Source of the DNA: Lactobacillaceae bacterium
GTDB taxonomy: Bacteria; Pseudomonadota; Alphaproteobacteria; RF32; CAG-239
Assembly (NCBI GenBank): GCA_031271345.1
Contig: JAISVX010000002.1
Location: 44,832 to 108,831 of the forward strand
DNA length: 64,000 bases
Direction of reading: 5' to 3'
Shown here: one piece after another, positions 1-64,000 of the stretch
Position numbering within the stretch: the stretch's first letter is position 1
Layout: each line of letters starts with the position of its first letter
Program-made: the position numbers and the translations under genes
The notes under the pieces: generated by a model
What the model saw: only the letters and a program-made list of their open reading frames with translations
Told to the model about the DNA's origin: nothing
The model's database searches: none

Positions 1-61
1 ATTTTCAATAATTTTGATGATATTTATATGTTTAGAAGTAACTTTTTAGAAAGGTATAAAA

Positions 62-214
62 ATGAAAAAAGTTTTGCTGCTTGTTGTCTTGTTTGTGCTT
101 GCTGGCTGCGCTGCCGGGGAGTTTGAGGGCAGAGATAAATTTTATGGAAATGAAACAAGCGCCGGTATGTGCGCAGCAAATCCTGATTTATGCTCTGATG
201 ATACAGATTGGTAA
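62..214 (+). CDS. small lipoprotein (50 aa, MKKVLLLVVLFVLAGC...)
   Basis: Manual translation; AAGG RBS-like motif; LAGC lipobox; followed by a terminator; below ORF-track cutoff. Confidence 0.75.
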   Translation: MKKVLLLVVLFVLAGCAAGEFEGRDKFYGNETSAGMCAANPDLCSDDTDW

Positions 215-215
215 G

Positions 216-242
216 AAAAGCTCCTCTTTGAGGAGCTTTTTT
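216..242. terminator. bidirectional intrinsic terminator
   Basis: AAAAGCTCCTC-TTT-GAGGAGCTTTT between convergent genes. Confidence 0.85.
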
Positions 243-364
243 ATTGCTGCTTATTGATTGCGTTTAGAGGATTTATATATTTCTTTGAAGCTGAACTTTG
301 TCTAAGAAGGTTTTTTATATATCATAAAACATGCAAAATATCAAGGATAATATTCCTATGGTAG

Positions 365-1180
365 CTATTCGTTTTCAACAATAACAGATTTGCCAAGTAT
401 AAACTTAGGAGTTTTTCCGCCAAAGCTGTTATATTTTTTTGATAAGTTAAGAGCCTCGCTGTCAATGCCGTTGTTTTGAGACCTTGCCTGGTTTTTTTCT
501 TTATACTCTTCTTTTGCCTCTCTAGGTTTATAAGGGGTTTCTTTTGCAGCGGGAGCGGCTTCTTCGGCTTCCTGCTCTTTAGCTTTATCAACCTTAATCT
601 CTTCCGGGGCTTTTAATATTCTATCAAGAATATCCTGAGTTTCTTTTGAGCGTCGGTTTGTATAAACGACATTTTGTTTATCCGCAGGGAGAATATCAAG
701 AATTTTCTCTAAATTTTCCAGCTGTTTGTTTTTCTTAATGAGGTTTATATCATCAACAACAAGAATATTGATATTCGATAAATCAAGTTTTCCCTCTTCA
801 ACAATTTCAATAAGCAAATCTGGAGAGCCGATAATTACATTGGCTTCGTCATCAATGTTTTCGTCGGTGTCTTTAATCGTTGCCTCGTTGATATTATGAT
901 ACCTGTTAAAAACTGAAAGACGGTCGGAAACCACGACAGATTCTTCGGATGACGGGGTAATTATAAGAATGTTTTGCTTATTATGCTTGCTTATAATATC
1001 AACCAATGGAAAAACATAAGATGTAGTTTTTCCACATTTTTGCGGCGCAATGGTAAAAACATCTTTTCCCTGCAAGATTGAAGGAATAACGTCAGACTGA
1101 ACGGTGGTTGGTTTTTCAATTCCGTTTTCTCTTATGGCTTTTATTGTTTTATCGCTTAATCCTAATTCTTTAAAACTCAT
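365..1180 (-). CDS. DEAD/DEAH-box helicase-like protein, N-terminal RecA domain only, degenerate
   Basis: Q motif (FKELGL...PTTVQ), Walker A-like APQKCGKT, motif II reads VVDDIN; no second RecA domain. Confidence 0.75.
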   Translation of the reverse strand: MSFKELGLSDKTIKAIRENGIEKPTTVQSDVIPSILQGKDVFTIAPQKCGKTTSYVFPLVDIISKHNKQNILIITPSSEESVVVSDRLSVFNRYHNINEATIKDTDENIDDEANVIIGSPDLLIEIVEEGKLDLSNINILVVDDINLIKKNKQLENLEKILDILPADKQNVVYTNRRSKETQDILDRILKAPEEIKVDKAKEQEAEEAAPAAKETPYKPREAKEEYKEKNQARSQNNGIDSEALNLSKKYNSFGGKTPKFILGKSVIVENE

Positions 1181-1252
1181 CTTTTTTCTCTTTTCTTTTA
1201 ATTATTGAAAAGCATATTAGCTTTTTTGCTTTTTTAGTCAAGGGTTTCTCTA

Positions 1253-1615
1253 TCAAACTCTTCCGTAAGTGTCTTCAAATCTGACGATGTCGTTTTCATC
1301 CAAGGTTTCGCCCGTCTGAATTTCGATAAATTCCATGTCTTTATTTGTATCATTTTGAATTCTATGTTTTGTTTCAACGGGGATATAAATAGATTCGTTT
1401 GCTTTCTTTACAATTTTATTTTCGCCTAAAGTAACCAAAGCTTCGCCTTTGACAATAATCCAATGTTCGGCTCTGTGGTGGTGCAGCTGAAGCGATAAGA
1501 TGTTTCCCGGAGTTACCATAATTCTTTTAACGCAAAAACCGTCTCCGCTGTCTAGAACTTCCCATGTTCCCCAAGGTCTTGTATCTTTATCGCCTCTTCT
1601 GTAATTGTTGCCCAT
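1253..1615 (-). CDS. stand-alone cupin, type II mannose-6-phosphate isomerase C-terminal domain
   Basis: RPWG, LSLQLHHHRAEHW and EIQTG..LDENDIVRFED.YGR motifs. Confidence 0.85.
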   Translation of the reverse strand: MGNNYRRGDKDTRPWGTWEVLDSGDGFCVKRIMVTPGNILSLQLHHHRAEHWIIVKGEALVTLGENKIVKKANESIYIPVETKHRIQNDTNKDMEFIEIQTGETLDENDIVRFEDTYGRV

Positions 1616-1717
1616 TTTTTTATCCTTATAACTGTGTTATGAAAGTTGATTTCTAACTTGATGAGAACTAATATAGGCGATATGAGCAAAATCGCAAGGC
1701 AAAAAATAGGACAGAGG

Positions 1718-3985
1718 ATGAAATCACCTTCTTTAGAAAAAGCGTTTAATATTATGAAATCAATGCGGGAAGTGGCGGAAAACACGAAAATAAGTGTTTC
1801 TGAAAAGTTTGCGCGCCTGGTCAAAATAATTGCTTTAGCTTTAAATGCCGACGCTTCTTCATGCTATGTCGGAATTGACAACAGCCATCTTGAGCTTTTT
1901 GCAACCGAGGGTCTGAACGCTAAAATGGTTAATAAAATTACCTTAAGATACGGCGAAGGCATTGTCGGCGATGTCGCAAAATTTAAACGTCCGATAAATA
2001 CTTCGGACGCTTGGCAGTATCCGAATTTTTCATATAAATCCGACCTCGGGGAAGAAGATTTCAGAGCTTTTTTGGGCGTTCCGCTAATCCGTTGGGACAA
2101 GGCTGTAGGCGTGTTGGCTATTCAAAGAAGAGCCAAGGTTGATTTTAATGATGAAGAGGTTTCGCTTTTGGAAACTCTGGCAATGATTTTATCAGAGTAT
2201 GTGGCTTCAAACGAGGTTCTTGACTATGTCCGCAAGTTTGGCGAAGAAAAAGGTCTGGCATTAAAAGACAAAATAAAAGGCGTAAGCCTGAGCAAAGGAT
2301 ACGGGCTGGGAAATGCGGTTGTTCATAAAAGGGGCGGTATTATTACAAAAATCTTTGCCGAAAACAAAGAATTTGAACTTGAGAGACTGAAATTTGCCCA
2401 CGAAAGAATGAACAAAGATTTGGATGAAAAATTCAAAAATACGCAGCTGGGAATTGGCGAACATCTGGATATTTTAGACGCGTACAAAATGTTTGCAAAT
2501 GATAAGGGCTGGTACAAAAAAATTGAGAACAATGTCGAAAACGGCTTAACTGCCGAAGCCGCGGTTGAGCGCGCTTATGAAGACATGTGGAACAGGTTGT
2601 CATCGACATCCGACGCTTATCTGAAAGAGCGCCTGCACGATTTGCGCGATGTCGCGGACAGGCTTCAGTCTTACATAAGCGGAGATATAACCTATGAGGA
2701 TAACATTGACAGCAATGATATAATAATTGTCGCAAAAGTAATGGGTCCGGCAGATTTAATGGATTATAACCATAGCAAAATCAGAGGTCTGATTATTGAA
2801 GACGGCACTCCGACAATGCATGTTTCAATAGTTGCGAAGGCTCTGAATATACCGGTTATCGCCAAAACCAAAGGGATATTCGACGAGGTGAAAAACGGAG
2901 AACTGCTTGCCGTTGACGGCGAGGATGGTTATGTTTATATTAATCCGTCGACGGAAGTTCAGGCAAAAATAAAAAATAAAATCGCCGAGAAAAAAGAGCA
3001 GTCCGCAAAACTGGAAGAGTTAAAGAAATTTCCATCGACAAGCATTGACGGCAAAAAGTTCAATATGTATATAAACGTAGGTCTTTCATTTGACTTTGAT
3101 TATCTTGATACGACAAATTGCGACGGCGTCGGGCTGTATAGGACAGAGATTCCTTTTATGACCGCGTCTTCAATGCCGAGCGTGGAAGAGCAGCTGCCGT
3201 TTTATAAAGAGCTGATGGGCAAAGCCGGCAGAAAAAAAGTTATTTTCCGAAGCTTAGACGTGGGATCTGACAAGCTTCTTCCCTATTGGTCGGGAGTATC
3301 GGAAGAAAACCCGGCAATAGGCTGGCGTTCGATTCGCATAACCCTTGACAGGCGCGCGATTTTGCGTAAACAGCTTCGCGCTTTTATTATTGCAGCCGCG
3401 GGAAAAGAGCTGAACGTGATGTTTCCGATGATTTCGGATTTGGAAGAATTTGAAGAAGCAAAAGAAACTCTGATGATTGAGCTGGAAAAAGAACAAAAGA
3501 AGGGTTTCGATATTCCTAAAAAAATTAATATCGGTATTATGGTTGAAGTTCCGTCAATTATTTTTCTGCTTGACGAGGTTTTGGAAAAAGCCGATTTTAT
3601 TTCTATAGGAACTAACGATTTGTCGCAGTTTATTTTTGCCTGCGACAGAGGAAATGCCAGACTCAATGACAGGTACGACGTCTTATCGGTGCCGTTTCTT
3701 CGGGTTATGAAAGAGATTTTAGATAAAGCAAACAAAGCGGGCGTGCAGTGTTCGGTTTGCGGAGAGATGGCGAGCAACCCTATAGAAGCTCTTGCTTTGG
3801 TTGGACTTGGATATAGAAACCTTTCAATGTCAGGGGCGTCTTTCGGTCGTGTTAAGAGCATGATAAAATCTGTAAAGGTTGCGGAAATAGAAGATTATAT
3901 AAACGAGCTTTTAAAGACATCGCAAAAGACAATAAGACCGCAGTTAATTTCATTTGCTTATGATCATGGTATTGATATTTATTAG
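1718..3985 (+). CDS. ptsP: PEP-protein phosphotransferase EI(Ntr) with GAF domain
   Basis: N-terminal GAF; TPTMHVSIVAK phospho-His site; GVGLYRTE, EENPAIGWR, SIGTNDL, CGEMA; start moved to ATG after GAGG. Confidence 0.93.
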   Translation: MKSPSLEKAFNIMKSMREVAENTKISVSEKFARLVKIIALALNADASSCYVGIDNSHLELFATEGLNAKMVNKITLRYGEGIVGDVAKFKRPINTSDAWQYPNFSYKSDLGEEDFRAFLGVPLIRWDKAVGVLAIQRRAKVDFNDEEVSLLETLAMILSEYVASNEVLDYVRKFGEEKGLALKDKIKGVSLSKGYGLGNAVVHKRGGIITKIFAENKEFELERLKFAHERMNKDLDEKFKNTQLGIGEHLDILDAYKMFANDKGWYKKIENNVENGLTAEAAVERAYEDMWNRLSSTSDAYLKERLHDLRDVADRLQSYISGDITYEDNIDSNDIIIVAKVMGPADLMDYNHSKIRGLIIEDGTPTMHVSIVAKALNIPVIAKTKGIFDEVKNGELLAVDGEDGYVYINPSTEVQAKIKNKIAEKKEQSAKLEELKKFPSTSIDGKKFNMYINVGLSFDFDYLDTTNCDGVGLYRTEIPFMTASSMPSVEEQLPFYKELMGKAGRKKVIFRSLDVGSDKLLPYWSGVSEENPAIGWRSIRITLDRRAILRKQLRAFIIAAAGKELNVMFPMISDLEEFEEAKETLMIELEKEQKKGFDIPKKINIGIMVEVPSIIFLLDEVLEKADFISIGTNDLSQFIFACDRGNARLNDRYDVLSVPFLRVMKEILDKANKAGVQCSVCGEMASNPIEALALVGLGYRNLSMSGASFGRVKSMIKSVKVAEIEDYINELLKTSQKTIRPQLISFAYDHGIDIY

Positions 3986-3990
3986 CAAAC

Positions 3991-4980
3991 GTGGTAAAAA
4001 ATTCTGGATATAAAAAAATTTGGGGAACAAAAGTGGAAGAATTAGACAGCAAGACTGAGGCAATGGAAAAATCGGAAACAAAAAATAACAAAAGAACAGA
4101 AGTTTCTGTTGAGGAAACCGCCGTTGAAAAAGTTGGCGACATGATTCGCAATGCAAGAATTAAAAAGAAAGTTGACATCAGCGAAGTCTCGGAAGATTTG
4201 CGCATTAGAAGAGTCTTTTTAGAAGCTATTGAAACCAGTAATTATAATGTCTTGCCAGGGTTCCCGTATAATGTCGGGTTTATCCGCTCTTATGCCGACT
4301 ATTTAGGCTTAAGCGGCTCTCGCATGGCAGATTTATACAGGACGGAGCTTGATATAAAAGATGGAAATAATAAAGGTTTCTCCCAGGAAAATATTGAAAC
4401 AGAGTCGAGCATTCCGTGTAAAAAATGTATAATAATAAGCGTTATTGCCGCGTCTTTGCTGTATTTTGCGTGGTTTGCCTTTAACAAATATAACAGCGAA
4501 TATGCAAATGTCGAAGCCTTAGAAACGGTTGGGGAGGTTTCTGAAGATTTTGCCCTCCAGATAGAAGACTTGTCTTCCGAGATTGTTGAAAACGGCGGAG
4601 TTATTGAGATTATTGATTTAACGGATACTGAAGAAGCGGAAGTCGAAGGAGATCAGATAACCGTTGAAGACGGCGTTTATTTGGTTGACGATGCCGAGAA
4701 TACAAGTGTTTCGGAAGACGTTCAGGCTAAAGGCGTTGAAGTTAAGATGATAAAAAGGATTTGGTTTGAAGCCAAAGATGATAAAAAACTTTATGTCAGC
4801 AAAATCTTTGAAGAAGGCAGCGCATATAAAATCCCGAAAAAACCCGGCATGATTATATCTGTCGGAGACCCTGACGCCGTAGAGGTTTATGTTGACGGCG
4901 GTTTAGTAGCGGATGTGTTTACCCGCCGTAAGAAAACTAATGTAAATTTAGACAGCTTTATTGACAAAGCTCGACATTAA
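3991..4980 (+). CDS. rodZ: RodZ-like HTH / TM / DUF4115 protein
   Basis: HTH with GFIRSYADYLGL, single TM helix, C-terminal beta domain; alphaproteobacterial position after ptsP. Confidence 0.8.
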   Translation: MVKNSGYKKIWGTKVEELDSKTEAMEKSETKNNKRTEVSVEETAVEKVGDMIRNARIKKKVDISEVSEDLRIRRVFLEAIETSNYNVLPGFPYNVGFIRSYADYLGLSGSRMADLYRTELDIKDGNNKGFSQENIETESSIPCKKCIIISVIAASLLYFAWFAFNKYNSEYANVEALETVGEVSEDFALQIEDLSSEIVENGGVIEIIDLTDTEEAEVEGDQITVEDGVYLVDDAENTSVSEDVQAKGVEVKMIKRIWFEAKDDKKLYVSKIFEEGSAYKIPKKPGMIISVGDPDAVEVYVDGGLVADVFTRRKKTNVNLDSFIDKARH

Positions 4981-5077
4981 CGGACCTTATATTTTGGAAA
5001 ATAGCAGGTTTAATTTACTTGCTGTTTTCTTTTGTTTTTATAAAGTAAAAAAAGAAGATTAGAAAAAGGTAAAAAAA

Positions 5078-6310
5078 ATGGAAAAGTTGCAAGCGGTTAG
5101 AGGAACAAGAGATTTATATGGTCAAGACAAGCTCAAAATGAAAAAGGTTATTGAAGTTGGCTCGAAAGTTGTTGAGAGATACGGCTTTGAAGAAATAGAA
5201 ACTCCAGTGTTTGAGTTTACGGAAGTTTTCGCCAGAAACATCGGCGAAACAACGGATATTGTTACAAAAGAAATGTACAGCTTTGAAAAAGGCGGCGACC
5301 ATTTGACTCTTCGTCCGGAAGGAACCGCCGGCGTAGTCAGAGCGTTTGTGTCAAACGGCATGCATAGGCAGCTTCCGTTAAAAGCTTACTATTATGGCCC
5401 GATGTTTAGATATGAGCGTCCGCAAAAGGGTCGATACCGCCAGCTTACCCAATTTGGAGCCGAGCTTTTGGGCGTTGAAAGCCCGCAGGTTGACGTTGAA
5501 GTTATTGCGATGGCTTATAACTTTTTAGAAGATTTAGGACTGACTGGAAAAGTTACCGTTGAGATAAATTCTCTGGGAGACGAAGAAAGCCGCAAAGCTT
5601 ATCGCGAGAAGCTGGTTTCTTATTTGCGGGGCTATTATGACAAGCTTTCGGAAGACAGCAAAAACCGTTTGGAAAAAAACCCTCTCCGCGTTCTCGATTC
5701 TAAAGAAGAATGCGATAAAGAGATTGTTGCCAATGCTCCTCTATATAGAGACAGCTGGAATGAAAGCTCGCGCGGTTTTTTTGAGGAAGTTATAAAAGGA
5801 TTGGATAATTTAGGCATTAAATATGTAATTAATGATCGCCTGGTTAGGGGTTTGGATTATTATAATCATACGGTTTTTGAACTGACGACTGATAAACTTG
5901 GTTCTCAGGGTACGGTTCTTGCCGGCGGTCGTTATAACGGGCTGGTTCAGCAAATGGGCGGCGGCGATGTCGCGGGCATAGGCTGGGCGGGCGGCGTAGA
6001 CAGGCTTGCTATGCTTATTGACGAAGATGTTTTTGTTGAAAGACCCGTTGCCTTAATTCCAACCGGCGACGATGTTGATGCCAAAGCTCTTGTGATTGCG
6101 TATAACCTTCGTAAGGCAGGGATTAAAGTTGAGCATTCTTACAGCGGCAGCTTCAAAAAAAGATTTGAAAAAGCCAATAAGGTCAACGCCTGTAAAGCAA
6201 TAATTTTGGGTTCTGATGAATTAAGGAATAATGAGGTTGTAATAAAAGATTTGGACAGCGGCGAGCAGAAGACGGTTGCTCTCGACAAGTTGATTGAGGA
6301 ATTAAGATAA
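5078..6310 (+). CDS. hisS: histidine--tRNA ligase
   Basis: [31 protein letters not shown] motifs. Confidence 0.97.
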
Positions 6311-7383
6311 TGAGTTTTATTGAGAAGTTATCAAACGTAGTAAACAGATATGAAGAGATAAACGCGCTTTTGTCGTCTCCAAATGTAAACCCGGACGATT
6401 TGGTTAAGATGAATAAAGAGCTTTCAAATCTTACGCCGATTGTTGAGGCTATACAAAACTATAAACGTATGGAAAAAAATATGAAAGACGCGGAAGCAAT
6501 GATGGGCGACGCTTCTTTGGACAAGGATATGAAAGAGTTGGCGGAGGCGGAATATTATGAGCTGAAAGACCAGCTTCCCGAGTTGGAAAAGGCGATAAAG
6601 ATTTTGCTTTTGCCAAAGGATGAAGAAGATGAGAAGAATGCCATACTTGAAGTCCGCGCGGGGACAGGCGGTGACGAAGCCGCTCTCTTTGCGACAGTTT
6701 TGTTTGAGATGTATAAGCGTTACGCTGGTCTTCAAGGCTGGAAATTCGAAGAAATGGATGTCAGCGAAAACGGTCTTGGCGGATATAAAGAAGCCTCAGC
6801 CAGCATTACTGGAAAAGATGTGTTCTCAAAGCTCAAATTTGAGTCCGGAGCGCACCGCGTGCAGCGCGTTCCAGTAACGGAATCTCAGGGACGCGTTCAT
6901 ACGTCGGCGGCAACCGTTGCCGTGCTGCCGGAAGTTGAGGAGGTTGATTTATACATCAATCCGACAGATTTGAAAATTGATGTGTATCGCGCGAGCGGTG
7001 CCGGTGGACAGCACGTAAATAAAACAGAATCTGCCGTGCGTATCACACATCTGCCGACAAACACAGTTGTTCAGTGTCAGGACGGGCGCTCGCAATTCAA
7101 AAATAAAGAGCAGGCTATGCGCCAATTGCGCGCCAAACTTTATGATGTTCAGAGAGAGACAAAAGACGCAGAATATTCAGAACGCAGAAAACTTCAAGTC
7201 GGCAGCGGCGACAGAAGCGAAAGAATTAGAACCTACAACTATCCTCAAGGCCGTGTAACGGACCATAGAATCAACTTGACTTTATATAAGCTTGACGAAG
7301 TTGTCAGTGGAGACGCTTTAGGCGAAATAATCGACGCTTTGGTTTCGGAAGACCAGGCGCAAAGACTGGCAGAGTTGGATTAA
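6310..7383 (+). CDS. prfA: peptide chain release factor 1
   Basis: PVT anticodon mimic (RVPVTE) and GGQ motif. Confidence 0.97.
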
Positions 7384-7388
7384 AATGC

Positions 7389-7425
7389 CAAGAGGCTCTA
7401 ATTCTTTTCGAATTAGAGCCTCTTT
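7389..7425. terminator. bidirectional terminator
   Basis: AGAGGCTCTAATTC / GAATTAGAGCCTCT perfect stem between convergent genes. Confidence 0.85.
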
Positions 7426-7434
7426 AGTAAAGTG

Positions 7435-8064
7435 TTACGACGGTTGTTGTTTAAAGTCGTAAATGGTGTTTTCTCCCTTGGTCATGAAAGCCCAGTATTT
7501 GTCGCCGTACGACCAATGCCACCACCAGACGGGATAGTTTACAAAGCCGGCTTCTTTCATGGCTTTTGCCAGTTTGTTGCGGTTAATCCTTGCCTTTCTG
7601 CTAATATACTTAGCGTCGGTAAAGGTGTCCGTCTCCGACATCGTCAGCGGTTTTCCTGTTTTCTCATCAGCCAGAGTCAGGTTGACAGCGGCGCCGGTAA
7701 CATAAGGAGCGACATTTACGGGGGCGATAAACCTGGAGCATCTTTCAAACAGTTCCTCATCGGTTTGTTTGGGAAAGCTCTTTTTCAGGTCTTTCATTCT
7801 TGCGTCCCATAACGCTTTTTGCTTGTCCAGAGGTCTATGACACTCTCTAATCAGAAACTTAACCCCGGAAGGCAGCAAATCTTGAGCATGAACAAGCATC
7901 TCGCCGATTCTTCTTCGCCCGAAATGTCTTTTCTCATAGATGGCTTCTTCCGTAAAGGTGAGTTCTGGAAACTCGGTAAGGAAATTAACTAGCGAACTGC
8001 CGTCTTCCTTAGAGGGAATGCTAGATATTCTATCATCTCCCATAAAAACGATTTTCTGTTCCAT
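7435..8064 (-). CDS. M15 D-Ala-D-Ala dipeptidase (VanX/DdpX)-like protein, predicted inactive
   Basis: HRP, GAAVNLTL and AGFVNYP..WWHWSYGD family scaffold, with Zn-ligand and catalytic residues substituted. Confidence 0.8.
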   Translation of the reverse strand: MEQKIVFMGDDRISSIPSKEDGSSLVNFLTEFPELTFTEEAIYEKRHFGRRRIGEMLVHAQDLLPSGVKFLIRECHRPLDKQKALWDARMKDLKKSFPKQTDEELFERCSRFIAPVNVAPYVTGAAVNLTLADEKTGKPLTMSETDTFTDAKYISRKARINRNKLAKAMKEAGFVNYPVWWWHWSYGDKYWAFMTKGENTIYDFKQQPS

Positions 8065-8146
8065 AATAAATGTTTTTAATTTGAATTTGGTTAGAGGGTA
8101 TCATTGTTTCAAATTTAAAACAAGGAGTTTGTTTGAAAACCAAGAC

Positions 8147-8764
8147 TTAAGATTTTTCTGAAGAAGGTTTTTTGCTGATGAATTTGTTATTTTTTATCAT
8201 AAAACGCCAAGGTTTGTCTTTATACTCTTTTGCATAGTCAATCCCTATTCTTTTATCTGCGATGACTTCTACGTTTTCTGATTTAGGGGAAATCCAGAGC
8301 GTATTTCCAGTTAAATCAAGAGCGTTATGCTCGCGGGTTATTGCTAAAGCTTTGCACAGTTTTCCAGGTCCAGTTGTCAGGTTTAAAATATTGTCCGTCT
8401 TCCTGCGCTCTTTCATTATCTCTATTCCGAAAACAGGTTCCAGGGAGCGGATTAAAATTGCGTTGGCAGTGTTTTTTGGGCTTGTTACGACATTGAACTG
8501 ATTGTGCATTCCGTATACGAAAAATACATAAGATTTTCCGCCCGCTTCAAACATAACCTCGTTTCTGGGCGTTTTTTTGTTTGGATAAGCATGGCTCGCC
8601 TTATCCTCGGCTCCAATATAAACTTCAAGCTCCGTAATTTTTCCAACCGTAAATTTATTATCAATGCTGCTGCACAGATAAGCCCCAAGCAAAAGCTCTT
8701 TTGCGACATAAAAAACATCTTTAAGATATTCTTCTTTTTTTATTTTATCTGCAAATGTTTCCAC
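8147..8764 (-). CDS. mpg: 3-methyladenine DNA glycosylase (Mpg/AAG family)
   Basis: ITELEVYIG..DKASHA, YVFFVYGMH, AILIRSLEP, GPGKLCKAL, RIGI, PWRF; GTG start at 8764 after GGAG. Confidence 0.9.
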   Translation of the reverse strand: METFADKIKKEEYLKDVFYVAKELLLGAYLCSSIDNKFTVGKITELEVYIGAEDKASHAYPNKKTPRNEVMFEAGGKSYVFFVYGMHNQFNVVTSPKNTANAILIRSLEPVFGIEIMKERRKTDNILNLTTGPGKLCKALAITREHNALDLTGNTLWISPKSENVEVIADKRIGIDYAKEYKDKPWRFMIKNNKFISKKPSSEKS

Positions 8765-9059
8765 CCAGGAAAAACTCCGCATAAATGTCTCTGGTGCCAT
8801 AAGATATGAAGCCGACAAGCACATAAATTCCTAAAAACAGGGATAGTTTAAGCCATTTTCCTTTGACTTTATTTTTAAGGAGCAGATAGATTGCCAAAGC
8901 TGTTCCGAGCAAAGTGCCGTTAAGAACCAGAATTTCCTGGCGGTTCATCTCAAAACTTGTACACATATAGTAGGCGGAATATACGTTTAAGTATATGGCG
9001 GCGCAGATAAGCGCGACAATTTTTATTGTTTTAAACAAAAAAACAAAAAACTTTTTCAT
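8745..9059 (-). CDS. small membrane protein (3 predicted TM helices)
   Basis: GGGG RBS-like motif; hydrophobic segments; overlaps mpg start. Confidence 0.65.
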   Translation of the reverse strand: MKKFFVFLFKTIKIVALICAAIYLNVYSAYYMCTSFEMNRQEILVLNGTLLGTALAIYLLLKNKVKGKWLKLSLFLGIYVLVGFISYGTRDIYAEFFLGGNICR

Positions 9060-9202
9060 CTGTTTCCCCTTTTATTCCAGTTAATGACCAGATTGTAATT
9101 GTTTAATTATAATAATCAATAAATAACTATCTTAAAACTCCTTTTTTAAAGTTGTATGAACAGTCTTTAGTAGTTATTATATTTTCAGTTTAAGAGGGAA
9201 TA

Positions 9203-12200
9203 ATGCCAGAAACAAAATTTGTACATTTAAGAGTCCACACAGCTTTTTCGTTATCTGAAGGCGCTATGAAAATAAAAGCTTTGCTGCCAAGGGCAAAAGC
9301 TATGGGCTTTTCTGCGCTCGCAATTACTGATACGGCTAATATGTTCGGCGTTAAAGAGTTTTCCGCCTCTGCTCCCAAAGAAGGCATAAAGCCCATTGTC
9401 GGCTGCCAGTTTTATATCAGAAACACCGATGCCGACGATATGTTTAAATCTAAAGGACGCACAATCGAGCCTGATAAAATTATTCTTCTTGTGAAAGACG
9501 AAGATGGTTATCAAAACATCTTAAAGCTTATGAAAACTTCATATCTGGATAATATGCAGCCAACTGAAAAGGCTCAAATATCTTTGGAAGACGTTAAAGC
9601 AAATGGAAAAGGTCTGATTGCTCTGACTGGAGGATTCGAAGGTCCGATAGGAAGACTTTATCTTGAAAACAGAGTGGAAGAAGCGGAAGAGTTTTTGCTG
9701 AAATTAAAAGATATTTTTGGCGACAGATTATATATGGAAGTTTCCCGCATTGGGTTTGACGACGAGCAAAAAACCGAAGATTTTTTTATCAGTCAGGCAT
9801 ATAAACACAATATCCCTTTGGTCGCGACCAACGAAGCGTTCTTTTTTGACGCCGATATGTACGAGGCGCATGACGCGCTGGTTTGTATTGCCGCCGGCGA
9901 ATATGTTGCGAACGAGAATAGAAAAAAGTTTTCTCCCAATAACCGCCTGCGCAGCGCGGAAGAAATGGAAGCTTTGTTTTCCGACCTTCCCGAAGCTTTG
10001 CAAAATACGGTAAACATTGCGCGCCGCTGCAACTATCTTTCGGAGTTCGTTCATCCTTTGCTGCCGGTTTTTGAGTGCGGCGATAAAACTGCCGACGAGT
10101 TTATCAGGGAAGAGTCGTTAAAAGGCTTGGCAAAAAGAATGAACGATCATGTTTATACTGAAAACATGACGGAAGACGATAAAAATGCAAAAGACGAAAT
10201 ATATTATTCGCGCTTGGATTATGAACTGAGCGTCATCAAAAGAATGGGTTTCGCCGGCTACTTTTTAATCGTGTCAGATTTTATCCGCTGGTCAAAAAAC
10301 AATGGTGTTCCCGTAGGTCCCGGGCGCGGTTCCGGCGCGGGTTCGATAGTCGCCTGGTCTTTGGAGGTCACAGACTTGGATCCTATACATTATGATTTGC
10401 TTTTTGAAAGATTTTTAAACCCCGACCGTATTTCAATGCCTGACTTCGATGTGGACTTTTGCCAGGAAAACCGCGAAAAAACCATTGAGTATGTAAAATC
10501 AAAATACGGCGCCGACAGGGTAGCCCAAATTATAACTTACGGTAAACTGCAGTCAAAAGCGGTTATCAGAGACGTTGCGCGCGTTTTGCAAATGCCTTAT
10601 TCACAGGCGGACAGAATTTCTAAGATGATACCCATGGGAGTTCAGGGCAAAAACCCAACGTTGAAGGAAGCTCTTGAACAGGTTCCAGAGCTGGAAGATA
10701 TGAGAGTTAACGATCCCCAGATTAACAAATTGTTTGATATAGCGATGAAGCTTGAAGGCTTATACCGCCATTCAGGCGTGCATGCCGCGGGCGTTGTTAT
10801 CGGCGACAGACCTTTATTAGAGCTTGTTCCTTTGTATAAAGATCCGCGCGCTGAAATGCCCGTTACGCAGTTTGATATGAAGTTTATTGAGGAAACGGGG
10901 CTTATTAAATTTGACTTTTTAGGCTTAAAAACCTTAACCGTAATCAAAAAAGCGATAGACTTAATCGAAGAAGATTATGGTATTAAAATTGATATAGATA
11001 AAATACCGATGAATGATAAGGCGACTTATGAACTGCTGCAAAGAGGCGATACTGCCGCCGTGTTCCAGTTTGAGTCTTCGGGTATGAAAGATGTTCATAA
11101 ACAGATTAAGCCCGACCGTTTTGAAGACCTAATCGCGATAGTTTCTTTATACCGTCCTGGTCCTATGGACAATATTCCGAGCTATATCAAAAGAAAGCAC
11201 GGTCAGGAAGAGGTTGCATATCTTCATCCGATGTTAGAATCAATTTTGGCTGAAACTTACGGCATTATGATTTATCAAGAGCAGGTTATGCGAATTTCTC
11301 AAAAACTTGCGAACTATACTCAGGGCGAAGCGGATAATCTTCGTAAAATTATGGGTAAAAAACAAATTGATAAAATGCCCGCGCAGAAAGAAAAATTTAT
11401 TTCTGGAGCCGTAAAAAACGGTATAGAAGAAAGTGTTGCGGACACTATTTTTGAGCAAATGGCAAAATTTGCGTCCTATGGTTTTAATAAATCCCACGCC
11501 GCGGCATATTCATTAATTTCATACCAGACGGCGTACTTGAAAGCGCATTATCCAGTTGAGTTTATGTGCGCGGTTATGTCTCTTGATATAACCAATACGG
11601 ACAAACTTTTGTTTTTTAAAGACGAAATTAAGAAAATGGGATATGAGGTTTTAACTCCCGATATTAATAAATCTAAGGCAGAGTTTTCGGTCGAGGACGG
11701 AAAAATCCGTTATGCTCTGGCGGCAATAAAAGGCGTTGGCGACGCAAATATGAGGGCTATTGTCGAAGAACGCGAGAAAAACGGCAAATTTAAAAACCTT
11801 TCGGATTTTATCCACCGTATAGACGCAAAGCAAATGAACCGCCGCCAGCTTGAGCAGTTGATAAAATCCGGAGCGTTTGACAGTCTCGATTCAAACAGGG
11901 CAAAACTCTTTGATAATATAGATATAATTATCAAGCATATCAGCACGGCGACAGAGGTTAAAACAAGTTCTCAGGCAACTTTATTTGGAGCGGAAGAACT
12001 TAAGTCAGAAGTTAAGCTCTCGGATAAAGCGGACTGGCCGGAACTCGACAGACTGAAAAACGAAGCCGACGCGATAGGTTTTTATTTATCGGCGCATCCT
12101 TTGGACATATATGGTCCCGGGATGGATAAGCTTGGAGTTAAAGCCAGTTCCGAGGTGTTTAGAAATGTTAGGACTGGCGATAACATCAAAGCAAAGCTGG

Positions 12201-12673
12201 CGGGCTGCGTTAACTCTCTCCAAAAACGCTTAAGCAAAAGCGGCAATAAATATGCCTTTTTGGATATGTCTGATGCAACGGGAAGTTTTGAGGGTTTGAT
12301 ATTTTCGGAAGGGCTGGGAAGATATGAAGACGTGATAAATTCAGGGCTGCCTCTTTTAGTCGGTGTGACTATTGATAAACAAAATGAAGACGGCGCTCCA
12401 AGAGTGATGATAAATACGGTTGAGATACTTGATAAAGCAATTTCAGAAGTTGCCAACGGGTTGATTATATCAATTTCAAATGTCAGCGCCGTCAGGAAGT
12501 TAAAAGAAATTTTGTTGCAAGATAAAAAAGGAAGAAATAAAGTATATATAAAACCAGAGGACGCCGATTGGGATGTCAGGATAGAACTTATGGACGGGTT
12601 TGCTTTTGCCAATGATGATATTTTAAGCAAAATCAGAAATATTTCGGGTGTTGCCTCAGTAAAGGAGATATAA
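9203..12673 (+). CDS. dnaE: DNA polymerase III alpha subunit
   Basis: PHP domain (FVHLRVH), GPGRGSGAGS, MPDFDVDF, YGFNKSH, OB fold. Confidence 0.98.
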   Translation: MPETKFVHLRVHTAFSLSEGAMKIKALLPRAKAMGFSALAITDTANMFGVKEFSASAPKEGIKPIVGCQFYIRNTDADDMFKSKGRTIEPDKIILLVKDEDGYQNILKLMKTSYLDNMQPTEKAQISLEDVKANGKGLIALTGGFEGPIGRLYLENRVEEAEEFLLKLKDIFGDRLYMEVSRIGFDDEQKTEDFFISQAYKHNIPLVATNEAFFFDADMYEAHDALVCIAAGEYVANENRKKFSPNNRLRSAEEMEALFSDLPEALQNTVNIARRCNYLSEFVHPLLPVFECGDKTADEFIREESLKGLAKRMNDHVYTENMTEDDKNAKDEIYYSRLDYELSVIKRMGFAGYFLIVSDFIRWSKNNGVPVGPGRGSGAGSIVAWSLEVTDLDPIHYDLLFERFLNPDRISMPDFDVDFCQENREKTIEYVKSKYGADRVAQIITYGKLQSKAVIRDVARVLQMPYSQADRISKMIPMGVQGKNPTLKEALEQVPELEDMRVNDPQINKLFDIAMKLEGLYRHSGVHAAGVVIGDRPLLELVPLYKDPRAEMPVTQFDMKFIEETGLIKFDFLGLKTLTVIKKAIDLIEEDYGIKIDIDKIPMNDKATYELLQRGDTAAVFQFESSGMKDVHKQIKPDRFEDLIAIVSLYRPGPMDNIPSYIKRKHGQEEVAYLHPMLESILAETYGIMIYQEQVMRISQKLANYTQGEADNLRKIMGKKQIDKMPAQKEKFISGAVKNGIEESVADTIFEQMAKFASYGFNKSHAAAYSLISYQTAYLKAHYPVEFMCAVMSLDITNTDKLLFFKDEIKKMGYEVLTPDINKSKAEFSVEDGKIRYALAAIKGVGDANMRAIVEEREKNGKFKNLSDFIHRIDAKQMNRRQLEQLIKSGAFDSLDSNRAKLFDNIDIIIKHISTATEVKTSSQATLFGAEELKSEVKLSDKADWPELDRLKNEADAIGFYLSAHPLDIYGPGMDKLGVKASSEVFRNVRTGDNIKAKLAGCVNSLQKRLSKSGNKYAFLDMSDATGSFEGLIFSEGLGRYEDVINSGLPLLVGVTIDKQNEDGAPRVMINTVEILDKAISEVANGLIISISNVSAVRKLKEILLQDKKGRNKVYIKPEDADWDVRIELMDGFAFANDDILSKIRNISGVASVKEI

Positions 12674-12676
12674 GAT

Positions 12677-13570
12677 ATGAAGAAAAGCTTTTTAGAGAAA
12701 ATGTTCGAGATTGACGCTTATATTAATCAAAAATATATGCAGAGAAAAGAAGAGAAAAAGCCGTTTAGAATGCCTTTTGGAAGATTGATTTTTTCGCCTT
12801 TTTCATATTTAATCGACTACTTTAAAAATATAGCTGTGCTTATGGGTGCGTATTCTGCGGTAATAACTGTTTTTTCGTTGCTTGCCGGGCTTACATTTAT
12901 GTGCATATTTCCCGAAGCCGTCGCGGCAGGCATGTACTGCTCTTCATCGCTTACGGTATATTTTTTCTACATACTTTTAAAACTGGTGATTTTTTCCGGC
13001 TTTATCTTAAGCTATTATAATATTGTTTCGGGAAAAGAGTTTAGCTTTAGAAGTATTTTTAATATTGGCTTGCATAATTTAAAAGTTTTGGGCGGCTTTT
13101 TTGTATTTATACTTCTTAACCTGGTTCCGTTTTTTTCCATGTATGCCTTGATAAAAAGAGTACCTAACCCAAATTGGATAATTGAAAGCGTATTTTTTGG
13201 CTGTATGTTTATCGGATTTATCGTTCCTTTTATTGTGCTGCGTTTTTACGGAGTGTTCGGTTACTTCATTGAGACCGGGAAAGTCTATTCTCTCAGAACT
13301 ATTTTGAGATTGACCAGAGGAAATGGTTTAAGATTGCTCTTAAGTCTTTTCTTTATTGTTTTATTTTCTGTTCTTTTTATCGCAAACTATTTTGCAAATT
13401 TCAGAGTTATCTTTGATTCAAGTTCAATATGGATTTCCGCCGCGGCATCCGAATTTGTATATAATATAATCATTCTTATAGCTATTGGATTGATGGTTGG
13501 AAATATGCGCGTACAAAGAAGCATTTTAATAACTGATGAAGAAGACACGGCAGAAGATGACAAAAAATAA
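12677..13570 (+). CDS. multi-pass membrane protein
   Basis: About 6 hydrophobic helices; RLTRGN motif shared with next gene. Confidence 0.7.
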   Translation: MKKSFLEKMFEIDAYINQKYMQRKEEKKPFRMPFGRLIFSPFSYLIDYFKNIAVLMGAYSAVITVFSLLAGLTFMCIFPEAVAAGMYCSSSLTVYFFYILLKLVIFSGFILSYYNIVSGKEFSFRSIFNIGLHNLKVLGGFFVFILLNLVPFFSMYALIKRVPNPNWIIESVFFGCMFIGFIVPFIVLRFYGVFGYFIETGKVYSLRTILRLTRGNGLRLLLSLFFIVLFSVLFIANYFANFRVIFDSSSIWISAAASEFVYNIIILIAIGLMVGNMRVQRSILITDEEDTAEDDKK

Positions 13571-14318
13571 GGTTTCTATCCCTTTTGGGGAGATGCTGGC
13601 AAGGTCTCTGATTTATACGGCGGAGAATATGAAACTTCTATTTAAAGGGAGCGGCTTCTGGCTTTCTTCCGCTCTCTTGTTGTCATGGTTGGGAGTTATA
13701 AGTGCTTATGGCGATGAAAACTCTTGTTTTTTTACAGTAATATGGGTTGGTTTAACATTGTCGTCGCTCAGTGTTTATTGTTTTAGATATATTCTTCTTA
13801 ATGAGAAAAAGCTGCTGGTTAATGTGTCTTTGGGGAAAAGAGAATTTAAATTTTTTGCGGTGTTTTTAATATTAATCGGGGTACTTAGTCTTCCGATATT
13901 TTTTGGCTTGATACGAGTATTTTTTATTTATCGGGACAATATGGAAGGTATCGGCGAAATATTTTACTGGCTTATCTTTACAGCGGTTTTTTATGCCGTG
14001 GTTATCCGCTCGTCATTTATTCTTCCCTCTATTGCCGTCTGTGATAAGGGTATTGGGCTTAAAGAAGTTATAAGACTGACAAAAGGCAGTTCGTTTAAGA
14101 TTTTTTGTTTGTTTGCCGCCGAAATAATAATTGCTTATATTTTATATCTGACGGCGCTTAATATGGTTAATGTTTTTTCTTTTAATGAAAATGCCCGCGT
14201 TATATTAAACACGGCTTTATGCTATTTAACCATATATTTTACCGCCTATATGCTGACTATACTTTACGCGCATGTTTATCAGTATTTGCGTTTTCAAAAG
14301 CAGTTGAAGGCTTTATAG
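13557..14318 (+). CDS. multi-pass membrane protein, probable paralog of upstream gene
   Basis: About 6 TM helices; PFG near N-terminus and RLTKGS motif. Confidence 0.7.
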   Translation: MTKNKVSIPFGEMLARSLIYTAENMKLLFKGSGFWLSSALLLSWLGVISAYGDENSCFFTVIWVGLTLSSLSVYCFRYILLNEKKLLVNVSLGKREFKFFAVFLILIGVLSLPIFFGLIRVFFIYRDNMEGIGEIFYWLIFTAVFYAVVIRSSFILPSIAVCDKGIGLKEVIRLTKGSSFKIFCLFAAEIIIAYILYLTALNMVNVFSFNENARVILNTALCYLTIYFTAYMLTILYAHVYQYLRFQKQLKAL

Positions 14319-14343
14319 AAAAGCGCCTTTTCAGGCGCTTTTT
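14319..14343. terminator. bidirectional terminator
   Basis: AAAAGCGCCT-TTTC-AGGCGCTTTT. Confidence 0.85.
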
Positions 14344-14344
14344 C

Positions 14345-16429
14345 TTACATCTTTTTAATTAAGCCGGAGACTAAATCAAGTTTGTAAAAATCCTTATCTT
14401 TCATTTTTTCATTATATACGCCTGCAGCTTCCAAAGCAAAAATGTTTGGCTGATGGGATGAAAAGTTTCTGGGGAAAGAAACAGAATCGATATTTTTCAT
14501 CAAATATTCTTTTGTCGTTTTCGCATCTTTAACCGTATTTTTTATCAAGCCGTTTCTATTTGAAAACATATTTGTAAAAGCGAAGATTGCGTATATTGCG
14601 GCAATAATCAGCAGTGCCGACAAAGTGTTTAAGACGCTTAGAAGTATTGCGAATGCGAATATTATGAGTAAGATGGCAAATGTTCTGTAGAGATATTTAA
14701 TCCATCTTTGGCTGAACCTTTTAGTCAAGAGCCAAATAGATAAGGCAATTGCGATGTCGGAAAAAACCATAATAGCCATATTATAAGGCGGACTGTATGC
14801 GAGCATTGCTATTCCAACCTGAGACAACAACAGCATAGCCGCGCTGAAAATAATATATCCAAAGTTTATTTTTAACAGAAAATTTCTGACTCTGTCTTTG
14901 GTGTCTTTTTCAATCAGCGCATAAGCTCTGTTTATTTTTAAGGCGTTTGCCCTGTCGAAAACGATTACGGATTCTTTGTTTACAAATAAATTATTTACCG
15001 CAAGCCTTTCATTTTTGCTCAAACTTCCAAGGCTGTCCGTAAGTTTTATGAGCGAGTTTTCTTTTATATCGATGATATTTCTTTTATAAAGCTCTAAAAT
15101 AAAAGAGCCGAAAGATATTTTATCAAAAATATTTTTAGTTAAATATCTTAATATCGGTCCGTTTCTTTGGATTGAATATTTAGAGTTTGTTTTGTTATCG
15201 GATATAAATATCCAAGATACGAAATATGCGCCGACAATCGCCAGAAGTCCTAAAATTGTTAAAATTATGTCGCCGTAATCATCAATAATCCAGTCAATTT
15301 TTTTATTTACGTCAACAGGAATAAAGTTTTTGCTGTCAATGGATACGATTATATCCATGCTTTCGCCGACAAAAACGGGTCTTGTGCTTATAAAGCCCAA
15401 AATATTTTCGTTGTCTCTGATATATCTGGCGCTGCTCATGTCAATGCCGTTTGTGCTGTTGATAAAAGCCGTTCTGCCCAAATCAGGAACATTTCCGGGC
15501 ATTCGCAGAATTGCTCCGACGCGGGCAACAATAAGGTTCCAGTTTTTGCCGGTTATATTCCAGTAAAACTCGCGGAAAGTATCATAATCAACAACTTGTC
15601 TGTCAACGATATATTCAAAATCATAAGTATAAACTCCCGGCTCCAAAACATAATCATTTTTGGGTGATAAGATTAACAAGTTTCCCACTTCATCAATTTT
15701 ATACTCAATCTCGCTGCCGTTAATTTTAACGCTCACAAGATTGACATTTAGGTTGTATTTATCTCCCGCGCGCGAATATGAATATCTTGGAAGAGATTTT
15801 GATAAGCCGTTTTTTAACTTTTCTCCGTTTGCGACCACAACGATTTTTTCGCTGACCTTGGTTAAGCCGGTGGGAAGGATTTCAATTTCGCTCATTAAAT
15901 AAGGTATATGCTCAATTGCGGGGACGAGAACTTTTGTTCCTCCGGGCAGGGTTGCATTGACAGTTTGATAGTCTGGCTTTATCCATTGTTCCTGCTGGAC
16001 GGATACGTTGGCGGGCTGGCTGTCCGTGCTTAATTTGTTTTGACTCTGAGTTTGAGGTTTTCCGCTGACGCGCGCAAGGGCATTTTCATAAACCTGCTGG
16101 AAAAATCCTTTCTCTTCCCGCTTCATCATCTCTATATATTCGTCGCTGGCGACAACATCGGTAGAGCTTACTTCTTTAGCCTCGTCCAAGGCTATTTCTG
16201 TTACAACCGCGCGTTTAATTCTTTTTTCCACATAGCTGTCATATTCGTCGGGCGTTTCAAATTCAGGCTCTTTGACTTTGCGTTTTCCTTGTTCTTTTTG
16301 TTTTCTCGCCTGATTAACCTGCATTTCCTGCAGCCCCGTAACGCTTCTTACGGCGCTATAGGAATTTGTGACAAAAAAGAATGTGGAAATGAAACAAAGT
16401 GTAAAAAAAAGTTTTCTCATAAAATCCAT
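14345..16429 (-). CDS. DUF2207-like membrane protein
   Basis: Signal peptide; periplasmic domain with EFYWNITGKNW; C-terminal TM bundle. Confidence 0.7.
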   Translation of the reverse strand: MDFMRKLFFTLCFISTFFFVTNSYSAVRSVTGLQEMQVNQARKQKEQGKRKVKEPEFETPDEYDSYVEKRIKRAVVTEIALDEAKEVSSTDVVASDEYIEMMKREEKGFFQQVYENALARVSGKPQTQSQNKLSTDSQPANVSVQQEQWIKPDYQTVNATLPGGTKVLVPAIEHIPYLMSEIEILPTGLTKVSEKIVVVANGEKLKNGLSKSLPRYSYSRAGDKYNLNVNLVSVKINGSEIEYKIDEVGNLLILSPKNDYVLEPGVYTYDFEYIVDRQVVDYDTFREFYWNITGKNWNLIVARVGAILRMPGNVPDLGRTAFINSTNGIDMSSARYIRDNENILGFISTRPVFVGESMDIIVSIDSKNFIPVDVNKKIDWIIDDYGDIILTILGLLAIVGAYFVSWIFISDNKTNSKYSIQRNGPILRYLTKNIFDKISFGSFILELYKRNIIDIKENSLIKLTDSLGSLSKNERLAVNNLFVNKESVIVFDRANALKINRAYALIEKDTKDRVRNFLLKINFGYIIFSAAMLLLSQVGIAMLAYSPPYNMAIMVFSDIAIALSIWLLTKRFSQRWIKYLYRTFAILLIIFAFAILLSVLNTLSALLIIAAIYAIFAFTNMFSNRNGLIKNTVKDAKTTKEYLMKNIDSVSFPRNFSSHQPNIFALEAAGVYNEKMKDKDFYKLDLVSGLIKKM

Positions 16430-16521
16430 GCCTTGTTAACAAATAAGATATACTATTATATTTATATAATTCATTAGTATAAACTACGAGTATTAAAAAA
16501 AGATTATAAAAGGAGCATAAT

Positions 16522-17253
16522 ATGAAAAACTCAGTTGCGGCAGTTATTTTAGCGGCAGGAAAAGGAACAAGAATGAAATCTGATTTGCCAAAGGCGTTAA
16601 TGCCTATTTGCGGCAAGCCGATGATTCGTCATATAATAAACACTTTTGAAGGCATGGGTATAAAAGAAATCATACCCGTTATTGCTCCAGACCAAGAGAT
16701 TATAGCAGAAGAAGTTGCTCCTTATAAAACTGCGGTTCAGGAAAAACAATTGGGAACTGGTCACGCTGTTTTAAGCGCCAGAGAAATGTTGAAAGGTTTT
16801 GCCGGCAAGATAATAGTTGCTTATGGAGATCATCCTATTATTACTGGAAAAACTTTTCAAAAAGTTTTAGATAAGCTCGATGATGGTTATGCCGTCGTGT
16901 TTGTAGGTTTTAGACCGGAAGACAGTTTGAGATACGGTCGCCTTAAAATGCAGGGCGACGAGCTTGTCGACATTATCGAATTTAAAGATGCGACTGACGA
17001 AGAAAAGCAGATAAACTTCTGCAATTCTGGAGTTGTCGCTTTTAACGGTTCTAAAATGTTTGAGCTTCTTGACGGCGTTGGCAATGAAAATGCGGCGGGA
17101 GAATATTATCTTACGGATGTTGTAAAAGTCGCTCGCAAAAAAGGGCTAAAGAGCAGTGCGATTGAATGCGGCACAGAAGAAGTCGCGGGAGCAAATACTT
17201 TGGAAGAGCTTGCCGCTCTTGAAGGATATTTAAAGAAAAGACAAGGTAAATAA
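16522..17253 (+). CDS. glmU: GlmU uridyltransferase domain only (no acetyltransferase domain)
   Basis: LAAGKGTRMKS..PK, QLGTGHAV, YGD.P, NSG, EYYLTD; ends at 243 aa. Confidence 0.85.
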   Translation: MKNSVAAVILAAGKGTRMKSDLPKALMPICGKPMIRHIINTFEGMGIKEIIPVIAPDQEIIAEEVAPYKTAVQEKQLGTGHAVLSAREMLKGFAGKIIVAYGDHPIITGKTFQKVLDKLDDGYAVVFVGFRPEDSLRYGRLKMQGDELVDIIEFKDATDEEKQINFCNSGVVAFNGSKMFELLDGVGNENAAGEYYLTDVVKVARKKGLKSSAIECGTEEVAGANTLEELAALEGYLKKRQGK

Positions 17254-17272
17254 TATATTGAAAGGTTTCTAG

Positions 17273-17773
17273 ATGCAGTTTATCAAAAGGCATTGGTTTG
17301 GGCTGATAGTTAGTATTGTAGTTTTTGTTTACATATTTTTATTTATAATAGTATTAACTTCCCCAAGACAGGATTTGCAGAAAAGAGGGTTCATTCCTTG
17401 TACGGAACAGTTCATTGCGGACGCGGAAAGCTGTAAGGGCAGCTGGTGCATGTTTAAGGCGGTTGGAAAAAACAGCCTTTGCGATTTTGGAGTGGTCGGC
17501 GATGGTTTTGCTGGCTGGATTAAAGGAGAGCAGTCAACGCCTTGGAACGGTTATATTTTTGAGCCGGAGATTGAGGTTATGGATGACGAACTGCGGGATT
17601 TTTATGATTCCAATCCCAACATATATAAAGACTTGGAAAAACTCCGCGAACTTAATCAAGAGCTTCAAAATGAGATTGATATAGAAGATGAAGCAGATTT
17701 TTCTGAAGATGCCGACATTGAGTTGGTTGAAGAAATTTTATTGGAAGAGGAGCCTGAAATTGAAGAGCAATAA
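17273..17773 (+). CDS. hypothetical membrane-anchored protein with acidic tail
   Basis: N-terminal TM helix, 4 Cys; operonic position. Confidence 0.7.
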   Translation: MQFIKRHWFGLIVSIVVFVYIFLFIIVLTSPRQDLQKRGFIPCTEQFIADAESCKGSWCMFKAVGKNSLCDFGVVGDGFAGWIKGEQSTPWNGYIFEPEIEVMDDELRDFYDSNPNIYKDLEKLRELNQELQNEIDIEDEADFSEDADIELVEEILLEEEPEIEEQ

Positions 17774-19541
17774 ACTTCCTTCTTGGGATTTATCCGATTT
17801 ATACAAAGGTACAAACGACGCCGGAATCAACAAAGATTTAGAAAAGTTTCGCAAGCTAAATAAAGATTTGGAAAAAAAATATAAAGGGAAAATTGCCGGG
17901 CTTAAAGCCGAAGAGTTTTTCGGAGCCGTTAAAATATACGAAGAAATGTCAATCATTTCTCATGTTCTTGGGGCTTTTGCATATTTGAATATGGCAACCC
18001 AGATGAATAATCCCGAGGCGACGGCATTTTATCAGGATATTAGCGAGAAGCTGACTGATTACAGCATGCCGTCGGTCTTTTTCAGTCTGGAAATAAACCA
18101 GCTTCCAGATAGCAAAATAAAAGAATTTTTATCTAATAAAGATGTAAAAACGTATTCTCCATGGGTTAAGAGAATAAGAATGTTCAAAAAACATGAGTTG
18201 TCCGAGGAAGCGGAAAGTATTTTTTTAGAAAAAAACGTTACCTCGGGCAGCGCATGGGTTCGTTTGTATGATGAAAAATCCGTTGAATTAAAGTATATTG
18301 TCAATGGCAAAGAATATAATGATTCGGAAATTTATCTTTTGGTTCAAGACAAAAACAAAGAAATAAGACATAAGGCTGGAGCCGAGATAAATAAGGTTTG
18401 TAAAGAAAACGCCAGCCTTTTTGCTTTTATATATAATATGATAATAAAAGATAAAGCGATTGAAAATAACAAGCGCAGCTTTAAAACGCCTATGTCTTCG
18501 ATGTGTTTGGCAAATAATGTCGAAGATGATGTCGTGAATATTTTGGCAGATTCGGTTAAGGATAATTACGCTAAAATTGCGCATCGTTTTTATAAGCTTA
18601 AAGCCAAATGGCTTGGCGTTAAGAAAATAAGCTACTGGGATAGAAACGCGCCGCTGCCGTTTGAAGAAGATACAAAATATTCTTGGGAGCAGTCCGTTCA
18701 AATAGTTCTTGACGCGTATAAAAAGTTTTCGCCAAAACTGTATAATCTGGCTCTGGATTTTTTTGATAAAGATTGGGTTGATGCGCCGACAAGAAACGGC
18801 AAAAGAAGCGGGGCTTTCGCGCACCCCGTATCATCTTCCAAGCATCCGTACCTGTTTTTAAATTTTACCGGCCGCCAGAGGGATGTCCTTACTCTGGCTC
18901 ACGAGCTTGGTCATGGCTGCCACATGAGATTGAGCCATAAACAGGGCGAGCTTCAGGATGACACGCCGTTAACTTTGGCGGAAGTCGCTTCGGTGTTCGC
19001 AGAGTCGTTGACCTTTAAGAAACTTCTCGGCGATACGGATAATGATAAATTGAAACTTTGTTTAATTGCGGCAAAAGTAAATGATATGATTAATACGGCA
19101 ATAAGACAAATATCGTTTCATTTTTTTGAAAAAAAAGCGCACGACGAAAGGAAGAACGGGGAGCTTTCAATCGAAAAACTATCTCAAATCTGGCAGGAGG
19201 AGTTAAAGGCAAGCTTGGGAGAATGCGTTGAGATTGATAATGCGGAATATGTCTGGTCAGAAGTCAGCCACTTTTTCCATGTACCTTTTTATGTTTACGC
19301 CTATTCTTTTGCGGACTGCGTTGTAAACTCTTTATACAGCGTTTATCAGGAAGGCGGCGTAAAAGGTTTTGAAGATAAATATTTAACGCTTTTATCTGAA
19401 ACGGGGGTTAAAAAATATGACGTGCTTCTTAAACCTTTTGGTTTGGACGCAAAAGATAAAGACTTTTGGAATAAAGGATTGAGCGTAATATCTGGTTATA
19501 TTGATGAGCTTGAAAGGCTTGATAAAAAGCTCAAACTCTAA
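17760..19541 (+). CDS. pepF: M3 family oligoendopeptidase F
   Basis: WDLSDLY, KRSGAF, TLAHELGHGCH, AEVASVFAE; TTG start after GAGGAG. Confidence 0.9.
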   Translation: MKSNKLPSWDLSDLYKGTNDAGINKDLEKFRKLNKDLEKKYKGKIAGLKAEEFFGAVKIYEEMSIISHVLGAFAYLNMATQMNNPEATAFYQDISEKLTDYSMPSVFFSLEINQLPDSKIKEFLSNKDVKTYSPWVKRIRMFKKHELSEEAESIFLEKNVTSGSAWVRLYDEKSVELKYIVNGKEYNDSEIYLLVQDKNKEIRHKAGAEINKVCKENASLFAFIYNMIIKDKAIENNKRSFKTPMSSMCLANNVEDDVVNILADSVKDNYAKIAHRFYKLKAKWLGVKKISYWDRNAPLPFEEDTKYSWEQSVQIVLDAYKKFSPKLYNLALDFFDKDWVDAPTRNGKRSGAFAHPVSSSKHPYLFLNFTGRQRDVLTLAHELGHGCHMRLSHKQGELQDDTPLTLAEVASVFAESLTFKKLLGDTDNDKLKLCLIAAKVNDMINTAIRQISFHFFEKKAHDERKNGELSIEKLSQIWQEELKASLGECVEIDNAEYVWSEVSHFFHVPFYVYAYSFADCVVNSLYSVYQEGGVKGFEDKYLTLLSETGVKKYDVLLKPFGLDAKDKDFWNKGLSVISGYIDELERLDKKLKL

Positions 19542-19572
19542 AAATAAAGCCCCTTTCAAAGGGGCTTTATTT
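19542..19572. terminator. bidirectional terminator
   Basis: AAATAAAGCCCC...GGGGCTTTATTT. Confidence 0.85.
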
Positions 19573-19573
19573 A

Positions 19574-20356
19574 TTAAAATCTTCTATAATCGTTGAGCAT
19601 TCTGGCTTTAATATTTTCCATATAGCTTGCGCTGCTTCCGGGTTTACCCTGGTATCCGAGAGAAAAGTTTGTAACCGTAAATCCGTAAGGATTAATAAGA
19701 GCGGTGTTTTTTCTTTTCAGCTTCATATCAATGAAAGAAACGCGCATATTTGCCCTCCAAATATTTATATCCGGCTCTTTCCTTCCGGGAATATAGTCAA
19801 GAGTTTTAAACTGCGCCTGCCACAGCCATCGACCTGTCGGACGTATCCAGTCAATTTCGACATTGCGTTTGAGCTTGTTTTGCCTGAACATCATAATATT
19901 GAATTTGACATCGTTTTCCGCAAAATTTTGATAAACCTGCGGAGTTGAGTACCAATATACCAGACCGCCTCTTCCCCATCTTGTCATAAGTTCGTCGTAG
20001 TCTGACGAAACAAGGTATCTGAACAAAATATATTCGGTAACATACTGTTCAATAATCAAATCCGTAACAGGAATGTTTAATTCGTCGGGTTCAAGTCTTT
20101 CCAGCTCGCTGAAATATTTATTAATTCCAAAAAACTGCGGAGCCACGTTTCTTTGCGGCAGCATAAGATATATTGTGCTGGCGAGCATCATGTTAATACA
20201 GATGCCCACGCAGGCTATAATTATCAAAATTCGCGATGTCCAAAGGTATCTGCGCTCAGGCATGGCTGATACGTGTACTAATTCCGGGTAGCGACCCAAA
20301 ACATCCGGGCTTTGTTTTTCCCGATATTTAAAAATTGTTCGAAATATACCAAACAT
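19574..20356 (-). CDS. VirB8/TrbF-family type IV secretion protein (orphan)
   Basis: Single TM helix; EYILFRY helix; C-terminal NPYGFTVTNF matching the VirB8 NPxGF motif. Confidence 0.7.
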   Translation of the reverse strand: MFGIFRTIFKYREKQSPDVLGRYPELVHVSAMPERRYLWTSRILIIIACVGICINMMLASTIYLMLPQRNVAPQFFGINKYFSELERLEPDELNIPVTDLIIEQYVTEYILFRYLVSSDYDELMTRWGRGGLVYWYSTPQVYQNFAENDVKFNIMMFRQNKLKRNVEIDWIRPTGRWLWQAQFKTLDYIPGRKEPDINIWRANMRVSFIDMKLKRKNTALINPYGFTVTNFSLGYQGKPGSSASYMENIKARMLNDYRRF

Positions 20357-20497
20357 AATAAAGAATTGACCTTTTGTTATAATATTTGCTATATAGTATA
20401 TAGCACGAATCTTGCATAAAAGTAAATAAATACTATCAATATTTGAAAATATTGTTATATATTATAAAATATGAGTTCATAAAAAAGGGTCTTTATA

Positions 20498-22405
20498 ATG
20501 AAAAGAATATTGTTATCTTGCGCAGCTATACTACTTCTCCTTAGTGCATGTAATTCTAACAAAGAAGTGGAAACAGACGTTGTCAGAGTCACTCCGTCTA
20601 CGTCAGCATATTACTCAGACTGGGATAGGGCTATCAGAGCCGATGTCGATATGCAAAACATGTTTGTTGCAACACCGCGTAAAATAGAAAAGCCGATTGA
20701 TATGTACATGGCTATGGCTTTGGCTGTTAAATACAACTTCTCGCGCAGAATGGTCAGCTATGAGCAGGCTATTGTCGAAGCGGGAAATGTTCCTGTCAAT
20801 AAGCTGCCGGAAGTAATAACCAAAGCGGGTTATATAAATGGAGACAATTTGTCGGATATGAGTTCGGAGTTGAAAGCAACTTGGAATATATTGGATATGT
20901 CGACTATGTACTACCAAAGCACAGATGCGGATTATCAAAAAGATATAGCTTACGAGCAGAGTCGTAAGGTTATTCATAACATCCTGCAGGAAGCAAGAGT
21001 CCTTTACTGGAAATCATTGATGGCTCAAAAACTTCTTCCTGTTATGAACAACATGATTGAGTATATGACCTTAGAAGTTGACGAAATGAACATTAGAGCC
21101 AAAGAATATGCAAAACAGGGCAGAAATGTTTCAACTGCTGAACTTGTTAAGAAAAGAGAATATATGGAAGCGATTAAAGAGTTGTCGGCTTTGAAAAGAG
21201 ATGTCGAAACATCTGAAGCAAGACTTGCCGGCTTAATGGGTTTCCATCCTTCGACAGAGTTTAAACTGGTTGGCAAGGAATATGGCAACTTTGCTCTTCC
21301 AGAGCTTAAGAGCGACTTATCGACTCTTGAATGGCTGGCTCTTACAAACCGCCCGGAAATCAGAGTTCATGATACGTTTATAAAAAGCCAGGATTTGAAA
21401 ATCGCGGTAAAAGAATTTAAAGATCCAAAGGAAAAAGAATATAAAAACGACCCTAGATATTATAACAGACTTTGGGCTGAAAAAGGTAAAGAAGTTGGTT
21501 TAAGCGTATTTGAAGATATTAAAAAACCTACTATGAGAGGCATGGAAGATTTGCGCCGCCAAAGAATGTCTATGCTGGTGTTGAGTCAGGTTTATGTATC
21601 CTGGGCAAGACACGTCTCAGCGGTTGAAGATTATCAGATAAATATGGAAATTGCCGATATATCTGAAGATATTGCCGAAGATGTAGCTTATGCTTTGGGA
21701 ACAAAAGATTCTAAAAGCCATTTGGAAGCTGCAAGAGCTATTCAGGATGAAGCAAAAGCATATAGAGCATATATCGAATTGCAGGATTCATTGGGCAACT
21801 TGTATTCAACAGTCGGTTTAGACGCTCTTCCATATTATATGGTTGGGGAAAAACCGTCAAAAGTTGCTTTCGCTTTAAGAGAATCTTTGGAAAGATGGCG
21901 CAAAGGCGAGTTTTTGCCGGATAACAGACCATATCTGCTGGATATTCCGACAAAACGTCCTCCAATAAATTTAAGCTCCGCTAAACTGCTGCCGGATATT
22001 GAAGTGCAGGCAGGCGACAGAATAAATATTTCCATACCTCAGGAAGTTTTTGATAAGGTGGATTTCAAAGGCAAAATCACTACTAAAGCGGGTTTGATAG
22101 ATGATACCCCGCTGCCAAGCTGGCTGAGATATGATGAAAAAACTTATACTCTTTCTGGCGTGGCTATGCCGACGGAAGCGGGTACTTACGCGATAAAGAT
22201 ATATATAATGGACGAGCGCAGCAATGTCGGCTACCTGACATTTAAGATAATTGTTGTGGAACACTATGTTCCATCGATTCGCCTTCGCGGTCTTACAGAC
22301 GGAAGAAGGGCTACAATTCTTAAAAGATGTATAGGCGACACATGCAAAGATGAATATATTGAGCAGACTTCTGTCGGCAAAGAGGTGGAAGCGAGATCAA
22401 AATAA
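20498..22405 (+). CDS. TolC-family lipoprotein with C-terminal Ig/cadherin-like domain
   Basis: LSAC lipobox; AMALAVKYN and ALTNRPEI OEP repeats; LPSWLRYD..T.TLSG...AGTY.I.I Ig-like motif. Confidence 0.7.
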   Translation: MKRILLSCAAILLLLSACNSNKEVETDVVRVTPSTSAYYSDWDRAIRADVDMQNMFVATPRKIEKPIDMYMAMALAVKYNFSRRMVSYEQAIVEAGNVPVNKLPEVITKAGYINGDNLSDMSSELKATWNILDMSTMYYQSTDADYQKDIAYEQSRKVIHNILQEARVLYWKSLMAQKLLPVMNNMIEYMTLEVDEMNIRAKEYAKQGRNVSTAELVKKREYMEAIKELSALKRDVETSEARLAGLMGFHPSTEFKLVGKEYGNFALPELKSDLSTLEWLALTNRPEIRVHDTFIKSQDLKIAVKEFKDPKEKEYKNDPRYYNRLWAEKGKEVGLSVFEDIKKPTMRGMEDLRRQRMSMLVLSQVYVSWARHVSAVEDYQINMEIADISEDIAEDVAYALGTKDSKSHLEAARAIQDEAKAYRAYIELQDSLGNLYSTVGLDALPYYMVGEKPSKVAFALRESLERWRKGEFLPDNRPYLLDIPTKRPPINLSSAKLLPDIEVQAGDRINISIPQEVFDKVDFKGKITTKAGLIDDTPLPSWLRYDEKTYTLSGVAMPTEAGTYAIKIYIMDERSNVGYLTFKIIVVEHYVPSIRLRGLTDGRRATILKRCIGDTCKDEYIEQTSVGKEVEARSK

Positions 22406-22422
22406 TCGGGCAGCTTAAAAAT

Positions 22423-22456
22423 AAAAAGAGGCAGGAGTTTTCCTGTCTCTTTTTTT
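22423..22456 (+). terminator. intrinsic terminator
   Basis: AGAGGCAGGA-GTTT-TCCTGTCTCT followed by T run. Confidence 0.85.
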
Positions 22457-22717
22457 GTATTTTTAAGGATTTTTAGTCACTTTGGCGATTCGCCGGCATA
22501 TTATTCGCGTTTTATGTAAAAACAATGGCTTAGTTGAAGATGTGATTTTTGTTAACCTTTTGTTTACTTTCATTAATGGTTTTATCCACTTTTTATAACT
22601 GAAAAAATTATAAGGTTTCTAACGGGTTGAGGCATAAATGCAAAAAAATCTGGTTTTTTGTGTTGAGATAATGCGTCTTATGAATCATATTTAATTTAGT
22701 GATTTTTTCATCAAGAA

Positions 22718-22764
22718 ACACAATATATAGTGTTTTTAATTTTTTATTAAACAATATATAGTAT
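22718..22764 (+). promoter_or_regulatory. tandem NrdR boxes
   Basis: ACACAATATATAGTGT (22718-22733) and AAACAATATATAGTAT (22749-22764), 31 bp apart, matching acaCwAtATaTwGtgt, upstream of nrdD. Confidence 0.9.
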
Positions 22765-22811
22765 ATAGTGGTTAGTTAGAGACAACTGCAAAAGTTAAGG
22801 AGCATAGAGAT

Positions 22812-24872
22812 ATGTCAGAGACCAACATAAACATTGCGCATTTTGATATTGGCGCTAATCCTGTAGAAAATGTTTTAAAAAGAGACGGCACGTTAGCTCC
22901 TTTTGATAGTACAAAAATTTTTAACGCTATCCTAAAAGCCGGGACGACGACTTCAGAGTTTGGAGAAAATGAATCATGGCTCTTAACCGCTCAGGTTCTT
23001 AAGGTTATGAGGCATAAGTTTTCAGAAGCTCTCCCGTCAATTGAGCAGATACAGGATATTGTCGAGCAGGTTTTAATCTCTGCAAACCATTTTCAAACAG
23101 CTAAGTCATATATATTGTATCGCGAGCAAAGAAAGCGCAACCGAGCGGACAGAAAAGTGCTGGTTGATGTCGAAAGCTCGATTAATGAATATTTGGAAAG
23201 ATTAGACTGGCGCGTTAATGCCAATGCCAACCAGGGATACTCTAACGGAGGCTTAATCCTTAATGTGTCGGGAAAGGTTACGGCGAACTATTGGCTGAGC
23301 CATGTTTATCCAGCCGAAGTCGGTGAGGCTCACAGAAACGGCGACATCCATATCCACGACTTGGATATGCTGGCGGCATATTGCGCAGGCTGGTCATTGA
23401 AGAATCTGCTTCATGAAGGTTTTAACGGCGTTCCTGGCAAGACGGAAGCCGGTCCGGCAAAACATCTTTCCGCGGCAGTCGGTCAAATGGTCAATTTTAT
23501 GGGTACGCTGCAAAATGAATGGGCTGGCGCTCAAGCTTTTTCTTCGGTCGACACATATCTAGCTCCGTTTATCAGGAAAGATAATCTTTCTTACAGGCAG
23601 GTCGAGCAGCAGATGCAGGAGTTGATTTATAACTTAAACGTTCCTTCCCGTTGGGGTTCGCAAACACCTTTTACAAACTTTACTTTTGACTGGGTCTGCC
23701 CGGAAGACTTAAGAGAGACTTATCCGATGATTGCGGGCGTCGAGCAGGAGTTTACTTATGGCGATTTGCAAAAAGAAATGGATATGATTAATAAAGCTTA
23801 TATCACCGTTATGATGAAAGGCGATACGAAAGGACGTCCGTTTACTTTTCCGATTCCAACTTATAATATGACGCCGGATTTCCCCTGGGAAGATGAAAAT
23901 ACCGAACTTTTATTTGAGATGACCGCTAAATATGGTCTGCCTTATTTTCAAAACTTTATCAACTCGGTATTAAAACCGGGGCAGATTCGCTCAATGTGCT
24001 GTCGTTTGCAGCTGGATTTACGCGAGCTTTTGGCAAAAGGCAATGGATTGTTTGGTTCTGCGGAACAGACAGGTTCCGTAGGCGTTGTAACATTTAACTG
24101 CGCGCGTCTTGGCTATGTTTATAAAGATAACGAGGCAGGTTTGTTTGGACGCGTTGACGAGCTGATGAATATTGCAAGGGTAAGTCTGGAGCTGAAACGC
24201 AAAGTCATTTCAAGGCTGATAGACAATGGTTTGTTTCCATATACGAAGCGTTATCTCGGAACCTTGCGCAACCACTTCTCAACAATAGGCGTAAACGGTA
24301 TCAACGAAATGATAATGAACTACACTGACGGCAAAGAAAATATTTCTACGGAAAAAGGGCTTAAGTTTGCGGAGAAATTTTTGGATTATATCCGCGCAAA
24401 GTTAGTTAAAATTCAGGAAGAAACCGGCAATATGTATAATCTTGAAGCAACGCCTGCCGAGAGCGCGACGTATAGATTTGCCCGCGAAGATAAAAAAAGA
24501 TTCAAAGACATTATTCAGGCAGGCTCTAAAGAAGACCCGTACTATACCAACTCTTCGCAGCTGCCGGCAGGGTATACGGACGACCCGTTTGAAGCGCTTG
24601 ACCTTCAATCTTCGCTTCAAAGCAGATATACTGGCGGAACAGTGCTTCACTTATATATGAACCAAAGAATTTCATCCGCAAAAGTCTGCCGCGATTTTGT
24701 CAGAAGAGTTTTGACGAATTATCGTCTGCCGTACATAACAATTACTCCGACTTTCTCCGTATGTCCGAAGCATGGGTATATAGCCGGAGAGCATAAATTC
24801 TGCCCGATTTGCGACGAAGAAAAAAAGGCTGAGAAATTAAAAGCGGCAATAGCTGGAAAAGAAGTTGCTTAG
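22812..24872 (+). CDS. nrdD: anaerobic (class III) ribonucleoside-triphosphate reductase, large part
   Basis: ATP cone, HIHDL..YC, RSMCCRL, EATPAE, CPKHG..CPIC; lacks the glycyl-radical loop. Confidence 0.95.
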   Translation: MSETNINIAHFDIGANPVENVLKRDGTLAPFDSTKIFNAILKAGTTTSEFGENESWLLTAQVLKVMRHKFSEALPSIEQIQDIVEQVLISANHFQTAKSYILYREQRKRNRADRKVLVDVESSINEYLERLDWRVNANANQGYSNGGLILNVSGKVTANYWLSHVYPAEVGEAHRNGDIHIHDLDMLAAYCAGWSLKNLLHEGFNGVPGKTEAGPAKHLSAAVGQMVNFMGTLQNEWAGAQAFSSVDTYLAPFIRKDNLSYRQVEQQMQELIYNLNVPSRWGSQTPFTNFTFDWVCPEDLRETYPMIAGVEQEFTYGDLQKEMDMINKAYITVMMKGDTKGRPFTFPIPTYNMTPDFPWEDENTELLFEMTAKYGLPYFQNFINSVLKPGQIRSMCCRLQLDLRELLAKGNGLFGSAEQTGSVGVVTFNCARLGYVYKDNEAGLFGRVDELMNIARVSLELKRKVISRLIDNGLFPYTKRYLGTLRNHFSTIGVNGINEMIMNYTDGKENISTEKGLKFAEKFLDYIRAKLVKIQEETGNMYNLEATPAESATYRFAREDKKRFKDIIQAGSKEDPYYTNSSQLPAGYTDDPFEALDLQSSLQSRYTGGTVLHLYMNQRISSAKVCRDFVRRVLTNYRLPYITITPTFSVCPKHGYIAGEHKFCPICDEEKKAEKLKAAIAGKEVA

Positions 24873-24908
24873 AACTATGTTTTATTAATTGAGTTAAGGG
24901 GATTAAAA

Positions 24909-25118
24909 ATGACTGTTATCAATATGGAAAATATAAAATTGAAAGATGAAGAAAGGCAGCCTTGCGAGATTTGGACCAGAGTTATGGGGTATCACCGCCC
25001 TGTATCCGAGTTCAATAAAGGTAAAAAATCGGAGTACTATTCGCGAACCTGCTTTTGCGAAGGAAAAGCATTGGGAAGAATGAGTTCTGACGACGCGCTT
25101 TCCGTAGCGGCAGAATAA
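24909..25118 (+). CDS. nrdD: class III RNR small glycyl-radical subunit (split NrdD C-terminus)
   Basis: CEIWTRVMGYHRPVSEFNKGKKSE glycyl-radical motif; own RBS (AAGGGG). Confidence 0.9.
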   Translation: MTVINMENIKLKDEERQPCEIWTRVMGYHRPVSEFNKGKKSEYYSRTCFCEGKALGRMSSDDALSVAAE

Positions 25119-25136
25119 AAACAAAAATTTGTAGAG

Positions 25137-25895
25137 TTGTCGGATATGACGTCGAAATCAGAACAAAATTTTGTTTCCAATTCAGATAACATTTCTGGCG
25201 GCTCTATTTTTATCGGCGGCGTTGAAAATTTTTCTTTGGTGGATTTTCCCGGAAAAATCGCCGCCGTTTTATTTTTAAAAGGCTGCCCTTGGCGCTGCCA
25301 TTTTTGTTATAATACACATTTGCAAAAAATGGACGGCAGGTCGGATTTTGACTGGGAGAATGTCAAAAACTTTCTTAAAAAACGCAAAGGCATGTTAGAT
25401 GCGGTTGTTTTCAGCGGCGGCGAACCATTAATGCAAAAAGGCATTAACCGCGCTGTTAAAGAAGTTAAAGATATGGGATATATCGCAGCCATACACACTT
25501 GCGGCTGTTATCCAGAGAAGCTGAAGGAAGTTCTTCCCGACATCGGCTGGGTTGGGCTTGACATAAAAGCTCCTTTTAAGAAAGAGCATTATAAAAAAGC
25601 CGTCGGCGGAGTAGACAGTTTGGAGGAAGTTTCTCAAAGTCTGGATATTATAATAAAAAGCGGTATAGAATTTGAAACAAGAACAACTTGCGATCCGCGA
25701 ATTTTAAGTGTAGAAGATATTTATGAAATTGCGGAGTTCTTAAAATCTAAAGGCGTTAAAAACTATAATTTGCAAAGATACCGACAGGTTCCCAGAGATA
25801 ATACTCCCGATATGGAATGTGATAAATTTTTTAATGATGTAAAGTTAGAAAAGTTTCTAAAAGATAATTTTGATAATGTTGAACTGAGAAAGTAG
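25137..25895 (+). CDS. nrdG: class III RNR activating radical SAM enzyme
   Basis: SLVDFPG, GCPWRCHFCYN, SGGEP. Confidence 0.92.
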   Translation: MSDMTSKSEQNFVSNSDNISGGSIFIGGVENFSLVDFPGKIAAVLFLKGCPWRCHFCYNTHLQKMDGRSDFDWENVKNFLKKRKGMLDAVVFSGGEPLMQKGINRAVKEVKDMGYIAAIHTCGCYPEKLKEVLPDIGWVGLDIKAPFKKEHYKKAVGGVDSLEEVSQSLDIIIKSGIEFETRTTCDPRILSVEDIYEIAEFLKSKGVKNYNLQRYRQVPRDNTPDMECDKFFNDVKLEKFLKDNFDNVELRK

Positions 25896-25901
25896 CGGAA
25901 C

Positions 25902-26324
25902 ATGGGTTTTGAAGAAAATAAGATTCGGGTAATAGCCATAGCGGTTATCAGAAAAAAGAATACTATTCTTGCGGCAAGATGTTTTGACAGTAAAAAAAAT
26001 GAAGTTTTTTACCGTCCTTTAGGCGGAGGGGTGGAATTTGGCGAGGAACCCGAAGATGCAGTAATAAGAGAGTTCAAAGAAGAGTTGGGTTTGGATATAA
26101 AAGTTAGTAAACTTCTTAAAGTATCTAACAACATTTTTACATTTGATGGTAAAAAAGGTCATGAAGTAGTATTTTTATTTGAAGCAGAATTTGCTTATAA
26201 GGATAATTATAATAAAAATAGCTTCGAGCAGACAGTTGATAATACTACAGAATTGAAAGTAGAGTGGTGTGACTTAAGTTCTGGCAGTATAATTTATCCT
26301 GAAAAAATCAGAGAGTATCTTTAA
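25902..26324 (+). CDS. Nudix hydrolase
   Basis: GGGVEFGEEPEDAVIREFKEELG Nudix box. Confidence 0.92.
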   Translation: MGFEENKIRVIAIAVIRKKNTILAARCFDSKKNEVFYRPLGGGVEFGEEPEDAVIREFKEELGLDIKVSKLLKVSNNIFTFDGKKGHEVVFLFEAEFAYKDNYNKNSFEQTVDNTTELKVEWCDLSSGSIIYPEKIREYL

Positions 26325-26325
26325 G

Positions 26326-26787
26326 ATGAGAATAATCGAAACTTTTACGCTGGATGAAACAAGGTTTTTATCTAACTTTTACCCTCATAAAAAAGGCGGC
26401 GGTTTCTATCCTCATAAGATTAAAGTTATCTATAATGACATCGAATTTGACTGTGTCGAAAATGCGTATCAGGCGGCAAAAAGCCTTGATAAAACTATTC
26501 AGCTTAAAATAAAAGATATGACGCCTTATGAAGCAAAAAAGCTTTCCGAGGGCGGATATGAAATCAGACCTGATTGGAAAGATGTCCGCTATGATATAAT
26601 GTATGATTTAGTGTGGCAGAAGTTTTCCCGACACCCAAAGCTCAAGAAGCTGCTGTTGGATACTAAAGACGCGGAGCTGCAGGAAGGCAACGACTGGGGA
26701 GATGTCTATTGGGGTGTCTGCGAGGGTAAGGGCGAAAATAATTTAGGCAAAATCCTCATGAAAATTCGTAATAATTTAATATATTAA
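26326..26787 (+). CDS. NADAR family N-glycosidase (YbiA/RibX-like)
   Basis: FLSNF, ENAYQAAK, KF..HP.L, EGNDWGDVYWG, GENNLGKILM. Confidence 0.9.
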   Translation: MRIIETFTLDETRFLSNFYPHKKGGGFYPHKIKVIYNDIEFDCVENAYQAAKSLDKTIQLKIKDMTPYEAKKLSEGGYEIRPDWKDVRYDIMYDLVWQKFSRHPKLKKLLLDTKDAELQEGNDWGDVYWGVCEGKGENNLGKILMKIRNNLIY

Positions 26788-26876
26788 GTTTATCCTAATA
26801 TTTAGCTTGTAATAATTAATGAAATTGCTATTAGTAATAGTAAATATCAAAAGTTCCGAACATAATAAGGTGATTG

Positions 26877-27860
26877 ATGGCTGGAAAAACAGGTACAAAT
26901 ATAAAAAGAGTAATAAAAAAGATAATATCATGGGCGGGGTTATTTTTCTTTGTCCTCGCGGCATATATGATATATCGTCAATTATCCATATATAAGCCCG
27001 AAGAAATTAAAGAGGCTTTGTTAAGCATACCGAATAATAATTTAATTTTAGCCTGCATAGCTTCGTTTCTGGGCTACATAGCGCTGGCGTGCTACGATTT
27101 TCTTTCAATTACATATATAAAAAAGAAACTAGAAGCATGGAAATGGATTTTAACAGGTTTTATCGGTTTTTCCGTAAGCAACAATGCGGGACACGCGGTT
27201 ATTTCCGGCGGCGCGATAAGGTATCGTTTTTATACCCGCTGGCGGTTTAGAGCTACGGAAATTTTGCGTATGATAACGTTTTCTGGTTTTACCTATCTTT
27301 GGGGCTGCTGCTTTTTGATGGTTCTTGCCTATGCGATTATATATAACCACCCGGGAGACAAATCTTCTCTTTCTGGGATAACAACTTTGGCGGTTACCAT
27401 CGTATCTGGGCTTTTGCTGCTTTTATATTTTCTAATGGTCATCTTTTATAGAAGACCGATATTTATAAAAGGCGTGGAGTTTTCAATGCCGAGTTTAAGA
27501 ATGGCTTTTGCGCAAATATTTCTCGGTGCGACAGACACAGTTTTAGCGTCGTTGGTGCTTTATTCCGTGGTAATACCTTTTGTTGATGTTCCTTTTGTAT
27601 CTTTTTTAGGGGTGTTTGTTATCGCTCAAATCCTTGGAATTTACAGCCAGGTTCCAGGAGGCTTGGGAGTATTTGAAGGTCTGTTTTTATACATGCTTCC
27701 AGGCGAGCATAACCAAGCCGTTTTGTTCGGTGCGCTGATAGCGTACAGAATTATATACTATCTTCTTCCGTTAGTCGTCTCTGGAATATTGCTTGTTGTT
27801 TATGAAAGATATTTGGTCAACTTACGCTTTAGAAGAAGACAAAAACCATCGGAAGGTTAA
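26877..27860 (+). CDS. lysylphosphatidylglycerol synthase-like TM (MprF flippase-type) protein
   Basis: SNNAG..SGGAIRYRFY, SQVPGGLGVFE, YRIIYYLLP. Confidence 0.85.
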   Translation: MAGKTGTNIKRVIKKIISWAGLFFFVLAAYMIYRQLSIYKPEEIKEALLSIPNNNLILACIASFLGYIALACYDFLSITYIKKKLEAWKWILTGFIGFSVSNNAGHAVISGGAIRYRFYTRWRFRATEILRMITFSGFTYLWGCCFLMVLAYAIIYNHPGDKSSLSGITTLAVTIVSGLLLLLYFLMVIFYRRPIFIKGVEFSMPSLRMAFAQIFLGATDTVLASLVLYSVVIPFVDVPFVSFLGVFVIAQILGIYSQVPGGLGVFEGLFLYMLPGEHNQAVLFGALIAYRIIYYLLPLVVSGILLVVYERYLVNLRFRRRQKPSEG

Positions 27861-28513
27861 TTATATCTTCTAATCAAGCCGGAAAGAATACCCTGTATTT
27901 TAACCTGGGAAGCATGAAGCTTTCTTGTATAATGCTCTTCATTTTTTGGAATTAGATATACATAATCGTCTTCCTGCTTAAACTCTTTAAGAGTTGCTTC
28001 GCTGTCGTCTACCAGAGCAACGACCGTATCGCCGTTTTTTGCAACGGCGCTTTTTTTGATAATGACGGTGTCGCCGTCAAATATGCCGGCATCAATCATT
28101 GAATCTCCTTCAATAGTGAGAGCGTAATACGAGCCTCTGCTGACCATTTCCAAAGGAACGGTAATTTGGTCGTTTTCGTTTGCGATTGCTTCAATCGGTG
28201 TGCCGGCGGCAATTTTTCCGTAAAGCGGAATTTGAACAGTGGCATTAAACAAAGCCTCTTCGCGTCTTTTTTCTTCCTCGACAATTACTGAAGGTTTAAG
28301 CTTGGGGAGCCTGATAACTTCAAGCGCTCTGGCTCTGTGAGGCAGCTTTTTTATATATCCGCGCTCAACCAGTGATTCTATTAAAGAATGTATTCCAGAC
28401 TTGGACTTTAGACCGATAGCGTCTCTCATTTCGTCAAAAGAAGGGCAGCACCCGGTTTCTTTAATTACTTTGTTAATAAACAGCAATAGGTTGTATTGTC
28501 TTGGCGTCAGCAT
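27857..28513 (-). CDS. lexA: SOS repressor LexA
   Basis: PSFDEM..LKSKSGIH wHTH, IAAGTP cleavage site, GDSM, TLK. Confidence 0.96.
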   Translation of the reverse strand: MLTPRQYNLLLFINKVIKETGCCPSFDEMRDAIGLKSKSGIHSLIESLVERGYIKKLPHRARALEVIRLPKLKPSVIVEEEKRREEALFNATVQIPLYGKIAAGTPIEAIANENDQITVPLEMVSRGSYYALTIEGDSMIDAGIFDGDTVIIKKSAVAKNGDTVVALVDDSEATLKEFKQEDDYVYLIPKNEEHYTRKLHASQVKIQGILSGLIRRYN

Positions 28514-28547
28514 TTTTATTTCTCCTGAAATATCAAATCTATAATTT

Positions 28548-28573
28548 GTTCTATAAATGTTCTATATCGATTC
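28548..28573. promoter_or_regulatory. alphaproteobacterial LexA (SOS) box
   Basis: GTTC-TATAAAT-GTTC-TATATCG-ATTC just upstream of lexA (GTTC-N7-GTTC). Confidence 0.85.
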
Positions 28574-28662
28574 TAATTAAATGTCAAGAAAATACTAGTT
28601 GAAAAAAATTTTGTATGGCGTTATATTCTAGACGAACAAAGAATTTTAACGGAATTTGAGAG

Positions 28663-30135
28663 ATGACAGCAGAAACTAATATACATAGAGATTCAAGAAT
28701 AGCTAAATTAAAAACTTTGCAAGAAAAAGGATACAATCCTTATCCATATCGTTTCAAGCCGACTGCTTTGGCGGCGGATTTGCAGGAAAAATATAAAGAT
28801 CTTGAAGCGGGCATTGATACGGAAGACAGATATACTTTGGCTGGAAGAGCAATGTCTGTAAGAAACAGCGGTATGTTTATTGATTTGAAGGATGAAAGCG
28901 GAAAGATTCAAATTTTCTGCCATAAAAACCACCTTTCCGAAGAAGATTTGGAGCTTTTGAAATCTCTTGACGTCGGTGATATTGTCGGTGTAACGGGATA
29001 TATTAGAAGAACTCCGAGAGGCGAGTTGTCTTTGGCGGCTGAAAGATTTGACATCATTGCGAAAGCTTTGCAGCCCTTGCCGGAAAAATTTCATGGCTTA
29101 ACAGATATGGAAGCCCGCTACCGTCAGCGTTATGTGGATTTTATTGTTAATGAAGAAAGCAAAGAGATTTTCAAAAAGCGCAGCAAAGTTGTGTCATCCG
29201 TCCGCAGATATTTTGAAGAGAAGGGTTTTCTGGAGGTCGAAACTCCTATGCTTCAGCCGATTATGGGCGGAGCGAACGCAAGACCGTTTGTTACTCATCA
29301 CAATGCTTTGGATATGGATTTATATCTTCGTATTGCTACGGAGCTTTATCTGAAAAGACTTGTGGTCGGCGGTTTTGATAAAGTATTTGAAATCGGTCGC
29401 AATTTTAGAAATGAAGGCATTGATAAAAGCCACAACCCTGAATTTACCGCATTAGAAGCATATCAGGCTTATGCGGATTATAATGATATGGCGGATTTAA
29501 TAGAAGAACTGATACGTTATGTAACAAACAAGGTTCTTGGAACAACCATTATTGAGTTTAATGGAAATACAATAGATATTTCTAAACCTTTTGCCAAAAA
29601 ATCAATTATAGATTTGGTTAAGGAACATACCGGCGTAGATTTTCTGGGTGTTGAAAAATTAGCGGATGCGAAAAAACTTGCAAAATCTGTTGGCGTTGAC
29701 GCTGACGAATGTTCTTCCTGGGGCAAGGTAATTCAGGAAGTTTTTGACGAAAGAGTGGAGCATTTATTGGTTCAGCCGACATTCGTTATGGATATGCCGA
29801 GAGATATTTCTCCTCTGGCAAAAACCCATAGAACAAACCCGCGTTTGGTCGAACACTTTGACCTTTATATCGCGGCTATGGAAGTAGGCGTTGCGTATTC
29901 GGAATTATCAAATCCGTTGGAGCAGAGAGAAAGATTTGAATCTCAGGTTGCGGCGCGCGAAGCCGGTGATGAAGAAGCACAAATGATGGATGAAGATTTT
30001 ATTGACGCTTTAGAGCAGGGCTTTCCTCCTTCCGGCGGTTTGGGAATGGGCATGGACAGGCTTGCCATTCTTTTAACAAACGCTCCGTCAATTAGAGATG
30101 TGATAGCGTTTCCGACATTGAGAAAAAGAGACTAG
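28663..30135 (+). CDS. lysS: lysine--tRNA ligase, class II
   Basis: OB fold, RYRQRYVD, EVETPML, FRNEG..HNPEFT, GMGMDRL. Confidence 0.97.
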   Translation: MTAETNIHRDSRIAKLKTLQEKGYNPYPYRFKPTALAADLQEKYKDLEAGIDTEDRYTLAGRAMSVRNSGMFIDLKDESGKIQIFCHKNHLSEEDLELLKSLDVGDIVGVTGYIRRTPRGELSLAAERFDIIAKALQPLPEKFHGLTDMEARYRQRYVDFIVNEESKEIFKKRSKVVSSVRRYFEEKGFLEVETPMLQPIMGGANARPFVTHHNALDMDLYLRIATELYLKRLVVGGFDKVFEIGRNFRNEGIDKSHNPEFTALEAYQAYADYNDMADLIEELIRYVTNKVLGTTIIEFNGNTIDISKPFAKKSIIDLVKEHTGVDFLGVEKLADAKKLAKSVGVDADECSSWGKVIQEVFDERVEHLLVQPTFVMDMPRDISPLAKTHRTNPRLVEHFDLYIAAMEVGVAYSELSNPLEQRERFESQVAAREAGDEEAQMMDEDFIDALEQGFPPSGGLGMGMDRLAILLTNAPSIRDVIAFPTLRKRD

Positions 30136-30160
30136 GACTAATTCATAAAGAGGCTTCGGG

Positions 30161-31498
30161 ATGAAATCGTTTTTTTACAAACTTTGGGTTATAATCAGAA
30201 ATATTGGAATTATGCTGTTCTTTGTGGCTTTAACATTCCTGCTTCTGGAAAGTATTAAATATTATCAAAATATGTCTGAAGAGGACAGGGAGCAAGCTGT
30301 TATCTTAGTTGATGAGGAGGTCTTTATTGATGAAGATACCGGGGAAGAAATAATCGCGATAATAAAAGGCGTTGAGATTGATGAAATTGTTGTTCAGGAA
30401 GAAGCCGTCTCTGTCGATGTTAAGGAAGAAAGCGTTATAGAAGAAACTATTATTGAAGAGGTTATGGAAGAGATTGTTCCTGAGCCTGTCGTTATAATAG
30501 AAGAAACTCCGGCTGTGGTTGAAGTTGAAGAAGAACATACAGTTGTCGAGGCAATTGCCGTTTCTTCAGATGCGGCGTCTTCAAGCCAGGATAAATTTGT
30601 TAACGACTATTTTTCTTTTATTGAAATTGCAAAGACGTATAAACTTCCCGAAGAAGCTATCTTTGAGGAAAGCAGCGGTGTCGAGGAAGACAATTACAGC
30701 CTCTATGAAGAAGATTTGCCCCAAGACATAATTGTTGAAAGCGGCATTCATAAGGATATAAAAGATATAAAAGTCGAGCCGTCTCACAAGCCTCCGTATT
30801 TTGGTGACAAGCCTGTTATCGCAATAGTTATTGATGACATGGGCGTGAGCAAAAAACGAACAAAAGACATAAACAGTTTAATGTTTCCATTAACGTCTTC
30901 ATTCCTTACTTACGGCAATGACTTAAATGCTCAGGTTGAAGAATCTTTAAGAGCCGGACATGAAGTTATGGCTCATATCCCGATGGAAGCAAAAGGAAAA
31001 AAAGATGTTGCTCCCGATGTCTTAATGGTGTCAATGTCAGATCATGAAGTTATTGATAAGCTTGGCAGGATGATTGATAAATACCGCAATATCAAAGGCG
31101 TTAATAATCACATGGGAAGTAAGTTTACCGAAGATAAGTCTAAAATGTATGATGTTATGGAAGTGCTGCGCGAAAGAGGTTTGTTCTTTTTAGATTCCAG
31201 AACATCGGATAAATCTGCAGCCGAAGAAGCGGCGGATAAATATAAAGTTCCTTATGCAAACAGAAATGTATTTTTAGATAATGAAAATGATTTAAATTAT
31301 ATTTTGGGTCAGTTAAAAGCGGTGGAAAAACTGGCGGAGAAAAAAGGTTATGCGATAGCGATAGGACATCCAAAGTCTCAAACCTATCAGGCTCTTAAAC
31401 AATGGCTTCCAACGCTTGAGGACAAAGACCTTAAGCTGGTTCATTTAAGCGAGATAGTCGACGTTTTGAATAAACACATAGAAAATAGTAGTAACTGA
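30161..31498 (+). CDS. divergent polysaccharide deacetylase (YibQ-like) with acidic linker
   Basis: IAIVIDDMG, HIPME, NNHMGSKFT, FLDSRT, VFLDN, AIAIGHP. Confidence 0.88.
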   Translation: MKSFFYKLWVIIRNIGIMLFFVALTFLLLESIKYYQNMSEEDREQAVILVDEEVFIDEDTGEEIIAIIKGVEIDEIVVQEEAVSVDVKEESVIEETIIEEVMEEIVPEPVVIIEETPAVVEVEEEHTVVEAIAVSSDAASSSQDKFVNDYFSFIEIAKTYKLPEEAIFEESSGVEEDNYSLYEEDLPQDIIVESGIHKDIKDIKVEPSHKPPYFGDKPVIAIVIDDMGVSKKRTKDINSLMFPLTSSFLTYGNDLNAQVEESLRAGHEVMAHIPMEAKGKKDVAPDVLMVSMSDHEVIDKLGRMIDKYRNIKGVNNHMGSKFTEDKSKMYDVMEVLRERGLFFLDSRTSDKSAAEEAADKYKVPYANRNVFLDNENDLNYILGQLKAVEKLAEKKGYAIAIGHPKSQTYQALKQWLPTLEDKDLKLVHLSEIVDVLNKHIENSSN

Positions 31499-31509
31499 CA
31501 AAAAAACGC

Positions 31510-31538
31510 TTGACCTAAATAATTTTTGCAGGTATACA
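31510..31538 (+). promoter_or_regulatory. putative sigma70 promoter of tRNA-Glu
   Basis: TTGACC-17-TATACA. Confidence 0.55.
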
Positions 31539-31553
31539 TTCGCATAGTTTTAG

Positions 31554-31629
31554 GGTCCCATCGTCTAGAGGCCTAGGACACGTCCCTTTCACGGATGAAA
31601 CACGAGTTCGAATCTCGTTGGGATCACCA
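31554..31629 (+). tRNA. tRNA-Glu(TTC)
   Basis: Acceptor GGTCCCA/TGGGATC, anticodon arm CGTCC-CTTTCAC-GGATG, GTTCGAATC T loop, encoded CCA. Confidence 0.96.
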
Positions 31630-31833
31630 TTAAAACAAAATGCCGCCGGAAAGGCGGCATTTTTCATTTTAAATTGGTGTTCCCATCAGAAAAATTTCAA
31701 TCTTGCAGATTTTATTTTTCTGAAACGAGCGAGATTTTATTAAATTCAAAAGCTCTGCTGCCGCTATCGTTTTTTCATTAACTAAAATCCGTGATACGTA
31801 ATAAAAGACTGACTAAATGTCAGTCTTTTATTA
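31619..31833. repeat. tRNA-anchored multi-hairpin element, copy 1
   Basis: Terminator stem extended by a complement of the tRNA 3' end (31675-31685); hairpin 31686-31723; conserved core 31734-31788; hairpin 31799-31833. Confidence 0.65.
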
Positions 31834-31861
31834 CTATCCGTTAGGATTGTCTTAAGAAATT

Positions 31862-31888
31862 AAAAGCTCTTCACGGAGAAGAGCTTTA
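31862..31888. terminator. terminator of small lipoprotein gene
   Basis: AAAGCTCTTC-ACGGA-GAAGAGCTTT. Confidence 0.75.
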
Positions 31889-31914
31889 ATGTTTATACGT
31901 AAATCAAAAATTGA

Positions 31915-32058
31915 TTATTTGCAAGGAGCAACGATTTCAATAATTGAAATACCTAAGAAAGAGTGGTTTTCGCAAGTTTTTTGGCTGCCGATGTATCCAC
32001 GAGAACCTGTGCAAGCTGCAAGAGCGAATAAAACTGCAAGAATAGCTAATTTTTTCAT
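31915..32058 (-). CDS. small lipoprotein (47 aa, MKKLAILAVLFALAAC...VAPCK)
   Basis: Manual translation; AAGGA RBS; LAAC lipobox; terminator downstream. Confidence 0.8.
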   Translation of the reverse strand: MKKLAILAVLFALAACTGSRGYIGSQKTCENHSFLGISIIEIVAPCK

Positions 32059-32297
32059 CTTTATTATCCTTTTTTATATTTATACATTGATGCGCTTTAA
32101 TGCGCCACCAAAAAAATGATATAATGCGGTTGGGCAAAAATCAAATGAAAAAAACGGGATAAGCAAAAGCAGATTTTTCTGCGAATGAAACAATACGAAT
32201 AATGCTCAGAAATTCCTGCATTAAACAATGATAAAGCATATCTGAGAATGCGGTTCATTGTTGTGTATAAAATGTGGGAAAGCTTTTGAATTTATAA

Positions 32298-32343
32298 AAG
32301 AACACACCCCGTTGCATACATAATGCGCCGGGGTGTGTTCTTT
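32298..32343 (-). terminator. intrinsic terminator
   Basis: AAGAACACACCCC...GGGGTGTGTTCTT. Confidence 0.8.
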
Positions 32344-32352
32344 AGATTCGTG

Positions 32353-33402
32353 TTAAAGCTCAAGAGCTTTCCGAGGTGTTTGGAAACTGCCTTTTTTTAG
32401 CTCTTTCCTGATTTCTTCGTTGAAAATGTATTTTCCCGATTGGTCATACATTTTATCAACGGAGACAGCTTTGTAAGAGAACATCGGCATATCCAACAGT
32501 TCGTTGATGGTAATTTCATTTTCCCAGAGCAGGCGCAGCATGTAAAAATATTGCTTGGGTTCGCTGCCTGTTTTTCTAATCTCTCCTTTTGCGTCTTGGA
32601 GCAACAGCCATTCTCCTGCTTCTTCAAGATTCCCGTCATTTATTTTTTCCAGGAACGTTGAACGCAGAAAACCATATTTGCCCATTCTCATCGCCGCTAA
32701 GGTTACAACAGCCATTTGTTGTCTGGATAAAACGATTGCCGGCGACAGATTGTCGACAACAAGAGGTTTCCAATCCTGAGAAACAACAAACACCGCTTCG
32801 TCATAGGTCATGCCGTAGAAATTGTAGTCTTTTACAGGCTGGTCGTTGATAAACTTAAATCCAACCAAGGCTCTCGGACATTCGTTAGGTACTTCTTTCT
32901 GCACTCCGTCAAGGTAGGCTCTTCCGATTATGACGTTGTCGAATGAAAGCTCATATACCTGAACGGCTTGTTGTTTTTCTTCAGAACCGCAGCTTCTCCA
33001 CAGTAGAGAGATGAGCAGTATAAGAGCCAGAAGCGGAAGGATAACCAGCCATATTCTTTTTCCTTTTTGCTTTTCACCCCTTTGCTGAGGTCTGACTTTT
33101 TTCCGCCTTTTCAGTTTGGATAAAAGTCTGCCCCACCATTTGTATGTCAGGGCGAGAAGAACTCCGGCGGCAGCGGCGCAGAGATACGGCCAAATTTTAG
33201 GCACGATGTACGTAATGCCTTCCCAGAGAAGGATAAGACCTTTTCCGACAAGGATAACGACGATAACTGCGACAGCCAGAATCAGCAGCAGAAGCAAAAG
33301 CTTCGTCAGCGTTTTTAAGTTATAACGCATTGAGATTTCGCCTTTCCACCATTTTCCGTTGATTGTCTTGGCTGAGAAAATGTTTTTGATTTTTGTTTTC
33401 AT
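32353..33402 (-). CDS. membrane-anchored protein with divergent GH24 (phage lysozyme)-like domain
   Basis: 3 TM helices, then AYLDG, MTYDEA, LSRQQMAVV, FLRSTFLEKINDG..EEAGEW resembling GH24 motifs. Confidence 0.55.
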   Translation of the reverse strand: MKTKIKNIFSAKTINGKWWKGEISMRYNLKTLTKLLLLLLILAVAVIVVILVGKGLILLWEGITYIVPKIWPYLCAAAAGVLLALTYKWWGRLLSKLKRRKKVRPQQRGEKQKGKRIWLVILPLLALILLISLLWRSCGSEEKQQAVQVYELSFDNVIIGRAYLDGVQKEVPNECPRALVGFKFINDQPVKDYNFYGMTYDEAVFVVSQDWKPLVVDNLSPAIVLSRQQMAVVTLAAMRMGKYGFLRSTFLEKINDGNLEEAGEWLLLQDAKGEIRKTGSEPKQYFYMLRLLWENEITINELLDMPMFSYKAVSVDKMYDQSGKYIFNEEIRKELKKGSFQTPRKALEL

Positions 33403-33514
33403 AAAAAAATTGATTTGTGTTTATTTAACTTATGATTAGCTCAAATAAAAAAAGCATATTATGAAAACAATATATTATATATAATTTCCACAATAATGCT
33501 TTTTGATGTGGAAC

Positions 33515-33543
33515 AGTATAGCAGGAATTATATTTTCATGCAA
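33515..33543 (-). promoter_or_regulatory. putative sigma70 promoter
   Basis: TTGCAT-17-TATACT on minus strand with extended TG. Confidence 0.6.
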
Positions 33544-33585
33544 CAAAAAATAGACAAAATTTTTCCGAAGGTTTATTTGCCGTCT

Positions 33586-34800
33586 TTACAAGCTGTTTGG
33601 GTTTTGCTGAAAGTCTCTGCCGTTGAGCAAAGGATGGCTTCTTTTAACCTTTTTACTTATGTTTAAGCGCTCTCTGGCAATGTTTATACGAAGTTCCGGC
33701 GACTGTGGAAATTTTGTTTCGAGAAGCCCCCTGAAAGGAGAGTTCTTTTCTTGAGATACCATGTCAACAATGTTTAATCCGTCTTGTCCTTTGATGGATA
33801 AATCAGAATGCTGCAACAAATATCCAAACATTTCGATTTGATTGCTTTTATATGCGTGCATAATGGCTGTAAAACCTTTGTTGTCTTGTTCGTTGACAAA
33901 AGATTTTAAGCTTGCTTTTTTAGCTTTATTTTCTTGTTTTGTCTCGTTTGTCTGTTCATTTTCTTTGTCAGTGCATTCTTCAATAAAGAATTTAACGGTT
34001 TCAAGGCTTCCGGCTTTGACCGCTTTTGTTAAGACGTTTTCGCCGTCTTTATCTTTCATGCTTATATCGGCTTCATATTCGACTAACAATTTCGTAACGT
34101 CAAGGTGGTTATTTTCAACAGAAATCATGATTGCGGTTTTTTCTTCAATATTACGCAGGTTTACATCCGCTTTATTATCTAAATTATCTAATAAAAGTTT
34201 GGAGATGTCATGGCTTCCGTTTTTAGCGGAATACATAAGCGCGGTGTTGCCGTTAATATCTTTTTTGTTCAAATCCGCATTATGTTCAATAGCATATTTA
34301 ACCGCGTCAATATTTCCGACGTCGGTACACATCATCAAGAGAGTTTGTTTTTGGTCGTTTACGGCATTTATGTCTCCGCCGGCTTCAATATAAGCTTTTA
34401 ATGCTTCCACGCCGGTTTTGTCAGTTGCAAATACGCCCAGATTCGAATTTATGCCTTCGGCATCGCTAATGGCTAAAAGTTTTACCAAATTGGGATGAGA
34501 TTTAACAAATTCCGGAGTGATGTGTAGACTGCTGACATCCGCGCCGCGTCCGATTAACATAATTACCAGCTCGTCATTGCCTTTTTCAATCGCTATGCTT
34601 AGGGGGGTGCGCCCGCTGTTGTCTCTGGCATTTACGTCATAACCGTCTTTTATAAGCTGCATTACGCGGTCATTTAAACCTTCTTCGCATGCTTTGTGCA
34701 AAGCAGTGCATCCTTTTTCATCCGTATAGCCTTTTTTAGCCATATCTTCTATTTTGTGTTTATTCAAACGTTTTTCAAAGTTGTCTGGATTATCTTGCAT
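33586..34800 (-). CDS. ankyrin repeat protein
   Basis: Multiple G.TALH/TPL/TALM..A...G.......LL...ADVN repeats. Confidence 0.92.
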   Translation of the reverse strand: MQDNPDNFEKRLNKHKIEDMAKKGYTDEKGCTALHKACEEGLNDRVMQLIKDGYDVNARDNSGRTPLSIAIEKGNDELVIMLIGRGADVSSLHITPEFVKSHPNLVKLLAISDAEGINSNLGVFATDKTGVEALKAYIEAGGDINAVNDQKQTLLMMCTDVGNIDAVKYAIEHNADLNKKDINGNTALMYSAKNGSHDISKLLLDNLDNKADVNLRNIEEKTAIMISVENNHLDVTKLLVEYEADISMKDKDGENVLTKAVKAGSLETVKFFIEECTDKENEQTNETKQENKAKKASLKSFVNEQDNKGFTAIMHAYKSNQIEMFGYLLQHSDLSIKGQDGLNIVDMVSQEKNSPFRGLLETKFPQSPELRINIARERLNISKKVKRSHPLLNGRDFQQNPNSL

Positions 34801-34908
34801 GCCGAATTTTCCTAATATTATTTAAACATTATTTTAAGCGTTAATTTCAATTTTGTCAAGTTATGCTTTATACTGGACAAAAACGAAGGCCGTCGGCGTT
34901 TAAAATGC

Positions 34909-34937
34909 AAAGCTCCGATTTTCATCGGAGCTTTTTT
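34909..34937. terminator. terminator
   Basis: AAAGCTCCGAT-TTTC-ATCGGAGCTTT. Confidence 0.8.
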
Positions 34938-34953
34938 AAGATTAACTAATAAA

Positions 34954-35559
34954 CTATTTTCTCTTTCCTTTGAAAAGGTTTTTTACCACATCGAAAGAGA
35001 CGTATAAGTCAACTTCGAACTGCAGTTTCGATAACCCGAAACCGTTTTTGCTGGCAAATCCTTGAGCTACCCAGAACCCGCCGCTGAGATTTTTGCAGAT
35101 GTTGAAAGGAATAAAAAAGCCCAAGCTCGCTTCCAAATTCGAATCTACAAAAAATATCGGCTGCAGATTTATCGGCTTGAGGTCGAAGTCGTGCCATATC
35201 ATGGCAAGCCCGTAGAGTTGTCCCTGACTATAGCTTACCAAACCGCGGTAATAGGTGTTTTCTTTGAAAACACCGTCATAAGCCAGACCGCCGCCGAAAG
35301 ACCAGTCTTTTTCGTACTCGTATGTTTCAACGAAGCCGTAAAATCCCCGGTATGCAAGCCCCGTTCTGAAAATGTGGCTTGCTCCTGGTCCTAAATATAC
35401 CTCCGACAGCGATGTCAGCGGATAATTAGGCTTCTCCAGTATTATTCCAGGGTCTTCTTTTTTTTCAGCTTTGAAAGCTTCTTTGTTAGTTACTTGCTCT
35501 TGCGCGAAACCTGCCAAAGTGAAAAGGCAAAATACGGAGAAAAGGATAATTTTTTTCAT
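34954..35559 (-). CDS. exported protein, probable outer-membrane beta-barrel
   Basis: Signal peptide MKKIILF...AGFAQ; alternating aromatic/Gly beta strands. Confidence 0.6.
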   Translation of the reverse strand: MKKIILFSVFCLFTLAGFAQEQVTNKEAFKAEKKEDPGIILEKPNYPLTSLSEVYLGPGASHIFRTGLAYRGFYGFVETYEYEKDWSFGGGLAYDGVFKENTYYRGLVSYSQGQLYGLAMIWHDFDLKPINLQPIFFVDSNLEASLGFFIPFNICKNLSGGFWVAQGFASKNGFGLSKLQFEVDLYVSFDVVKNLFKGKRK

Positions 35560-35686
35560 CTGTGAAGTTTTATTTAGTTTTAACTTAGTTTCCAATAATA
35601 CGCTAATGTGTAAAGTAGTGTATAAAGTATAGTATATTTATTTGTCCAATGCAAGAGCAATTTGGACAAAAGACGCGGTTTCTTAT

Positions 35687-36889
35687 TTAAAATTCTTCTT
35701 CTTCGTCATTTATATGTATGTTGAGCTTTATAGAAAGAAATCCTATAAGAGCGATAAGTATGGTCAAAAACGCCATAAGATATTTTATATATTCAAGATT
35801 ATTTATTATGCCGATGAAAAACAACAGAATAAAGCCGGAAATCCTGCCCATATTAAGAAAAGTTTCTCTTACCGCAAAGTATTCGATTTTAAATTTGTTT
35901 TTTATATGTTTATCGTTAGAGACATTAAATAAGTTTATGTCGGTAATGCTCAGCAATAATTGTACGGCGGTAATGTAGCAGAAATTATATAATATAAAAG
36001 ATGTTTTTGTTGTAAAAAATATAAAAACAAAAGAACTCAAAATGGCAAGGCTGCCTGATACTGTGAGCAGTTTGGGAAAAGATTTTCTGGTTGCGAATCT
36101 GCCGAATATAAAGTTCATTACAACAGCGCAGAAAGTGAATATTGATGTTAAAATTCCCAAATTTAAATTGGTTTTAAACACATAAACAACATATAAAACC
36201 AAAGCGATTGGCAGGGTTCCGTTAATCGTTATTCCTTTTAGATATTCGACAATATATACTTTTCTAACGAGAGCGTTTTGTTTTAAATTTTTTAAATATT
36301 CCCATAACTCAAATTTTTTACTTGAAGTAATTTGAGATTTTATAAAAAGTGAAATTATAAACTCTATTGCCGCAATAATCGCAAGAACAAAAGCGGTTTC
36401 CGCAAATGAGCCAAAAGTTATGAACGCCCCCAAAGCAAGGGGTGCGCAAATGGCAACGCCACCGTTTATGGCGTTTGTATATCCATAAAACTTTGACATG
36501 GTTTTTTTATTAACTTTTTCCGAAATAATAACATTATAAGGCAGGGCATATAAGGTTACGGCAATTCCGTATAAGGCGCCGAGAAAAGAGACATAGTTTA
36601 ATATTTTTTCCTGAAAAATCATAATGATTAATAAGTAGGCGAAATTTAAGATAAGACTTGTCCGAAATAAAATCATTTTGTTTCTGCGCTTTGCAAAATC
36701 TGCAAAAATAAGAAAACCAATGCCGACAAAAAAAGCATAAACAATTTGGTATAAAGAAATCGGAATAATATTGTTGTTGGCAATCTGCATTATATACGCG
36801 ATTAAAAAGGTGTTGAAAAAAGCGTCGGAAACAGCTCTTACCGCTCTAAATGTCATTATAGTTTTTATGTCTTTGGTAATTTTATTCAT
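35687..36889 (-). CDS. MFS transporter
   Basis: About 12 TM helices, 400 aa. Confidence 0.8.
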   Translation of the reverse strand: MNKITKDIKTIMTFRAVRAVSDAFFNTFLIAYIMQIANNNIIPISLYQIVYAFFVGIGFLIFADFAKRRNKMILFRTSLILNFAYLLIIMIFQEKILNYVSFLGALYGIAVTLYALPYNVIISEKVNKKTMSKFYGYTNAINGGVAICAPLALGAFITFGSFAETAFVLAIIAAIEFIISLFIKSQITSSKKFELWEYLKNLKQNALVRKVYIVEYLKGITINGTLPIALVLYVVYVFKTNLNLGILTSIFTFCAVVMNFIFGRFATRKSFPKLLTVSGSLAILSSFVFIFFTTKTSFILYNFCYITAVQLLLSITDINLFNVSNDKHIKNKFKIEYFAVRETFLNMGRISGFILLFFIGIINNLEYIKYLMAFLTILIALIGFLSIKLNIHINDEEEEF

Positions 36890-37517
36890 TTATTTCTTCT
36901 TTTGCGGCGGTAAGAAAACTTTGGAGTATTTTGGTTCTCTTCTGCGCGATTTTTTTTGCTGTTTTGGTGTTCATTAAATCGGCAACGACTAAAAGTCTTT
37001 CGTAAAATAAATCTACCGCATAAGCTAACGATTCAGGTTTTCTGTTTTCGCAAAAAGGGTCGTTGGTGTTGTAAAACGCTTTGTTCATTGAGCCTGCGGA
37101 TGCGAAAGTTCTCATTATTGCAATTGCGCCGGTCGCTTCTATTCTGTCGGCATCCTGTAAAATTGCGCTTTCAATTGAATGAGGTTTTTTCTTACTTGAG
37201 AAAGAACAGTTTTCTATACATAAAGCCGCTTCGTTTATTTTTTCTTTTGGATATTCAGAGATGGAAACTAAAACTTCTTTCGCTTTTTTTGCACTGTCAA
37301 TGGCGCTTAATTTGCTTTTTGGAGAGTCTTTCGGGTAACAGATTATATCATGAAAAAGCGCGGCTGGAATTAGTATATCCAGGTCGGCTTTTTCTTTTTT
37401 GGCGATTTTTTTACATAGATTAAGGCACCTTAGCGCATGAGAGAAATCGTGTGAACAATCGTTTTTGATGTTTTCTCTTACATAATTAATTAAAAAATCT
37501 TCAGTTTTATTTTTCAT
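36882..37517 (-). CDS. HD-domain phosphohydrolase (YedJ-like)
   Basis: SHDFSH, AALFHDI, LQDADRIEATGAI. Confidence 0.88.
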   Translation of the reverse strand: MKNKTEDFLINYVRENIKNDCSHDFSHALRCLNLCKKIAKKEKADLDILIPAALFHDIICYPKDSPKSKLSAIDSAKKAKEVLVSISEYPKEKINEAALCIENCSFSSKKKPHSIESAILQDADRIEATGAIAIMRTFASAGSMNKAFYNTNDPFCENRKPESLAYAVDLFYERLLVVADLMNTKTAKKIAQKRTKILQSFLTAAKEEINE

Positions 37518-37526
37518 TGCAACGCT

Positions 37527-38057
37527 CTATATAAGGTTTTCATCAAGGAGTTTTTTTATTGCGGTTTTGTTTGACGGCAGACCAAAATCATCGGGGTTTA
37601 TTTTATCTTTTTCAATAAATATAACTTCTAAAACCTCGTTTATATCAATTTTCATTCTGCTCATATCTTTTATTCCGCACTTAAAGAAAAAATCCAGAGG
37701 GTATGAATTTACGGACTGATATAAATATGAGTTAGGTATGGAAAACAAATATTTTTCAACTTCAATATCAACGTTTATCTCTTCTTTGGTTTCTCTAATA
37801 AGAGCTTCTTCAATGGTTTCTTTGATGTCGACAAAGCCGCCCGGCAGTCCGAGCATGTTTTTGCCAGGCTCTTTTGCTCTTCTTATTGTTAAAAGCCTAC
37901 CTTTTTCGTCCACGATTATCGGTCCTGCGCCAATCGCGGGGTTTTTATAAAATTCGAAACCGCAATTGCCGCATTTTTTTGCAATCGGGCTTTTTATTCC
38001 AAATTTATCCGAGCCGCATTTCGGACAATATTTAAAAGCGTCTAACGGGTGGGGCAT
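37527..38057 (-). CDS. Nudix hydrolase with N-terminal zinc ribbon
   Basis: CPKCG..CGNCG; PGGFVD..ETIEEALIRETKEE. Confidence 0.9.
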   Translation of the reverse strand: MPHPLDAFKYCPKCGSDKFGIKSPIAKKCGNCGFEFYKNPAIGAGPIIVDEKGRLLTIRRAKEPGKNMLGLPGGFVDIKETIEEALIRETKEEINVDIEVEKYLFSIPNSYLYQSVNSYPLDFFFKCGIKDMSRMKIDINEVLEVIFIEKDKINPDDFGLPSNKTAIKKLLDENLI

Positions 38058-38117
38058 TTTTTCTTCCTGATTAAGTCTGTTGTTGCTGGAGATACATTAT
38101 AATAAATTTAAAAAAAA

Positions 38118-38143
38118 TGAAACCGCTATTTCTAGCGGTTTCA
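38118..38143 (-). terminator. terminator
   Basis: TGAAACCGCTA-TTTC-TAGCGGTTTCA with adjacent A run. Confidence 0.8.
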
Positions 38144-38165
38144 AAATCGTTTGTAAGGATGTTCT

Positions 38166-39458
38166 TTATCTCCTTCTGCTGCTGCCGTTGTTAGAGCTTG
38201 AGCTGCGGCCTGAGCTTTCCGCGGATGAACGCGAACCGCCGCTTTGACTGCTGCTGACGCCCGAAGATTGGCGGCTTGTCGAAGTCGATGAACGACTGAC
38301 GGATGATTCTGAAGAACCTCGACCGCCTTGGCTGTAGCCGGAGCCAGTTGAAGTTCTGGAACCTGTTTCCCTCAAAACCTCGCGGTTCCCGCCGGAGTTT
38401 CTTTGGTAAGAAGAGCTTCTTGACGATTGTCCAGAACTGCTTTGGACTTCCGTAGAAGTCGTGCTGGTGGTTCTTCTTGTTATGGTTCCTTCTCTGCTGA
38501 CAGAAGTTGAACTTCTGTTGTCGTCAACATCGCGGGAGCCTGAATAACTCGTCGAACCTGAACTTCGTCCGTAGCTGGAGCCGGTGGCTTCATCGTTTCT
38601 GCCTGATGTTCTGCCGCTGCCCCCCAGATTGTCTCTGTAGGTCGAACTGGTTTGGTCTCTGTTCGAGCGGTAGGACGATTGGCGAGAATGGCTGGTTGTG
38701 CCGCTTTCTCTTGTCGAGGTCGAAGTTGACCTGCCGGTTTCGTAACCTCTCCTTGCAGTTTCAAACTCGCGTCTCAAAACATCTCGTCCAGTGTCCATAC
38801 TTTCTCTCGAAACCCTTCTTTCATCGGAGTTCAGGGAGTTGTATGTTCTGCTCGGTCTTCCATTGGGCGCGTTCCTATGTCCATAACTGGAATTTCCATA
38901 GTATTGATAACGCCTTCCATCGCCGCGGCGATTATGGAAGTTTGCATAGTAGCTCGGTCTGTGGTTGTGTCTCCATGTCAGCTGAATATAGTTGTAGCTC
39001 CAATCGAAATACGAATACGCGTAAGGAATGGAATTACAGTAATGCCAGCTTAAATGGTTTCCGTAGTAATGAACCCTGGGATATGTGCGTCCGCCATAGA
39101 TGTACTCATCATAGCTTAAGGACCATACCCAATGTCCGTTAACCAACAGAATGTGAACCGCCGCGAGACCAAATCTGTCTCTGCTCAAAACCATACGGTG
39201 CAGCGGGCGGAAGTCCATGTGCATGACCTCCCACTCGTAAAGACCGTTTCCAACAGGATACCCTACGAAGAAATCTCCGTCGCCATAGTAATGAATTTTC
39301 GTTCCTTGGGGACCGGAGAAATATCCGCTGGGGATGTAGCGTTCGTAGATGTCCCAGCAGTAATCCTCATCGTAGTAATAAGTTACGCTGGTTTGAGCGT
39401 TTGCGCTGATGTTGCATACCGCTAACATTGTCAGCACGATAAAAATCAGTTTTTTCAT
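38166..39458 (-). CDS. exported Tyr-rich protein with long Ser/Arg/Gly low-complexity tail
   Basis: Signal peptide ending ANAQ; aromatic N-domain; low-complexity C-terminal half; own promoter TTGACA-17-TATTCT. Confidence 0.75.
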   Translation of the reverse strand: MKKLIFIVLTMLAVCNISANAQTSVTYYYDEDYCWDIYERYIPSGYFSGPQGTKIHYYGDGDFFVGYPVGNGLYEWEVMHMDFRPLHRMVLSRDRFGLAAVHILLVNGHWVWSLSYDEYIYGGRTYPRVHYYGNHLSWHYCNSIPYAYSYFDWSYNYIQLTWRHNHRPSYYANFHNRRGDGRRYQYYGNSSYGHRNAPNGRPSRTYNSLNSDERRVSRESMDTGRDVLRREFETARRGYETGRSTSTSTRESGTTSHSRQSSYRSNRDQTSSTYRDNLGGSGRTSGRNDEATGSSYGRSSGSTSYSGSRDVDDNRSSTSVSREGTITRRTTSTTSTEVQSSSGQSSRSSSYQRNSGGNREVLRETGSRTSTGSGYSQGGRGSSESSVSRSSTSTSRQSSGVSSSQSGGSRSSAESSGRSSSSNNGSSRRR

Positions 39459-39706
39459 TTTTTTAAACGATTTAGGACCAGAATTTAAGCTTTAATTTTC
39501 TAAATTCCAGCGTTATTAATAATCTTATTTTGTTTGATGCCAATAATAAAAAGTGTCCTTATAGAATACGTTTTTTTCTAATTTTTGTCAACTTTTACTT
39601 TATAGCAAAATTTATTAAGCTTATCTCTGGAAGATTTTTTAATAGAGATTATCTAAATAGTCTGATATATTAAGCTTGTTGATAAAAACATTTTAGGAGG
39701 ACAAAT

Positions 39707-40081
39707 ATGAAAAAGTTATTGTTGGCGGTTATTTCTATTATGGTTGCTAGCCCGGCATTTGCCGAGCAGGCAAAAGAAGGAAGGTATATGGGCGGTTTTA
39801 CTGGTCCTTCGGCGAATGAAACAATAACGGTTGAAGAAGCGAAAAAGCTTAGCGACGATGCGGATGTTGTTTTGGTTGGAAACATTATAAGCCATGTAAA
39901 AGGCGAGAATTATATGTTCAAGGATGAAACGGGAACAATAGTTGTCGAAATTGATAAAAAAGACTGGAGAGGTCAGGATGTCGCTCCAGGGGATAAGGTG
40001 CAAATCATTGGAGAAGTTGATAAAAGCTTGTTAAAAGACCCCAAAATAGACGTTGATCAAATTACTAAGCTGGCGAAGTAA
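39707..40081 (+). CDS. BOF (YgiW/YdeI) OB-fold periplasmic protein
   Basis: Signal peptide; GGFTGP; G.II......Y.F.D.TG.I.VEID; I.GEVDK. Confidence 0.88.
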   Translation: MKKLLLAVISIMVASPAFAEQAKEGRYMGGFTGPSANETITVEEAKKLSDDADVVLVGNIISHVKGENYMFKDETGTIVVEIDKKDWRGQDVAPGDKVQIIGEVDKSLLKDPKIDVDQITKLAK

Positions 40082-40093
40082 AAAGAGTCTATG

Positions 40094-40130
40094 AAAAAGG
40101 CGTCGTTATTACATATAAGGCGCCTTTTTT
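40094..40130 (+). terminator. terminator
   Basis: AAAAAGGCGTC...GGCGCCTTTTTT. Confidence 0.75.
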
Positions 40131-40174
40131 ATAAAAACTGCACATATAACAACCAAAATTGAAAAGGATTTATA

Positions 40175-40543
40175 ATGAAAAAAATAATTTACTTTTTGTT
40201 TCTTGTTTCAGTTTCCTTTCCTGCCTTTGCGCAGACATCGTTGGATGTAACTGCTTCGCAGATTGAATATCTTGAATCTGGAGAAAATATCATTCTTACG
40301 GGAGATGTAATCCAGCATATAAAAGGCGATGAATATTTGTTTGCTGACCAAACCGGCAGAGTAATTATAAAAGTTAACGAAGCTTTATGGAAAGGTCGAA
40401 CAATTCATGACAACGATGTTTTAAGGCTGTATGGAACAATAGAAAAAGATAGTTTTGACGGTTCTATCATTGTGTATATTCACCTGATTTTAAATGGAGA
40501 AGATGAAAAAATACCAGTAAGCAGACCTACTGGTATTTTCTAA
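40175..40543 (+). CDS. second BOF OB-fold protein (divergent paralog)
   Basis: GDVIQHIKGDEYLFADQTG aligns with upstream gene. Confidence 0.8.
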   Translation: MKKIIYFLFLVSVSFPAFAQTSLDVTASQIEYLESGENIILTGDVIQHIKGDEYLFADQTGRVIIKVNEALWKGRTIHDNDVLRLYGTIEKDSFDGSIIVYIHLILNGEDEKIPVSRPTGIF

Positions 40544-40563
40544 TTTTTGATTTTTGGTTTAAT

Positions 40564-41502
40564 TTACTGTTTGCAGATAAATCCACCGTTAAGTTTGTTT
40601 TCAAACCACATTCCTTTTTTGCAGTCGTTCATGCAGTCGACTTTGCATTTTCCTGTGAATCTGTCGCAATATCCGCATAGCTTGTCACAGTCGAAACATG
40701 GTTTTCCGCCGAATTCTTTTCTTGGGCATGTTATTCTATCGGATGGATTCCTGTCATATAATCCGCCGTCAAAGCATGTTAAGGGTCTGCAGTCTTTGTA
40801 GCATGTATTTTCAAAATATTTTACTTCGCTGCATTTGTGGTTTTCAGGTATGCTGTCAATATATCCGCCATTCTCACAGCTGTTTGCAAAGCATCTTGAA
40901 TATTTGACGACTCCATTTTCTTCGCGGCAAGTGCTGGCCGAGGCATCTGGTCCCTGATTGCAGGTTTTATAAAAAGACGCGCATTTGCAAGACTGATATT
41001 TTCCGCCGCAGGATTCTCCGACTCCGATCATTCCGCCTTGGCTGCATGTTTTATAAAATGTATACGGGCAAGAGCAGGTTTCATTTTTTCCGTTGCATGT
41101 TAAACCTGACAAGCCCTTAGGTGCCGGGCAGTTTTCTGTCGAATATTTATATTTTGCTTCACACCCGCATGCTTCAAACTTACCATCGCAGGATTCTCCA
41201 GAAAGCATTTTTGGATAAGGGCAGTTGTATATGTCATATTTATATCTGTTTGGACTGCACACGCAGCGTCTGAAAAAAGACTTATTGCTTGGACAGAAGT
41301 TTGCCGGAGTTTGATTTCCGAAACATTTTGTTAAAGGGAATCCAGAGGCAATACACGGATTCTTTCTATAGTTTTTTGATTTAATAGCTTCCGGGTCTTT
41401 TAAAAAATATACACCAGCGCTGCTTTGATGAACAAAAGCAACCGTGATTAAAACGATAGAGGTCAAAAGCCCTAAGAGTATGTTTCTAACTGGATTAGAC
41501 AT
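40564..41502 (-). CDS. exported cysteine-rich repeat protein
   Basis: Signal peptide; 34 Cys in 312 aa by manual count; repeated CxC..C..CxGKxxxC units. Confidence 0.75.
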   Translation of the reverse strand: MSNPVRNILLGLLTSIVLITVAFVHQSSAGVYFLKDPEAIKSKNYRKNPCIASGFPLTKCFGNQTPANFCPSNKSFFRRCVCSPNRYKYDIYNCPYPKMLSGESCDGKFEACGCEAKYKYSTENCPAPKGLSGLTCNGKNETCSCPYTFYKTCSQGGMIGVGESCGGKYQSCKCASFYKTCNQGPDASASTCREENGVVKYSRCFANSCENGGYIDSIPENHKCSEVKYFENTCYKDCRPLTCFDGGLYDRNPSDRITCPRKEFGGKPCFDCDKLCGYCDRFTGKCKVDCMNDCKKGMWFENKLNGGFICKQ

Positions 41503-41683
41503 TAGATTTTCCTATCTGGATGTATAACATTTGAGTCAATATACAATAGTTCTTATCAAAAATCAACAAAAAATAAACAAAATATACAAAAAAGCGTCTT
41601 GAATATATTTAAACATTAAATTACAGTTATGGTAATAAAAATTAAATTTTTAAGCGTTAGTATAATATAGTGGAGAAATATAT

Positions 41684-42319
41684 ATGACCAAAGATAAGGA
41701 ACTGCTGTATTTATATAATGAGATTTTTGTTGCGGGAAACGAATATGCGGGACCCGAAATGAAAAACTCTCTGGATTTTTCTGACTTTAATACAAAGGTT
41801 ATAATTTCTGCGCCGCATTCCACTCGTTCAACGCTGAATAATAAATTAAAAGTTACGGATATGTATACCGGCGCAATAACAAAGTTTATTGGTGAGAAAA
41901 ATAAGCTGTCTCACCTTGTCAGAACAAAGCACATTACAAAAGAAGAAAACATCTGGGATTATGTTTTGGAGAAAAAAATCGCCGGCAAATTTTTTCTGGA
42001 CTTTCACGGCACCCGTATGGATAATGATTTCAACTTAGCGGTCGGGACAGGTTATTTTGGCGAAGATATGTACGAGGATGAATTAAATTATATAAAGGCG
42101 CTTGCGGGAAAAATGGATATAAAATTGGCGGTAAATCATCCAAATTATGAGGGAAAGGTTGGTTTGACAGGGCATTTGCAAAAAGCCGAAAGCAATAATA
42201 AAGCCTTGCAGTTTGAGTGGCGTCCCGATTATAGAAATATATATGAAAATATCGACAATGTGCTAAATAAAACTATTCCATTTATGGAAAGTATCGTAGA
42301 ATTTTTAAATTATAAATAA
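41684..42319 (+). CDS. N-formylglutamate amidohydrolase-like Zn hydrolase
   Basis: ISAPHS, D.YT, LDFHG and ALQFE motifs. Confidence 0.5.
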   Translation: MTKDKELLYLYNEIFVAGNEYAGPEMKNSLDFSDFNTKVIISAPHSTRSTLNNKLKVTDMYTGAITKFIGEKNKLSHLVRTKHITKEENIWDYVLEKKIAGKFFLDFHGTRMDNDFNLAVGTGYFGEDMYEDELNYIKALAGKMDIKLAVNHPNYEGKVGLTGHLQKAESNNKALQFEWRPDYRNIYENIDNVLNKTIPFMESIVEFLNYK

Positions 42320-42340
42320 ATGTAAGCAATAGGTGTCTCA

Positions 42341-43567
42341 ATGGTAAATGATAAAACAAAAAAAATAATTTTACTTATGACTGTAATTGTAATCGCAATT
42401 ATGGCGTATCTTGTCCATTCTCCAAAATTTAGGCATTATTATAAAGGCACCCAGCCTAAATTGGTTGAGTTAAAGAATAGAGCCATTGCTGCGAAAGGGA
42501 TAAAAATAAAGTCGGAAAAACGCGCTAAATCAGTTCAGCCAGCCTTGCCTGAGATAACCATCCAAAAAGTAAAAATCGGAATAAGCCTGCCGTTGACAGG
42601 AGAGGGGGCGATAATAGGCAATGCCGTAAAACAGTCTCTTGAGATGGCGCAGTCAGAAACTCCTCAGGATACAAAATACAAATATGAAATAATATTTAAT
42701 GACAGTAATGGTCTGGGCAAATCTATAGAAGAAAACACCGCCGGTTTAATTACCTCAGATAAGGTCGACGTTATGCTGTCTTTAATGAACAAAGACGCCG
42801 AAATAGTCGGAAGAATGACGGACGGATACCAGATTCCTCATATAACATGCGCGTATGGCAGAGAGGCGGTAAAAGAATATAAATATACTTTCAATCATTT
42901 TCCAACGCCTGAAACCAAAGCGAAATCTTTTATAAAAAATCTTGAGGACAATAATATAAAAATATTTTCAATTGTTGCTCAAGACGTTCCTTATATAAAT
43001 GAGATTCTTGACGCTGTAGAAAATGAAGCAAGAGAAAATAATTATCCGATATACAATAAAGTGATGGTAAAAAAAGGCACTTCTGATTTTTCAAAAGAGG
43101 TGGACAGTCTGGTCGCAAAAATGCCGGAAGCCGTGATGGTTATGCTGGAGCCTGATGAGATGGAGTTTTTTGCGGAACAGTTGGATAACGCCGCTGAAGA
43201 TGTTTTCGTATATACATCAATTGATTTGCTGCACAATTTTTACAATAAGAAGCTGGTAGACGGCGCAATATACATTATTGCTTCTGACGGCGATTTTAGG
43301 TTTAAAACGGATTTTAGAAAAAGGTCGGTGCTTCAGGTTCCGTTATGCGCCGTAAATTTATATGACGCGTATAAAATGATTGTTCAGGCTTATGAAAAAT
43401 CAGCGGGAAGCGTGAAACCAAAAAGCGATGTTATTTATGAAGAAATCTACACAATATCAGACTTTCCTTCGGCATCGGGCGCGGATATAAAGGTATCGTT
43501 GGATAGAACGATAGATTCGCCGATGATAGGCGTTAAGATAGAAAAAGGATTTCTAAAATATGAATAA
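42341..43567 (+). CDS. type 1 periplasmic (LivJ-like) substrate-binding protein, membrane anchored
   Basis: KIGISLPLTG..A..G, YDAY motif, N-terminal TM helix. Confidence 0.75.
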   Translation: MVNDKTKKIILLMTVIVIAIMAYLVHSPKFRHYYKGTQPKLVELKNRAIAAKGIKIKSEKRAKSVQPALPEITIQKVKIGISLPLTGEGAIIGNAVKQSLEMAQSETPQDTKYKYEIIFNDSNGLGKSIEENTAGLITSDKVDVMLSLMNKDAEIVGRMTDGYQIPHITCAYGREAVKEYKYTFNHFPTPETKAKSFIKNLEDNNIKIFSIVAQDVPYINEILDAVENEARENNYPIYNKVMVKKGTSDFSKEVDSLVAKMPEAVMVMLEPDEMEFFAEQLDNAAEDVFVYTSIDLLHNFYNKKLVDGAIYIIASDGDFRFKTDFRKRSVLQVPLCAVNLYDAYKMIVQAYEKSAGSVKPKSDVIYEEIYTISDFPSASGADIKVSLDRTIDSPMIGVKIEKGFLKYE

Positions 43568-43597
43568 AAAAAGCCTCCGTTTGGAGGCTCTTTTTTT
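43566..43597. terminator. bidirectional terminator
   Basis: AGCCTCC-GTTT-GGAGGCT flanked by A and T runs. Confidence 0.8.
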
Positions 43598-46500
43598 ATT
43601 TCTTGGAATCAACTGTTTTTTCACCCGAAACTCTTTCTCTGATAGTTTCAAATAAAACATACAGCATTGGAATTATAAGAACGCCGAGAACAGTTGCCAG
43701 AGCCATACCATAAACTGTCGTAACGCCGATTGCTCTACGGCTTTCAGCATTCGCGCCAGTCGCGGTAATAAGAGGTATGACGCCCAAAACGAAGGTGAGG
43801 GCGGTCATCCACAAAGCCCTATATCTTTCTTTGGTGCCGTTCATCGCAGCCTTGAGAGTTGTTGTCTTATTCTGCTCTTTGTCATCTTTGGCAAACTCTA
43901 CAATCAAAATAGCGTTCTTTGCCGCAAGACCGACTAAAAGGATTAAACCTAACTGCGCATATATGCTTAATGATATTCTGTATAGAAACAATCCCAATAA
44001 CGCGCCGATCATCGCAACGGTAACGGATGACAGCACGGGAATAGGAATTGTCCAGCTTTCATATTGAGCAACCAGAAACAAATATCCGAATATAAGCGCA
44101 AGCATAATCAAATATGACACTTCGCCCTCTGTATCGGCTTCCTGATATGTTATGCCGGACCAGGAATAAGTAAAGCCTTTAGGAAGAGCCTTGGCAAGAC
44201 CTGCAATTTTGCTCATTGCGGTACCGCTCGGCACGCCTGCCATCGTCATTGCGGTTACTGCCGCGCTTGGATATTGGTTATATCTGGTGATGTTTCTAGG
44301 AGCCAAAATCTTTTTAGTTTCAACCAGGCTTCCCAGAGGAACCGCCTTTCCGCTGCTGCTGATTGCATATAGGTCTTCAATGCTCGATATGTTTTTTCTA
44401 AACTCAAAGTCGGATTGAATGACAACTTTATTAACCTGTGTGCCAAAGTTAACGTCATTGATGTATGTTGAGCCTAGATAATTTTGGAACACTCCGAAAA
44501 CATCGCTTACAGGAATCCCCATCAACTCGGCTTTTTCTCTGTCTACGGTAATATAGATGTTTGGAGTTTGAGAAGTGTAGCTTGTAAACGCGTACATAAT
44601 CTCAGGCAGCGCGTTGATTTGTCCAAGATAAGACTGCAAAGCGGCGTCGAGTTTCTGCGGGTCGGAAGTTTCCGTAGACTGCAGTTGGATGCTTAAACCG
44701 CTTGTCATGCCCATACCTGGAATAGCCGGAGGTTCAAATAAGTTAATAGCGGCGTTCGGTATGGAAGATATTTTTTGCGATATTTTGTTGCGTATGTTTG
44801 TCGAGTGTAAAGCGGCGTCGGATCTTTCTCCCCAGTCTTTAAGAATAAACACGCCCATAGCGCTGTTATCACTTGCGCCTCCCAGCATGCTGAAACCGTT
44901 AATGAACATTACATGGTCGACGCCGGCTTCTTCTTCCGCAATAGAAGAAATTTGCTCTGTAAGAGCGTTTGTCCTGCTTCTTGTCGCGCCTTCCGGCAGC
45001 CTGATGTCGACGAACACGGCGCCTTGATCCTCATCCGGGATAAAGCTTGTCTGAGTTATTCTCAAGAGCAGCACAACCGAAATTACAAGCAAAACAAGAA
45101 CAAGGGCAATAACGCTAATCTTTCTTGCAAATATGGAAATAAGCGCGATATATCTGTCTCTGGTGCTTGTTACAAAATTATTGAACCAATGCAGCGGACC
45201 AGAAGTTCTTGCTTTGAAAGGTTTCAATATTGTAGCGCAGAGGGCGGGAGATAATGTAAGCGCATTAATTGCCGAGAATATTAATGCCGCCGAAATTGTA
45301 ACCGCGAACTGCTGATAAATTTTACCCGTAATACCGCCTAAAAAGCCTACTGGAACGAAAATCGCCAAAAGCACGGCTGTTGTCGCGATAATCGCGCTGG
45401 AAATTTGCTCCATTGCTTTATAGCTGGCTTCTTTAGCCGTAATCTTTTCTGCTTCCATAAGGTGCAGCACTCTTTCGACCACCAGAATAGCGTCGTCCAC
45501 CACCACGGCAATCGCCAGCACGAGGGCAAACAGCGTTAAGATGTTTAATGTATATCCCATGGCGGTTAGAACGGCAAAGGTCGTTACCAGAGATACGGGG
45601 ATGGCAATTGCAGGAATTAAAGTAGCTCTCCAGTCTTGGAGGAAGACATAACACACGGCAACCACCAATAGACCTGTCAAAAGAATAGTAAAAGCAACCT
45701 CTTCGATGGAAGCTTTAATATATTTTGTTGAATCGTAACCAATGAACAAATCAAAATCTTCGGGAAAAATTGATCTTAGCCTCTCAATGGCTTTTTTTAC
45801 GCCTTCCATAGTGTCTAAGGCATTGGCTCCAGATAACAGGTTAACCGCCATTGCCACGGAAGTTTTGCCGTCATATCTTGAGTTTGAAGTATATGATTCC
45901 TGTCCAACTTCGACTTTCGCAACATCTTTAAGTCTTAAAAGACCGCCGTTTTCATTTGTTCTGACAATGATATTTTTAAAATCTTCAACTTCGTTTAAAC
46001 GCCCTTGTGTTTGAAGGGTATATACCATTGTTTGCCTGCTGTCGTCTGGCATGCCGCCGACTTTACCCAGAGACGGCTGATAGTTTTGGCTTGAGATAGC
46101 GCTTATGATTTCGTTTACAGACATGTTTAAAGAAGTAATTTTATCCGCATCCAGCCAAACCCTCATACTGAGTTTTGACGCAAACACCTGCACTTCGCCA
46201 ACGCCTGGAACGCGGCTTATTTCATTTTTAATATTGTTTTGAATAAAGTTTGTCATAAATAATGCGTCATGCGTTCCGTTTGGCGATGTTGCCGCAAGAA
46301 ATCCCAGTGTGTCGGAAGAACGTCTTTTAACGTTAACGCCCTGTCTTTGAACCTCCTGCGGAAGCAAAGGCATAGCCTGCTGCACGCGGTTTTGAACTTT
46401 TACCTGCGCCAAATCTGGGTCGGTGCCGACCGCGAATGTAACGGTTAAAGAATAGTTTCCTGAGTTATTTGATGTTGAAGACATGTAAAGCATATTTTCC

Positions 46501-46718
46501 ACGCCGTTGACCGCTTCTTCAATAGGAATAGCCACGGTTTTTGAGATAACTTCGGCGCTTGCGCCAGGATAGTTTGCGGAAACAACCACGTCGGGAGGCG
46601 TAATCGGAGGGTATAATGCAATAGGCATTGAGAACAATGCCAGAGTACCCGCCAAGGTCATAACCAGGGCAATGACCATTGCAAAACGCGGTCTGTCAAT
46701 AAAAAACTTAGAAAACAT
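43596..46718 (-). CDS. RND efflux permease (HAE1/AcrB family)
   Basis: FFIDRP, YPGASAE, VVDDAILVVE, AQYESW, AAKNAILIVEF. Confidence 0.95.
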   Translation of the reverse strand: MFSKFFIDRPRFAMVIALVMTLAGTLALFSMPIALYPPITPPDVVVSANYPGASAEVISKTVAIPIEEAVNGVENMLYMSSTSNNSGNYSLTVTFAVGTDPDLAQVKVQNRVQQAMPLLPQEVQRQGVNVKRRSSDTLGFLAATSPNGTHDALFMTNFIQNNIKNEISRVPGVGEVQVFASKLSMRVWLDADKITSLNMSVNEIISAISSQNYQPSLGKVGGMPDDSRQTMVYTLQTQGRLNEVEDFKNIIVRTNENGGLLRLKDVAKVEVGQESYTSNSRYDGKTSVAMAVNLLSGANALDTMEGVKKAIERLRSIFPEDFDLFIGYDSTKYIKASIEEVAFTILLTGLLVVAVCYVFLQDWRATLIPAIAIPVSLVTTFAVLTAMGYTLNILTLFALVLAIAVVVDDAILVVERVLHLMEAEKITAKEASYKAMEQISSAIIATTAVLLAIFVPVGFLGGITGKIYQQFAVTISAALIFSAINALTLSPALCATILKPFKARTSGPLHWFNNFVTSTRDRYIALISIFARKISVIALVLVLLVISVVLLLRITQTSFIPDEDQGAVFVDIRLPEGATRSRTNALTEQISSIAEEEAGVDHVMFINGFSMLGGASDNSAMGVFILKDWGERSDAALHSTNIRNKISQKISSIPNAAINLFEPPAIPGMGMTSGLSIQLQSTETSDPQKLDAALQSYLGQINALPEIMYAFTSYTSQTPNIYITVDREKAELMGIPVSDVFGVFQNYLGSTYINDVNFGTQVNKVVIQSDFEFRKNISSIEDLYAISSSGKAVPLGSLVETKKILAPRNITRYNQYPSAAVTAMTMAGVPSGTAMSKIAGLAKALPKGFTYSWSGITYQEADTEGEVSYLIMLALIFGYLFLVAQYESWTIPIPVLSSVTVAMIGALLGLFLYRISLSIYAQLGLILLVGLAAKNAILIVEFAKDDKEQNKTTTLKAAMNGTKERYRALWMTALTFVLGVIPLITATGANAESRRAIGVTTVYGMALATVLGVLIIPMLYVLFETIRERVSGEKTVDSKK

Positions 46719-46719
46719 A

Positions 46720-47886
46720 TTATTTTACCTCTTCTTTACCAATTAAAGTATATTTAACTTTTTGACCATTGGTTACTTTTTGCAAACCTTGTATGATAAC
46801 ATTGTCTGTTTCGGCTAACCCGGATTTAACTACTTGCTTTTCGCCAATAGTATCTCCAAGCACCAAACGTTTTTGTTCGGCAACGCCGTCTTGGTTAACA
46901 GCGTAAACATAGTTTCCAACTTCGTCTTGCGCCAGTGCGATTTGAGGAATGAGCAGCGCCTTAACTTCTTCTTTTGGTCTTATTATAACTCTGACATAGC
47001 TTCCGGGTATCAAGAGCTGGTTTTCGTTTCCAAACTCGGCATATACGGCTAATGTAGCGGTTTCAGAGTTTATTTCATTGTCGTTAAATCTGGAAATAAA
47101 ATGATTATAAATTATAGAACCGTCGGGTAAAATCAACTCGGTTCTAAACTTTTCTGTTTTGTTTTCAATGTTTGCTCTCTTAAACGCAAGAAAGTCTTTG
47201 TCGGTCATTGAGAAGGAAACGCGTATAGGGTCCATCTGCACTATTCTGGCAAGCGTCTGGTTTGTCGCGGTGACAATGTTTCCTTCCGTAACCAGAGCCT
47301 TTCCGATATAGCCGGTTATCGGCGCTCTAACTTCGGTATATTCAAAATTTAATTTTGCCAGGTCTAAATTAGCCTTTGCCTGCTTAATATCAGCCTGAGC
47401 TTGCAGATACTTGCTTTCAGCCGTTTCTAAAGCTGCTTCTGACGCAAATTTTTGCTGGTTTAATGATTTTTGACGCTCATATTCTCTTGCAATCTGCTTT
47501 AATGCAGCCTGTGCTTTTGCAAGCTCTGCTTCGGCAAGGCTGAGGTTGGCTTTGTATTGGTCTTGGTCAATAGTAAACAAAACGTCGTTTTTGTTTACTA
47601 AGCTGCCTTCTTCAAAAGAAACTTTCACTATCGGTCCGGTAACCCTTGGTTTTATGTCGACGCTTTCAAGAGCTTCAACAATGCCGACAAAAGTCTTTGC
47701 CGGAGATATGTCCATAACCTCAACGCTTTGAATCAAAACGTAAGGATCTGGTCTCGCTCCCATTCCCATCGGCATTTGTGGAGATAATCTGGCTTTCAGA
47801 TACCATCCGCAAGCGACTAAAAAAGCGCAGATTAAAGTGTTTTTTATAATTGTTCTTTTTTGAATATTAGGTAACTTCATTATCAC
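46720..47886 (-). CDS. RND membrane fusion protein
   Basis: Lipoyl/hairpin architecture; PRVTG, EVRAPITG. Confidence 0.92.
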   Translation of the reverse strand: MIMKLPNIQKRTIIKNTLICAFLVACGWYLKARLSPQMPMGMGARPDPYVLIQSVEVMDISPAKTFVGIVEALESVDIKPRVTGPIVKVSFEEGSLVNKNDVLFTIDQDQYKANLSLAEAELAKAQAALKQIAREYERQKSLNQQKFASEAALETAESKYLQAQADIKQAKANLDLAKLNFEYTEVRAPITGYIGKALVTEGNIVTATNQTLARIVQMDPIRVSFSMTDKDFLAFKRANIENKTEKFRTELILPDGSIIYNHFISRFNDNEINSETATLAVYAEFGNENQLLIPGSYVRVIIRPKEEVKALLIPQIALAQDEVGNYVYAVNQDGVAEQKRLVLGDTIGEKQVVKSGLAETDNVIIQGLQKVTNGQKVKYTLIGKEEVK

Positions 47887-47979
47887 AAGTCCTTCTTGTT
47901 AAATTTATGCTCATACAACATAGCAAAAAAAGCTCAAAAAGAAAGTAAAATATTGTTACGATGGCAAAAAATTGTAAGT

Positions 47980-48702
47980 TTAGAACAAAAGTCCCTGTTG
48001 GTTGTTTCCGAGTGAAATTATCGCTTCTTTGATAATGGGTATTGAAACAGCCCTTTTCTTTGAAATTGAAATGCTGTCAATTTCAACTACAAGCCTTTTA
48101 ATATAAGCAAAAGAACGCTGGGCATTGTTGGTTATGTAATTAACGATTTCAGGAGAAACATTAAGCTGCCGATCGGAAAACAGCTTAATAATTAATGCTG
48201 AAAGCAAATCTCCATCCGGCTCTTTAATTTCAACGGCGGGAATACTGTTTAATCTTGACTGCAGGTCGGGAAGTTTAAAATCCATTCTTGCCGGCGGTTT
48301 TTTAGAGGTGAATAAAATGTATCCTCCTTCATTTTTATATAAATTATATAAATGAAATATGGCTTCTTCATTAATGTCTTCGCTTAAATTTTCAATAACC
48401 AGACATTTGTTTTCTTCCAAAAGACGATAAATGTTTTCAATTTTTATATCTTTTGCATGTATTTGAGGTATTTTATATGGAGAATTGGTTTTTTTATATA
48501 CATTTTCCATAAAAATATGCGCCAAATGTGTTTTTCCGCTTCCTTCATGACCATAAATACAAACGGCAAAATTTGCCCAGTTAGGCCATTCGTCAATAAT
48601 TTTAACCGCTTCTAAATTAGATTTTGCAACCAAAAAATCCTGCCGCTCATAAAACGGTTTGTGAGTAAATTCCATAGGAATTTGTTGAACTTTAGAAATC
48701 AT
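47980..48702 (-). CDS. hdaA: DnaA regulatory inactivator HdaA
   Basis: Clamp-binding-like QIPMEF, GSGKTHLA, LPDLQSRL. Confidence 0.85.
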   Translation of the reverse strand: MISKVQQIPMEFTHKPFYERQDFLVAKSNLEAVKIIDEWPNWANFAVCIYGHEGSGKTHLAHIFMENVYKKTNSPYKIPQIHAKDIKIENIYRLLEENKCLVIENLSEDINEEAIFHLYNLYKNEGGYILFTSKKPPARMDFKLPDLQSRLNSIPAVEIKEPDGDLLSALIIKLFSDRQLNVSPEIVNYITNNAQRSFAYIKRLVVEIDSISISKKRAVSIPIIKEAIISLGNNQQGLLF

Positions 48703-48710
48703 GCCGCCCC

Positions 48711-51314
48711 TTAATCAGAATTTAGTATCTCAAAAACTTTTTTATTTAAATCGCCAAGACTGAAAGGCTTGGCCATAAATTCGAAATTGTCGCTGTTTGA
48801 CAGCTCTCTTTTTGCCATTTCTTCAGAATATCCGGATGCTAAAATCACTTTCAACCCTTTAATGCGGGCTTTTGCAATATTCGCCAGTTCTGCGCCGTTC
48901 ATACCGGGCATAACCATATCGGTTATGAGCAGGTTAAAATTATCATTAATATCAAGCTGCTCCAAAGCTGTTTCCGCGCTGTCGCAGGCAACGACATCAT
49001 ATCCTTTTTTCTTTAATGCCCTGATTGCGAAAGACCGAACAGAGTCTTCGTCCTCAACAAAGAGAATTCTTATTTTTGCCGCGTCAAAATCTTTACTGAT
49101 GTCTCTTTTATCAATCGTTGAAACATTCAAACCTAAAATAACCTTTTGGCTTAAGTTGGCATTTGGCGTAATCTTTTCTTTAACGGTAAGAGCAGCGGAG
49201 CCTTCTTTATGTTCGGGCTTCAACTCCTGCTCGTCGCTTTGCTCATATCTTGGAAGATAGATGGAAAATGTCGTGCCTTCGCCGATTTTGCTCTTGACCT
49301 TGATAAAACCTCCTGTCTGGCGGACAATTCCATAAACCATGGAAAGTCCGAGACCTGTTCCAGAGCCGACAATGTTTTGTTTGGTCGAGAAGAACGGCTC
49401 GAAAATCCTGTTGATGTTTTCAGGAGCTATTCCGCTTCCGTTATCGCTTACATTAATCACGACAAACTCGCCTGGTCTTATTATGTCTTCGCCAAACTGA
49501 TATTCGCTTTTCAGGTTTTCAACATTGGTTGCTATGCTTATTTTTCCAGATGTACCCATAGCATCTTTAGCATTAACCGCCAAATTAATTATTACCTGCG
49601 AAAACTGAACGGGGTCAACTTTTATAAACCCGAGGTTATCGCTGTGGTGGAATGCGACGTTTATATTTTCGCCCAATATTCTTTTCAACATGTGGTTGAT
49701 TTCTAAAAAGTTTTCCGCGACGTCAATCAGTTTAGGCTTCAAAGGCTGTTTTCTTGAAAAAGCCAAAAGCTGTCTGACCAAGCCTGCGGCTCTATTTGCA
49801 TTTTGCTTTATCTGAATAAGGTCTGCAAAAGAAGGGTCGCCGACGCCGTGCCTTTGCAGCAATAAATCGCAAAAGCCAATCATCGCGGTTAGAAGATTGT
49901 TGAAATCATGTGCGATTCCACCGGCAAGCTGTCCCATTGCCTGCATTTTCTGAGCCTGAGCAAACTGCATTTCCAAATCTTTTTGTTTGGTCGCGTCGGT
50001 TAAATATAAAACCCAGCCGTTATAATCTTCGTTTTTAGAGTTTTTGGTATCCTGCATAGGGATAATATAGATATAGGCAACCTTCTCCAGGCCGTCGGTA
50101 TTTATTGTTATGTCGGTTTCTTTTTTATCGTTTTTAATGTCGATTATTTCATGAAGCTTTTTAAAATCTTCCTTATTGATAAACGATTTTAAGTCTTTTC
50201 CCTCAACGTCTTTGCCAAAAAAGTTTTTCGCCGCTTCGTTTGTTTTTACTATGGAAAAGCTTTTGTTGATAAATAACGTTCCTGTCGGAGAGTTGTCAAA
50301 CAGCCAGCGGACTTTATTCAAAACTACGTCAAGCTTGTCCTGCAGTTCTTTTTCCGTCGGAAGATTTTCCGCAACAATCGCGCGGATTTTTATCTGACCT
50401 TTTTGCCGGAAACTTTCTTGAGAAACATAACAGCTTAAAGCCTCGTTATTGCCGTTAAATATTAATCTGCCTTTCCATGCAGAACTTTTTGCCGGAATTT
50501 CTGAGCCTTTGCTTAACAGTTCCTTTAAGTTTCTGCCGATTAGCTTTTCTCTTTCTATGGATATAAGTTTTGCAAAAGCAAAGTTGGCATATTCAATGTC
50601 ATAGCTGCCGTTGCAAATATATAATCCAGCGGGAAGATAGTCTAAGGTGTCATGCAGGGCGTTTAGTTCTTCCTGAAGAATTGCGTCAATATCTTTTTTT
50701 GCCGTAATATTTGCCATTGTCCAGAAGATATACGTATCTTTGCGTATTTTTTCCACGGAAAACGGACGCTCGAATATATTGGTTTTTTTTAGGAATATCG
50801 GCTGAACAGAAATCTCGAACCATTCCTCATTTTCAAAAACCGTCTTATTGTCTTTGGTTAAATTGAAAGATAAGTTTACCGAGCCAGACAATAAATTTTC
50901 AATTAGATTTTCTAAGTTTTGAAACTCCAGCTTATTTGAAGGGTTGGATGATAAATTGTTTTTTATAAAATCTAAAATATTTTGGTCTTTTAAAAATTCT
51001 CTTGAAGCATTGTTTTGAATTACCGGCTCGCTGGAAGAGTTATCAATCCTTTTTATTTTATTGTCGTTTTTAAGGATTTCGTTGGCGAACCCTCCGTAGC
51101 TTATAGCTTCTTCGCCAGCCTTGATGGTTTTTATGCTGAAATATATGGAGGCTATAAGAATTATAAGAACTATTAAGATGAGCATTGAGAAGTTTTCTGG
51201 ATATATGAAGAATAAAATTATAGAAACAGCCAATGCTACCAGCGAATATGACATCGCCAGCAGCATTTTATTTAAGTATTTATCAGGTCTTTTATTCTCA
51301 ATCTTTAACATCAA
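48711..51314 (-). CDS. cckA: hybrid histidine kinase CckA
   Basis: 2 TM helices, PAS domains, QAQKMQAMGQLAGGIAHDFNNLLTA, GDPSFAD, C-terminal receiver. Confidence 0.9.
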   Translation of the reverse strand: MMLKIENKRPDKYLNKMLLAMSYSLVALAVSIILFFIYPENFSMLILIVLIILIASIYFSIKTIKAGEEAISYGGFANEILKNDNKIKRIDNSSSEPVIQNNASREFLKDQNILDFIKNNLSSNPSNKLEFQNLENLIENLLSGSVNLSFNLTKDNKTVFENEEWFEISVQPIFLKKTNIFERPFSVEKIRKDTYIFWTMANITAKKDIDAILQEELNALHDTLDYLPAGLYICNGSYDIEYANFAFAKLISIEREKLIGRNLKELLSKGSEIPAKSSAWKGRLIFNGNNEALSCYVSQESFRQKGQIKIRAIVAENLPTEKELQDKLDVVLNKVRWLFDNSPTGTLFINKSFSIVKTNEAAKNFFGKDVEGKDLKSFINKEDFKKLHEIIDIKNDKKETDITINTDGLEKVAYIYIIPMQDTKNSKNEDYNGWVLYLTDATKQKDLEMQFAQAQKMQAMGQLAGGIAHDFNNLLTAMIGFCDLLLQRHGVGDPSFADLIQIKQNANRAAGLVRQLLAFSRKQPLKPKLIDVAENFLEINHMLKRILGENINVAFHHSDNLGFIKVDPVQFSQVIINLAVNAKDAMGTSGKISIATNVENLKSEYQFGEDIIRPGEFVVINVSDNGSGIAPENINRIFEPFFSTKQNIVGSGTGLGLSMVYGIVRQTGGFIKVKSKIGEGTTFSIYLPRYEQSDEQELKPEHKEGSAALTVKEKITPNANLSQKVILGLNVSTIDKRDISKDFDAAKIRILFVEDEDSVRSFAIRALKKKGYDVVACDSAETALEQLDINDNFNLLITDMVMPGMNGAELANIAKARIKGLKVILASGYSEEMAKRELSNSDNFEFMAKPFSLGDLNKKVFEILNSD

Positions 51315-51320
51315 ACAACC

Positions 51321-52940
51321 CTATGTCATTACATCCGCTTTTTCTTTGCCTGTTCTTGCCGCGACCTCCGCGATGTCTGTCGCTATTTTTGCCAAACCGC
51401 CGACCATCTTCATCGGCTCTTCTTTTATGTTGGATTTTTCATATTTTTCAACATAAATTCTTAAGGTCGCTCCGACCGAACCTGTTCCGGAAAGCCTGTA
51501 AACAATGCGGGAACCATCCGAAAATGTTATGACATAACCATCCTGTGTTACGCTGTTATCTACTGGGTCGTTATATACGAAAGACCGGGCATTGTCTATT
51601 TTGTATTCTCCAAAGGTCTTGCCTTCTAGTGATGGAAGCTTGTTTTTCAAGTTTTCAATCAAGTCGTTTGCAACCTTGGTGTCTATTTCTTCAAAATCAA
51701 AACGCATATAATAGCTGCGACCGTATTTAGTCCAGTGAAGGTTCATAATTTCTTCAACGGATTTTCCTGTCGCGGCAATTATGTTCAGCCAGAAAAGAAT
51801 TGCCCAAATGCCGTCTTTCTCTCTTATATGGTTAGAGCCGGCGCCAAAGCTTTCTTCTCCGCAGAAGGTAATGCGGTTTGAGTCCATTAAGTTTACAAAA
51901 AACTTCCAGCCAGTCGGAGTTTCATAATATCCGATTTTATGTTCTTTCGCTACTCGGCTTACAGCTGTGGAAGTAGCGGCGGATTTCGCCGCGCCGAAGA
52001 TGCCTGATTTATAGCCCGGAATGAGTTTATAGTTATCGGTTAAAACAGCCAAACTGTCGCTTGGGGTAACAAAAAAGTTCGAACCCAAAATCATGTAGCG
52101 GTCGCCGTCGCCATCTGTTGCCGCGCCAAAATCCGGAGCATTTTTACCGTTCATGATGTCAAGAAGCTCTTTGGCATATTTTAAGTTTGGGTCTGGATGA
52201 AGCCCGCCAAAATCTGGAAGAGGAACGGCATTAATAACTGTTCCCTCCTCGGCGCCAAGAATTTCTTCAAATATCTTTTTCGCATAAGGACCAGTAACCG
52301 CGTTCATTGAATCAAACTTAATCTTAAAGCCGTTTTTGATTAATTTTTGAATTGCCGGAAAATCAAACAGCCCCATAACCATTTTCACGTAGTCTTTGAT
52401 TGGGTCGACTATCTCAATTTTCATATCGCCGTATTTAACCGTACCGATTTTGGATAAATCAACACTGCCATTGTCAAATATGGTATATTGGGCAATTGTT
52501 TTGGTGTTTTTATAAATCTCATCCGTAACTTGCTGCGGAGCCTGTCCGCCGGAACTGTTCGAATATTTAATCCCTGCATCTCCATTCGGTCCGCCGGGGT
52601 TGTGAGAAGCGCTTAAAATAAAGCCGCCGTCGGTCTTGTTTTCAATAATTAGTTTTGAAGCAGCCGGCGTAGATAAAATGCCGTTCTGTCCGATAATTAA
52701 TTTTGCCGCGCCGTTTCCCGCCGCCAGTTTTATTATTTTTTGAATAACAATATCATTAAAATAACGACCGTCGCCGCCGACAATATAAGTCTTTCCTTTA
52801 ACTCCGCCGATACTGTTGAAAATACTCTGCACGAAGTTTTCGACATAATTTGGCTGTTCCCAAACTTTAGATTTTTTTCTTAATCCCGCAGTCCCCATTT
52901 TTTGGTCATCATAAGGGGCTGTTTTAATCGTTTTAAGCAT
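51321..52940 (-). CDS. pgm: phosphoglucomutase
   Basis: SASHNPGG, DGDGDR, CGEESFG, RLSGTG. Confidence 0.95.
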   Translation of the reverse strand: MLKTIKTAPYDDQKMGTAGLRKKSKVWEQPNYVENFVQSIFNSIGGVKGKTYIVGGDGRYFNDIVIQKIIKLAAGNGAAKLIIGQNGILSTPAASKLIIENKTDGGFILSASHNPGGPNGDAGIKYSNSSGGQAPQQVTDEIYKNTKTIAQYTIFDNGSVDLSKIGTVKYGDMKIEIVDPIKDYVKMVMGLFDFPAIQKLIKNGFKIKFDSMNAVTGPYAKKIFEEILGAEEGTVINAVPLPDFGGLHPDPNLKYAKELLDIMNGKNAPDFGAATDGDGDRYMILGSNFFVTPSDSLAVLTDNYKLIPGYKSGIFGAAKSAATSTAVSRVAKEHKIGYYETPTGWKFFVNLMDSNRITFCGEESFGAGSNHIREKDGIWAILFWLNIIAATGKSVEEIMNLHWTKYGRSYYMRFDFEEIDTKVANDLIENLKNKLPSLEGKTFGEYKIDNARSFVYNDPVDNSVTQDGYVITFSDGSRIVYRLSGTGSVGATLRIYVEKYEKSNIKEEPMKMVGGLAKIATDIAEVAARTGKEKADVMT

Positions 52941-53011
52941 AATTAAACCTTTCTAATAATTGAACTTTAAAAGATGCGGCAATTTTAACATTTATATTAA
53001 TAAACTCAAGC

Positions 53012-53554
53012 TTATTTAGCTAAAGCTTCATAAGATTTTTTTATCATGGTTAAAAAATATGGGTTTATAATTTTCTTATTATCATAAAACGTTTTCAGGG
53101 TATTATACTTTTTTTCCATAATTTCTTTTATATTGCTTAAGTTAAGTTCGTATCCGGCTATTCCCAAAACTTTTAGCGCCTTCAGCTCTGTGTAAGTGCC
53201 GGCAAACTTTTTATCCAGAGTTTCCTGTTCTTTTATTTTGCGGTTAATGATTTTTAAAAACAGCGGATTAAGTAACGATTTTTCTTTTTCCAAAAAGTTT
53301 TTAAGAAAATATAAATAAATAATGTATGCGGATATTATAATCGTTGCGGTAAGAAATATAAAAGATGAGACAATGTCTTTGGATACCATTTTTCCATAAA
53401 CAATAAAAAACAGCAGCCCCCATGCAACATTGAAAACAGACCTTGTCGGATAAAGAAAATAGCTTGAGTTTTCATTTTTTATAAGAAAAGAAACTATTGC
53501 CGTAACATATAAAATTATGGCGCCGGCAAATACAAAAATACTGAATATTTCCAT
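53012..53554 (-). CDS. membrane protein with degenerate J-domain-like C-terminus
   Basis: 3 TM helices, then ALKVLGI...YNTL...IKKSYEAL without HPD; position after mipZ. Confidence 0.5.
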   Translation of the reverse strand: MEIFSIFVFAGAIILYVTAIVSFLIKNENSSYFLYPTRSVFNVAWGLLFFIVYGKMVSKDIVSSFIFLTATIIISAYIIYLYFLKNFLEKEKSLLNPLFLKIINRKIKEQETLDKKFAGTYTELKALKVLGIAGYELNLSNIKEIMEKKYNTLKTFYDNKKIINPYFLTMIKKSYEALAK

Positions 53555-53556
53555 TG

Positions 53557-54363
53557 TTATTCTCCAGAGTCAGCGGAAATAAGCTCTGCAAGTTTTCTAA
53601 TTTCTCTTTTTGCGGCAATGTGGGAAATGCTCATCTTCATTTTCAGTCTGTCGTTGTTCATATCAAGAATAGTCAAGCCGTCTAAAAACAGCTCTTTATA
53701 TATCGCCCTGTCTTTTATGCCGAAAAACAACTTAAATCCATATAGTTTTGACAGTCTTTCAAGATATTCCATAACTTTGGTTTTGTTTTTAGAGTTAAAA
53801 GAAGAAATCCTGTTGCCGGCAACGACCCAGTTCAGATAAGGCTTGTTTCTTGCCGCTAAATATTTTTTAACGTCCCATATATGGTTGGCATAATGCCCCG
53901 GCTTGCCGATTTTTTTAGTGTTAAAATCAATGTCGGCCATCACGTTTAAGTCAAGCAGACTATCGGAAATCGGCGTAATAAGAGTGTCGGCATATTTATG
54001 AGCTTCATCAAACAAATAGTTTTTTGTGCCTGGGGTGTCGATGATTATGGCATCATATTTTTTCGCCAAATCTTTAATATGTCTTCCTATAAGCTCGGGA
54101 TTGCTGCCGTCTTCATCATCGATAGAAAAAGATAAGTGATAGGAAATCGGCAGGTTTATATAGCTTTTTTGATTATATTTTTTGCGGTTTTCGATATATT
54201 TCGTAAATGTGCCTTGGCGTCCATCCATATCAATGGTAGCCACGTTATATCCTTCGTATAAAAGAAGAGTAGCCAAATGCATTGAAATCGTGGATTTTCC
54301 TGTTCCGCCTTTTTCGTTGCTGACAACAATTATATGGGCTTTTTTAGTTCTGTTTTCACTCAT
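53557..54363 (-). CDS. mipZ: division plane positioning ATPase MipZ
   Basis: NEKGGTGKST, DMDGRQ, IDTPG, ADTLITP..DS..D, R.IYKELF..GLT. Confidence 0.92.
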   Translation of the reverse strand: MSENRTKKAHIIVVSNEKGGTGKSTISMHLATLLLYEGYNVATIDMDGRQGTFTKYIENRKKYNQKSYINLPISYHLSFSIDDEDGSNPELIGRHIKDLAKKYDAIIIDTPGTKNYLFDEAHKYADTLITPISDSLLDLNVMADIDFNTKKIGKPGHYANHIWDVKKYLAARNKPYLNWVVAGNRISSFNSKNKTKVMEYLERLSKLYGFKLFFGIKDRAIYKELFLDGLTILDMNNDRLKMKMSISHIAAKREIRKLAELISADSGE

Positions 54364-55576
54364 TGTTTTGATATGCTAGATAAAGTTGTTTACTTGCGGT
54401 AACCATACAAGATTTGTTGGATTTTTTCAAACCATTACAAAAGTTATTAGCATCTTCTTTTGAAAAACCGACGATTTTTGGGTTATATACCAGAGCGGCG
54501 TTGACTTCTTCTATTTCTACTTCTATTTTTTTATCCGCGGCGTTTTTTAAGTTTTGTTTTTGAATGCTTTTCGCATAATTTTTTGCTTTGGCATAGTTGG
54601 AAAAAGAACCTATTTTTACATCCCATAAAGCGGTATTAATATTTTCTTCTTCAATTGCGGCGTTGTCAGCAATGACAGTTTCTTCAAGCTTTGAGCTTTG
54701 CGCAAGCATAACTTGTTCGTAGTCGGGCTTTGGAGTCAAGATTATCTCGGCAAGCATTGTTTCTTTATCTTTTATTCCCGCCAGCTCGTTTAATGATTTG
54801 TCCATCATCGCAATTACTTTTTTGTCCCTGTTATTTTGAGTGTCGTGTCCCATTGTAACGGCGATAACTCTTTTTCCATCTCTTTGAGCGGAAGTCGCGA
54901 TATTGTATCCGGCTGCTGCTGTAAAACCGGTTTTAAGACCGTCGGATTCTTCAAATTTTTTCAAGGCGGTGTTGTGGGTTTTGTGGGTCAACCCATTGTA
55001 AGTAAAAGTTCTTAGCGAAAACAATTCGTAATATTGGGGAAAATGGTTATGAAGAGCCGCGGCTAATACAGCCATGTCTTTCGCGGTTGTTTTTTGTTTT
55101 CTGTTCGGCAGGCCTGAAGCGTTTTTAAATGTTGTATTTTTCATTCCCAGTTCTTGAGCGACGGTTGTCATCGCTTCGGCAAACTTTGCCTCATCTTTTC
55201 CAATTCCTTCGGCTAACACGGTAGCGCAGTCATTTGCAGATTTTACAATCAGAGCCTTGATGGCGTCTTCAACTTTAATCTTTGAACCTGGTTTTAACCC
55301 AAGTCTTGAAGGCGAGCGGTTTGCGGCGGTTCGAGATACCGTAAGCTCATCGTCAATCCCTATGCTTCCGTTTTCAATGGCGGTAAAGGCGATGTATAAT
55401 GTCATCATTTTTGTGAGCGAGGCGGGGTATCTTAATTCGTCGGCATTATCTTCGAGCAAAACCTCTCCTGTTTCAATATCAAGAACAATTGAAGAGATTG
55501 TTCGGGCTTCTGCATTGTTGATGAAACAAAAGCCGATTATAAGAATTAATGAAAATATCCTGCTTAAACTGCTCAT
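54356..55576 (-). CDS. D-Ala-D-Ala carboxypeptidase (S11) with C-terminal SPOR-like domain
   Basis: SLTK, SAN and KTG motifs; WDVKIGSF...A..FC..LK....C SPOR-like tail. Confidence 0.9.
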   Translation of the reverse strand: MSSLSRIFSLILIIGFCFINNAEARTISSIVLDIETGEVLLEDNADELRYPASLTKMMTLYIAFTAIENGSIGIDDELTVSRTAANRSPSRLGLKPGSKIKVEDAIKALIVKSANDCATVLAEGIGKDEAKFAEAMTTVAQELGMKNTTFKNASGLPNRKQKTTAKDMAVLAAALHNHFPQYYELFSLRTFTYNGLTHKTHNTALKKFEESDGLKTGFTAAAGYNIATSAQRDGKRVIAVTMGHDTQNNRDKKVIAMMDKSLNELAGIKDKETMLAEIILTPKPDYEQVMLAQSSKLEETVIADNAAIEEENINTALWDVKIGSFSNYAKAKNYAKSIQKQNLKNAADKKIEVEIEEVNAALVYNPKIVGFSKEDANNFCNGLKKSNKSCMVTASKQLYLAYQNNE

Positions 55577-55709
55577 ATCTTTCCTTATGATGGATTTTCT
55601 TTGTAAATATTAATTCTAATACTCAAAAGAAAACAAAAAGTTAAGAAAAGAATTATTATAAAAATTATCTTGACTTTATGTTATATTATTTGTAATAAAC
55701 CAGTGTTAC

Positions 55710-55786
55710 GGCGGAAGTAGCTCAGTTGGTAGAGCCCTGGTTTGTGGTACCAGTTGTCGCGGGTTCGAGCCCCGTCTTTCGCCCCA
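55710..55786 (+). tRNA. tRNA-His(GTG) with encoded G-1 and C73
   Basis: G + GCGGAAG/CTTTCGC acceptor, CTGGT-TTGTGGT-ACCAG anticodon arm, GGTTCGAG, CCA. Confidence 0.96.
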
Positions 55787-55995
55787 TTAAAAAGCTCACC
55801 TTTACGGTGAGTTTTTTAATGGGGCGAAAGCCAATCAGACTTCGCGTAAGCCTGTCTTCTTGGAATGGGCTGCACAATAATTTCTAAGTTCATTTCAGTT
55901 GCTGCCGTTTTCTTCATTTACTAAGAATTTATTGCTCTTGCAGACAAAAAATTGACTGATTCAAATTTTTACTTGGCGAGCTTCTTTCGCCAATA
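55776..55995. repeat. tRNA-anchored multi-hairpin element, copy 2
   Basis: 25-bp stem 55776-55830 including tRNA 3' end; hairpin 55831-55863; conserved core 55879-55930; further hairpins to about 55995. Confidence 0.65.
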
Positions 55996-56099
55996 AATCA
56001 ATATGGAAGCGATAAGTTTTATCTGGACAATAGTTCAGTTTGGTGCTATTTGTAGCACTAACAAATTGAATTATAATGTAAATTAAAAAAACAAATTAT

Positions 56100-57401
56100 A
56101 TGTTGGTAAAAAATCGACTTAACTCTTTCTATGATTGCATAATTGTAGGAACGGGTCCCGCGGGATTAATATTGGCATATTCTTTATCGCAAAGCGGTAA
56201 GAGCATACTGATGGTTGACGCGGGTAAAGACAGGAAAAAGGATATATGTCCTTTAGAAAAAGAAGTTGGAAATCTCTACGAAAATCCTCTTAAAGGCTGG
56301 GAAAGCGTGTCTTTTGAAAAAGGGTGCAAATATGCGCCCAAATGCGGTGCTTGTCCAACAATAGCGGGTTTTGGAGGTTGTTTGGCTCCCTACGTCTCTG
56401 CAAAGCTTTGTTTTCCTCCCTCTGGTCAAAGGCTGTTGTCAATTCTGGGCGAAGAAAATGTGTATCTCTCGGCAAAGAAAGCCTGGAATATATACTGTCA
56501 TTTTGCCGAGGTTAATCTGCCTTATCCCGAGTGTGACGAAAATAATGATGAAAAGCAGAGGATTAAGGAACTCTCCGAGCTTGCTGGCTTTCAGGTTTTT
56601 GAACACCCGGCGCATGTCGCGGGCGAAGATGAAATGAACAGATTCTCGAAAAACATTAAGAACTATTTGCTGAATAATGTCGATGTGGTGCTGGACTGCA
56701 AAATCGATTTGCTGTCGGACTTAAATTGGCGGGACAGTATTCTTAACGTTTGCGGAAACCTGGTAAGTTTTGACAAAGTTGTTTTGGCGACAGGCAGGTA
56801 TGGGCATAAAGAAATGACCGGCTTTCTAAAAAGTATTGATATGCTTTCGGAAGAAGCGGATTATGCTTTTGGGGAGAGGATGATTATGCCGAAAAAATAC
56901 CTTTGGCCTATCGGGAAACATTATCCCGATTTTAAGCTGAAGTGGGAGAACGAACATTTCAAGCTCAGAACCTTCTGTTTTAACGGAGACATTAACGGCG
57001 GCCGCTTGAAATATATGAACTATGGCGGCTACACGAATGTTGACGGCATCGTCGCAAAAGACTATCCCGGGGATAGCTTCTTCGGCGAAGGTTACGGCAA
57101 TTTTGCTTTGCTCGCCAAATGTAAGAGCGACATGCCCGCGGAAATGGTTTACCGTCAGTTTCATGAAGTTATGTATAATCTCATTGCCGGCATCAATGGC
57201 GTTGAAGATTATGAAATAGCTGCGGAAACGATGCACAGCGCCGTAGAGGTCGAAGACGTCTGGGGAAAGATGAAAACGGACAACGGTTTTTGGGTTAAAC
57301 ACAATGTCGCGGTTATCGGGGATGCCAGCGGAATTGCAATGGGTATTGTATCGTCTATGATTATGGGTGTTTATATCGCGGAAGAAATGAAAGAAGCTTG
57401 A
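56100..57401 (+). CDS. FAD-dependent oxidoreductase (COG2509-like)
   Basis: IIVGTGPAG, Cys cluster, VVLATGR.G, RTFC, NFALL, IGDASG. Confidence 0.75.
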   Translation: MLVKNRLNSFYDCIIVGTGPAGLILAYSLSQSGKSILMVDAGKDRKKDICPLEKEVGNLYENPLKGWESVSFEKGCKYAPKCGACPTIAGFGGCLAPYVSAKLCFPPSGQRLLSILGEENVYLSAKKAWNIYCHFAEVNLPYPECDENNDEKQRIKELSELAGFQVFEHPAHVAGEDEMNRFSKNIKNYLLNNVDVVLDCKIDLLSDLNWRDSILNVCGNLVSFDKVVLATGRYGHKEMTGFLKSIDMLSEEADYAFGERMIMPKKYLWPIGKHYPDFKLKWENEHFKLRTFCFNGDINGGRLKYMNYGGYTNVDGIVAKDYPGDSFFGEGYGNFALLAKCKSDMPAEMVYRQFHEVMYNLIAGINGVEDYEIAAETMHSAVEVEDVWGKMKTDNGFWVKHNVAVIGDASGIAMGIVSSMIMGVYIAEEMKEA

Positions 57402-57421
57402 GGATAACTCGGGCTTCTTTT
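57390..57421 (+). terminator. terminator
   Basis: AAAGAAGCTTGAG-GATAA-CTCGGGCTTCTTT. Confidence 0.8.
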
Positions 57422-57495
57422 ATTTTTAAAGTTGGCATAATTGTGTTTGACAGGGGGCGGTTCTTTGTTCTAATATGTTTATGAAAGGAAATTTT

Positions 57496-57588
57496 ATGGA
57501 GTCTCACTCATTTCAATATTATAAAGAAAGAATAGAATTCTATAGAATTACTTTAACCTAAAACAGCCTCTATCTAGAGGCTTTTTTT
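57496..57588 (+). promoter_or_regulatory. putative leader peptide (21 aa) plus attenuator hairpin
   Basis: AAAGGA RBS, MESHSFQYYKERIEFYRITLT*, then AGCCTCT-ATCT-AGAGGCT-TTTTTT. Confidence 0.5.
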
Positions 57589-57614
57589 ATGCGCAAAATT
57601 TATGGAGAAAGCTT

Positions 57615-58712
57615 ATGAGGGTATATGAATTTGTCATTACTGGCGGACCATGTGCGGGGAAAACAACTTGTCTGAGCGTCCTCGACCAAAATCTGAAAGA
57701 TAAAGGGTTTAAGGTTATCGTTGTTCCAGAAACCGCGACAGAGGTTATTTCGTCTGGAATTGGAGTAACGGACATTCCAAGAAAAGATTTTCAGTCGCTG
57801 ATATTGGACAGGTCTTTGAATAAAGAAGAAACAACAAGAAAAGCCGTAGAAATAATGGGGCAGGACACGGTCATTCTTTATGACAGGGGAGTTCTCGATT
57901 CCAAGGCGTATATGCCGAAAGGAGAGTTTTCGGAGCTTTTGAAAGAAAGAGGCTTGAGCGAGGTCGCGTTAAGAGATAATTATGACGCGGTATTTCATTT
58001 GGTTACGGCGGCGGACGGGGCGGAAGAGTTTTATACCTTGTCCAATAACAAGGCTCGGTCGGAAGACCCTGAGCTGGCAAGAACTCTTGATATAAGAACC
58101 CGTAATGCCTGGGTCGGGCATCCTCATTTGAGGGTCGTCGACAACTCAACATCTTTTAAGGAAAAAATCAGCAGGCTGTGCGGAGAGGTTTCGTCCGCCA
58201 TGGGGCTTCCTGTTCCGATAGAGATTGAAAGAAAATACTTAATTGAAAGACCGGGCGAAGAGTTTTTAGCGGGTATCGGTGCGGTAAAGCAGAATATTTT
58301 GCAGACATACCTCTCTTCGGATGATCCTGCGGTTGAGAGAAGAATAAGACAAAGAGGAGACGGAAAAGATTTTTCTTATTATTATACGGAAAAGAAATAT
58401 CATTCGGAACTTGGCAGAATAGAAACAGAAAGAAAAATCTCCGAAAAAGAATATTTGTCTCTGCTTCTTGAGGGCGAAAAATCTGTAAGGAAAGACAGAT
58501 ACTGCTTTATACATAAAAGCCAGTATTTTGAACTTGATATTTATCCGCAGTGGCAAAGTAAGGCTATATTGGAGATAGAGCTTACAAAAGAAAACCAGAA
58601 AACAGTTTTGCCTGAATGGGTTTCGTTAATTAAAGAAGTTACAAAAAGTCCGAAATATAAAAATTCGTCTTTGGCTGGAACAATAGGGCTTAAGCGGGAA
58701 AAGGAAATATAG
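57615..58712 (+). CDS. P-loop kinase/ATPase (AAA_28) fused to CYTH domain (TTD14-like)
   Basis: ITGGPCAGKTT, VPETAT, YDRG..D, HLVTAADGAE; CYTH EIERKYL, RIRQR, FELDIY, EIE. Confidence 0.85.
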   Translation: MRVYEFVITGGPCAGKTTCLSVLDQNLKDKGFKVIVVPETATEVISSGIGVTDIPRKDFQSLILDRSLNKEETTRKAVEIMGQDTVILYDRGVLDSKAYMPKGEFSELLKERGLSEVALRDNYDAVFHLVTAADGAEEFYTLSNNKARSEDPELARTLDIRTRNAWVGHPHLRVVDNSTSFKEKISRLCGEVSSAMGLPVPIEIERKYLIERPGEEFLAGIGAVKQNILQTYLSSDDPAVERRIRQRGDGKDFSYYYTEKKYHSELGRIETERKISEKEYLSLLLEGEKSVRKDRYCFIHKSQYFELDIYPQWQSKAILEIELTKENQKTVLPEWVSLIKEVTKSPKYKNSSLAGTIGLKREKEI

Positions 58713-58819
58713 TCTGATAAAAGACATATAATTGTTTGGATAACTTTTTCAGCCCGATTGAAATGAGCATATTTATCTGATAGTTTGTTTTCAGTACGAA
58801 ATTTAAATGGAAATTGACT

Positions 58820-59029
58820 ATGAGAAATTTAATTTTATTAATTTTGGCTGCTTTTTCGCTGTCTGCCTGCATAGCGACAACGGATGCAGGAATATCTACG
58901 CAAAGAGCGGTAACGACAACTGGTAAAAACATTACCTCTACGACAGAGACAACTACGGATGCGACAAAAGCTTCTTCAGGTGATAAAAAAGATAAAAACT
59001 GGGAGTATGATGAAGGTAACGCTCAATAA
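58820..59029 (+). CDS. small Thr-rich lipoprotein
   Basis: LSAC lipobox; Thr-rich mature part; overlaps start of next gene. Confidence 0.7.
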   Translation: MRNLILLILAAFSLSACIATTDAGISTQRAVTTTGKNITSTTETTTDATKASSGDKKDKNWEYDEGNAQ

Positions 59030-60788
59030 AAGTATTTTTTTACCGATACTTCTTTTTATTTTAATGCCTTTCTTTGTTAGCGCAAAGGAAGGTATTTCGT
59101 ATGAAAACATAATAAAAATTGTCGATGATAAAAAACTTTATGAAGAAAAAGACTGGCTTTATCTTCTTCATTATGAAGGAAGCCGAAGCGTCGTTGATAA
59201 AAACAGCGAGTTTTTTCTTTCATCAAAAGGACATAAAGATCCGAAACTCGAGATGTCTGAAACTATAAGGGCTTTTTTTGACAGCAGCAAAAAAGGAGAC
59301 GAACACGCAATATGTTCTTTTCCCGCAAGGTTTGAATATATTACGAAAAATGCTCGTTTGGATAAAAAACTTTTTCCGTCTCCAAAATGTGCCGGCTATG
59401 AAGAATTTGTGGAGAAAGCGCCGTTGGATACGGCGGCGATAGTCTTTGCTTCCGAAAACAATATGGTTCCAAGCTCGATTATGGGGCATATATTTGTAAA
59501 AATTTCTGGAGAGACAAACGGCGGGCTTAGAGAGCATGCGTTTAGCTATTTTGCCACAGATTTTGACGAAAGCTCTCCGAAGGTCTATCTGGATGTAATA
59601 TTCTCAAGTATTGACGGGATTTATGCTTTAACGCCGTATAGCTCAAAAAAAGAAAACTATATTTTTTATGATCAGAGAGTCGTTTGGGAAATTGAGTTAA
59701 ATCTTAATGATGAACAAAAATCATATTTTCATAAACATTTATGGGAACTGAAGGAAAAGAATGTCAGATATTCTTTTATCTTTCATAATTGCGGAACCGC
59801 ATCGGTTAATCTATTTAAAATCGTTTATGGCGGCTTTAATATGAATAAGGTTTTCGAAACTCCGATAGACTATATTAAAAAACTTGAGTCTGACGGCAAT
59901 ATAAAAAGCGTTTCGTTAATCCCAAGCCCGGAATACTATTTAAAAATGGTGAGGGATAATTATGATTTGATTGATATTTATAAGATAAGAACAAAAAGCG
60001 GCAATCTTAATGATAAGCAAAAATATATGGCTAATCTTCTTCATAATTACCATGAAAGCATGGGAATGGCTCAAAATGATATATATAAAGACATTAATAA
60101 ATCTGAGCTGGATATTAAAGAAGAAGTCAAAACGGTTTTGGATACAAATCCGTCGTCCCGTATTTATACAGGTTATAAAAATTATAATAAAGATGCGGTG
60201 GAAATAGAGTTTATGCCGTTGTATCAAAATTTTTATGATGTTTCGGCGGGGTATTTTGATGATTTTGAGACCAAAATAGCAAACATCAGGCTCGTTTATG
60301 ATGATAAGGTCTATGTAGATAAAATTGATGTTTTTACCTCTCGCTCTATTATTGACAGTTCTTTGTCATGGGGAATGTTTTCCAAACATATAGGCTTTTC
60401 TTTTGAAAATGCGCTGGGAGTGGATGGTTTTAATTTGAAACCTGTTCTTGAAGCGGGCGGAGGTTATGCTTTTTCATTGTTTAATGAAGCTGTTAAACCT
60501 TATGTTTTGCCAAAACTTGGATATAGATACGACCATTATAACAATTTTTATGTTGTACCTGAAGCGGGGCTTATTATAAAACCTGTCGAAGATATTAAAG
60601 TAGTTCTGACTTATGAAAAATATTTTAATTCCAAAAAAAACAACAGAGGGTTTAATGAGCGGTTTACCGCAAACGCGGCATATCGGCTGCCAAAAAACTT
60701 TTCTCTTAATTTTAAGTATAACAAATATTCGGGTACAAGTTTGAAAGACGATGAAGAGTTTAACATCGGCATCGGTCTTAATTTTTAG
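59007..60788 (+). CDS. DUF4105 (Lnb-like) domain outer-membrane protein
   Basis: C.FPAR, SIMGHIFV, YSFIFHNCGT; C-terminal beta-barrel ending GIGLNF. Confidence 0.8.
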   Translation: MMKVTLNKSIFLPILLFILMPFFVSAKEGISYENIIKIVDDKKLYEEKDWLYLLHYEGSRSVVDKNSEFFLSSKGHKDPKLEMSETIRAFFDSSKKGDEHAICSFPARFEYITKNARLDKKLFPSPKCAGYEEFVEKAPLDTAAIVFASENNMVPSSIMGHIFVKISGETNGGLREHAFSYFATDFDESSPKVYLDVIFSSIDGIYALTPYSSKKENYIFYDQRVVWEIELNLNDEQKSYFHKHLWELKEKNVRYSFIFHNCGTASVNLFKIVYGGFNMNKVFETPIDYIKKLESDGNIKSVSLIPSPEYYLKMVRDNYDLIDIYKIRTKSGNLNDKQKYMANLLHNYHESMGMAQNDIYKDINKSELDIKEEVKTVLDTNPSSRIYTGYKNYNKDAVEIEFMPLYQNFYDVSAGYFDDFETKIANIRLVYDDKVYVDKIDVFTSRSIIDSSLSWGMFSKHIGFSFENALGVDGFNLKPVLEAGGGYAFSLFNEAVKPYVLPKLGYRYDHYNNFYVVPEAGLIIKPVEDIKVVLTYEKYFNSKKNNRGFNERFTANAAYRLPKNFSLNFKYNKYSGTSLKDDEEFNIGIGLNF

Positions 60789-60797
60789 GGATACATT

Positions 60798-62294
60798 TTA
60801 TTCTCTTCCGCCTCTTCGTTGTCTGCGGTTTTGGTAAGTTCTTTTATTTTCGTTTAGAATGGCTTCTCTGTTCATGTCATCGTGCTGCTTGTTAGGCGTC
60901 GCTCGGTCGAAGTTTTGTTTTCTTGCTTCCATCCTTGCTTCTTCAAGCTCTTTTCTTCTGTCTTCTTCTTTTACTTTTTGCTTTTGTTCGACAATATAAG
61001 TATGGTATGCTTTCTTTCCATATCTGTCTAAAATCATGCCGAGTTTATCCATCTCGTTTAATGGATTTTCATTCTTAATTTTTTCAATTTCTTTTGTTTC
61101 GTCTTCTGTAAGTTCAAAATCCTTTATAAAATATCGGAAGCTGACAGTTTCGCCCTTCGGAGTTTTAATATCATATATGCGGTCCAATATTTTTTCGTAC
61201 CTTTCTTCGGCGTCCAAAGATTCGAAAGTAACTTTGCCTTGTTTGAAATTTTTTCTCAGCATTTTAAAGTGGTCGTCTCTATATGTTTCGGAAAACTGTT
61301 TTTCCCACATATCCCTTACTCCTTCGCCGATAATCTTCGCTTCTCCAAGCGAGACGAACTCTGCTGAAGGGGTTATGTTGTTTTCTTTTATTTTATCAAG
61401 ATAAAATTTAAATTTGCTGGTTATATATTTTTCATCGCCATTTAAGATGTAATTTTGCCGCTGCTTTAGTAGTTGTCTTATATTTGCGACAACTTCATCA
61501 TGTTTTGACAGCTTAAAATCTCTTTCCGCGCCAAGACCAACGCGGGCGTTTATTCCTTTTTGATCGTTTTCATCATGTCCAAATTCGTGCGTTTCTGTTT
61601 CAATAAGCTTGGTGTCATATCTCTCGTCAATAGTTTTTTGCAGTTCTTGCTGCCGTTTAACAGACAACGTGCTGTCCGGGTGAAACCTGTTTACAACAAT
61701 TTCTCTTCCTTTGCTTTGAAACCATCCCAAATCTTTTGATGAGTTTTTGTTTGTAAGCTTTTCGCTCATATAGCATACGACATTTGTCGTATCTCTTTTT
61801 AAGGTATCAATTTTGTATGACAAATAAACATCTTTATATCTTATAGTAAGAGAAATGTTTTTATTAAGATTGGCTTTTTGGTTGTTTAGGTATGTTTGGT
61901 CGACTCTGGTGTTTATGCCGTATCTTTCCTTGCTTTTTGAATTTGAATAAAACCATCTGCCGTCGTTGTTTTTATCTTCCAGGCTTCTGTAAAACTCTGC
62001 GGTGCTTAATCTGCTGTCACCGAGGATGACGGTGTTTTTTGTAACTGGTACGCTGATTTTTGACGTGTTGAAAACAAGGGAGTCGTCGGATTTAAAAGAT
62101 ACCGCCATAACTGCTGTTATGCTTATGCCGGCGAATATTCTTCCTTTGTTTTGATTTACTTTTTTTATAAACTTTCTTTTGTTTTCTTTTATCTTTTTCA
62201 GGATTTTGAGTTTTTTTATACGCTCAATTTTTTCAAGAAGCTTAGAGTTCTTGAGTCTGCCTATCTTGTCTTTAAATTTTTCATTGATAGCCAT
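60798..62294 (-). CDS. hypothetical protein with HExxH motif and Arg-rich C-terminus
   Basis: Lys-rich N-terminus, one TM helix, ETHEFGH, downstream HDE, tail NRRQRRGGRE. Confidence 0.7.
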   Translation of the reverse strand: MAINEKFKDKIGRLKNSKLLEKIERIKKLKILKKIKENKRKFIKKVNQNKGRIFAGISITAVMAVSFKSDDSLVFNTSKISVPVTKNTVILGDSRLSTAEFYRSLEDKNNDGRWFYSNSKSKERYGINTRVDQTYLNNQKANLNKNISLTIRYKDVYLSYKIDTLKRDTTNVVCYMSEKLTNKNSSKDLGWFQSKGREIVVNRFHPDSTLSVKRQQELQKTIDERYDTKLIETETHEFGHDENDQKGINARVGLGAERDFKLSKHDEVVANIRQLLKQRQNYILNGDEKYITSKFKFYLDKIKENNITPSAEFVSLGEAKIIGEGVRDMWEKQFSETYRDDHFKMLRKNFKQGKVTFESLDAEERYEKILDRIYDIKTPKGETVSFRYFIKDFELTEDETKEIEKIKNENPLNEMDKLGMILDRYGKKAYHTYIVEQKQKVKEEDRRKELEEARMEARKQNFDRATPNKQHDDMNREAILNENKRTYQNRRQRRGGRE

Positions 62295-62475
62295 AAACTT
62301 TTGTCCCGATTATATGCAATAAAAATATTTTACCATATATTTTATAATAAACAACATCATTTTTGTCTAAAAAGTCTAAATCCTGCGTAACCCGATAAAA
62401 ATGCTTGCAAAAAGAAGAGAAAAGAATATACCTAATCAAAGAAAATTTAGAAACTTAATATATGAGGAGAACAAT

Positions 62476-63525
62476 ATGCCTGTAGTATCAATGCGTCAGA
62501 TCTTAGACCATGCGGCTGAAAATAACTATGGTGTTCCAGCTTTTAACTTTAATGATATGGAACAAATGCTTGCAATTTTGAATGCGGCTAGGAAGGTAAA
62601 CGCTCCTGTCATTTTGCAAACATCAACCGGCGCGCGCAAGTTTTCTGGAGACCCGATGATTCGCCACATGTTTCACGCGGCTTTGGAGATGTATTCGGAG
62701 CTTCCGATTTGTCTTCACCAGGACCATGGAGCTTCTATTGATATATGCCAGTCTGCGATTGTTAACGGCTATTCTTCTGTAATGATGGACGGCTCTTTGG
62801 AGGCTGACGGCAAAACCCCGGCGTCTTTTGACTATAATGCGAACGTTACCAAAGAAGTTGTAAAAAGAGCGCATGCTGTCGGAGCTTCTGTCGAGGGTGA
62901 ACTCGGCGTTATCGGTTCATTAGAAACAGGCAAGGGCGATAAAGAAGACGGTCACGGCGCGGAAGGTGTGATTGATAAGAAAAAATTGGTTACCGACCCG
63001 GATGAGGCGGTTCGATTCGTTGAATATACCAATGTAGACGCTTTGGCTGTCGCTGTCGGCACATCTCACGGCGCATACAAATTTACCCGCCCTCCGACCG
63101 AAGATATTCTGGCTATTGACGTTATTGAAAAAATTAATAAAAAGCTTCCCAATACCCACCTTGTTATGCACGGTTCTTCTACCGTTCCGCAAGAGCTGGT
63201 TAATATAATAAACGCTTATGGCGGGGCGATTCCAGAAACTTACGGCGTTCCTGTGGCGGAAATTGTAAAAGGCATTAAGTCAGGCGTCAGAAAGGTAAAC
63301 GTTGACACGGACCTTCGTTTGGCTTTAACGGGCGCAATCCGCAAAGTTTTTGCAGAGAACCCAAAAGAGTTTGATCCTCGCAAATACTTAAAGCCTGGTA
63401 TGGATGCAATCCAAAAGGAATGCGAGGCAAGATATATTGATTTTGGCGCCGCAGGTCATGCTTCGGGAATTAAGATTATCGGGCTTCCAGATATGGCAAA
63501 GCGCTATTCTTCCGGCGAAATCTAA
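62476..63525 (+). CDS. fba: fructose-bisphosphate aldolase class II
   Basis: LHQDHG, SVMMDGS, VEGELG, GTSHGAYKF, VMHGSS, KVNVDTD; ATG after GAGGAG. Confidence 0.96.
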   Translation: MPVVSMRQILDHAAENNYGVPAFNFNDMEQMLAILNAARKVNAPVILQTSTGARKFSGDPMIRHMFHAALEMYSELPICLHQDHGASIDICQSAIVNGYSSVMMDGSLEADGKTPASFDYNANVTKEVVKRAHAVGASVEGELGVIGSLETGKGDKEDGHGAEGVIDKKKLVTDPDEAVRFVEYTNVDALAVAVGTSHGAYKFTRPPTEDILAIDVIEKINKKLPNTHLVMHGSSTVPQELVNIINAYGGAIPETYGVPVAEIVKGIKSGVRKVNVDTDLRLALTGAIRKVFAENPKEFDPRKYLKPGMDAIQKECEARYIDFGAAGHASGIKIIGLPDMAKRYSSGEI

Positions 63526-63540
63526 GCAAAACAAACTAAG

Positions 63541-63573
63541 AAAAAGAGATGTTGAAGAAACATCTCTTTTTTT
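63541..63573 (+). terminator. terminator
   Basis: AAAAAGAGATGTT-GAAGA-AACATCTCTTTTT. Confidence 0.85.
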
Positions 63574-63698
63574 GTTTTTTCTACTGGACAAATTTAAAAA
63601 GTTTAGTTAACATACCCTCACTTTATTAAGCATTAGCATTTATTACCAAATATTACCCAATTGTTTCATTAATGTTTCATTAAAAACTTTTTTAAAAA

Positions 63699-64000
63699 AT
63701 GAAAAAAAATCTTTTTTTCCTTCTCGTGACGATAGTCATGGCTGGAGTGTTCGTCGCGTGTGGTAACAAAAACCAGAAACCCGCAGAACCTGTGTACGAA
63801 ACGGTGACCGTCGACAGCGAAACAAACTTCGAGGTGAGAATCCCCGCTGCCGCTGTCGCTTCAGGAACAACGTATTTCGTGGTCAAGGACGTCAAGGGCG
63901 AAACGGTAACGTATCACAACGATGGATCGGCGACAATCAAGGCCGGTGAAAAAAGCTATCGCGTCTATCCTCCCGAGGGATTCGAACTCGGTAACATGTA
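63699..64000 (+). CDS. lipoprotein, partial (runs off window)
   Basis: Open frame MKKNLFFLLVTIVMAGVFVAC-GNK...; FVAC lipobox; promoter-like TGGACA-17-TAACAT upstream. Confidence 0.7.
   Translation, partial: MKKNLFFLLVTIVMAGVFVACGNKNQKPAEPVYETVTVDSETNFEVRIPAAAVASGTTYFVVKDVKGETVTYHNDGSATIKAGEKSYRVYPPEGFELGNM

What the first reader, a model, noticed from the sequence alone, without database searches (positions are those of the whole stretch)
31619..31833. Candidate undescribed tRNA-anchored structured element (copy after tRNA-Glu)
Seen: downstream of tRNA-Glu the terminator stem (TGCCGCC/GGCGGCA) is extended by TGGTGTTCCCA (31675-31685), a 10/11 reverse complement of the tRNA's own 3' end TGGGATCACCA. 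It is followed by hairpin 2 (TCAGAAAAAT..AATCT-TGC-AGATT..ATTTTTCTGA), a core stem-loop (ATTTTATTAA...TTAACTAAAAT) enclosing TAAATTCA-N7-TGCTGCCG-CTATCG-TTTTTTCATTAACTAA, and hairpin 3 (TAATAAAAGACTGAC/GTCAGTCTTTTATTA). The same order of parts and the same core occur after the unrelated tRNA-His 24 kb away. Inference: a module whose first arm is customised to each host tRNA and whose core is invariant. Possible identities: a non-autonomous tRNA-targeting mobile or recombination site, an antisense or tRNA-processing ncRNA, or a decoy protecting the att site. An accessory region with no integrase starts immediately after it.
Basis: partly seen in the sequence, partly recalled or inferred. Interest (0 to 1): 0.85.

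Follow-up and report, generated by a model that had tools for sequence, protein, structure and literature searches.

The report
Mobile folded cassette behind tRNA genes
The element after tRNA-Glu is a worn copy of a small, gene-less, tightly folded DNA cassette that sits hundreds of times at the ends of tRNA genes in a group of uncultured gut bacteria, and no enzyme that could move it was found.

Summary
Of the genome's 37 tRNAs, only tRNA-Glu(UUC) and tRNA-His carry an inverted copy of their own 3' end just downstream (10/11 and 11/11 bases; all others at most 8/11). Each is followed by the same series of hairpins.

The His copy belongs to a ~120-nt two-hairpin core ("E"). E was found in 91 of 101 genomes of this gut alphaproteobacterial family, with 574 matches. 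It has strong covariation and three conserved G·U pairs on one strand. The Glu copy is a diverged member (24 bits).

The usual frame is: tRNA, terminator, inverted copy of the tRNA 3' end, small hairpin plus E in either orientation, direct copy of the tRNA 3' end, terminator. Related genomes show filled and empty tRNA-His sites with exact borders. The direct repeat starts 19 nt before the tRNA end in 24 of 33 units. Tandem arrays occur.

No recombinase lies nearby. Copy number does not follow integrase count. One genome with 24-29 copies lacks TnpB, Y1, RT, IS110 and rve genes. E has no match in Rfam, phage, plasmid or viral collections.

Best reading: a new non-autonomous insertion cassette that targets tRNA 3' ends and is moved in trans by an unknown enzyme. 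About 44% of copies lie away from tRNAs.

The parts
31554..31629 (+). tRNA-Glu(UUC). Its last 11 nt (31619-31629) are the target sequence B that the cassette copies.
   Evidence: ARAGORN; Rfam tRNA model at 56.4 bits.
31637..31663 (.). Terminator-like hairpin 1, readable on both strands. It separates the tRNA from the inverted copy of its 3' end.
   Evidence: Terminator scan, both strands; fold.
31675..31685 (+). Inverted copy of the tRNA-Glu 3' end (the anti-acceptor arm), matching at 10 of 11 positions.
   Evidence: Sequence. Control over all 37 tRNAs and 500 shuffles. The related G002 copy has an exact inverted copy within a 60-nt palindrome.
31686..31723 (+). Hairpin 2. It occupies the place of the small variable hairpin (SL0) that precedes the core in other units.
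   Evidence: Fold. The hairpin is kept through compensatory changes in the two G002 relatives.
31730..31849 (+). Diverged E core.
   Evidence: Model R1 at 24.2 bits over its full length; fold; alignment with G002 copies.
31840..31851 (+). Decayed direct copy of the tRNA-Glu 3' end (8 of 12 bases by my reading).
   Evidence: Sequence. At the same place, the G002:C15 relative carries a 24-nt direct repeat of the tRNA 3' end at 92% identity.
31863..31887 (.). Terminator-like hairpin 2, which closes the unit. It is also the likely terminator of the converging small gene at 31915-32058.
   Evidence: Terminator scan, both strands.
55711..55786 (+). tRNA-His(GUG), host of the second and better preserved copy.
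   Evidence: ARAGORN; Rfam.
55776..55830 (.). 55-nt palindrome (91% self-complementary). It consists of the tRNA-His 3' end, the terminator, and an exact 13-nt inverted copy of the tRNA end at 55818-55830.
   Evidence: Self-BLAST. The tRNA-His sites of G001 and G002 lack it.
55875..55994 (+). E core, His copy (SL1 plus SL2). Its last bases (55984-55991) are a partial direct copy of the tRNA-His acceptor strand.
   Evidence: R1 at 97.6 bits; this copy was one of the model's seed sequences. It is 72-79% identical to copies in other genera. In the minimum-energy fold the two flanking tRNA-derived arms pair with each other.

Best explanation
The stretch 31630-31887 is an old, decayed copy of a 200-230 bp non-autonomous insertion cassette. 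This cassette family is specialised for the 3' ends of tRNA genes.

Shown:
- A conserved ~120-nt core E consists of two stem-loops and is preceded by a small variable hairpin. It is repeated 1 to 24-29 times per genome across a family of uncultured gut Alphaproteobacteria.
- At tRNA genes the frame is always: intact tRNA, terminator, inverted copy of the tRNA 3' end, hairpin plus E in either orientation, direct copy of the tRNA 3' end, second terminator.
- In one orientation class the direct repeat starts at a fixed point 19 nt before the tRNA end, which lies in the T-loop.
- Members of one genus have either the filled site or an exactly empty one.
- Units pile up in tandem, and some arrays contain units of different subfamilies.
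- The core is kept as a fold of one particular strand.

Inferred:
- The cassette enters by recombination at the tRNA 3' end. It brings a replacement 3' end and terminator, so the tRNA survives.
- The palindrome formed by the tRNA end, the terminator and the inverted tRNA end is part of its attachment site.
- A recombinase encoded elsewhere acts in trans. The only candidates present in every cassette-rich genome examined are the two Xer-like tyrosine recombinases.
- The folded core is what that machinery, or a single-stranded intermediate, recognises.

The window's two copies are of the class in which E reads in the same direction as the tRNA.
For: Family and distribution:
- R1 matches 91 of 101 family genomes and 23 of 23 genera, with 574 matches in total.
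- Outside the family it matches 2 of 119 genomes of the class.
The 80 rows printed are nearly all gut or rumen Alphaproteobacteria MAGs.

Link to tRNA genes:
- Of 80 scorable motif-selected copies, 45 lie within 300 nt of a tRNA. Of those, 43 lie beyond the tRNA 3' end. They involve 18 tRNA species.

Frame and junctions:
- Searches show the frame.
- The direct repeat starts at -19 in 24 of 33 type I units and at -14 to -18 in 18 of 19 type II units.
- In 34 type I units the inverted copy matches the T-arm at 88-100% (one T-loop position 65%), the acceptor strand at only 47-68%, and the CCA and trailer at 68-100%.

Insertion:
- G008 and G119 have a 220-bp unit between 20-bp repeats at tRNA-His.
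- In G086 and G118 the tRNA is followed directly by the terminator that follows the distal repeat in G008. G046 is also empty.
- The tRNA-His sites of G001 and G002 are empty and have no inverted arm.
- L036 holds two tandem units of different subfamilies at tRNA-Gly.

Fold (111 copies):
- 93.9% of cells are paired, against 77.2% in shuffles and at most 53% in slid controls.
- 24 of 35 pairs show changes on both sides.
- G·U pairs are kept at three positions in 88 to 100 of 108 sequences.

Glu copy:
- R1 scores it at 24.2 bits.
- It has the same frame.
- Its G002 relatives have exact inverted and direct copies.

No ORF is conserved in the core.
Against: - No mobilising enzyme was found. Only 1 of 1469 ORFs in 156 E-bearing loci resembles a tyrosine recombinase, and it is Xer-like.
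- Copy number does not follow the integrase count: Spearman rho = -0.11, p = 0.27. Nine of 30 genomes with 8 or more copies have only two PF00589 genes.
- G060 lacks TnpB, Y1, RT, IS110 and rve genes. G080 lacks serine recombinases.
- These genomes are MAGs, which often lose mobile DNA, so absence is weak evidence.
- 35 of 80 copies are not near a tRNA, and only 2 of those 35 have a tRNA-like flank.
- In G060, near-identical cores occur only within arrays or in non-tRNA repeats. The tRNA-linked copies may therefore be old.
- The comparison of empty and filled sites does not show direction. Deletion between the direct repeats would look the same.
- A simple conservative integrase model does not explain how both the direct and the inverted target copies get re-made for each new tRNA.
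- The genomes are related to one another, so the counts are not independent.
- The Glu copy itself is a weak match and lacks the two most conserved motifs.
Confidence: 0.6

Rival explanations
1. E is a family of functional small RNA genes, or RNAs derived from tRNA 3' trailers, comparable to the rtT RNA made from the E. coli tyrT repeats. The copies of the tRNA 3' end would serve processing or pairing with the tRNA or its precursor. Multiplication would occur by local duplication.
For: - Covariation is strong, and three G·U pairs are conserved on one strand only.
- In the window's two copies and 23 of 43 sampled tRNA-downstream copies, E reads in the tRNA's direction and could be made by read-through.
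- The E. coli tyrT locus has 178-bp tandem units, each overlapping the tRNA-Tyr 3' end, and the annotated RttR RNA lies within them.
- A preprint, of which I read passages, calls rtT a product of tyrT transcript processing.
Against: - 20 of 43 sampled copies face the tRNA, so read-through would produce the wrong strand.
- The Glu unit lies between two terminators, and the scan found no promoter-like site inside it.
- 35 of 80 copies are away from tRNAs.
- Copy number ranges from 0 to 24-29 among close relatives.
- Members of one genus show empty and filled sites with exact borders.
- No RNA data were available.
Confidence: 0.2
2. The units are scars. They would be the joined att ends left when larger tRNA-integrated islands or prophages lost everything between attL and attR (CIME-like remnants).
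For: - Direct repeats of the tRNA 3' end flank the unit.
- Synteny with members of the same genus ends at both tRNAs of the window.
- The array in L040 ends at a bare tRNA-Gly 3' fragment.
Against: - The same ~220-bp unit with a covarying core recurs 574 times in 101 genomes and at 18 tRNA species.
- No larger relative with an integrase turned up in 156 loci, in viral contigs, in phages or in plasmids.
- Selection on a strand-specific fold is not expected of a scar.
Confidence: 0.1
3. E is the guide or scaffold RNA of an RNA-directed recombinase or nuclease (IS110 bridge RNA, TnpB or IscB omega RNA). The arm complementary to the tRNA would be its programmable guide.
For: - A 13-31 nt tRNA-matched arm lies beside a structured scaffold, and it changes with the host tRNA.
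Against: - IS110 is found in only 2 of 5 cassette-rich genomes and TnpB in none above its cut-off. G060 has neither.
- The core holds no excess of matches to its host tRNA. The mean longest shared word is 4.8, against 5.1 for swapped tRNAs.
- No protein gene recurs beside E.
Confidence: 0.05
4. It is a chance run of terminator hairpins in AT-rich intergenic DNA between converging genes.
For: - The region lies between a tRNA and a converging small gene, where terminators are expected.
- BLAST similarity between the Glu and His regions is not significant.
Against: - The inverted arm is found at 2 of 37 tRNAs, and 0 of 500 shuffles reach it.
- The fold has z = -7.6.
- The model match has E = 1.2e-3 genome-wide.
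- The element is conserved in G002 with compensatory changes.
Confidence: 0.02

Closest known systems
E. coli tyrT-tyrV downstream repeats (rttR / rtT RNA)
   Same: Both are tandem units of about 180-220 bp directly behind a tRNA gene, and each unit carries a copy of the tRNA's 3' end. I checked this on K-12: three units at 178-bp spacing, the last overlapping the tyrV 3' end. A small RNA is annotated inside them.
   Different: There is no sequence or structure homology. R1's best score there is 6.1 bits, and no Rfam match, rtT included, was found at either locus in the window. The E. coli repeats are confined to one locus. As far as I recall they have no inverted copy of the tRNA end, and they are not dispersed over many tRNAs.
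tRNA-integrating genomic islands and their non-autonomous derivatives (CIMEs, IMEs)
   Same: Both insert at the tRNA 3' end, regenerate the tRNA and are flanked by direct repeats. The junction lies in the T-loop, and units accrete in tandem. That the T-loop is a known integrase sublocation is recalled from memory.
   Different: The unit is only about 220 bp. No integrase lies in or near it, and none correlates with it in the genome. It has an extra inverted copy of the target and an invertible structured core. It uses 18 or more different tRNA targets, and 44% of copies lie elsewhere.
MITEs and REP/REPIN-type structured repeats
   Same: Both are small, lack an ORF, occur in many copies, fold into hairpins, have inverted repeats at their ends, break assemblies and are non-autonomous.
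   Different: The inverted repeats are copies of the target rather than of a transposase's ends. The duplication is 19-31 nt and anchored at one tRNA position, unlike a short fixed TSD. Y1/RAYT genes are absent in 4 of 5 cassette-rich genomes, and no DDE (rve) gene was found.
Integron attC sites and the CTX-phage attP(+) hairpin (folded single-strand recombination sites)
   Same: Both have an imperfect palindrome whose stem rebuilds the double-stranded target and whose middle is mismatched. Here the mismatched part is the acceptor strand. Both form cassette arrays next to a fixed site, and the folds are strand-specific.
   Different: Nothing here shows single-stranded intermediates or dependence on IntI or Xer. 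The target is a tRNA gene rather than attI or dif, and the cargo is a structured non-coding core rather than a gene.

Membership tests
E cassette family (defined here by covariance model R1) | Full-length match to R1 clearly above background | tested here: met
   The Glu copy scores 24.2 bits over model positions 1-122. E = 1.2e-3 genome-wide and 5e-5 in the window, and the next unrelated hit in the window scores 14.7 bits. The His copy scores 97.6 bits, but it is a seed sequence of the model.
E cassette family (defined here by covariance model R1) | The two most conserved motifs of SL2 (CTTGCAGA and CTTAGCG) | tested here: not met
   Both are absent from the Glu copy (alignment) and present in the His copy. 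The Glu copy is therefore a diverged subfamily, shared with two G002 copies.
E cassette family (defined here by covariance model R1) | Frame: tRNA, terminator, inverted tRNA 3' end, hairpin, SL1-SL2, direct tRNA 3' end, terminator | tested here: met
   The direct copy is decayed to 8 of 12 bases in the window but is a 24-nt repeat at 92% identity in the G002:C15 relative.
MITE | Small, no conserved ORF, many copies, terminal inverted repeats | tested here: met
MITE | Short target-site duplication of fixed length, and ends matching those of a resident transposase-bearing element | tested here: not met
   The repeats are 19-31 nt and anchored at tRNA position -19. The ends are copies of the target. 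No transposase gene recurs nearby, and none is present in all cassette-rich genomes.
tRNA-integrating element with tyrosine-integrase att sites (island, CIME) | Direct repeats of the tRNA 3' end around the insert, with the tRNA left intact | tested here: met
tRNA-integrating element with tyrosine-integrase att sites (island, CIME) | A cognate integrase in the element or at least in the genome | tested here: not met
   One Xer-like ORF among 1469 ORFs of 156 loci. Nine of 30 cassette-rich genomes have only two PF00589 genes, and rho = -0.11. MAG incompleteness weakens this result.
rtT / tyrT repeat (Rfam rtT) | Homology in sequence and structure | tested here: not met
   No Rfam match other than tRNA at E up to 10 (Glu locus) and up to 1 (His locus). 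R1 finds nothing in the K-12 tyrT locus.
Folded single-strand att site (integron attC, CTX attP) | Imperfect palindrome with an unpaired central part | tested here: met
   The inverted copy matches the T-arm and trailer well but the acceptor strand at only 47-68%. The window has a 55-nt palindrome and G002 a 60-nt one.
Folded single-strand att site (integron attC, CTX attP) | Recombination of the folded strand by IntI or XerCD | not testable with these tools
   All that is known is that two Xer-like genes are present in all 101 genomes.
Guide RNA of IS110 (bridge RNA) or TnpB/IscB (omega RNA) | Partner protein present, and scaffold loops complementary to the target | tested here: not met
   PF02371 is found in 2 of 5 and PF07282 in 0 of 5 genomes above cut-off. 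The core shows no excess complementarity to its host tRNA.

The most novel reading that the evidence does not exclude
The cassettes may be a new kind of structure-directed insertion system with no integrase of its own. The palindrome (tRNA end, terminator, inverted tRNA end) has a mismatched acceptor bubble. Together with the strand-specific E fold, it could act as a folded single-strand attachment site, in the manner of integron attC or the CTX-phage hairpin. Such a site could be used by a host enzyme; the Xer pair is the only recombinase type seen in every cassette-rich genome examined. Both the inverted and the direct copies of the target would be re-templated from the new tRNA at each insertion, which would explain how one core reaches 18 or more different tRNAs.
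Probability: 0.12. Interest if true: 0.9.

Novelty: new variant of a known kind. Interest (0 to 1): 0.64.

Why it matters
tRNA genes are the classic landing sites for islands and phages, and landing there normally requires a dedicated integrase. Here a 220-bp cassette with no gene of its own occupies those sites in nearly every genome of a widespread but uncultured gut lineage. It rebuilds the tRNA end, copies its target three times and carries a strongly conserved fold.

If the cassette moves as proposed, it points to a way of targeting tRNA genes without an element-encoded recombinase. It also suggests a way in which att sites of other elements could be occupied or multiplied.

There are practical consequences too. 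The family breaks MAG assemblies: many G060 contigs end in a copy. It also offers a new structured motif for RNA and repeat libraries.

Tried and rejected
- Direct BLAST of the Glu downstream region against the His downstream region and the genome gave nothing significant. The link between the two copies rests on the covariance model and the shared frame.
- Protein-coding reading. In the His copy the conserved core can be read as a short minus-strand ORF. The relatives have no conserved ORF there, so this was rejected.
- tmRNA-like or tRNA-like gene. The idea came from T-arm-like flanks and from ARAGORN finding no tmRNA. It was rejected because a normal alpha-type tmRNA lies elsewhere and the T-arm pieces are copies of the neighbouring tRNA.
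- Rfam: only tRNA matched.
- Viral contigs gave 0 motif hits. Plasmids and phages gave no BLAST match.
- Enzyme hunt: no family fits.
- Guide-RNA idea: no signal.
- Expression: no RNA holder was listed. Read laying was not used, since only DNA contigs were on offer.
- Literature. Four searches (listings and abstract starts only) found no description of such an element in these bacteria. I read passages of one preprint on rtT/tyrT. Supplements were not consulted. The T-loop integrase sublocation, the CIME concept, and the attC and CTX hairpin mechanisms are recalled from memory and were not read here.
- Composite repeat 'a' of G060 was aligned to look for a classical MITE signature. No clear TSD was seen, and I did not pursue it.
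- No structure, complex or protein-homology job was needed.

Full report
**1. What is at the locus**

tRNA-Glu(UUC) ends at 31629. The following features lie downstream:
- a terminator hairpin at 31637-31663;
- an 11-nt stretch at 31675-31685, the reverse complement of the tRNA's last 11 nt at 10 positions;
- a 38-nt hairpin at 31686-31723;
- a long stem-loop at about 31733-31789;
- a 37-nt hairpin at 31798-31834;
- a decayed direct copy of the tRNA end at 31840-31851;
- a second terminator at 31863-31887.

The stretch folds far better than shuffles (z = -7.6).

I scanned all 37 tRNAs of the genome for an inverted copy of their last 11 nt within 200 nt downstream. Only tRNA-His (11/11) and tRNA-Glu(UUC) (10/11) have one, and the other 35 reach at most 8/11. 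The tRNA-His end sits in a 55-nt palindrome that includes its terminator.

**2. Are the two copies related?**

BLAST finds no significant similarity between them. However, the segment after tRNA-His (55883-55989) is 72-79% identical to single segments in other genera. Seven such segments align with two stem-loops, and 14 of 35 pairs change on both sides.

A covariance model of them (R1) finds five copies in the window's genome:
- the His copy, at 97.6 bits;
- three copies outside the window;
- the Glu copy at window 31730-31849, at 24.2 bits over the full model (E = 1.2e-3 genome-wide).

In the window, the next unrelated hit scores 14.7 bits. The Glu copy lacks the two most conserved motifs. 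It shares its variant form with two copies at tRNA-Glu genes of G002, where the hairpins are kept through compensatory changes. I read it as a diverged, decaying member of the family.

**3. The family**

- R1 matches 91 of 101 genomes sampled from the family and all 23 genera. Counts run from 1 to 24 per genome and total 574.
- With laxer filters, G060 has 29 matches.
- Outside the family, 2 of 119 genomes of the class have one match each.
The 80 rows printed are nearly all gut or rumen MAGs labelled Alphaproteobacteria.
- An alpha-type tmRNA in the window's genome agrees with that class assignment.
- These genomes are related to one another, so the counts are not independent.

**4. Anatomy**

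I oriented every unit by its tRNA. The frame is then: intact tRNA, terminator, inverted copy of the tRNA 3' end, a small hairpin plus E, a direct copy of the tRNA 3' end with a few trailer bases, and a second terminator.

The hairpin-plus-E block occurs in both orientations:
- type I, in which E faces the tRNA;
- type II, in which E reads the same way as the tRNA. Both window copies are type II.

The motif-selected sample had 111 copies. Thirty-one lay too near a locus end to score. Of the remaining 80:
- 45 lie within 300 nt of a tRNA;
- 43 of those lie beyond its 3' end (20 type I, 23 type II) and 2 lie upstream;
- 35 have no tRNA nearby;
- 18 tRNA species are involved.

Among 57 distinct tRNA-adjacent units, the direct repeat starts 19 nt before the tRNA end in 24 of 33 type I units with a clear repeat (5 at -20, 3 at -21, 1 at -29). 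In type II it starts at -14 to -18 in 18 of 19 units.

In 34 type I units the inverted copy matches the T-arm at 88-100% (one T-loop position is at 65%). It matches the acceptor strand at 47-68%, and the CCA and trailer at 68-100%. Some units still match the tRNA-specific acceptor bases, so the inverted copy derives from the same tRNA.

**5. Insertion**

At tRNA-His in genus g7, G008 and G119 carry a 220-bp unit between 20-bp repeats. In G086 and G118 the tRNA is followed directly by the terminator and flank that follow the distal repeat in G008. G046 is also empty. Within the window's own genus, the tRNA-His sites of G001 and G002 are empty and have no inverted arm.

Tandem units occur at periods of about 209-220 bp. 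In L036 the two units belong to different subfamilies, which argues for separate insertions. The direction of change (gain or loss) at any one site is not shown.

**6. The fold**

Over 111 copies (108 distinct), 93.9% of cells pair. This compares with 77.2% in shuffles and at most 53% when partners are slid. Twenty-four of 35 pairs change on both sides. Three G·U pairs are kept in 88, 93 and 100 of 108 sequences.

On the other strand these would be A·C mismatches, so one strand is the folded one. Whether it acts as RNA or as single-stranded DNA is open. The near-equal numbers of the two orientation classes, and the lack of a promoter-like site inside the Glu unit, argue against simple dependence on tRNA read-through. 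No RNA run was listed for this DNA.

**7. What moves it?**

- No gene family recurs beside E in 156 loci. Only one of 1469 ORFs there resembles a tyrosine recombinase, and it is Xer-like.
- All 101 genomes have PF00589 genes, but their number does not follow E copy number (rho = -0.11). Nine of 30 genomes with 8 or more copies have only two.
- Five cassette-rich genomes were checked for other enzyme families. TnpB was found in 0 above its cut-off, Y1 in 1, reverse transcriptase in 2, IS110 in 2, rve in 0 and serine recombinase in 4.
- G060 lacks all of these except serine recombinases, and G080 lacks serine recombinases.
- The core holds no extra complementarity to its host tRNA.
- No match was found in viral contigs, phages or plasmids.
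- MAGs often lack mobile DNA, so these absences are weak evidence.

**8. Copies away from tRNAs**

Thirty-five of 80 copies have no tRNA within 300 nt, and only 2 of them have a tRNA-like flank. They sit inside other composite repeats. Their own inverted flanks are visible in several printed copies, or they lie just after a long terminator-like hairpin.

In G060, the only near-identical cores (92% or more) lie within arrays or in these non-tRNA contexts. E is therefore a module that is not strictly tied to tRNAs.

**9. Reading**

The best-supported account is a non-autonomous cassette. It inserts at the tRNA 3' end, regenerates that end, is flanked by target copies and is moved in trans by an unknown enzyme. 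A plain integrase model leaves two things unexplained: the absent integrase, and the re-making of both inverted and direct target copies at 18 or more tRNAs.

The bolder reading is a folded single-strand attachment site used by a host recombinase, with the target copies re-templated at each insertion. It fits the palindrome, the mismatched acceptor strand and the strand-specific fold, but it is untested. The small-RNA, scar, guide-RNA and chance readings rank lower, for the reasons given under the rival explanations.

**10. Comparison and novelty**

The nearest precedent by architecture is the E. coli tyrT repeat array. I verified 178-bp units, the last of which overlaps the tRNA-Tyr 3' end. 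It is not homologous and is confined to a single locus.

tRNA-integrating islands and CIMEs share the direct repeats and the T-loop junction, but not the size, the inverted copy or the lack of an integrase. MITEs share the size and copy number but not the target-derived ends.

Four literature searches found no description of this element. I rate it a new variant of a known kind. The specific Glu copy is an old, worn example; the His copy in the same window is the better one.

Noticed in passing
G000:C2:647705-648102 (-), outside the window (locus L229): An alpha-type (two-piece) tmRNA gene matches Rfam RF01849 at 234 bits. ARAGORN reported no tmRNA for this genome.
   Followed up: partly
G000:C1:5254-5373 (outside the window; L061); L003:1394-1516; L034:1501-1622: Some E copies lie on the 5' side of tRNA genes. 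One is 32 nt before tRNA-Val(GAC), flanked by what I read as a ~23-nt direct repeat of the tRNA 5' end. One abuts the first bases of tRNA-Glu(CUC). One sits inside a duplicated 5' half of tRNA-Arg(CCU), interrupting its D-loop. This is a second insertion mode that I did not study.
   Followed up: partly
L015 (G003, after tRNA-His); L002, L025, L003 (G001 and G002, after tRNA-Glu): Other, unrelated small repeats sit behind the same tRNAs. Behind tRNA-His in G003 I read a unit of roughly 190 nt repeated twice. Behind tRNA-Glu I read an element of roughly 150 nt that begins with an inverted T-arm copy; in G002:C5 it ends in a 29-nt direct repeat of the tRNA end. The frame may be shared by several cassette families.
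   Followed up: no
window 31915-32058 (-), 32353-33402 (-), 33586-34800 (-), 34954-35595 (-): Downstream of the Glu unit lie four genes. They encode a 47-aa protein with a lipoprotein-like signal, a 349-aa protein with no Pfam match, an ankyrin-repeat protein, and a 213-aa protein with a signal-like start and no Pfam match. Synteny with G001 and G002 stops at the tRNA. No integrase is present.
   Followed up: partly
G060 contigs C8, C14, C19, C25, C31 (starts) and C9, C17, C27, C25 (ends); loci L187-L212: Many contigs of this MAG begin or end within about 300 nt of an E copy. The repeat seems to break short-read assemblies, so copy numbers are probably underestimates.
   Followed up: no
G000:C2:536664-536739 (tRNA-Lys CUU, outside the window): The last 6 nt of this tRNA plus 14 trailer bases recur as an exact 20-nt inverted copy 22 nt downstream, with no E core. 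The terminator palindrome here reaches into the tRNA end.
   Followed up: no
L126, L130, L159 (gut MAG records): Pairs of E copies lie head-to-head about 30 nt apart, on opposite strands and away from tRNAs.
   Followed up: no

What the first reader, a model, noticed from the sequence alone, without database searches (positions are those of the whole stretch)
55776..55995. Second copy of the tRNA-anchored element (after tRNA-His), with arm rewritten to match tRNA-His
Seen: CTTTCGCCCCATTAAAAAGCTCACC-TTTAC-GGTGAGTTTTTTAATGGGGCGAAAG is a 25-bp stem (one G:U) whose outer 11 bp are the tRNA-His acceptor 3' strand plus CCA and its exact complement. Then come hairpin 2 (CCAA..AGAC...GTCT..TTGG), the core TAAGTTCA-N7-TGCTGCCG-T-TTTCTTCATTTACTAA, and more hairpins. 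Versus copy 1 the core blocks match 7/8, 8/8 and 14/16 with the same 7-nt spacer, while the closing stem differs in sequence but still pairs. Both copies also contain TCTTGCAGA and GACTGA. Inference: in RNA this arm could compete with acceptor-stem folding; in DNA it would form a cruciform over a classic integration hotspot.
Basis: partly seen in the sequence, partly recalled or inferred. Interest (0 to 1): 0.8.

Follow-up and report, generated by a model that had tools for sequence, protein, structure and literature searches.

The report
Flipped RtT-like unit behind tRNA-His
The long hairpin after this histidine tRNA gene is its terminator joined to an upside-down, worn copy of a folded ~170-base repeat unit that trails many tRNA genes in these gut bacteria and resembles the poorly understood RtT repeats of E. 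coli.

Summary
The 25-bp palindrome is real: tRNA-His nt 55776-55786 plus a 14-bp terminator arm pair with 55806-55830. It is not a tRNA-His-specific device. Window 55980-55870 on the MINUS strand matches a covariance model, built only from 16 units of other genomes, at 77.9 bits, E 1.8e-18. The trailer is therefore a 'type-C' member of a family of ~170-180-nt structured units. These units follow (sometimes precede) tRNA genes in gut Alphaproteobacteria MAGs. Each starts with the complement, and ends with a copy, of its own tRNA's 3' end. Here the scaffold between the two tRNA-derived arms is flipped, as in 2 of 39 type-C hits in relatives. The design and some short motifs match E. coli RtT/rttR repeats, but Rfam RF00391 does not score the units. 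The scaffolds covary strongly, so a folded single strand, most likely RNA, is under selection. Same-genus relatives have the same tRNA-His end but no unit and no palindrome. The proposed role in tRNA-His folding or as a cruciform is therefore unsupported. Verdict: a new variant of a known but unexplained kind.

The parts
55711..55786 (+). tRNA-His(GUG) gene with encoded G-1 and CCA
   Evidence: ARAGORN; Rfam tRNA 61.4 bits
55776..55830 (.). 25-bp palindrome: left arm 55776-55800, loop 55801-55805, right arm 55806-55830
   Evidence: sequence; 25 consecutive pairs in the RNA fold; inverted self-match
55787..55819 (.). Two-way intrinsic terminator core (A-tract, 6-bp G+C stem, T-tract) shared by tRNA-His and the flipped unit
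   Evidence: terminator-like site 55811..55795 on the minus strand; the + strand T-run 55812-55817 is read
55820..55830 (+). Proximal arm TGGGGCGAAAG: exact complement of tRNA-His nt 66-76 (the antisense arm A' of the unit, or the reverse of its terminal sense copy after the flip)
   Evidence: inverted copy at +33; same position as A' in standard units
55831..55869 (-).
   Evidence: aligned to HMM positions ~140-175
55870..55980 (-). Type-C scaffold: CUC/GAG helix, A-tract hairpin, GUCUGCAAGAGC, long bulged hairpin
   Evidence: CM R1 77.9 bits, E 1.8e-18, model 31-143 of 184; HMM E 3.6e-16; BLAST E 2.7e-14 to a G001 unit
55984..55993 (+). Distal arm CTTTCGCCAA: degenerate direct copy of the tRNA-His acceptor 3' strand
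   Evidence: cognate direct-copy score 9.0, rank 1 of 37; same layout in the flipped units of G003 and G075

Best explanation
The feature is the two-way intrinsic terminator of tRNA-His abutted by a flipped, partly eroded unit of an RtT-like family.

Shown:
- In this 1.5-Mb gut alphaproteobacterial genome and its relatives, many tRNA genes are followed by ~170-180-nt units.
- The standard order is: tRNA, palindromic terminator, antisense copy of the tRNA 3' half (A'B'), short loop, sense copy of the T-stem 5' half plus TTCGA (B), a conserved multi-helix scaffold (at least types A, B and C), then a sense copy of the tRNA from T-loop nt ~58 to CCA (A), often with its own terminator.
- The arms track the resident tRNA. 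The scaffolds covary like folded RNA.
- At tRNA-His the type-C scaffold lies on the opposite strand between the two arms. The 25-bp palindrome is therefore the 14-bp terminator arm plus pairing of the real tRNA end with the unit's proximal arm.

Inferred:
- In the standard orientation, units are transcribed as tRNA trailers by read-through.
- They fold so that A':A, with the T-stem, makes a tRNA-like acceptor/T helix ending in CCA. tRNA-processing enzymes then cut them out as small RNAs, as reported for rtT RNA of E. coli tyrT.
- Units multiply, swap and flip by recombination at the tRNA-derived repeats and palindromes.
- The His unit, being flipped, lacking B'/B and having a worn distal arm, is most likely a dead copy, and its palindrome is a by-product.
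For: Identity and strand:
- CM R1 was built from 16 type-C units of other genomes. It hits window 55980-55870 (-) at 77.9 bits, E 1.8e-18.
- An HMM of 18 foreign units gives E 3.6e-16 and runs into CTTTCGCCCCATT.
- BLAST from a G001 unit gives 77% identity, E 2.7e-14.

Family:
- Exact 17-nt copies of the tRNA end lie 153-168 nt downstream of 8 of 37 tRNAs.
- Cognate-specific direct copies are found for 13 of 37 tRNAs.
- Type A occurs in 30 loci, all alphaproteobacterial or unclassified proteobacterial MAGs by their record titles. In 23 of 34 matches a tRNA lies upstream.
- Among those 23 units, the A arm equals the tRNA at 19 of 19 nt in 14, and the B arm at 10 of 10 nt in 16.
- A':A duplexes are cognate-specific (-11.9 vs -9.5 kcal/mol, 0 of 5000 permutations).

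Structure:
- Type C: 96.9% of cells paired against 76.8% in shuffles, 27 of 36 pairs with double changes, 0 of 500 shuffles reach this, slid controls 37-46% (MAFFT alignment, RNAalifold structure).
- Type A: 85.4% against 72.1%, 15 of 23 pairs, 0 of 500.
- By eye: GNRA loops and a tandem G.A.

Flip:
- G003 tRNA-Arg(CCG) and the second unit at G075 tRNA-Ser(GCU) show A' - reversed scaffold - A.
- Orientation tally of 39 type-C hits: 24 downstream same strand, 5 upstream same strand, 2 downstream opposite strand, 8 with no tRNA within 450 nt.

RtT link:
- The E. coli 178-nt unit ends in the tRNA-Tyr 3' end.
- It shares AAGGTTCGACT, CCAGCGAGAG and GCGCAGCGCnGAGTAATCC with type A. The first and last lie at equivalent places; CCAGCGAGAG lies 11 nt (E. 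coli) against 4 nt (type A) after GTTCGACT.
- The Rfam structure closes with an A':A helix.
- That rtT RNA comes from one repeat unit of tyrT is stated in PMC3318445 (passage seen).
Against: - No expression data: no RNA run was listed, so transcription, strand and ends are unknown.
- A strong terminator stands between each tRNA and its unit, and type C carries an internal terminator-like A-tract/T-tract hairpin. Both argue against simple read-through.
- G:U pairs are rare in type C (about 9 of 576 cells). That would also fit a DNA-level or two-strand constraint.
- Rfam RF00391 does not score the units even at E <= 10, and the type-A HMM does not hit the E. coli RtT repeats. Homology with RtT therefore rests on design and short motifs.
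- A' complementarity beyond CCA is weak in most units of this genome: only 2 of 37 pass, and palindromes reach >= 10 nt into the tRNA in 6 of 37 cognate cases against 1.5% of non-cognate ones.
- No promoter-like site was found upstream of the flipped unit. That scan also missed the tRNA-His promoter, so it is insensitive.
Confidence: 0.6

Rival explanations
1. The units are protein-less, non-autonomous mobile elements. A structured scaffold inserts into the T-loop (after nt ~58) or the D-loop (after nt ~20) of tRNA gene sequence. The flanking sense and antisense tRNA pieces are templated from the target, for example by fold-back or template-switch synthesis at two palindromes, the terminator and the T arm. 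The His unit is one insertion that later flipped and decayed.
For: - Turnover at one tRNA. Behind tRNA-His there is type C in G008 and G014, another type in G013, G015 and G003, and nothing in 13 of 18 relatives by eye.
- At tRNA-Lys(UUU), G000 has type A. G001 and G002 have type B next to the tRNA, and G002 also has a type-A remnant farther out.
- Tandem units with a period of ~173-182 nt.
- The same scaffold stands beside different tRNAs within one genome, with rewritten arms.
- Type-C scaffolds lie after the D-loop of 5' partial copies upstream of tRNA-Val (G000) and tRNA-Arg (G002).
- 8 of 39 hits have no tRNA nearby.
Against: - The complete (99.8%) genome has no reverse transcriptase, Y1 transposase, IS110 or TnpB gene. 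It has only two Xer-like integrases and one island integrase.
- There are no terminal inverted repeats or fixed target duplication.
- Units at the same tRNA in different species look vertically inherited with compensatory changes.
- The arms stay identical to the tRNA, which suggests constraint or gene conversion rather than one-off copying.
Confidence: 0.2
2. The arm is a cis-acting device of tRNA-His. In RNA the 25-bp helix competes with acceptor-stem folding and tunes maturation. In DNA it extrudes as a cruciform that marks an integration hotspot.
For: If read-through occurs, the lowest-energy fold of tRNA plus trailer sequesters the acceptor 3' strand in the 25-bp helix. tRNA loci in this genome are integration hotspots (tRNA-Trp, tRNA-Thr).
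Against: - The outer right arm lies beyond the T-run, so terminated transcripts lack it.
- G001 and G002 (same genus, identical tRNA-His 3' end) have neither unit nor complement.
- The arm is explained by the unit's general design.
- Nothing is integrated at tRNA-His: the flanks are a D-Ala-D-Ala carboxypeptidase and an FAD oxidoreductase.
Confidence: 0.07
3. The flipped unit is still a gene. A minus-strand small RNA starts near 55996 and ends at the shared terminator. Its ends (GGCGAAAG...CUUUCGCC-CCA) form a tRNA-His-like acceptor stem, including the G-1:C73 pair, that serves as a handle for RNase P, the CCA enzyme or HisRS.
For: - The minus-strand fold is far more stable than shuffles (z -6.79).
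- The scaffold helices are intact with compensatory changes relative to the model.
- The terminator works in the minus direction by the simple scan.
- An 8-bp acceptor-like pairing is possible (read).
Against: - No promoter-like site lies upstream.
- The T-stem 3' half and the B'/B hairpin are missing.
- In the lowest-energy fold the 3' copy is locked in the terminator helix and the 5' arm pairs locally.
- The unit is absent from same-genus relatives.
Confidence: 0.08
4. The unit is the scar (attL/attR with a P-arm remnant) of a tRNA-targeting integrative island that lost its genes. The conserved sequence is integrase-binding DNA, not RNA.
For: Direct repeats of tRNA 3' parts flank true islands here. 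tRNA-Trp has repeats at +12886, +13062 and +16182, with a 625-aa integrase. tRNA-Thr(UGU) has a repeat at +4528 around methylase genes.
Against: - The scaffold interrupts the T-loop of the repeat rather than lying beside it.
- Compensatory pair changes, GNRA loops and strand-specific G:U pairs.
- The attR of the Trp island has no scaffold.
- No integrase is associated with the units.
Confidence: 0.05

Closest known systems
RtT RNA / rttR repeats of the E. coli tyrT-tyrV operon (Rfam RF00391)
   Same: - A ~175-180-nt unit directly behind a tRNA gene, repeated in tandem.
- Each unit ends with ~19 nt of the tRNA's 3' end through CCA.
- An upstream antisense segment pairs with that copy as the closing helix.
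- Shared short motifs: AAGGTTCGACT, CCAGCGAGAG and GCGCAGCGCnGAGTAATCC.
- In E. coli one unit yields a processed RNA (PMC3318445, passage seen, citing Bosl and Kersten 1991). Its function is called unknown in bioRxiv 10.1101/2024.07.17.603846 (passage seen).
   Different: - Not detected by RF00391, nor does the type-A HMM find RtT.
- The units here are each preceded by an intrinsic terminator.
- They carry a B'/B hairpin, come in several unrelated scaffolds, and serve at least 13 different tRNAs in one genome.
- They also occur upstream of tRNAs, in D-loop-split 5' copies.
- The window copy is flipped.
Displaced tRNA gene fragments at integrative islands (attL/attR; sublocation classes of Williams 2002, recalled)
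   Same: Direct repeats of the tRNA 3' part starting in the T-loop; tandem arrays at one tRNA; the newest copy lies nearest the tRNA.
   Different: The element is only ~150 nt with no genes or integrase, and shows RNA-type covariation. The repeat is split by the scaffold and is accompanied by an antisense copy.
TnpB / IS200-IS605 right-end (omega) RNAs (recalled)
   Same: A conserved structured scaffold followed at its 3' end by ~17-20 nt that equal the flanking target, with a fixed motif (TTCGA) left of the insertion point.
   Different: The genome has no tnpB or tnpA. An intact target stands 150 nt away. An antisense arm is present.
tRNA-like 3' handles: tmRNA, bacterial YrlA, viral tRNA-like structures, plant mitochondrial t-elements
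   Same: An acceptor/T-stem-like helix ending in NCCA that could recruit RNase P, 3' trimming enzymes or the CCA enzyme.
   Different: Here the handle copies the neighbouring tRNA exactly and differs from locus to locus. The large domain sits inside the T-loop.

Membership tests
RtT RNA (RF00391) | Scores at or above the Rfam gathering threshold (45 bits) | tested here: not met
   The window at gathering gives only two tRNAs. Fourteen unit loci at E <= 1 and L010, L044, L095 at E <= 10 give no RtT row. The E. coli control gives 133-137 bits four times.
RtT RNA (RF00391) | Unit lies directly behind a tRNA gene on the same strand | tested here: not met
   In the window copy the scaffold is on the opposite strand. 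In the family it is met: 24 of 39 type-C hits, and 23 of 34 type-A matches have a tRNA upstream.
RtT RNA (RF00391) | Unit ends with a ~19-nt copy of the tRNA 3' end through CCA | tested here: inconclusive
   The window has an 11-nt exact complement proximally and a 10-nt degenerate direct copy distally. In the family: 8 of 37 exact 17-mers, and 14 of 23 at 19 of 19 nt.
RtT RNA (RF00391) | Closing helix between a 5' antisense segment and the 3' tRNA copy | tested here: met
   Cognate A':A duplexes are stronger than non-cognate ones, 0 of 5000 permutations. The Rfam RtT consensus pairs GGGGAAGG with CCUUCCCC.
RtT RNA (RF00391) | Tandem repetition with a period of ~178 nt | tested here: met
   Family: periods of 173-182 nt in L063, L071, L083, L089, and 175 nt in G002. 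The window holds a single unit.
RtT RNA (RF00391) | Released as a stable RNA by processing of the tRNA transcript | not testable with these tools
   No RNA run was listed.
Intrinsic (rho-independent) terminator | G+C-rich stem-loop followed by a T-run | tested here: met
   Site 55811..55795 with tail CTTTTT on the minus strand. The + strand stem GCTCACC/GGTGAGT followed by TTTTTT is read.
tRNA-targeting integrative island (att scar) | Integrase or cargo genes between the tRNA and the displaced 3' fragment | tested here: not met
   There are 209 nt between tRNA-His and the distal arm and no ORF family. The four Phage_integrase matches in the genome (one below the cut-off) lie elsewhere. Flanking genes are housekeeping.
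IS200/IS605-TnpB omega RNA | tnpB or tnpA gene in the element or genome | tested here: not met
   PF07282 gives only a 22-bit sub-threshold match in a 68-aa frame. PF01797 gives none.
Retroelement (group II intron class C, retron) | Reverse transcriptase gene; intron or msr RNA families | tested here: not met
   PF00078 gives none in a 99.8% complete genome. No Rfam intron or retron hit.
Small self-cleaving ribozymes (hammerhead and others) | Match to the Rfam ribozyme models; CUGAUGA/GAAA core | tested here: not met
   No ribozyme family at E <= 1. Type A has CCGAUGAG with C in place of the U of the hammerhead core (that this U is essential is recalled; sequence read).

The most novel reading that the evidence does not exclude
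The units are a diversified superfamily of RtT-like RNAs. Interchangeable, GNRA-rich scaffolds are grafted into the T-loop (or D-loop) of a tRNA-derived acceptor/T 'handle' that is kept identical to the neighbouring tRNA. This would be a general bacterial way of making tRNA-tagged small RNAs that are cut out, CCA-maintained or even aminoacylated by the tRNA machinery. Alternatively it is a protein-free RNA-structured element that spreads between tRNA loci by copying its arms from the target. The flips between the arms could be a reversible on/off switch.
Probability: 0.3. Interest if true: 0.8.

Novelty: new variant of a known kind. Interest (0 to 1): 0.55.

Why it matters
RtT repeats have been known behind E. 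coli tyrT for decades without a mechanism. This lineage has several unrelated scaffolds with the same tRNA-matched arms, at a third or more of all tRNA genes. They show clear covariation, upstream D-loop versions and in-place flips. That makes it a natural comparative system for asking what such tRNA-trailing units do and how their arms are kept matched to the tRNA. For annotation, it shows that long palindromes and duplicated tRNA ends at tRNA loci need not be integration scars.

Tried and rejected
- Expression: no RNA holder was listed for window 55500-56400.
- Rfam: nothing but tRNA in the window or in 14 unit loci. RF00391 does not score three unit loci at E <= 10.
- Enzymes sought in the own genome: TnpB domain (sub-threshold only), reverse transcriptase, Y1 transposase, IS110 DEDD. 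None found, so the guide-RNA, retroelement and IS readings were dropped.
- Hammerhead idea (CGAAAG...GAUGAG in type A): dropped. The motif is a helix with a tandem G.A that covaries to Watson-Crick pairs.
- Glu-trailer membership: pairwise tests, HMM and CM with filters off gave only weak or palindrome-driven matches.
- The type-A HMM against E. coli tyrT hit only the reverse complement of the tRNA ends, E ~0.01.
- Promoter scan: nothing upstream of the flipped unit.
- The 33-aa minus-strand ORF 55816..55917 lies inside covarying helices and was not pursued.
- Literature: full-text searches found no description of these units. Bosl and Kersten 1991 is not held.
- Earlier notes of this scan, by place and by sequence, gave nothing.

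Full report
**1. The observation**

tRNA-His(GUG) lies at 55711-55786 and tRNA-Glu(UUC) at 31554-31629. Directly after the encoded CCA come:
- an A-tract, a 6-bp G+C stem, a 5-nt loop, the return stem and a T-tract;
- then TGGGGCGAAAG (55820-55830), the exact complement of the last 11 nt of the tRNA.

Folded as + strand RNA, this gives 25 consecutive pairs with one G:U (z -8.05, 0 of 200 shuffles fold as well). BLAST of the trailer against the whole 1.5-Mb genome returns only itself and its own palindrome. The stem is real and far beyond chance.

The claimed similarity to the tRNA-Glu trailer is weak. The best local alignment scores 27, which 22 of 1000 dinucleotide-preserving shuffles reach.

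**2. A genome-wide pattern**

ARAGORN finds 37 tRNA genes.
- For 8 of them an exact copy of the last 17 nt lies 153-168 nt downstream. Two more have copies with 2-3 mismatches. tRNA-Trp and tRNA-Thr(UGU) have further copies kilobases away.
- With the universal CCA removed, a cognate-specific direct copy is detectable behind 13 of 37 tRNAs, tRNA-His included.

The stretches between the two copies share one architecture:
- a palindromic terminator;
- a more or less degenerate reverse complement of the tRNA 3' half (A'B');
- a purine-rich or GNRA loop;
- a sense copy of the T-stem 5' half plus TTCGA (B);
- a conserved scaffold;
- the sense copy from T-loop nt ~58 to CCA (A), often with a second terminator.

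The trailer palindrome reaches 10 nt or more into the tRNA in 6 of 37 cognate cases, against 1.5% of non-cognate pairings. A':A duplexes in 36 type-A units are cognate-specific (0 of 5000 permutations).

**3. What sits behind tRNA-His**

In relatives of the same family, tRNA-His is followed by standard-orientation units of different scaffold types. BLAST showed that window 55883-55989 matches the G008 and G014 His units, and a G001 unit, on the opposite strand (E 2.7e-14, 77% identity).

Two models built without any sequence of this genome confirm it:
- A profile HMM of 18 type-C units hits C1:100814-100649 (-), which is window 55983-55818, at E 3.6e-16. The alignment runs into CTTTCGCCCCATT.
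- A covariance model of 16 units hits 55980-55870 (-) at 77.9 bits, E 1.8e-18.

TCTTGCAGA is the reverse of the invariant GUCUGCAAGAGC.

The layout is: proximal antisense arm (55820-55830), reversed scaffold, distal degenerate sense arm CTTTCGCCAA (55984-55993). The same layout occurs at G003 tRNA-Arg(CCG) and in the second unit at G075 tRNA-Ser(GCU). Among 39 type-C hits in 29 relatives' loci:
- 24 are downstream on the same strand;
- 5 are upstream on the same strand;
- 2 are downstream on the opposite strand;
- 8 have no tRNA within 450 nt.

The simplest reading is an in-place flip of the scaffold between the tRNA-derived inverted repeats. I cannot tell whether the perfect proximal arm is the original A' or the reversed terminal copy.

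**4. The tRNA-Glu trailer**

Neither model finds it in genome or window searches.
- Taken alone it gives 0.7 bits to the HMM; 2 of 300 shuffles reach that.
- With CM filters off, it gives palindromic-hairpin matches on both strands and a 3-bit fragment.
- Against a true type-C unit of tRNA-Glu(UUC) from G090, the score is reached by 68 of 1000 shuffles.

The pieces lie on the minus strand in a plausible order, and a degenerate complement of the tRNA-Glu end follows the terminator. A decayed flipped unit is therefore possible, roughly even odds, but it is not shown.

**5. Folded single strands under selection**

Type C, on a sequence-only MAFFT alignment with the RNAalifold structure:
- 96.9% of 576 cells pair, against 76.8% in shuffles;
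- 27 of 36 pairs show changes on both sides;
- 0 of 500 shuffles reach any of the five measures;
- slid controls give 37-46%.

One helix joins the B segment (GGG) to the CCC of the tRNA copy, which reconstitutes the T stem around the scaffold.

Type A, on 36 units with a hand-set structure of 23 pairs:
- 85.4% paired, against 72.1% in shuffles;
- 15 pairs with double changes;
- 0 of 500 shuffles on four of the five measures, 19 of 500 on further pair types.

By eye there are GNRA tetraloops, a tandem G.A that alternates with Watson-Crick pairs, and a conserved U.G in B'/B. These point to RNA on the tRNA's strand. The scarcity of G:U in type C leaves room for a DNA-level constraint.

**6. Distribution and dynamics**

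- A strict type-A pattern finds 30 loci in the species-representative collection. By their record titles all are alphaproteobacterial or unclassified proteobacterial MAGs, many from gut samples (human, ruminant, chicken, rabbit). In 23 of 34 matches a tRNA of ten different amino-acid specificities stands upstream.
- In those 23, the A arm equals the tRNA at 19 of 19 nt in 14, and the B arm at 10 of 10 nt in 16. This holds even where the same tRNA differs between species.
- Type C is found by BLAST in 43 of 81 genomes of the family, and by CM in 3 of 100 genomes of other families of the class.
- tRNA-His carries type C in 2 of 18 relatives' loci. A 14-nt direct copy is present in 3 of 18.
- The two same-genus genomes have the identical tRNA end but no unit.
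- At tRNA-Lys(UUU), G000 has type A. G001 and G002 have type B next to the tRNA, and G002 keeps a type-A remnant farther out.
- Tandem units are common.
- Type-C scaffolds also sit after D-loop nt ~20 of 5' partial copies upstream of tRNA-Val (G000) and tRNA-Arg(CCU) (G002).
- The genome lacks reverse transcriptase, TnpB, Y1 and IS110 genes.

**7. Comparison with what is known**

I fetched E. coli K-12 rttR.
- The 178-nt unit behind tyrV ends in the tRNA-Tyr 3' end.
- It contains GGGGAAGGA, antisense to that end, which Rfam pairs with it.
- It shares AAGGTTCGACT, CCAGCGAGAG and GCGCAGCGCnGAGTAATCC with type A.
- Even so, RF00391 scores none of the units here, and the type-A HMM does not find RtT.

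I therefore file the family as RtT-like in design, not as a demonstrated member. That rtT RNA comes from one repeat unit is stated in PMC3318445 (passage). That its mode of action is unknown is stated in bioRxiv 10.1101/2024.07.17.603846 (passage). Five full-text searches found no description of the units reported here.

**8. Verdict**

- The stem is real.
- The element is real and recurrent, but it was read on the wrong strand.
- The His copy is a flipped, eroded type-C unit, and its palindrome is a by-product.
- 'Copy 1' is unproven.
- The family is a rich new variant of an old, unexplained kind.

Noticed in passing
G000 C1:5250-5404 (outside the window, upstream of tRNA-Val(GAC)): A copy of tRNA-Val nt 1-20 (to the D-loop) is followed by a type-C scaffold (HMM E 3.3e-16; CM 88.2 bits) and then the real tRNA. 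G002 has the same design upstream of tRNA-Arg(CCU). Five of 39 type-C hits in relatives are upstream on the same strand.
   Followed up: partly
G000 C3:763-17000 (L023): tRNA-Trp carries a tandem array. First comes a 12.9-kb island with a 625-aa DUF6538/phage-integrase protein, then a displaced 3' fragment and a type-A unit. A 3.1-kb islet encoding an ApeA-like HEPN protein follows, and then a third degenerate fragment.
   Followed up: partly
G000 C5:21600-26226 (L024): tRNA-Thr(UGU) is followed by a unit, then ~4.3 kb with two N6/N4 DNA methylase genes and a 500-aa unknown. This stretch is closed by an exact repeat running from the anticodon loop through the terminator. No integrase is present.
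   Followed up: partly
G000 C2:404104-404277 and C2:92374-92502: Two further type-C scaffold matches (CM E 1.4e-16 and 3.6e-7) have no tRNA gene nearby. The first lies ~1.8 kb from a 320-aa integrase-family gene.
   Followed up: no
whole genome G000: In about half of the tRNA genes (18 of 37, two mismatches allowed) the terminator palindrome extends over the encoded CCA (..CCA-A-tract-stem-T-tract-TGG..). ARAGORN reports no tmRNA gene in this 99.8% complete genome.
   Followed up: partly
window 14466-14539 (-): A weak CM R1 match (13.2 bits, E 0.071) aligns only the tRNA-like ends of the model.
   Followed up: no
window 31915-32058 (-): A 47-aa ORF with no Pfam family lies just beyond the tRNA-Glu trailer.
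   Followed up: no
L127 (G003, tRNA-Arg(CCG)): A flipped type-C unit is followed at once by a standard type-A unit behind the same tRNA. Different scaffold types can therefore stack in one array.
   Followed up: no
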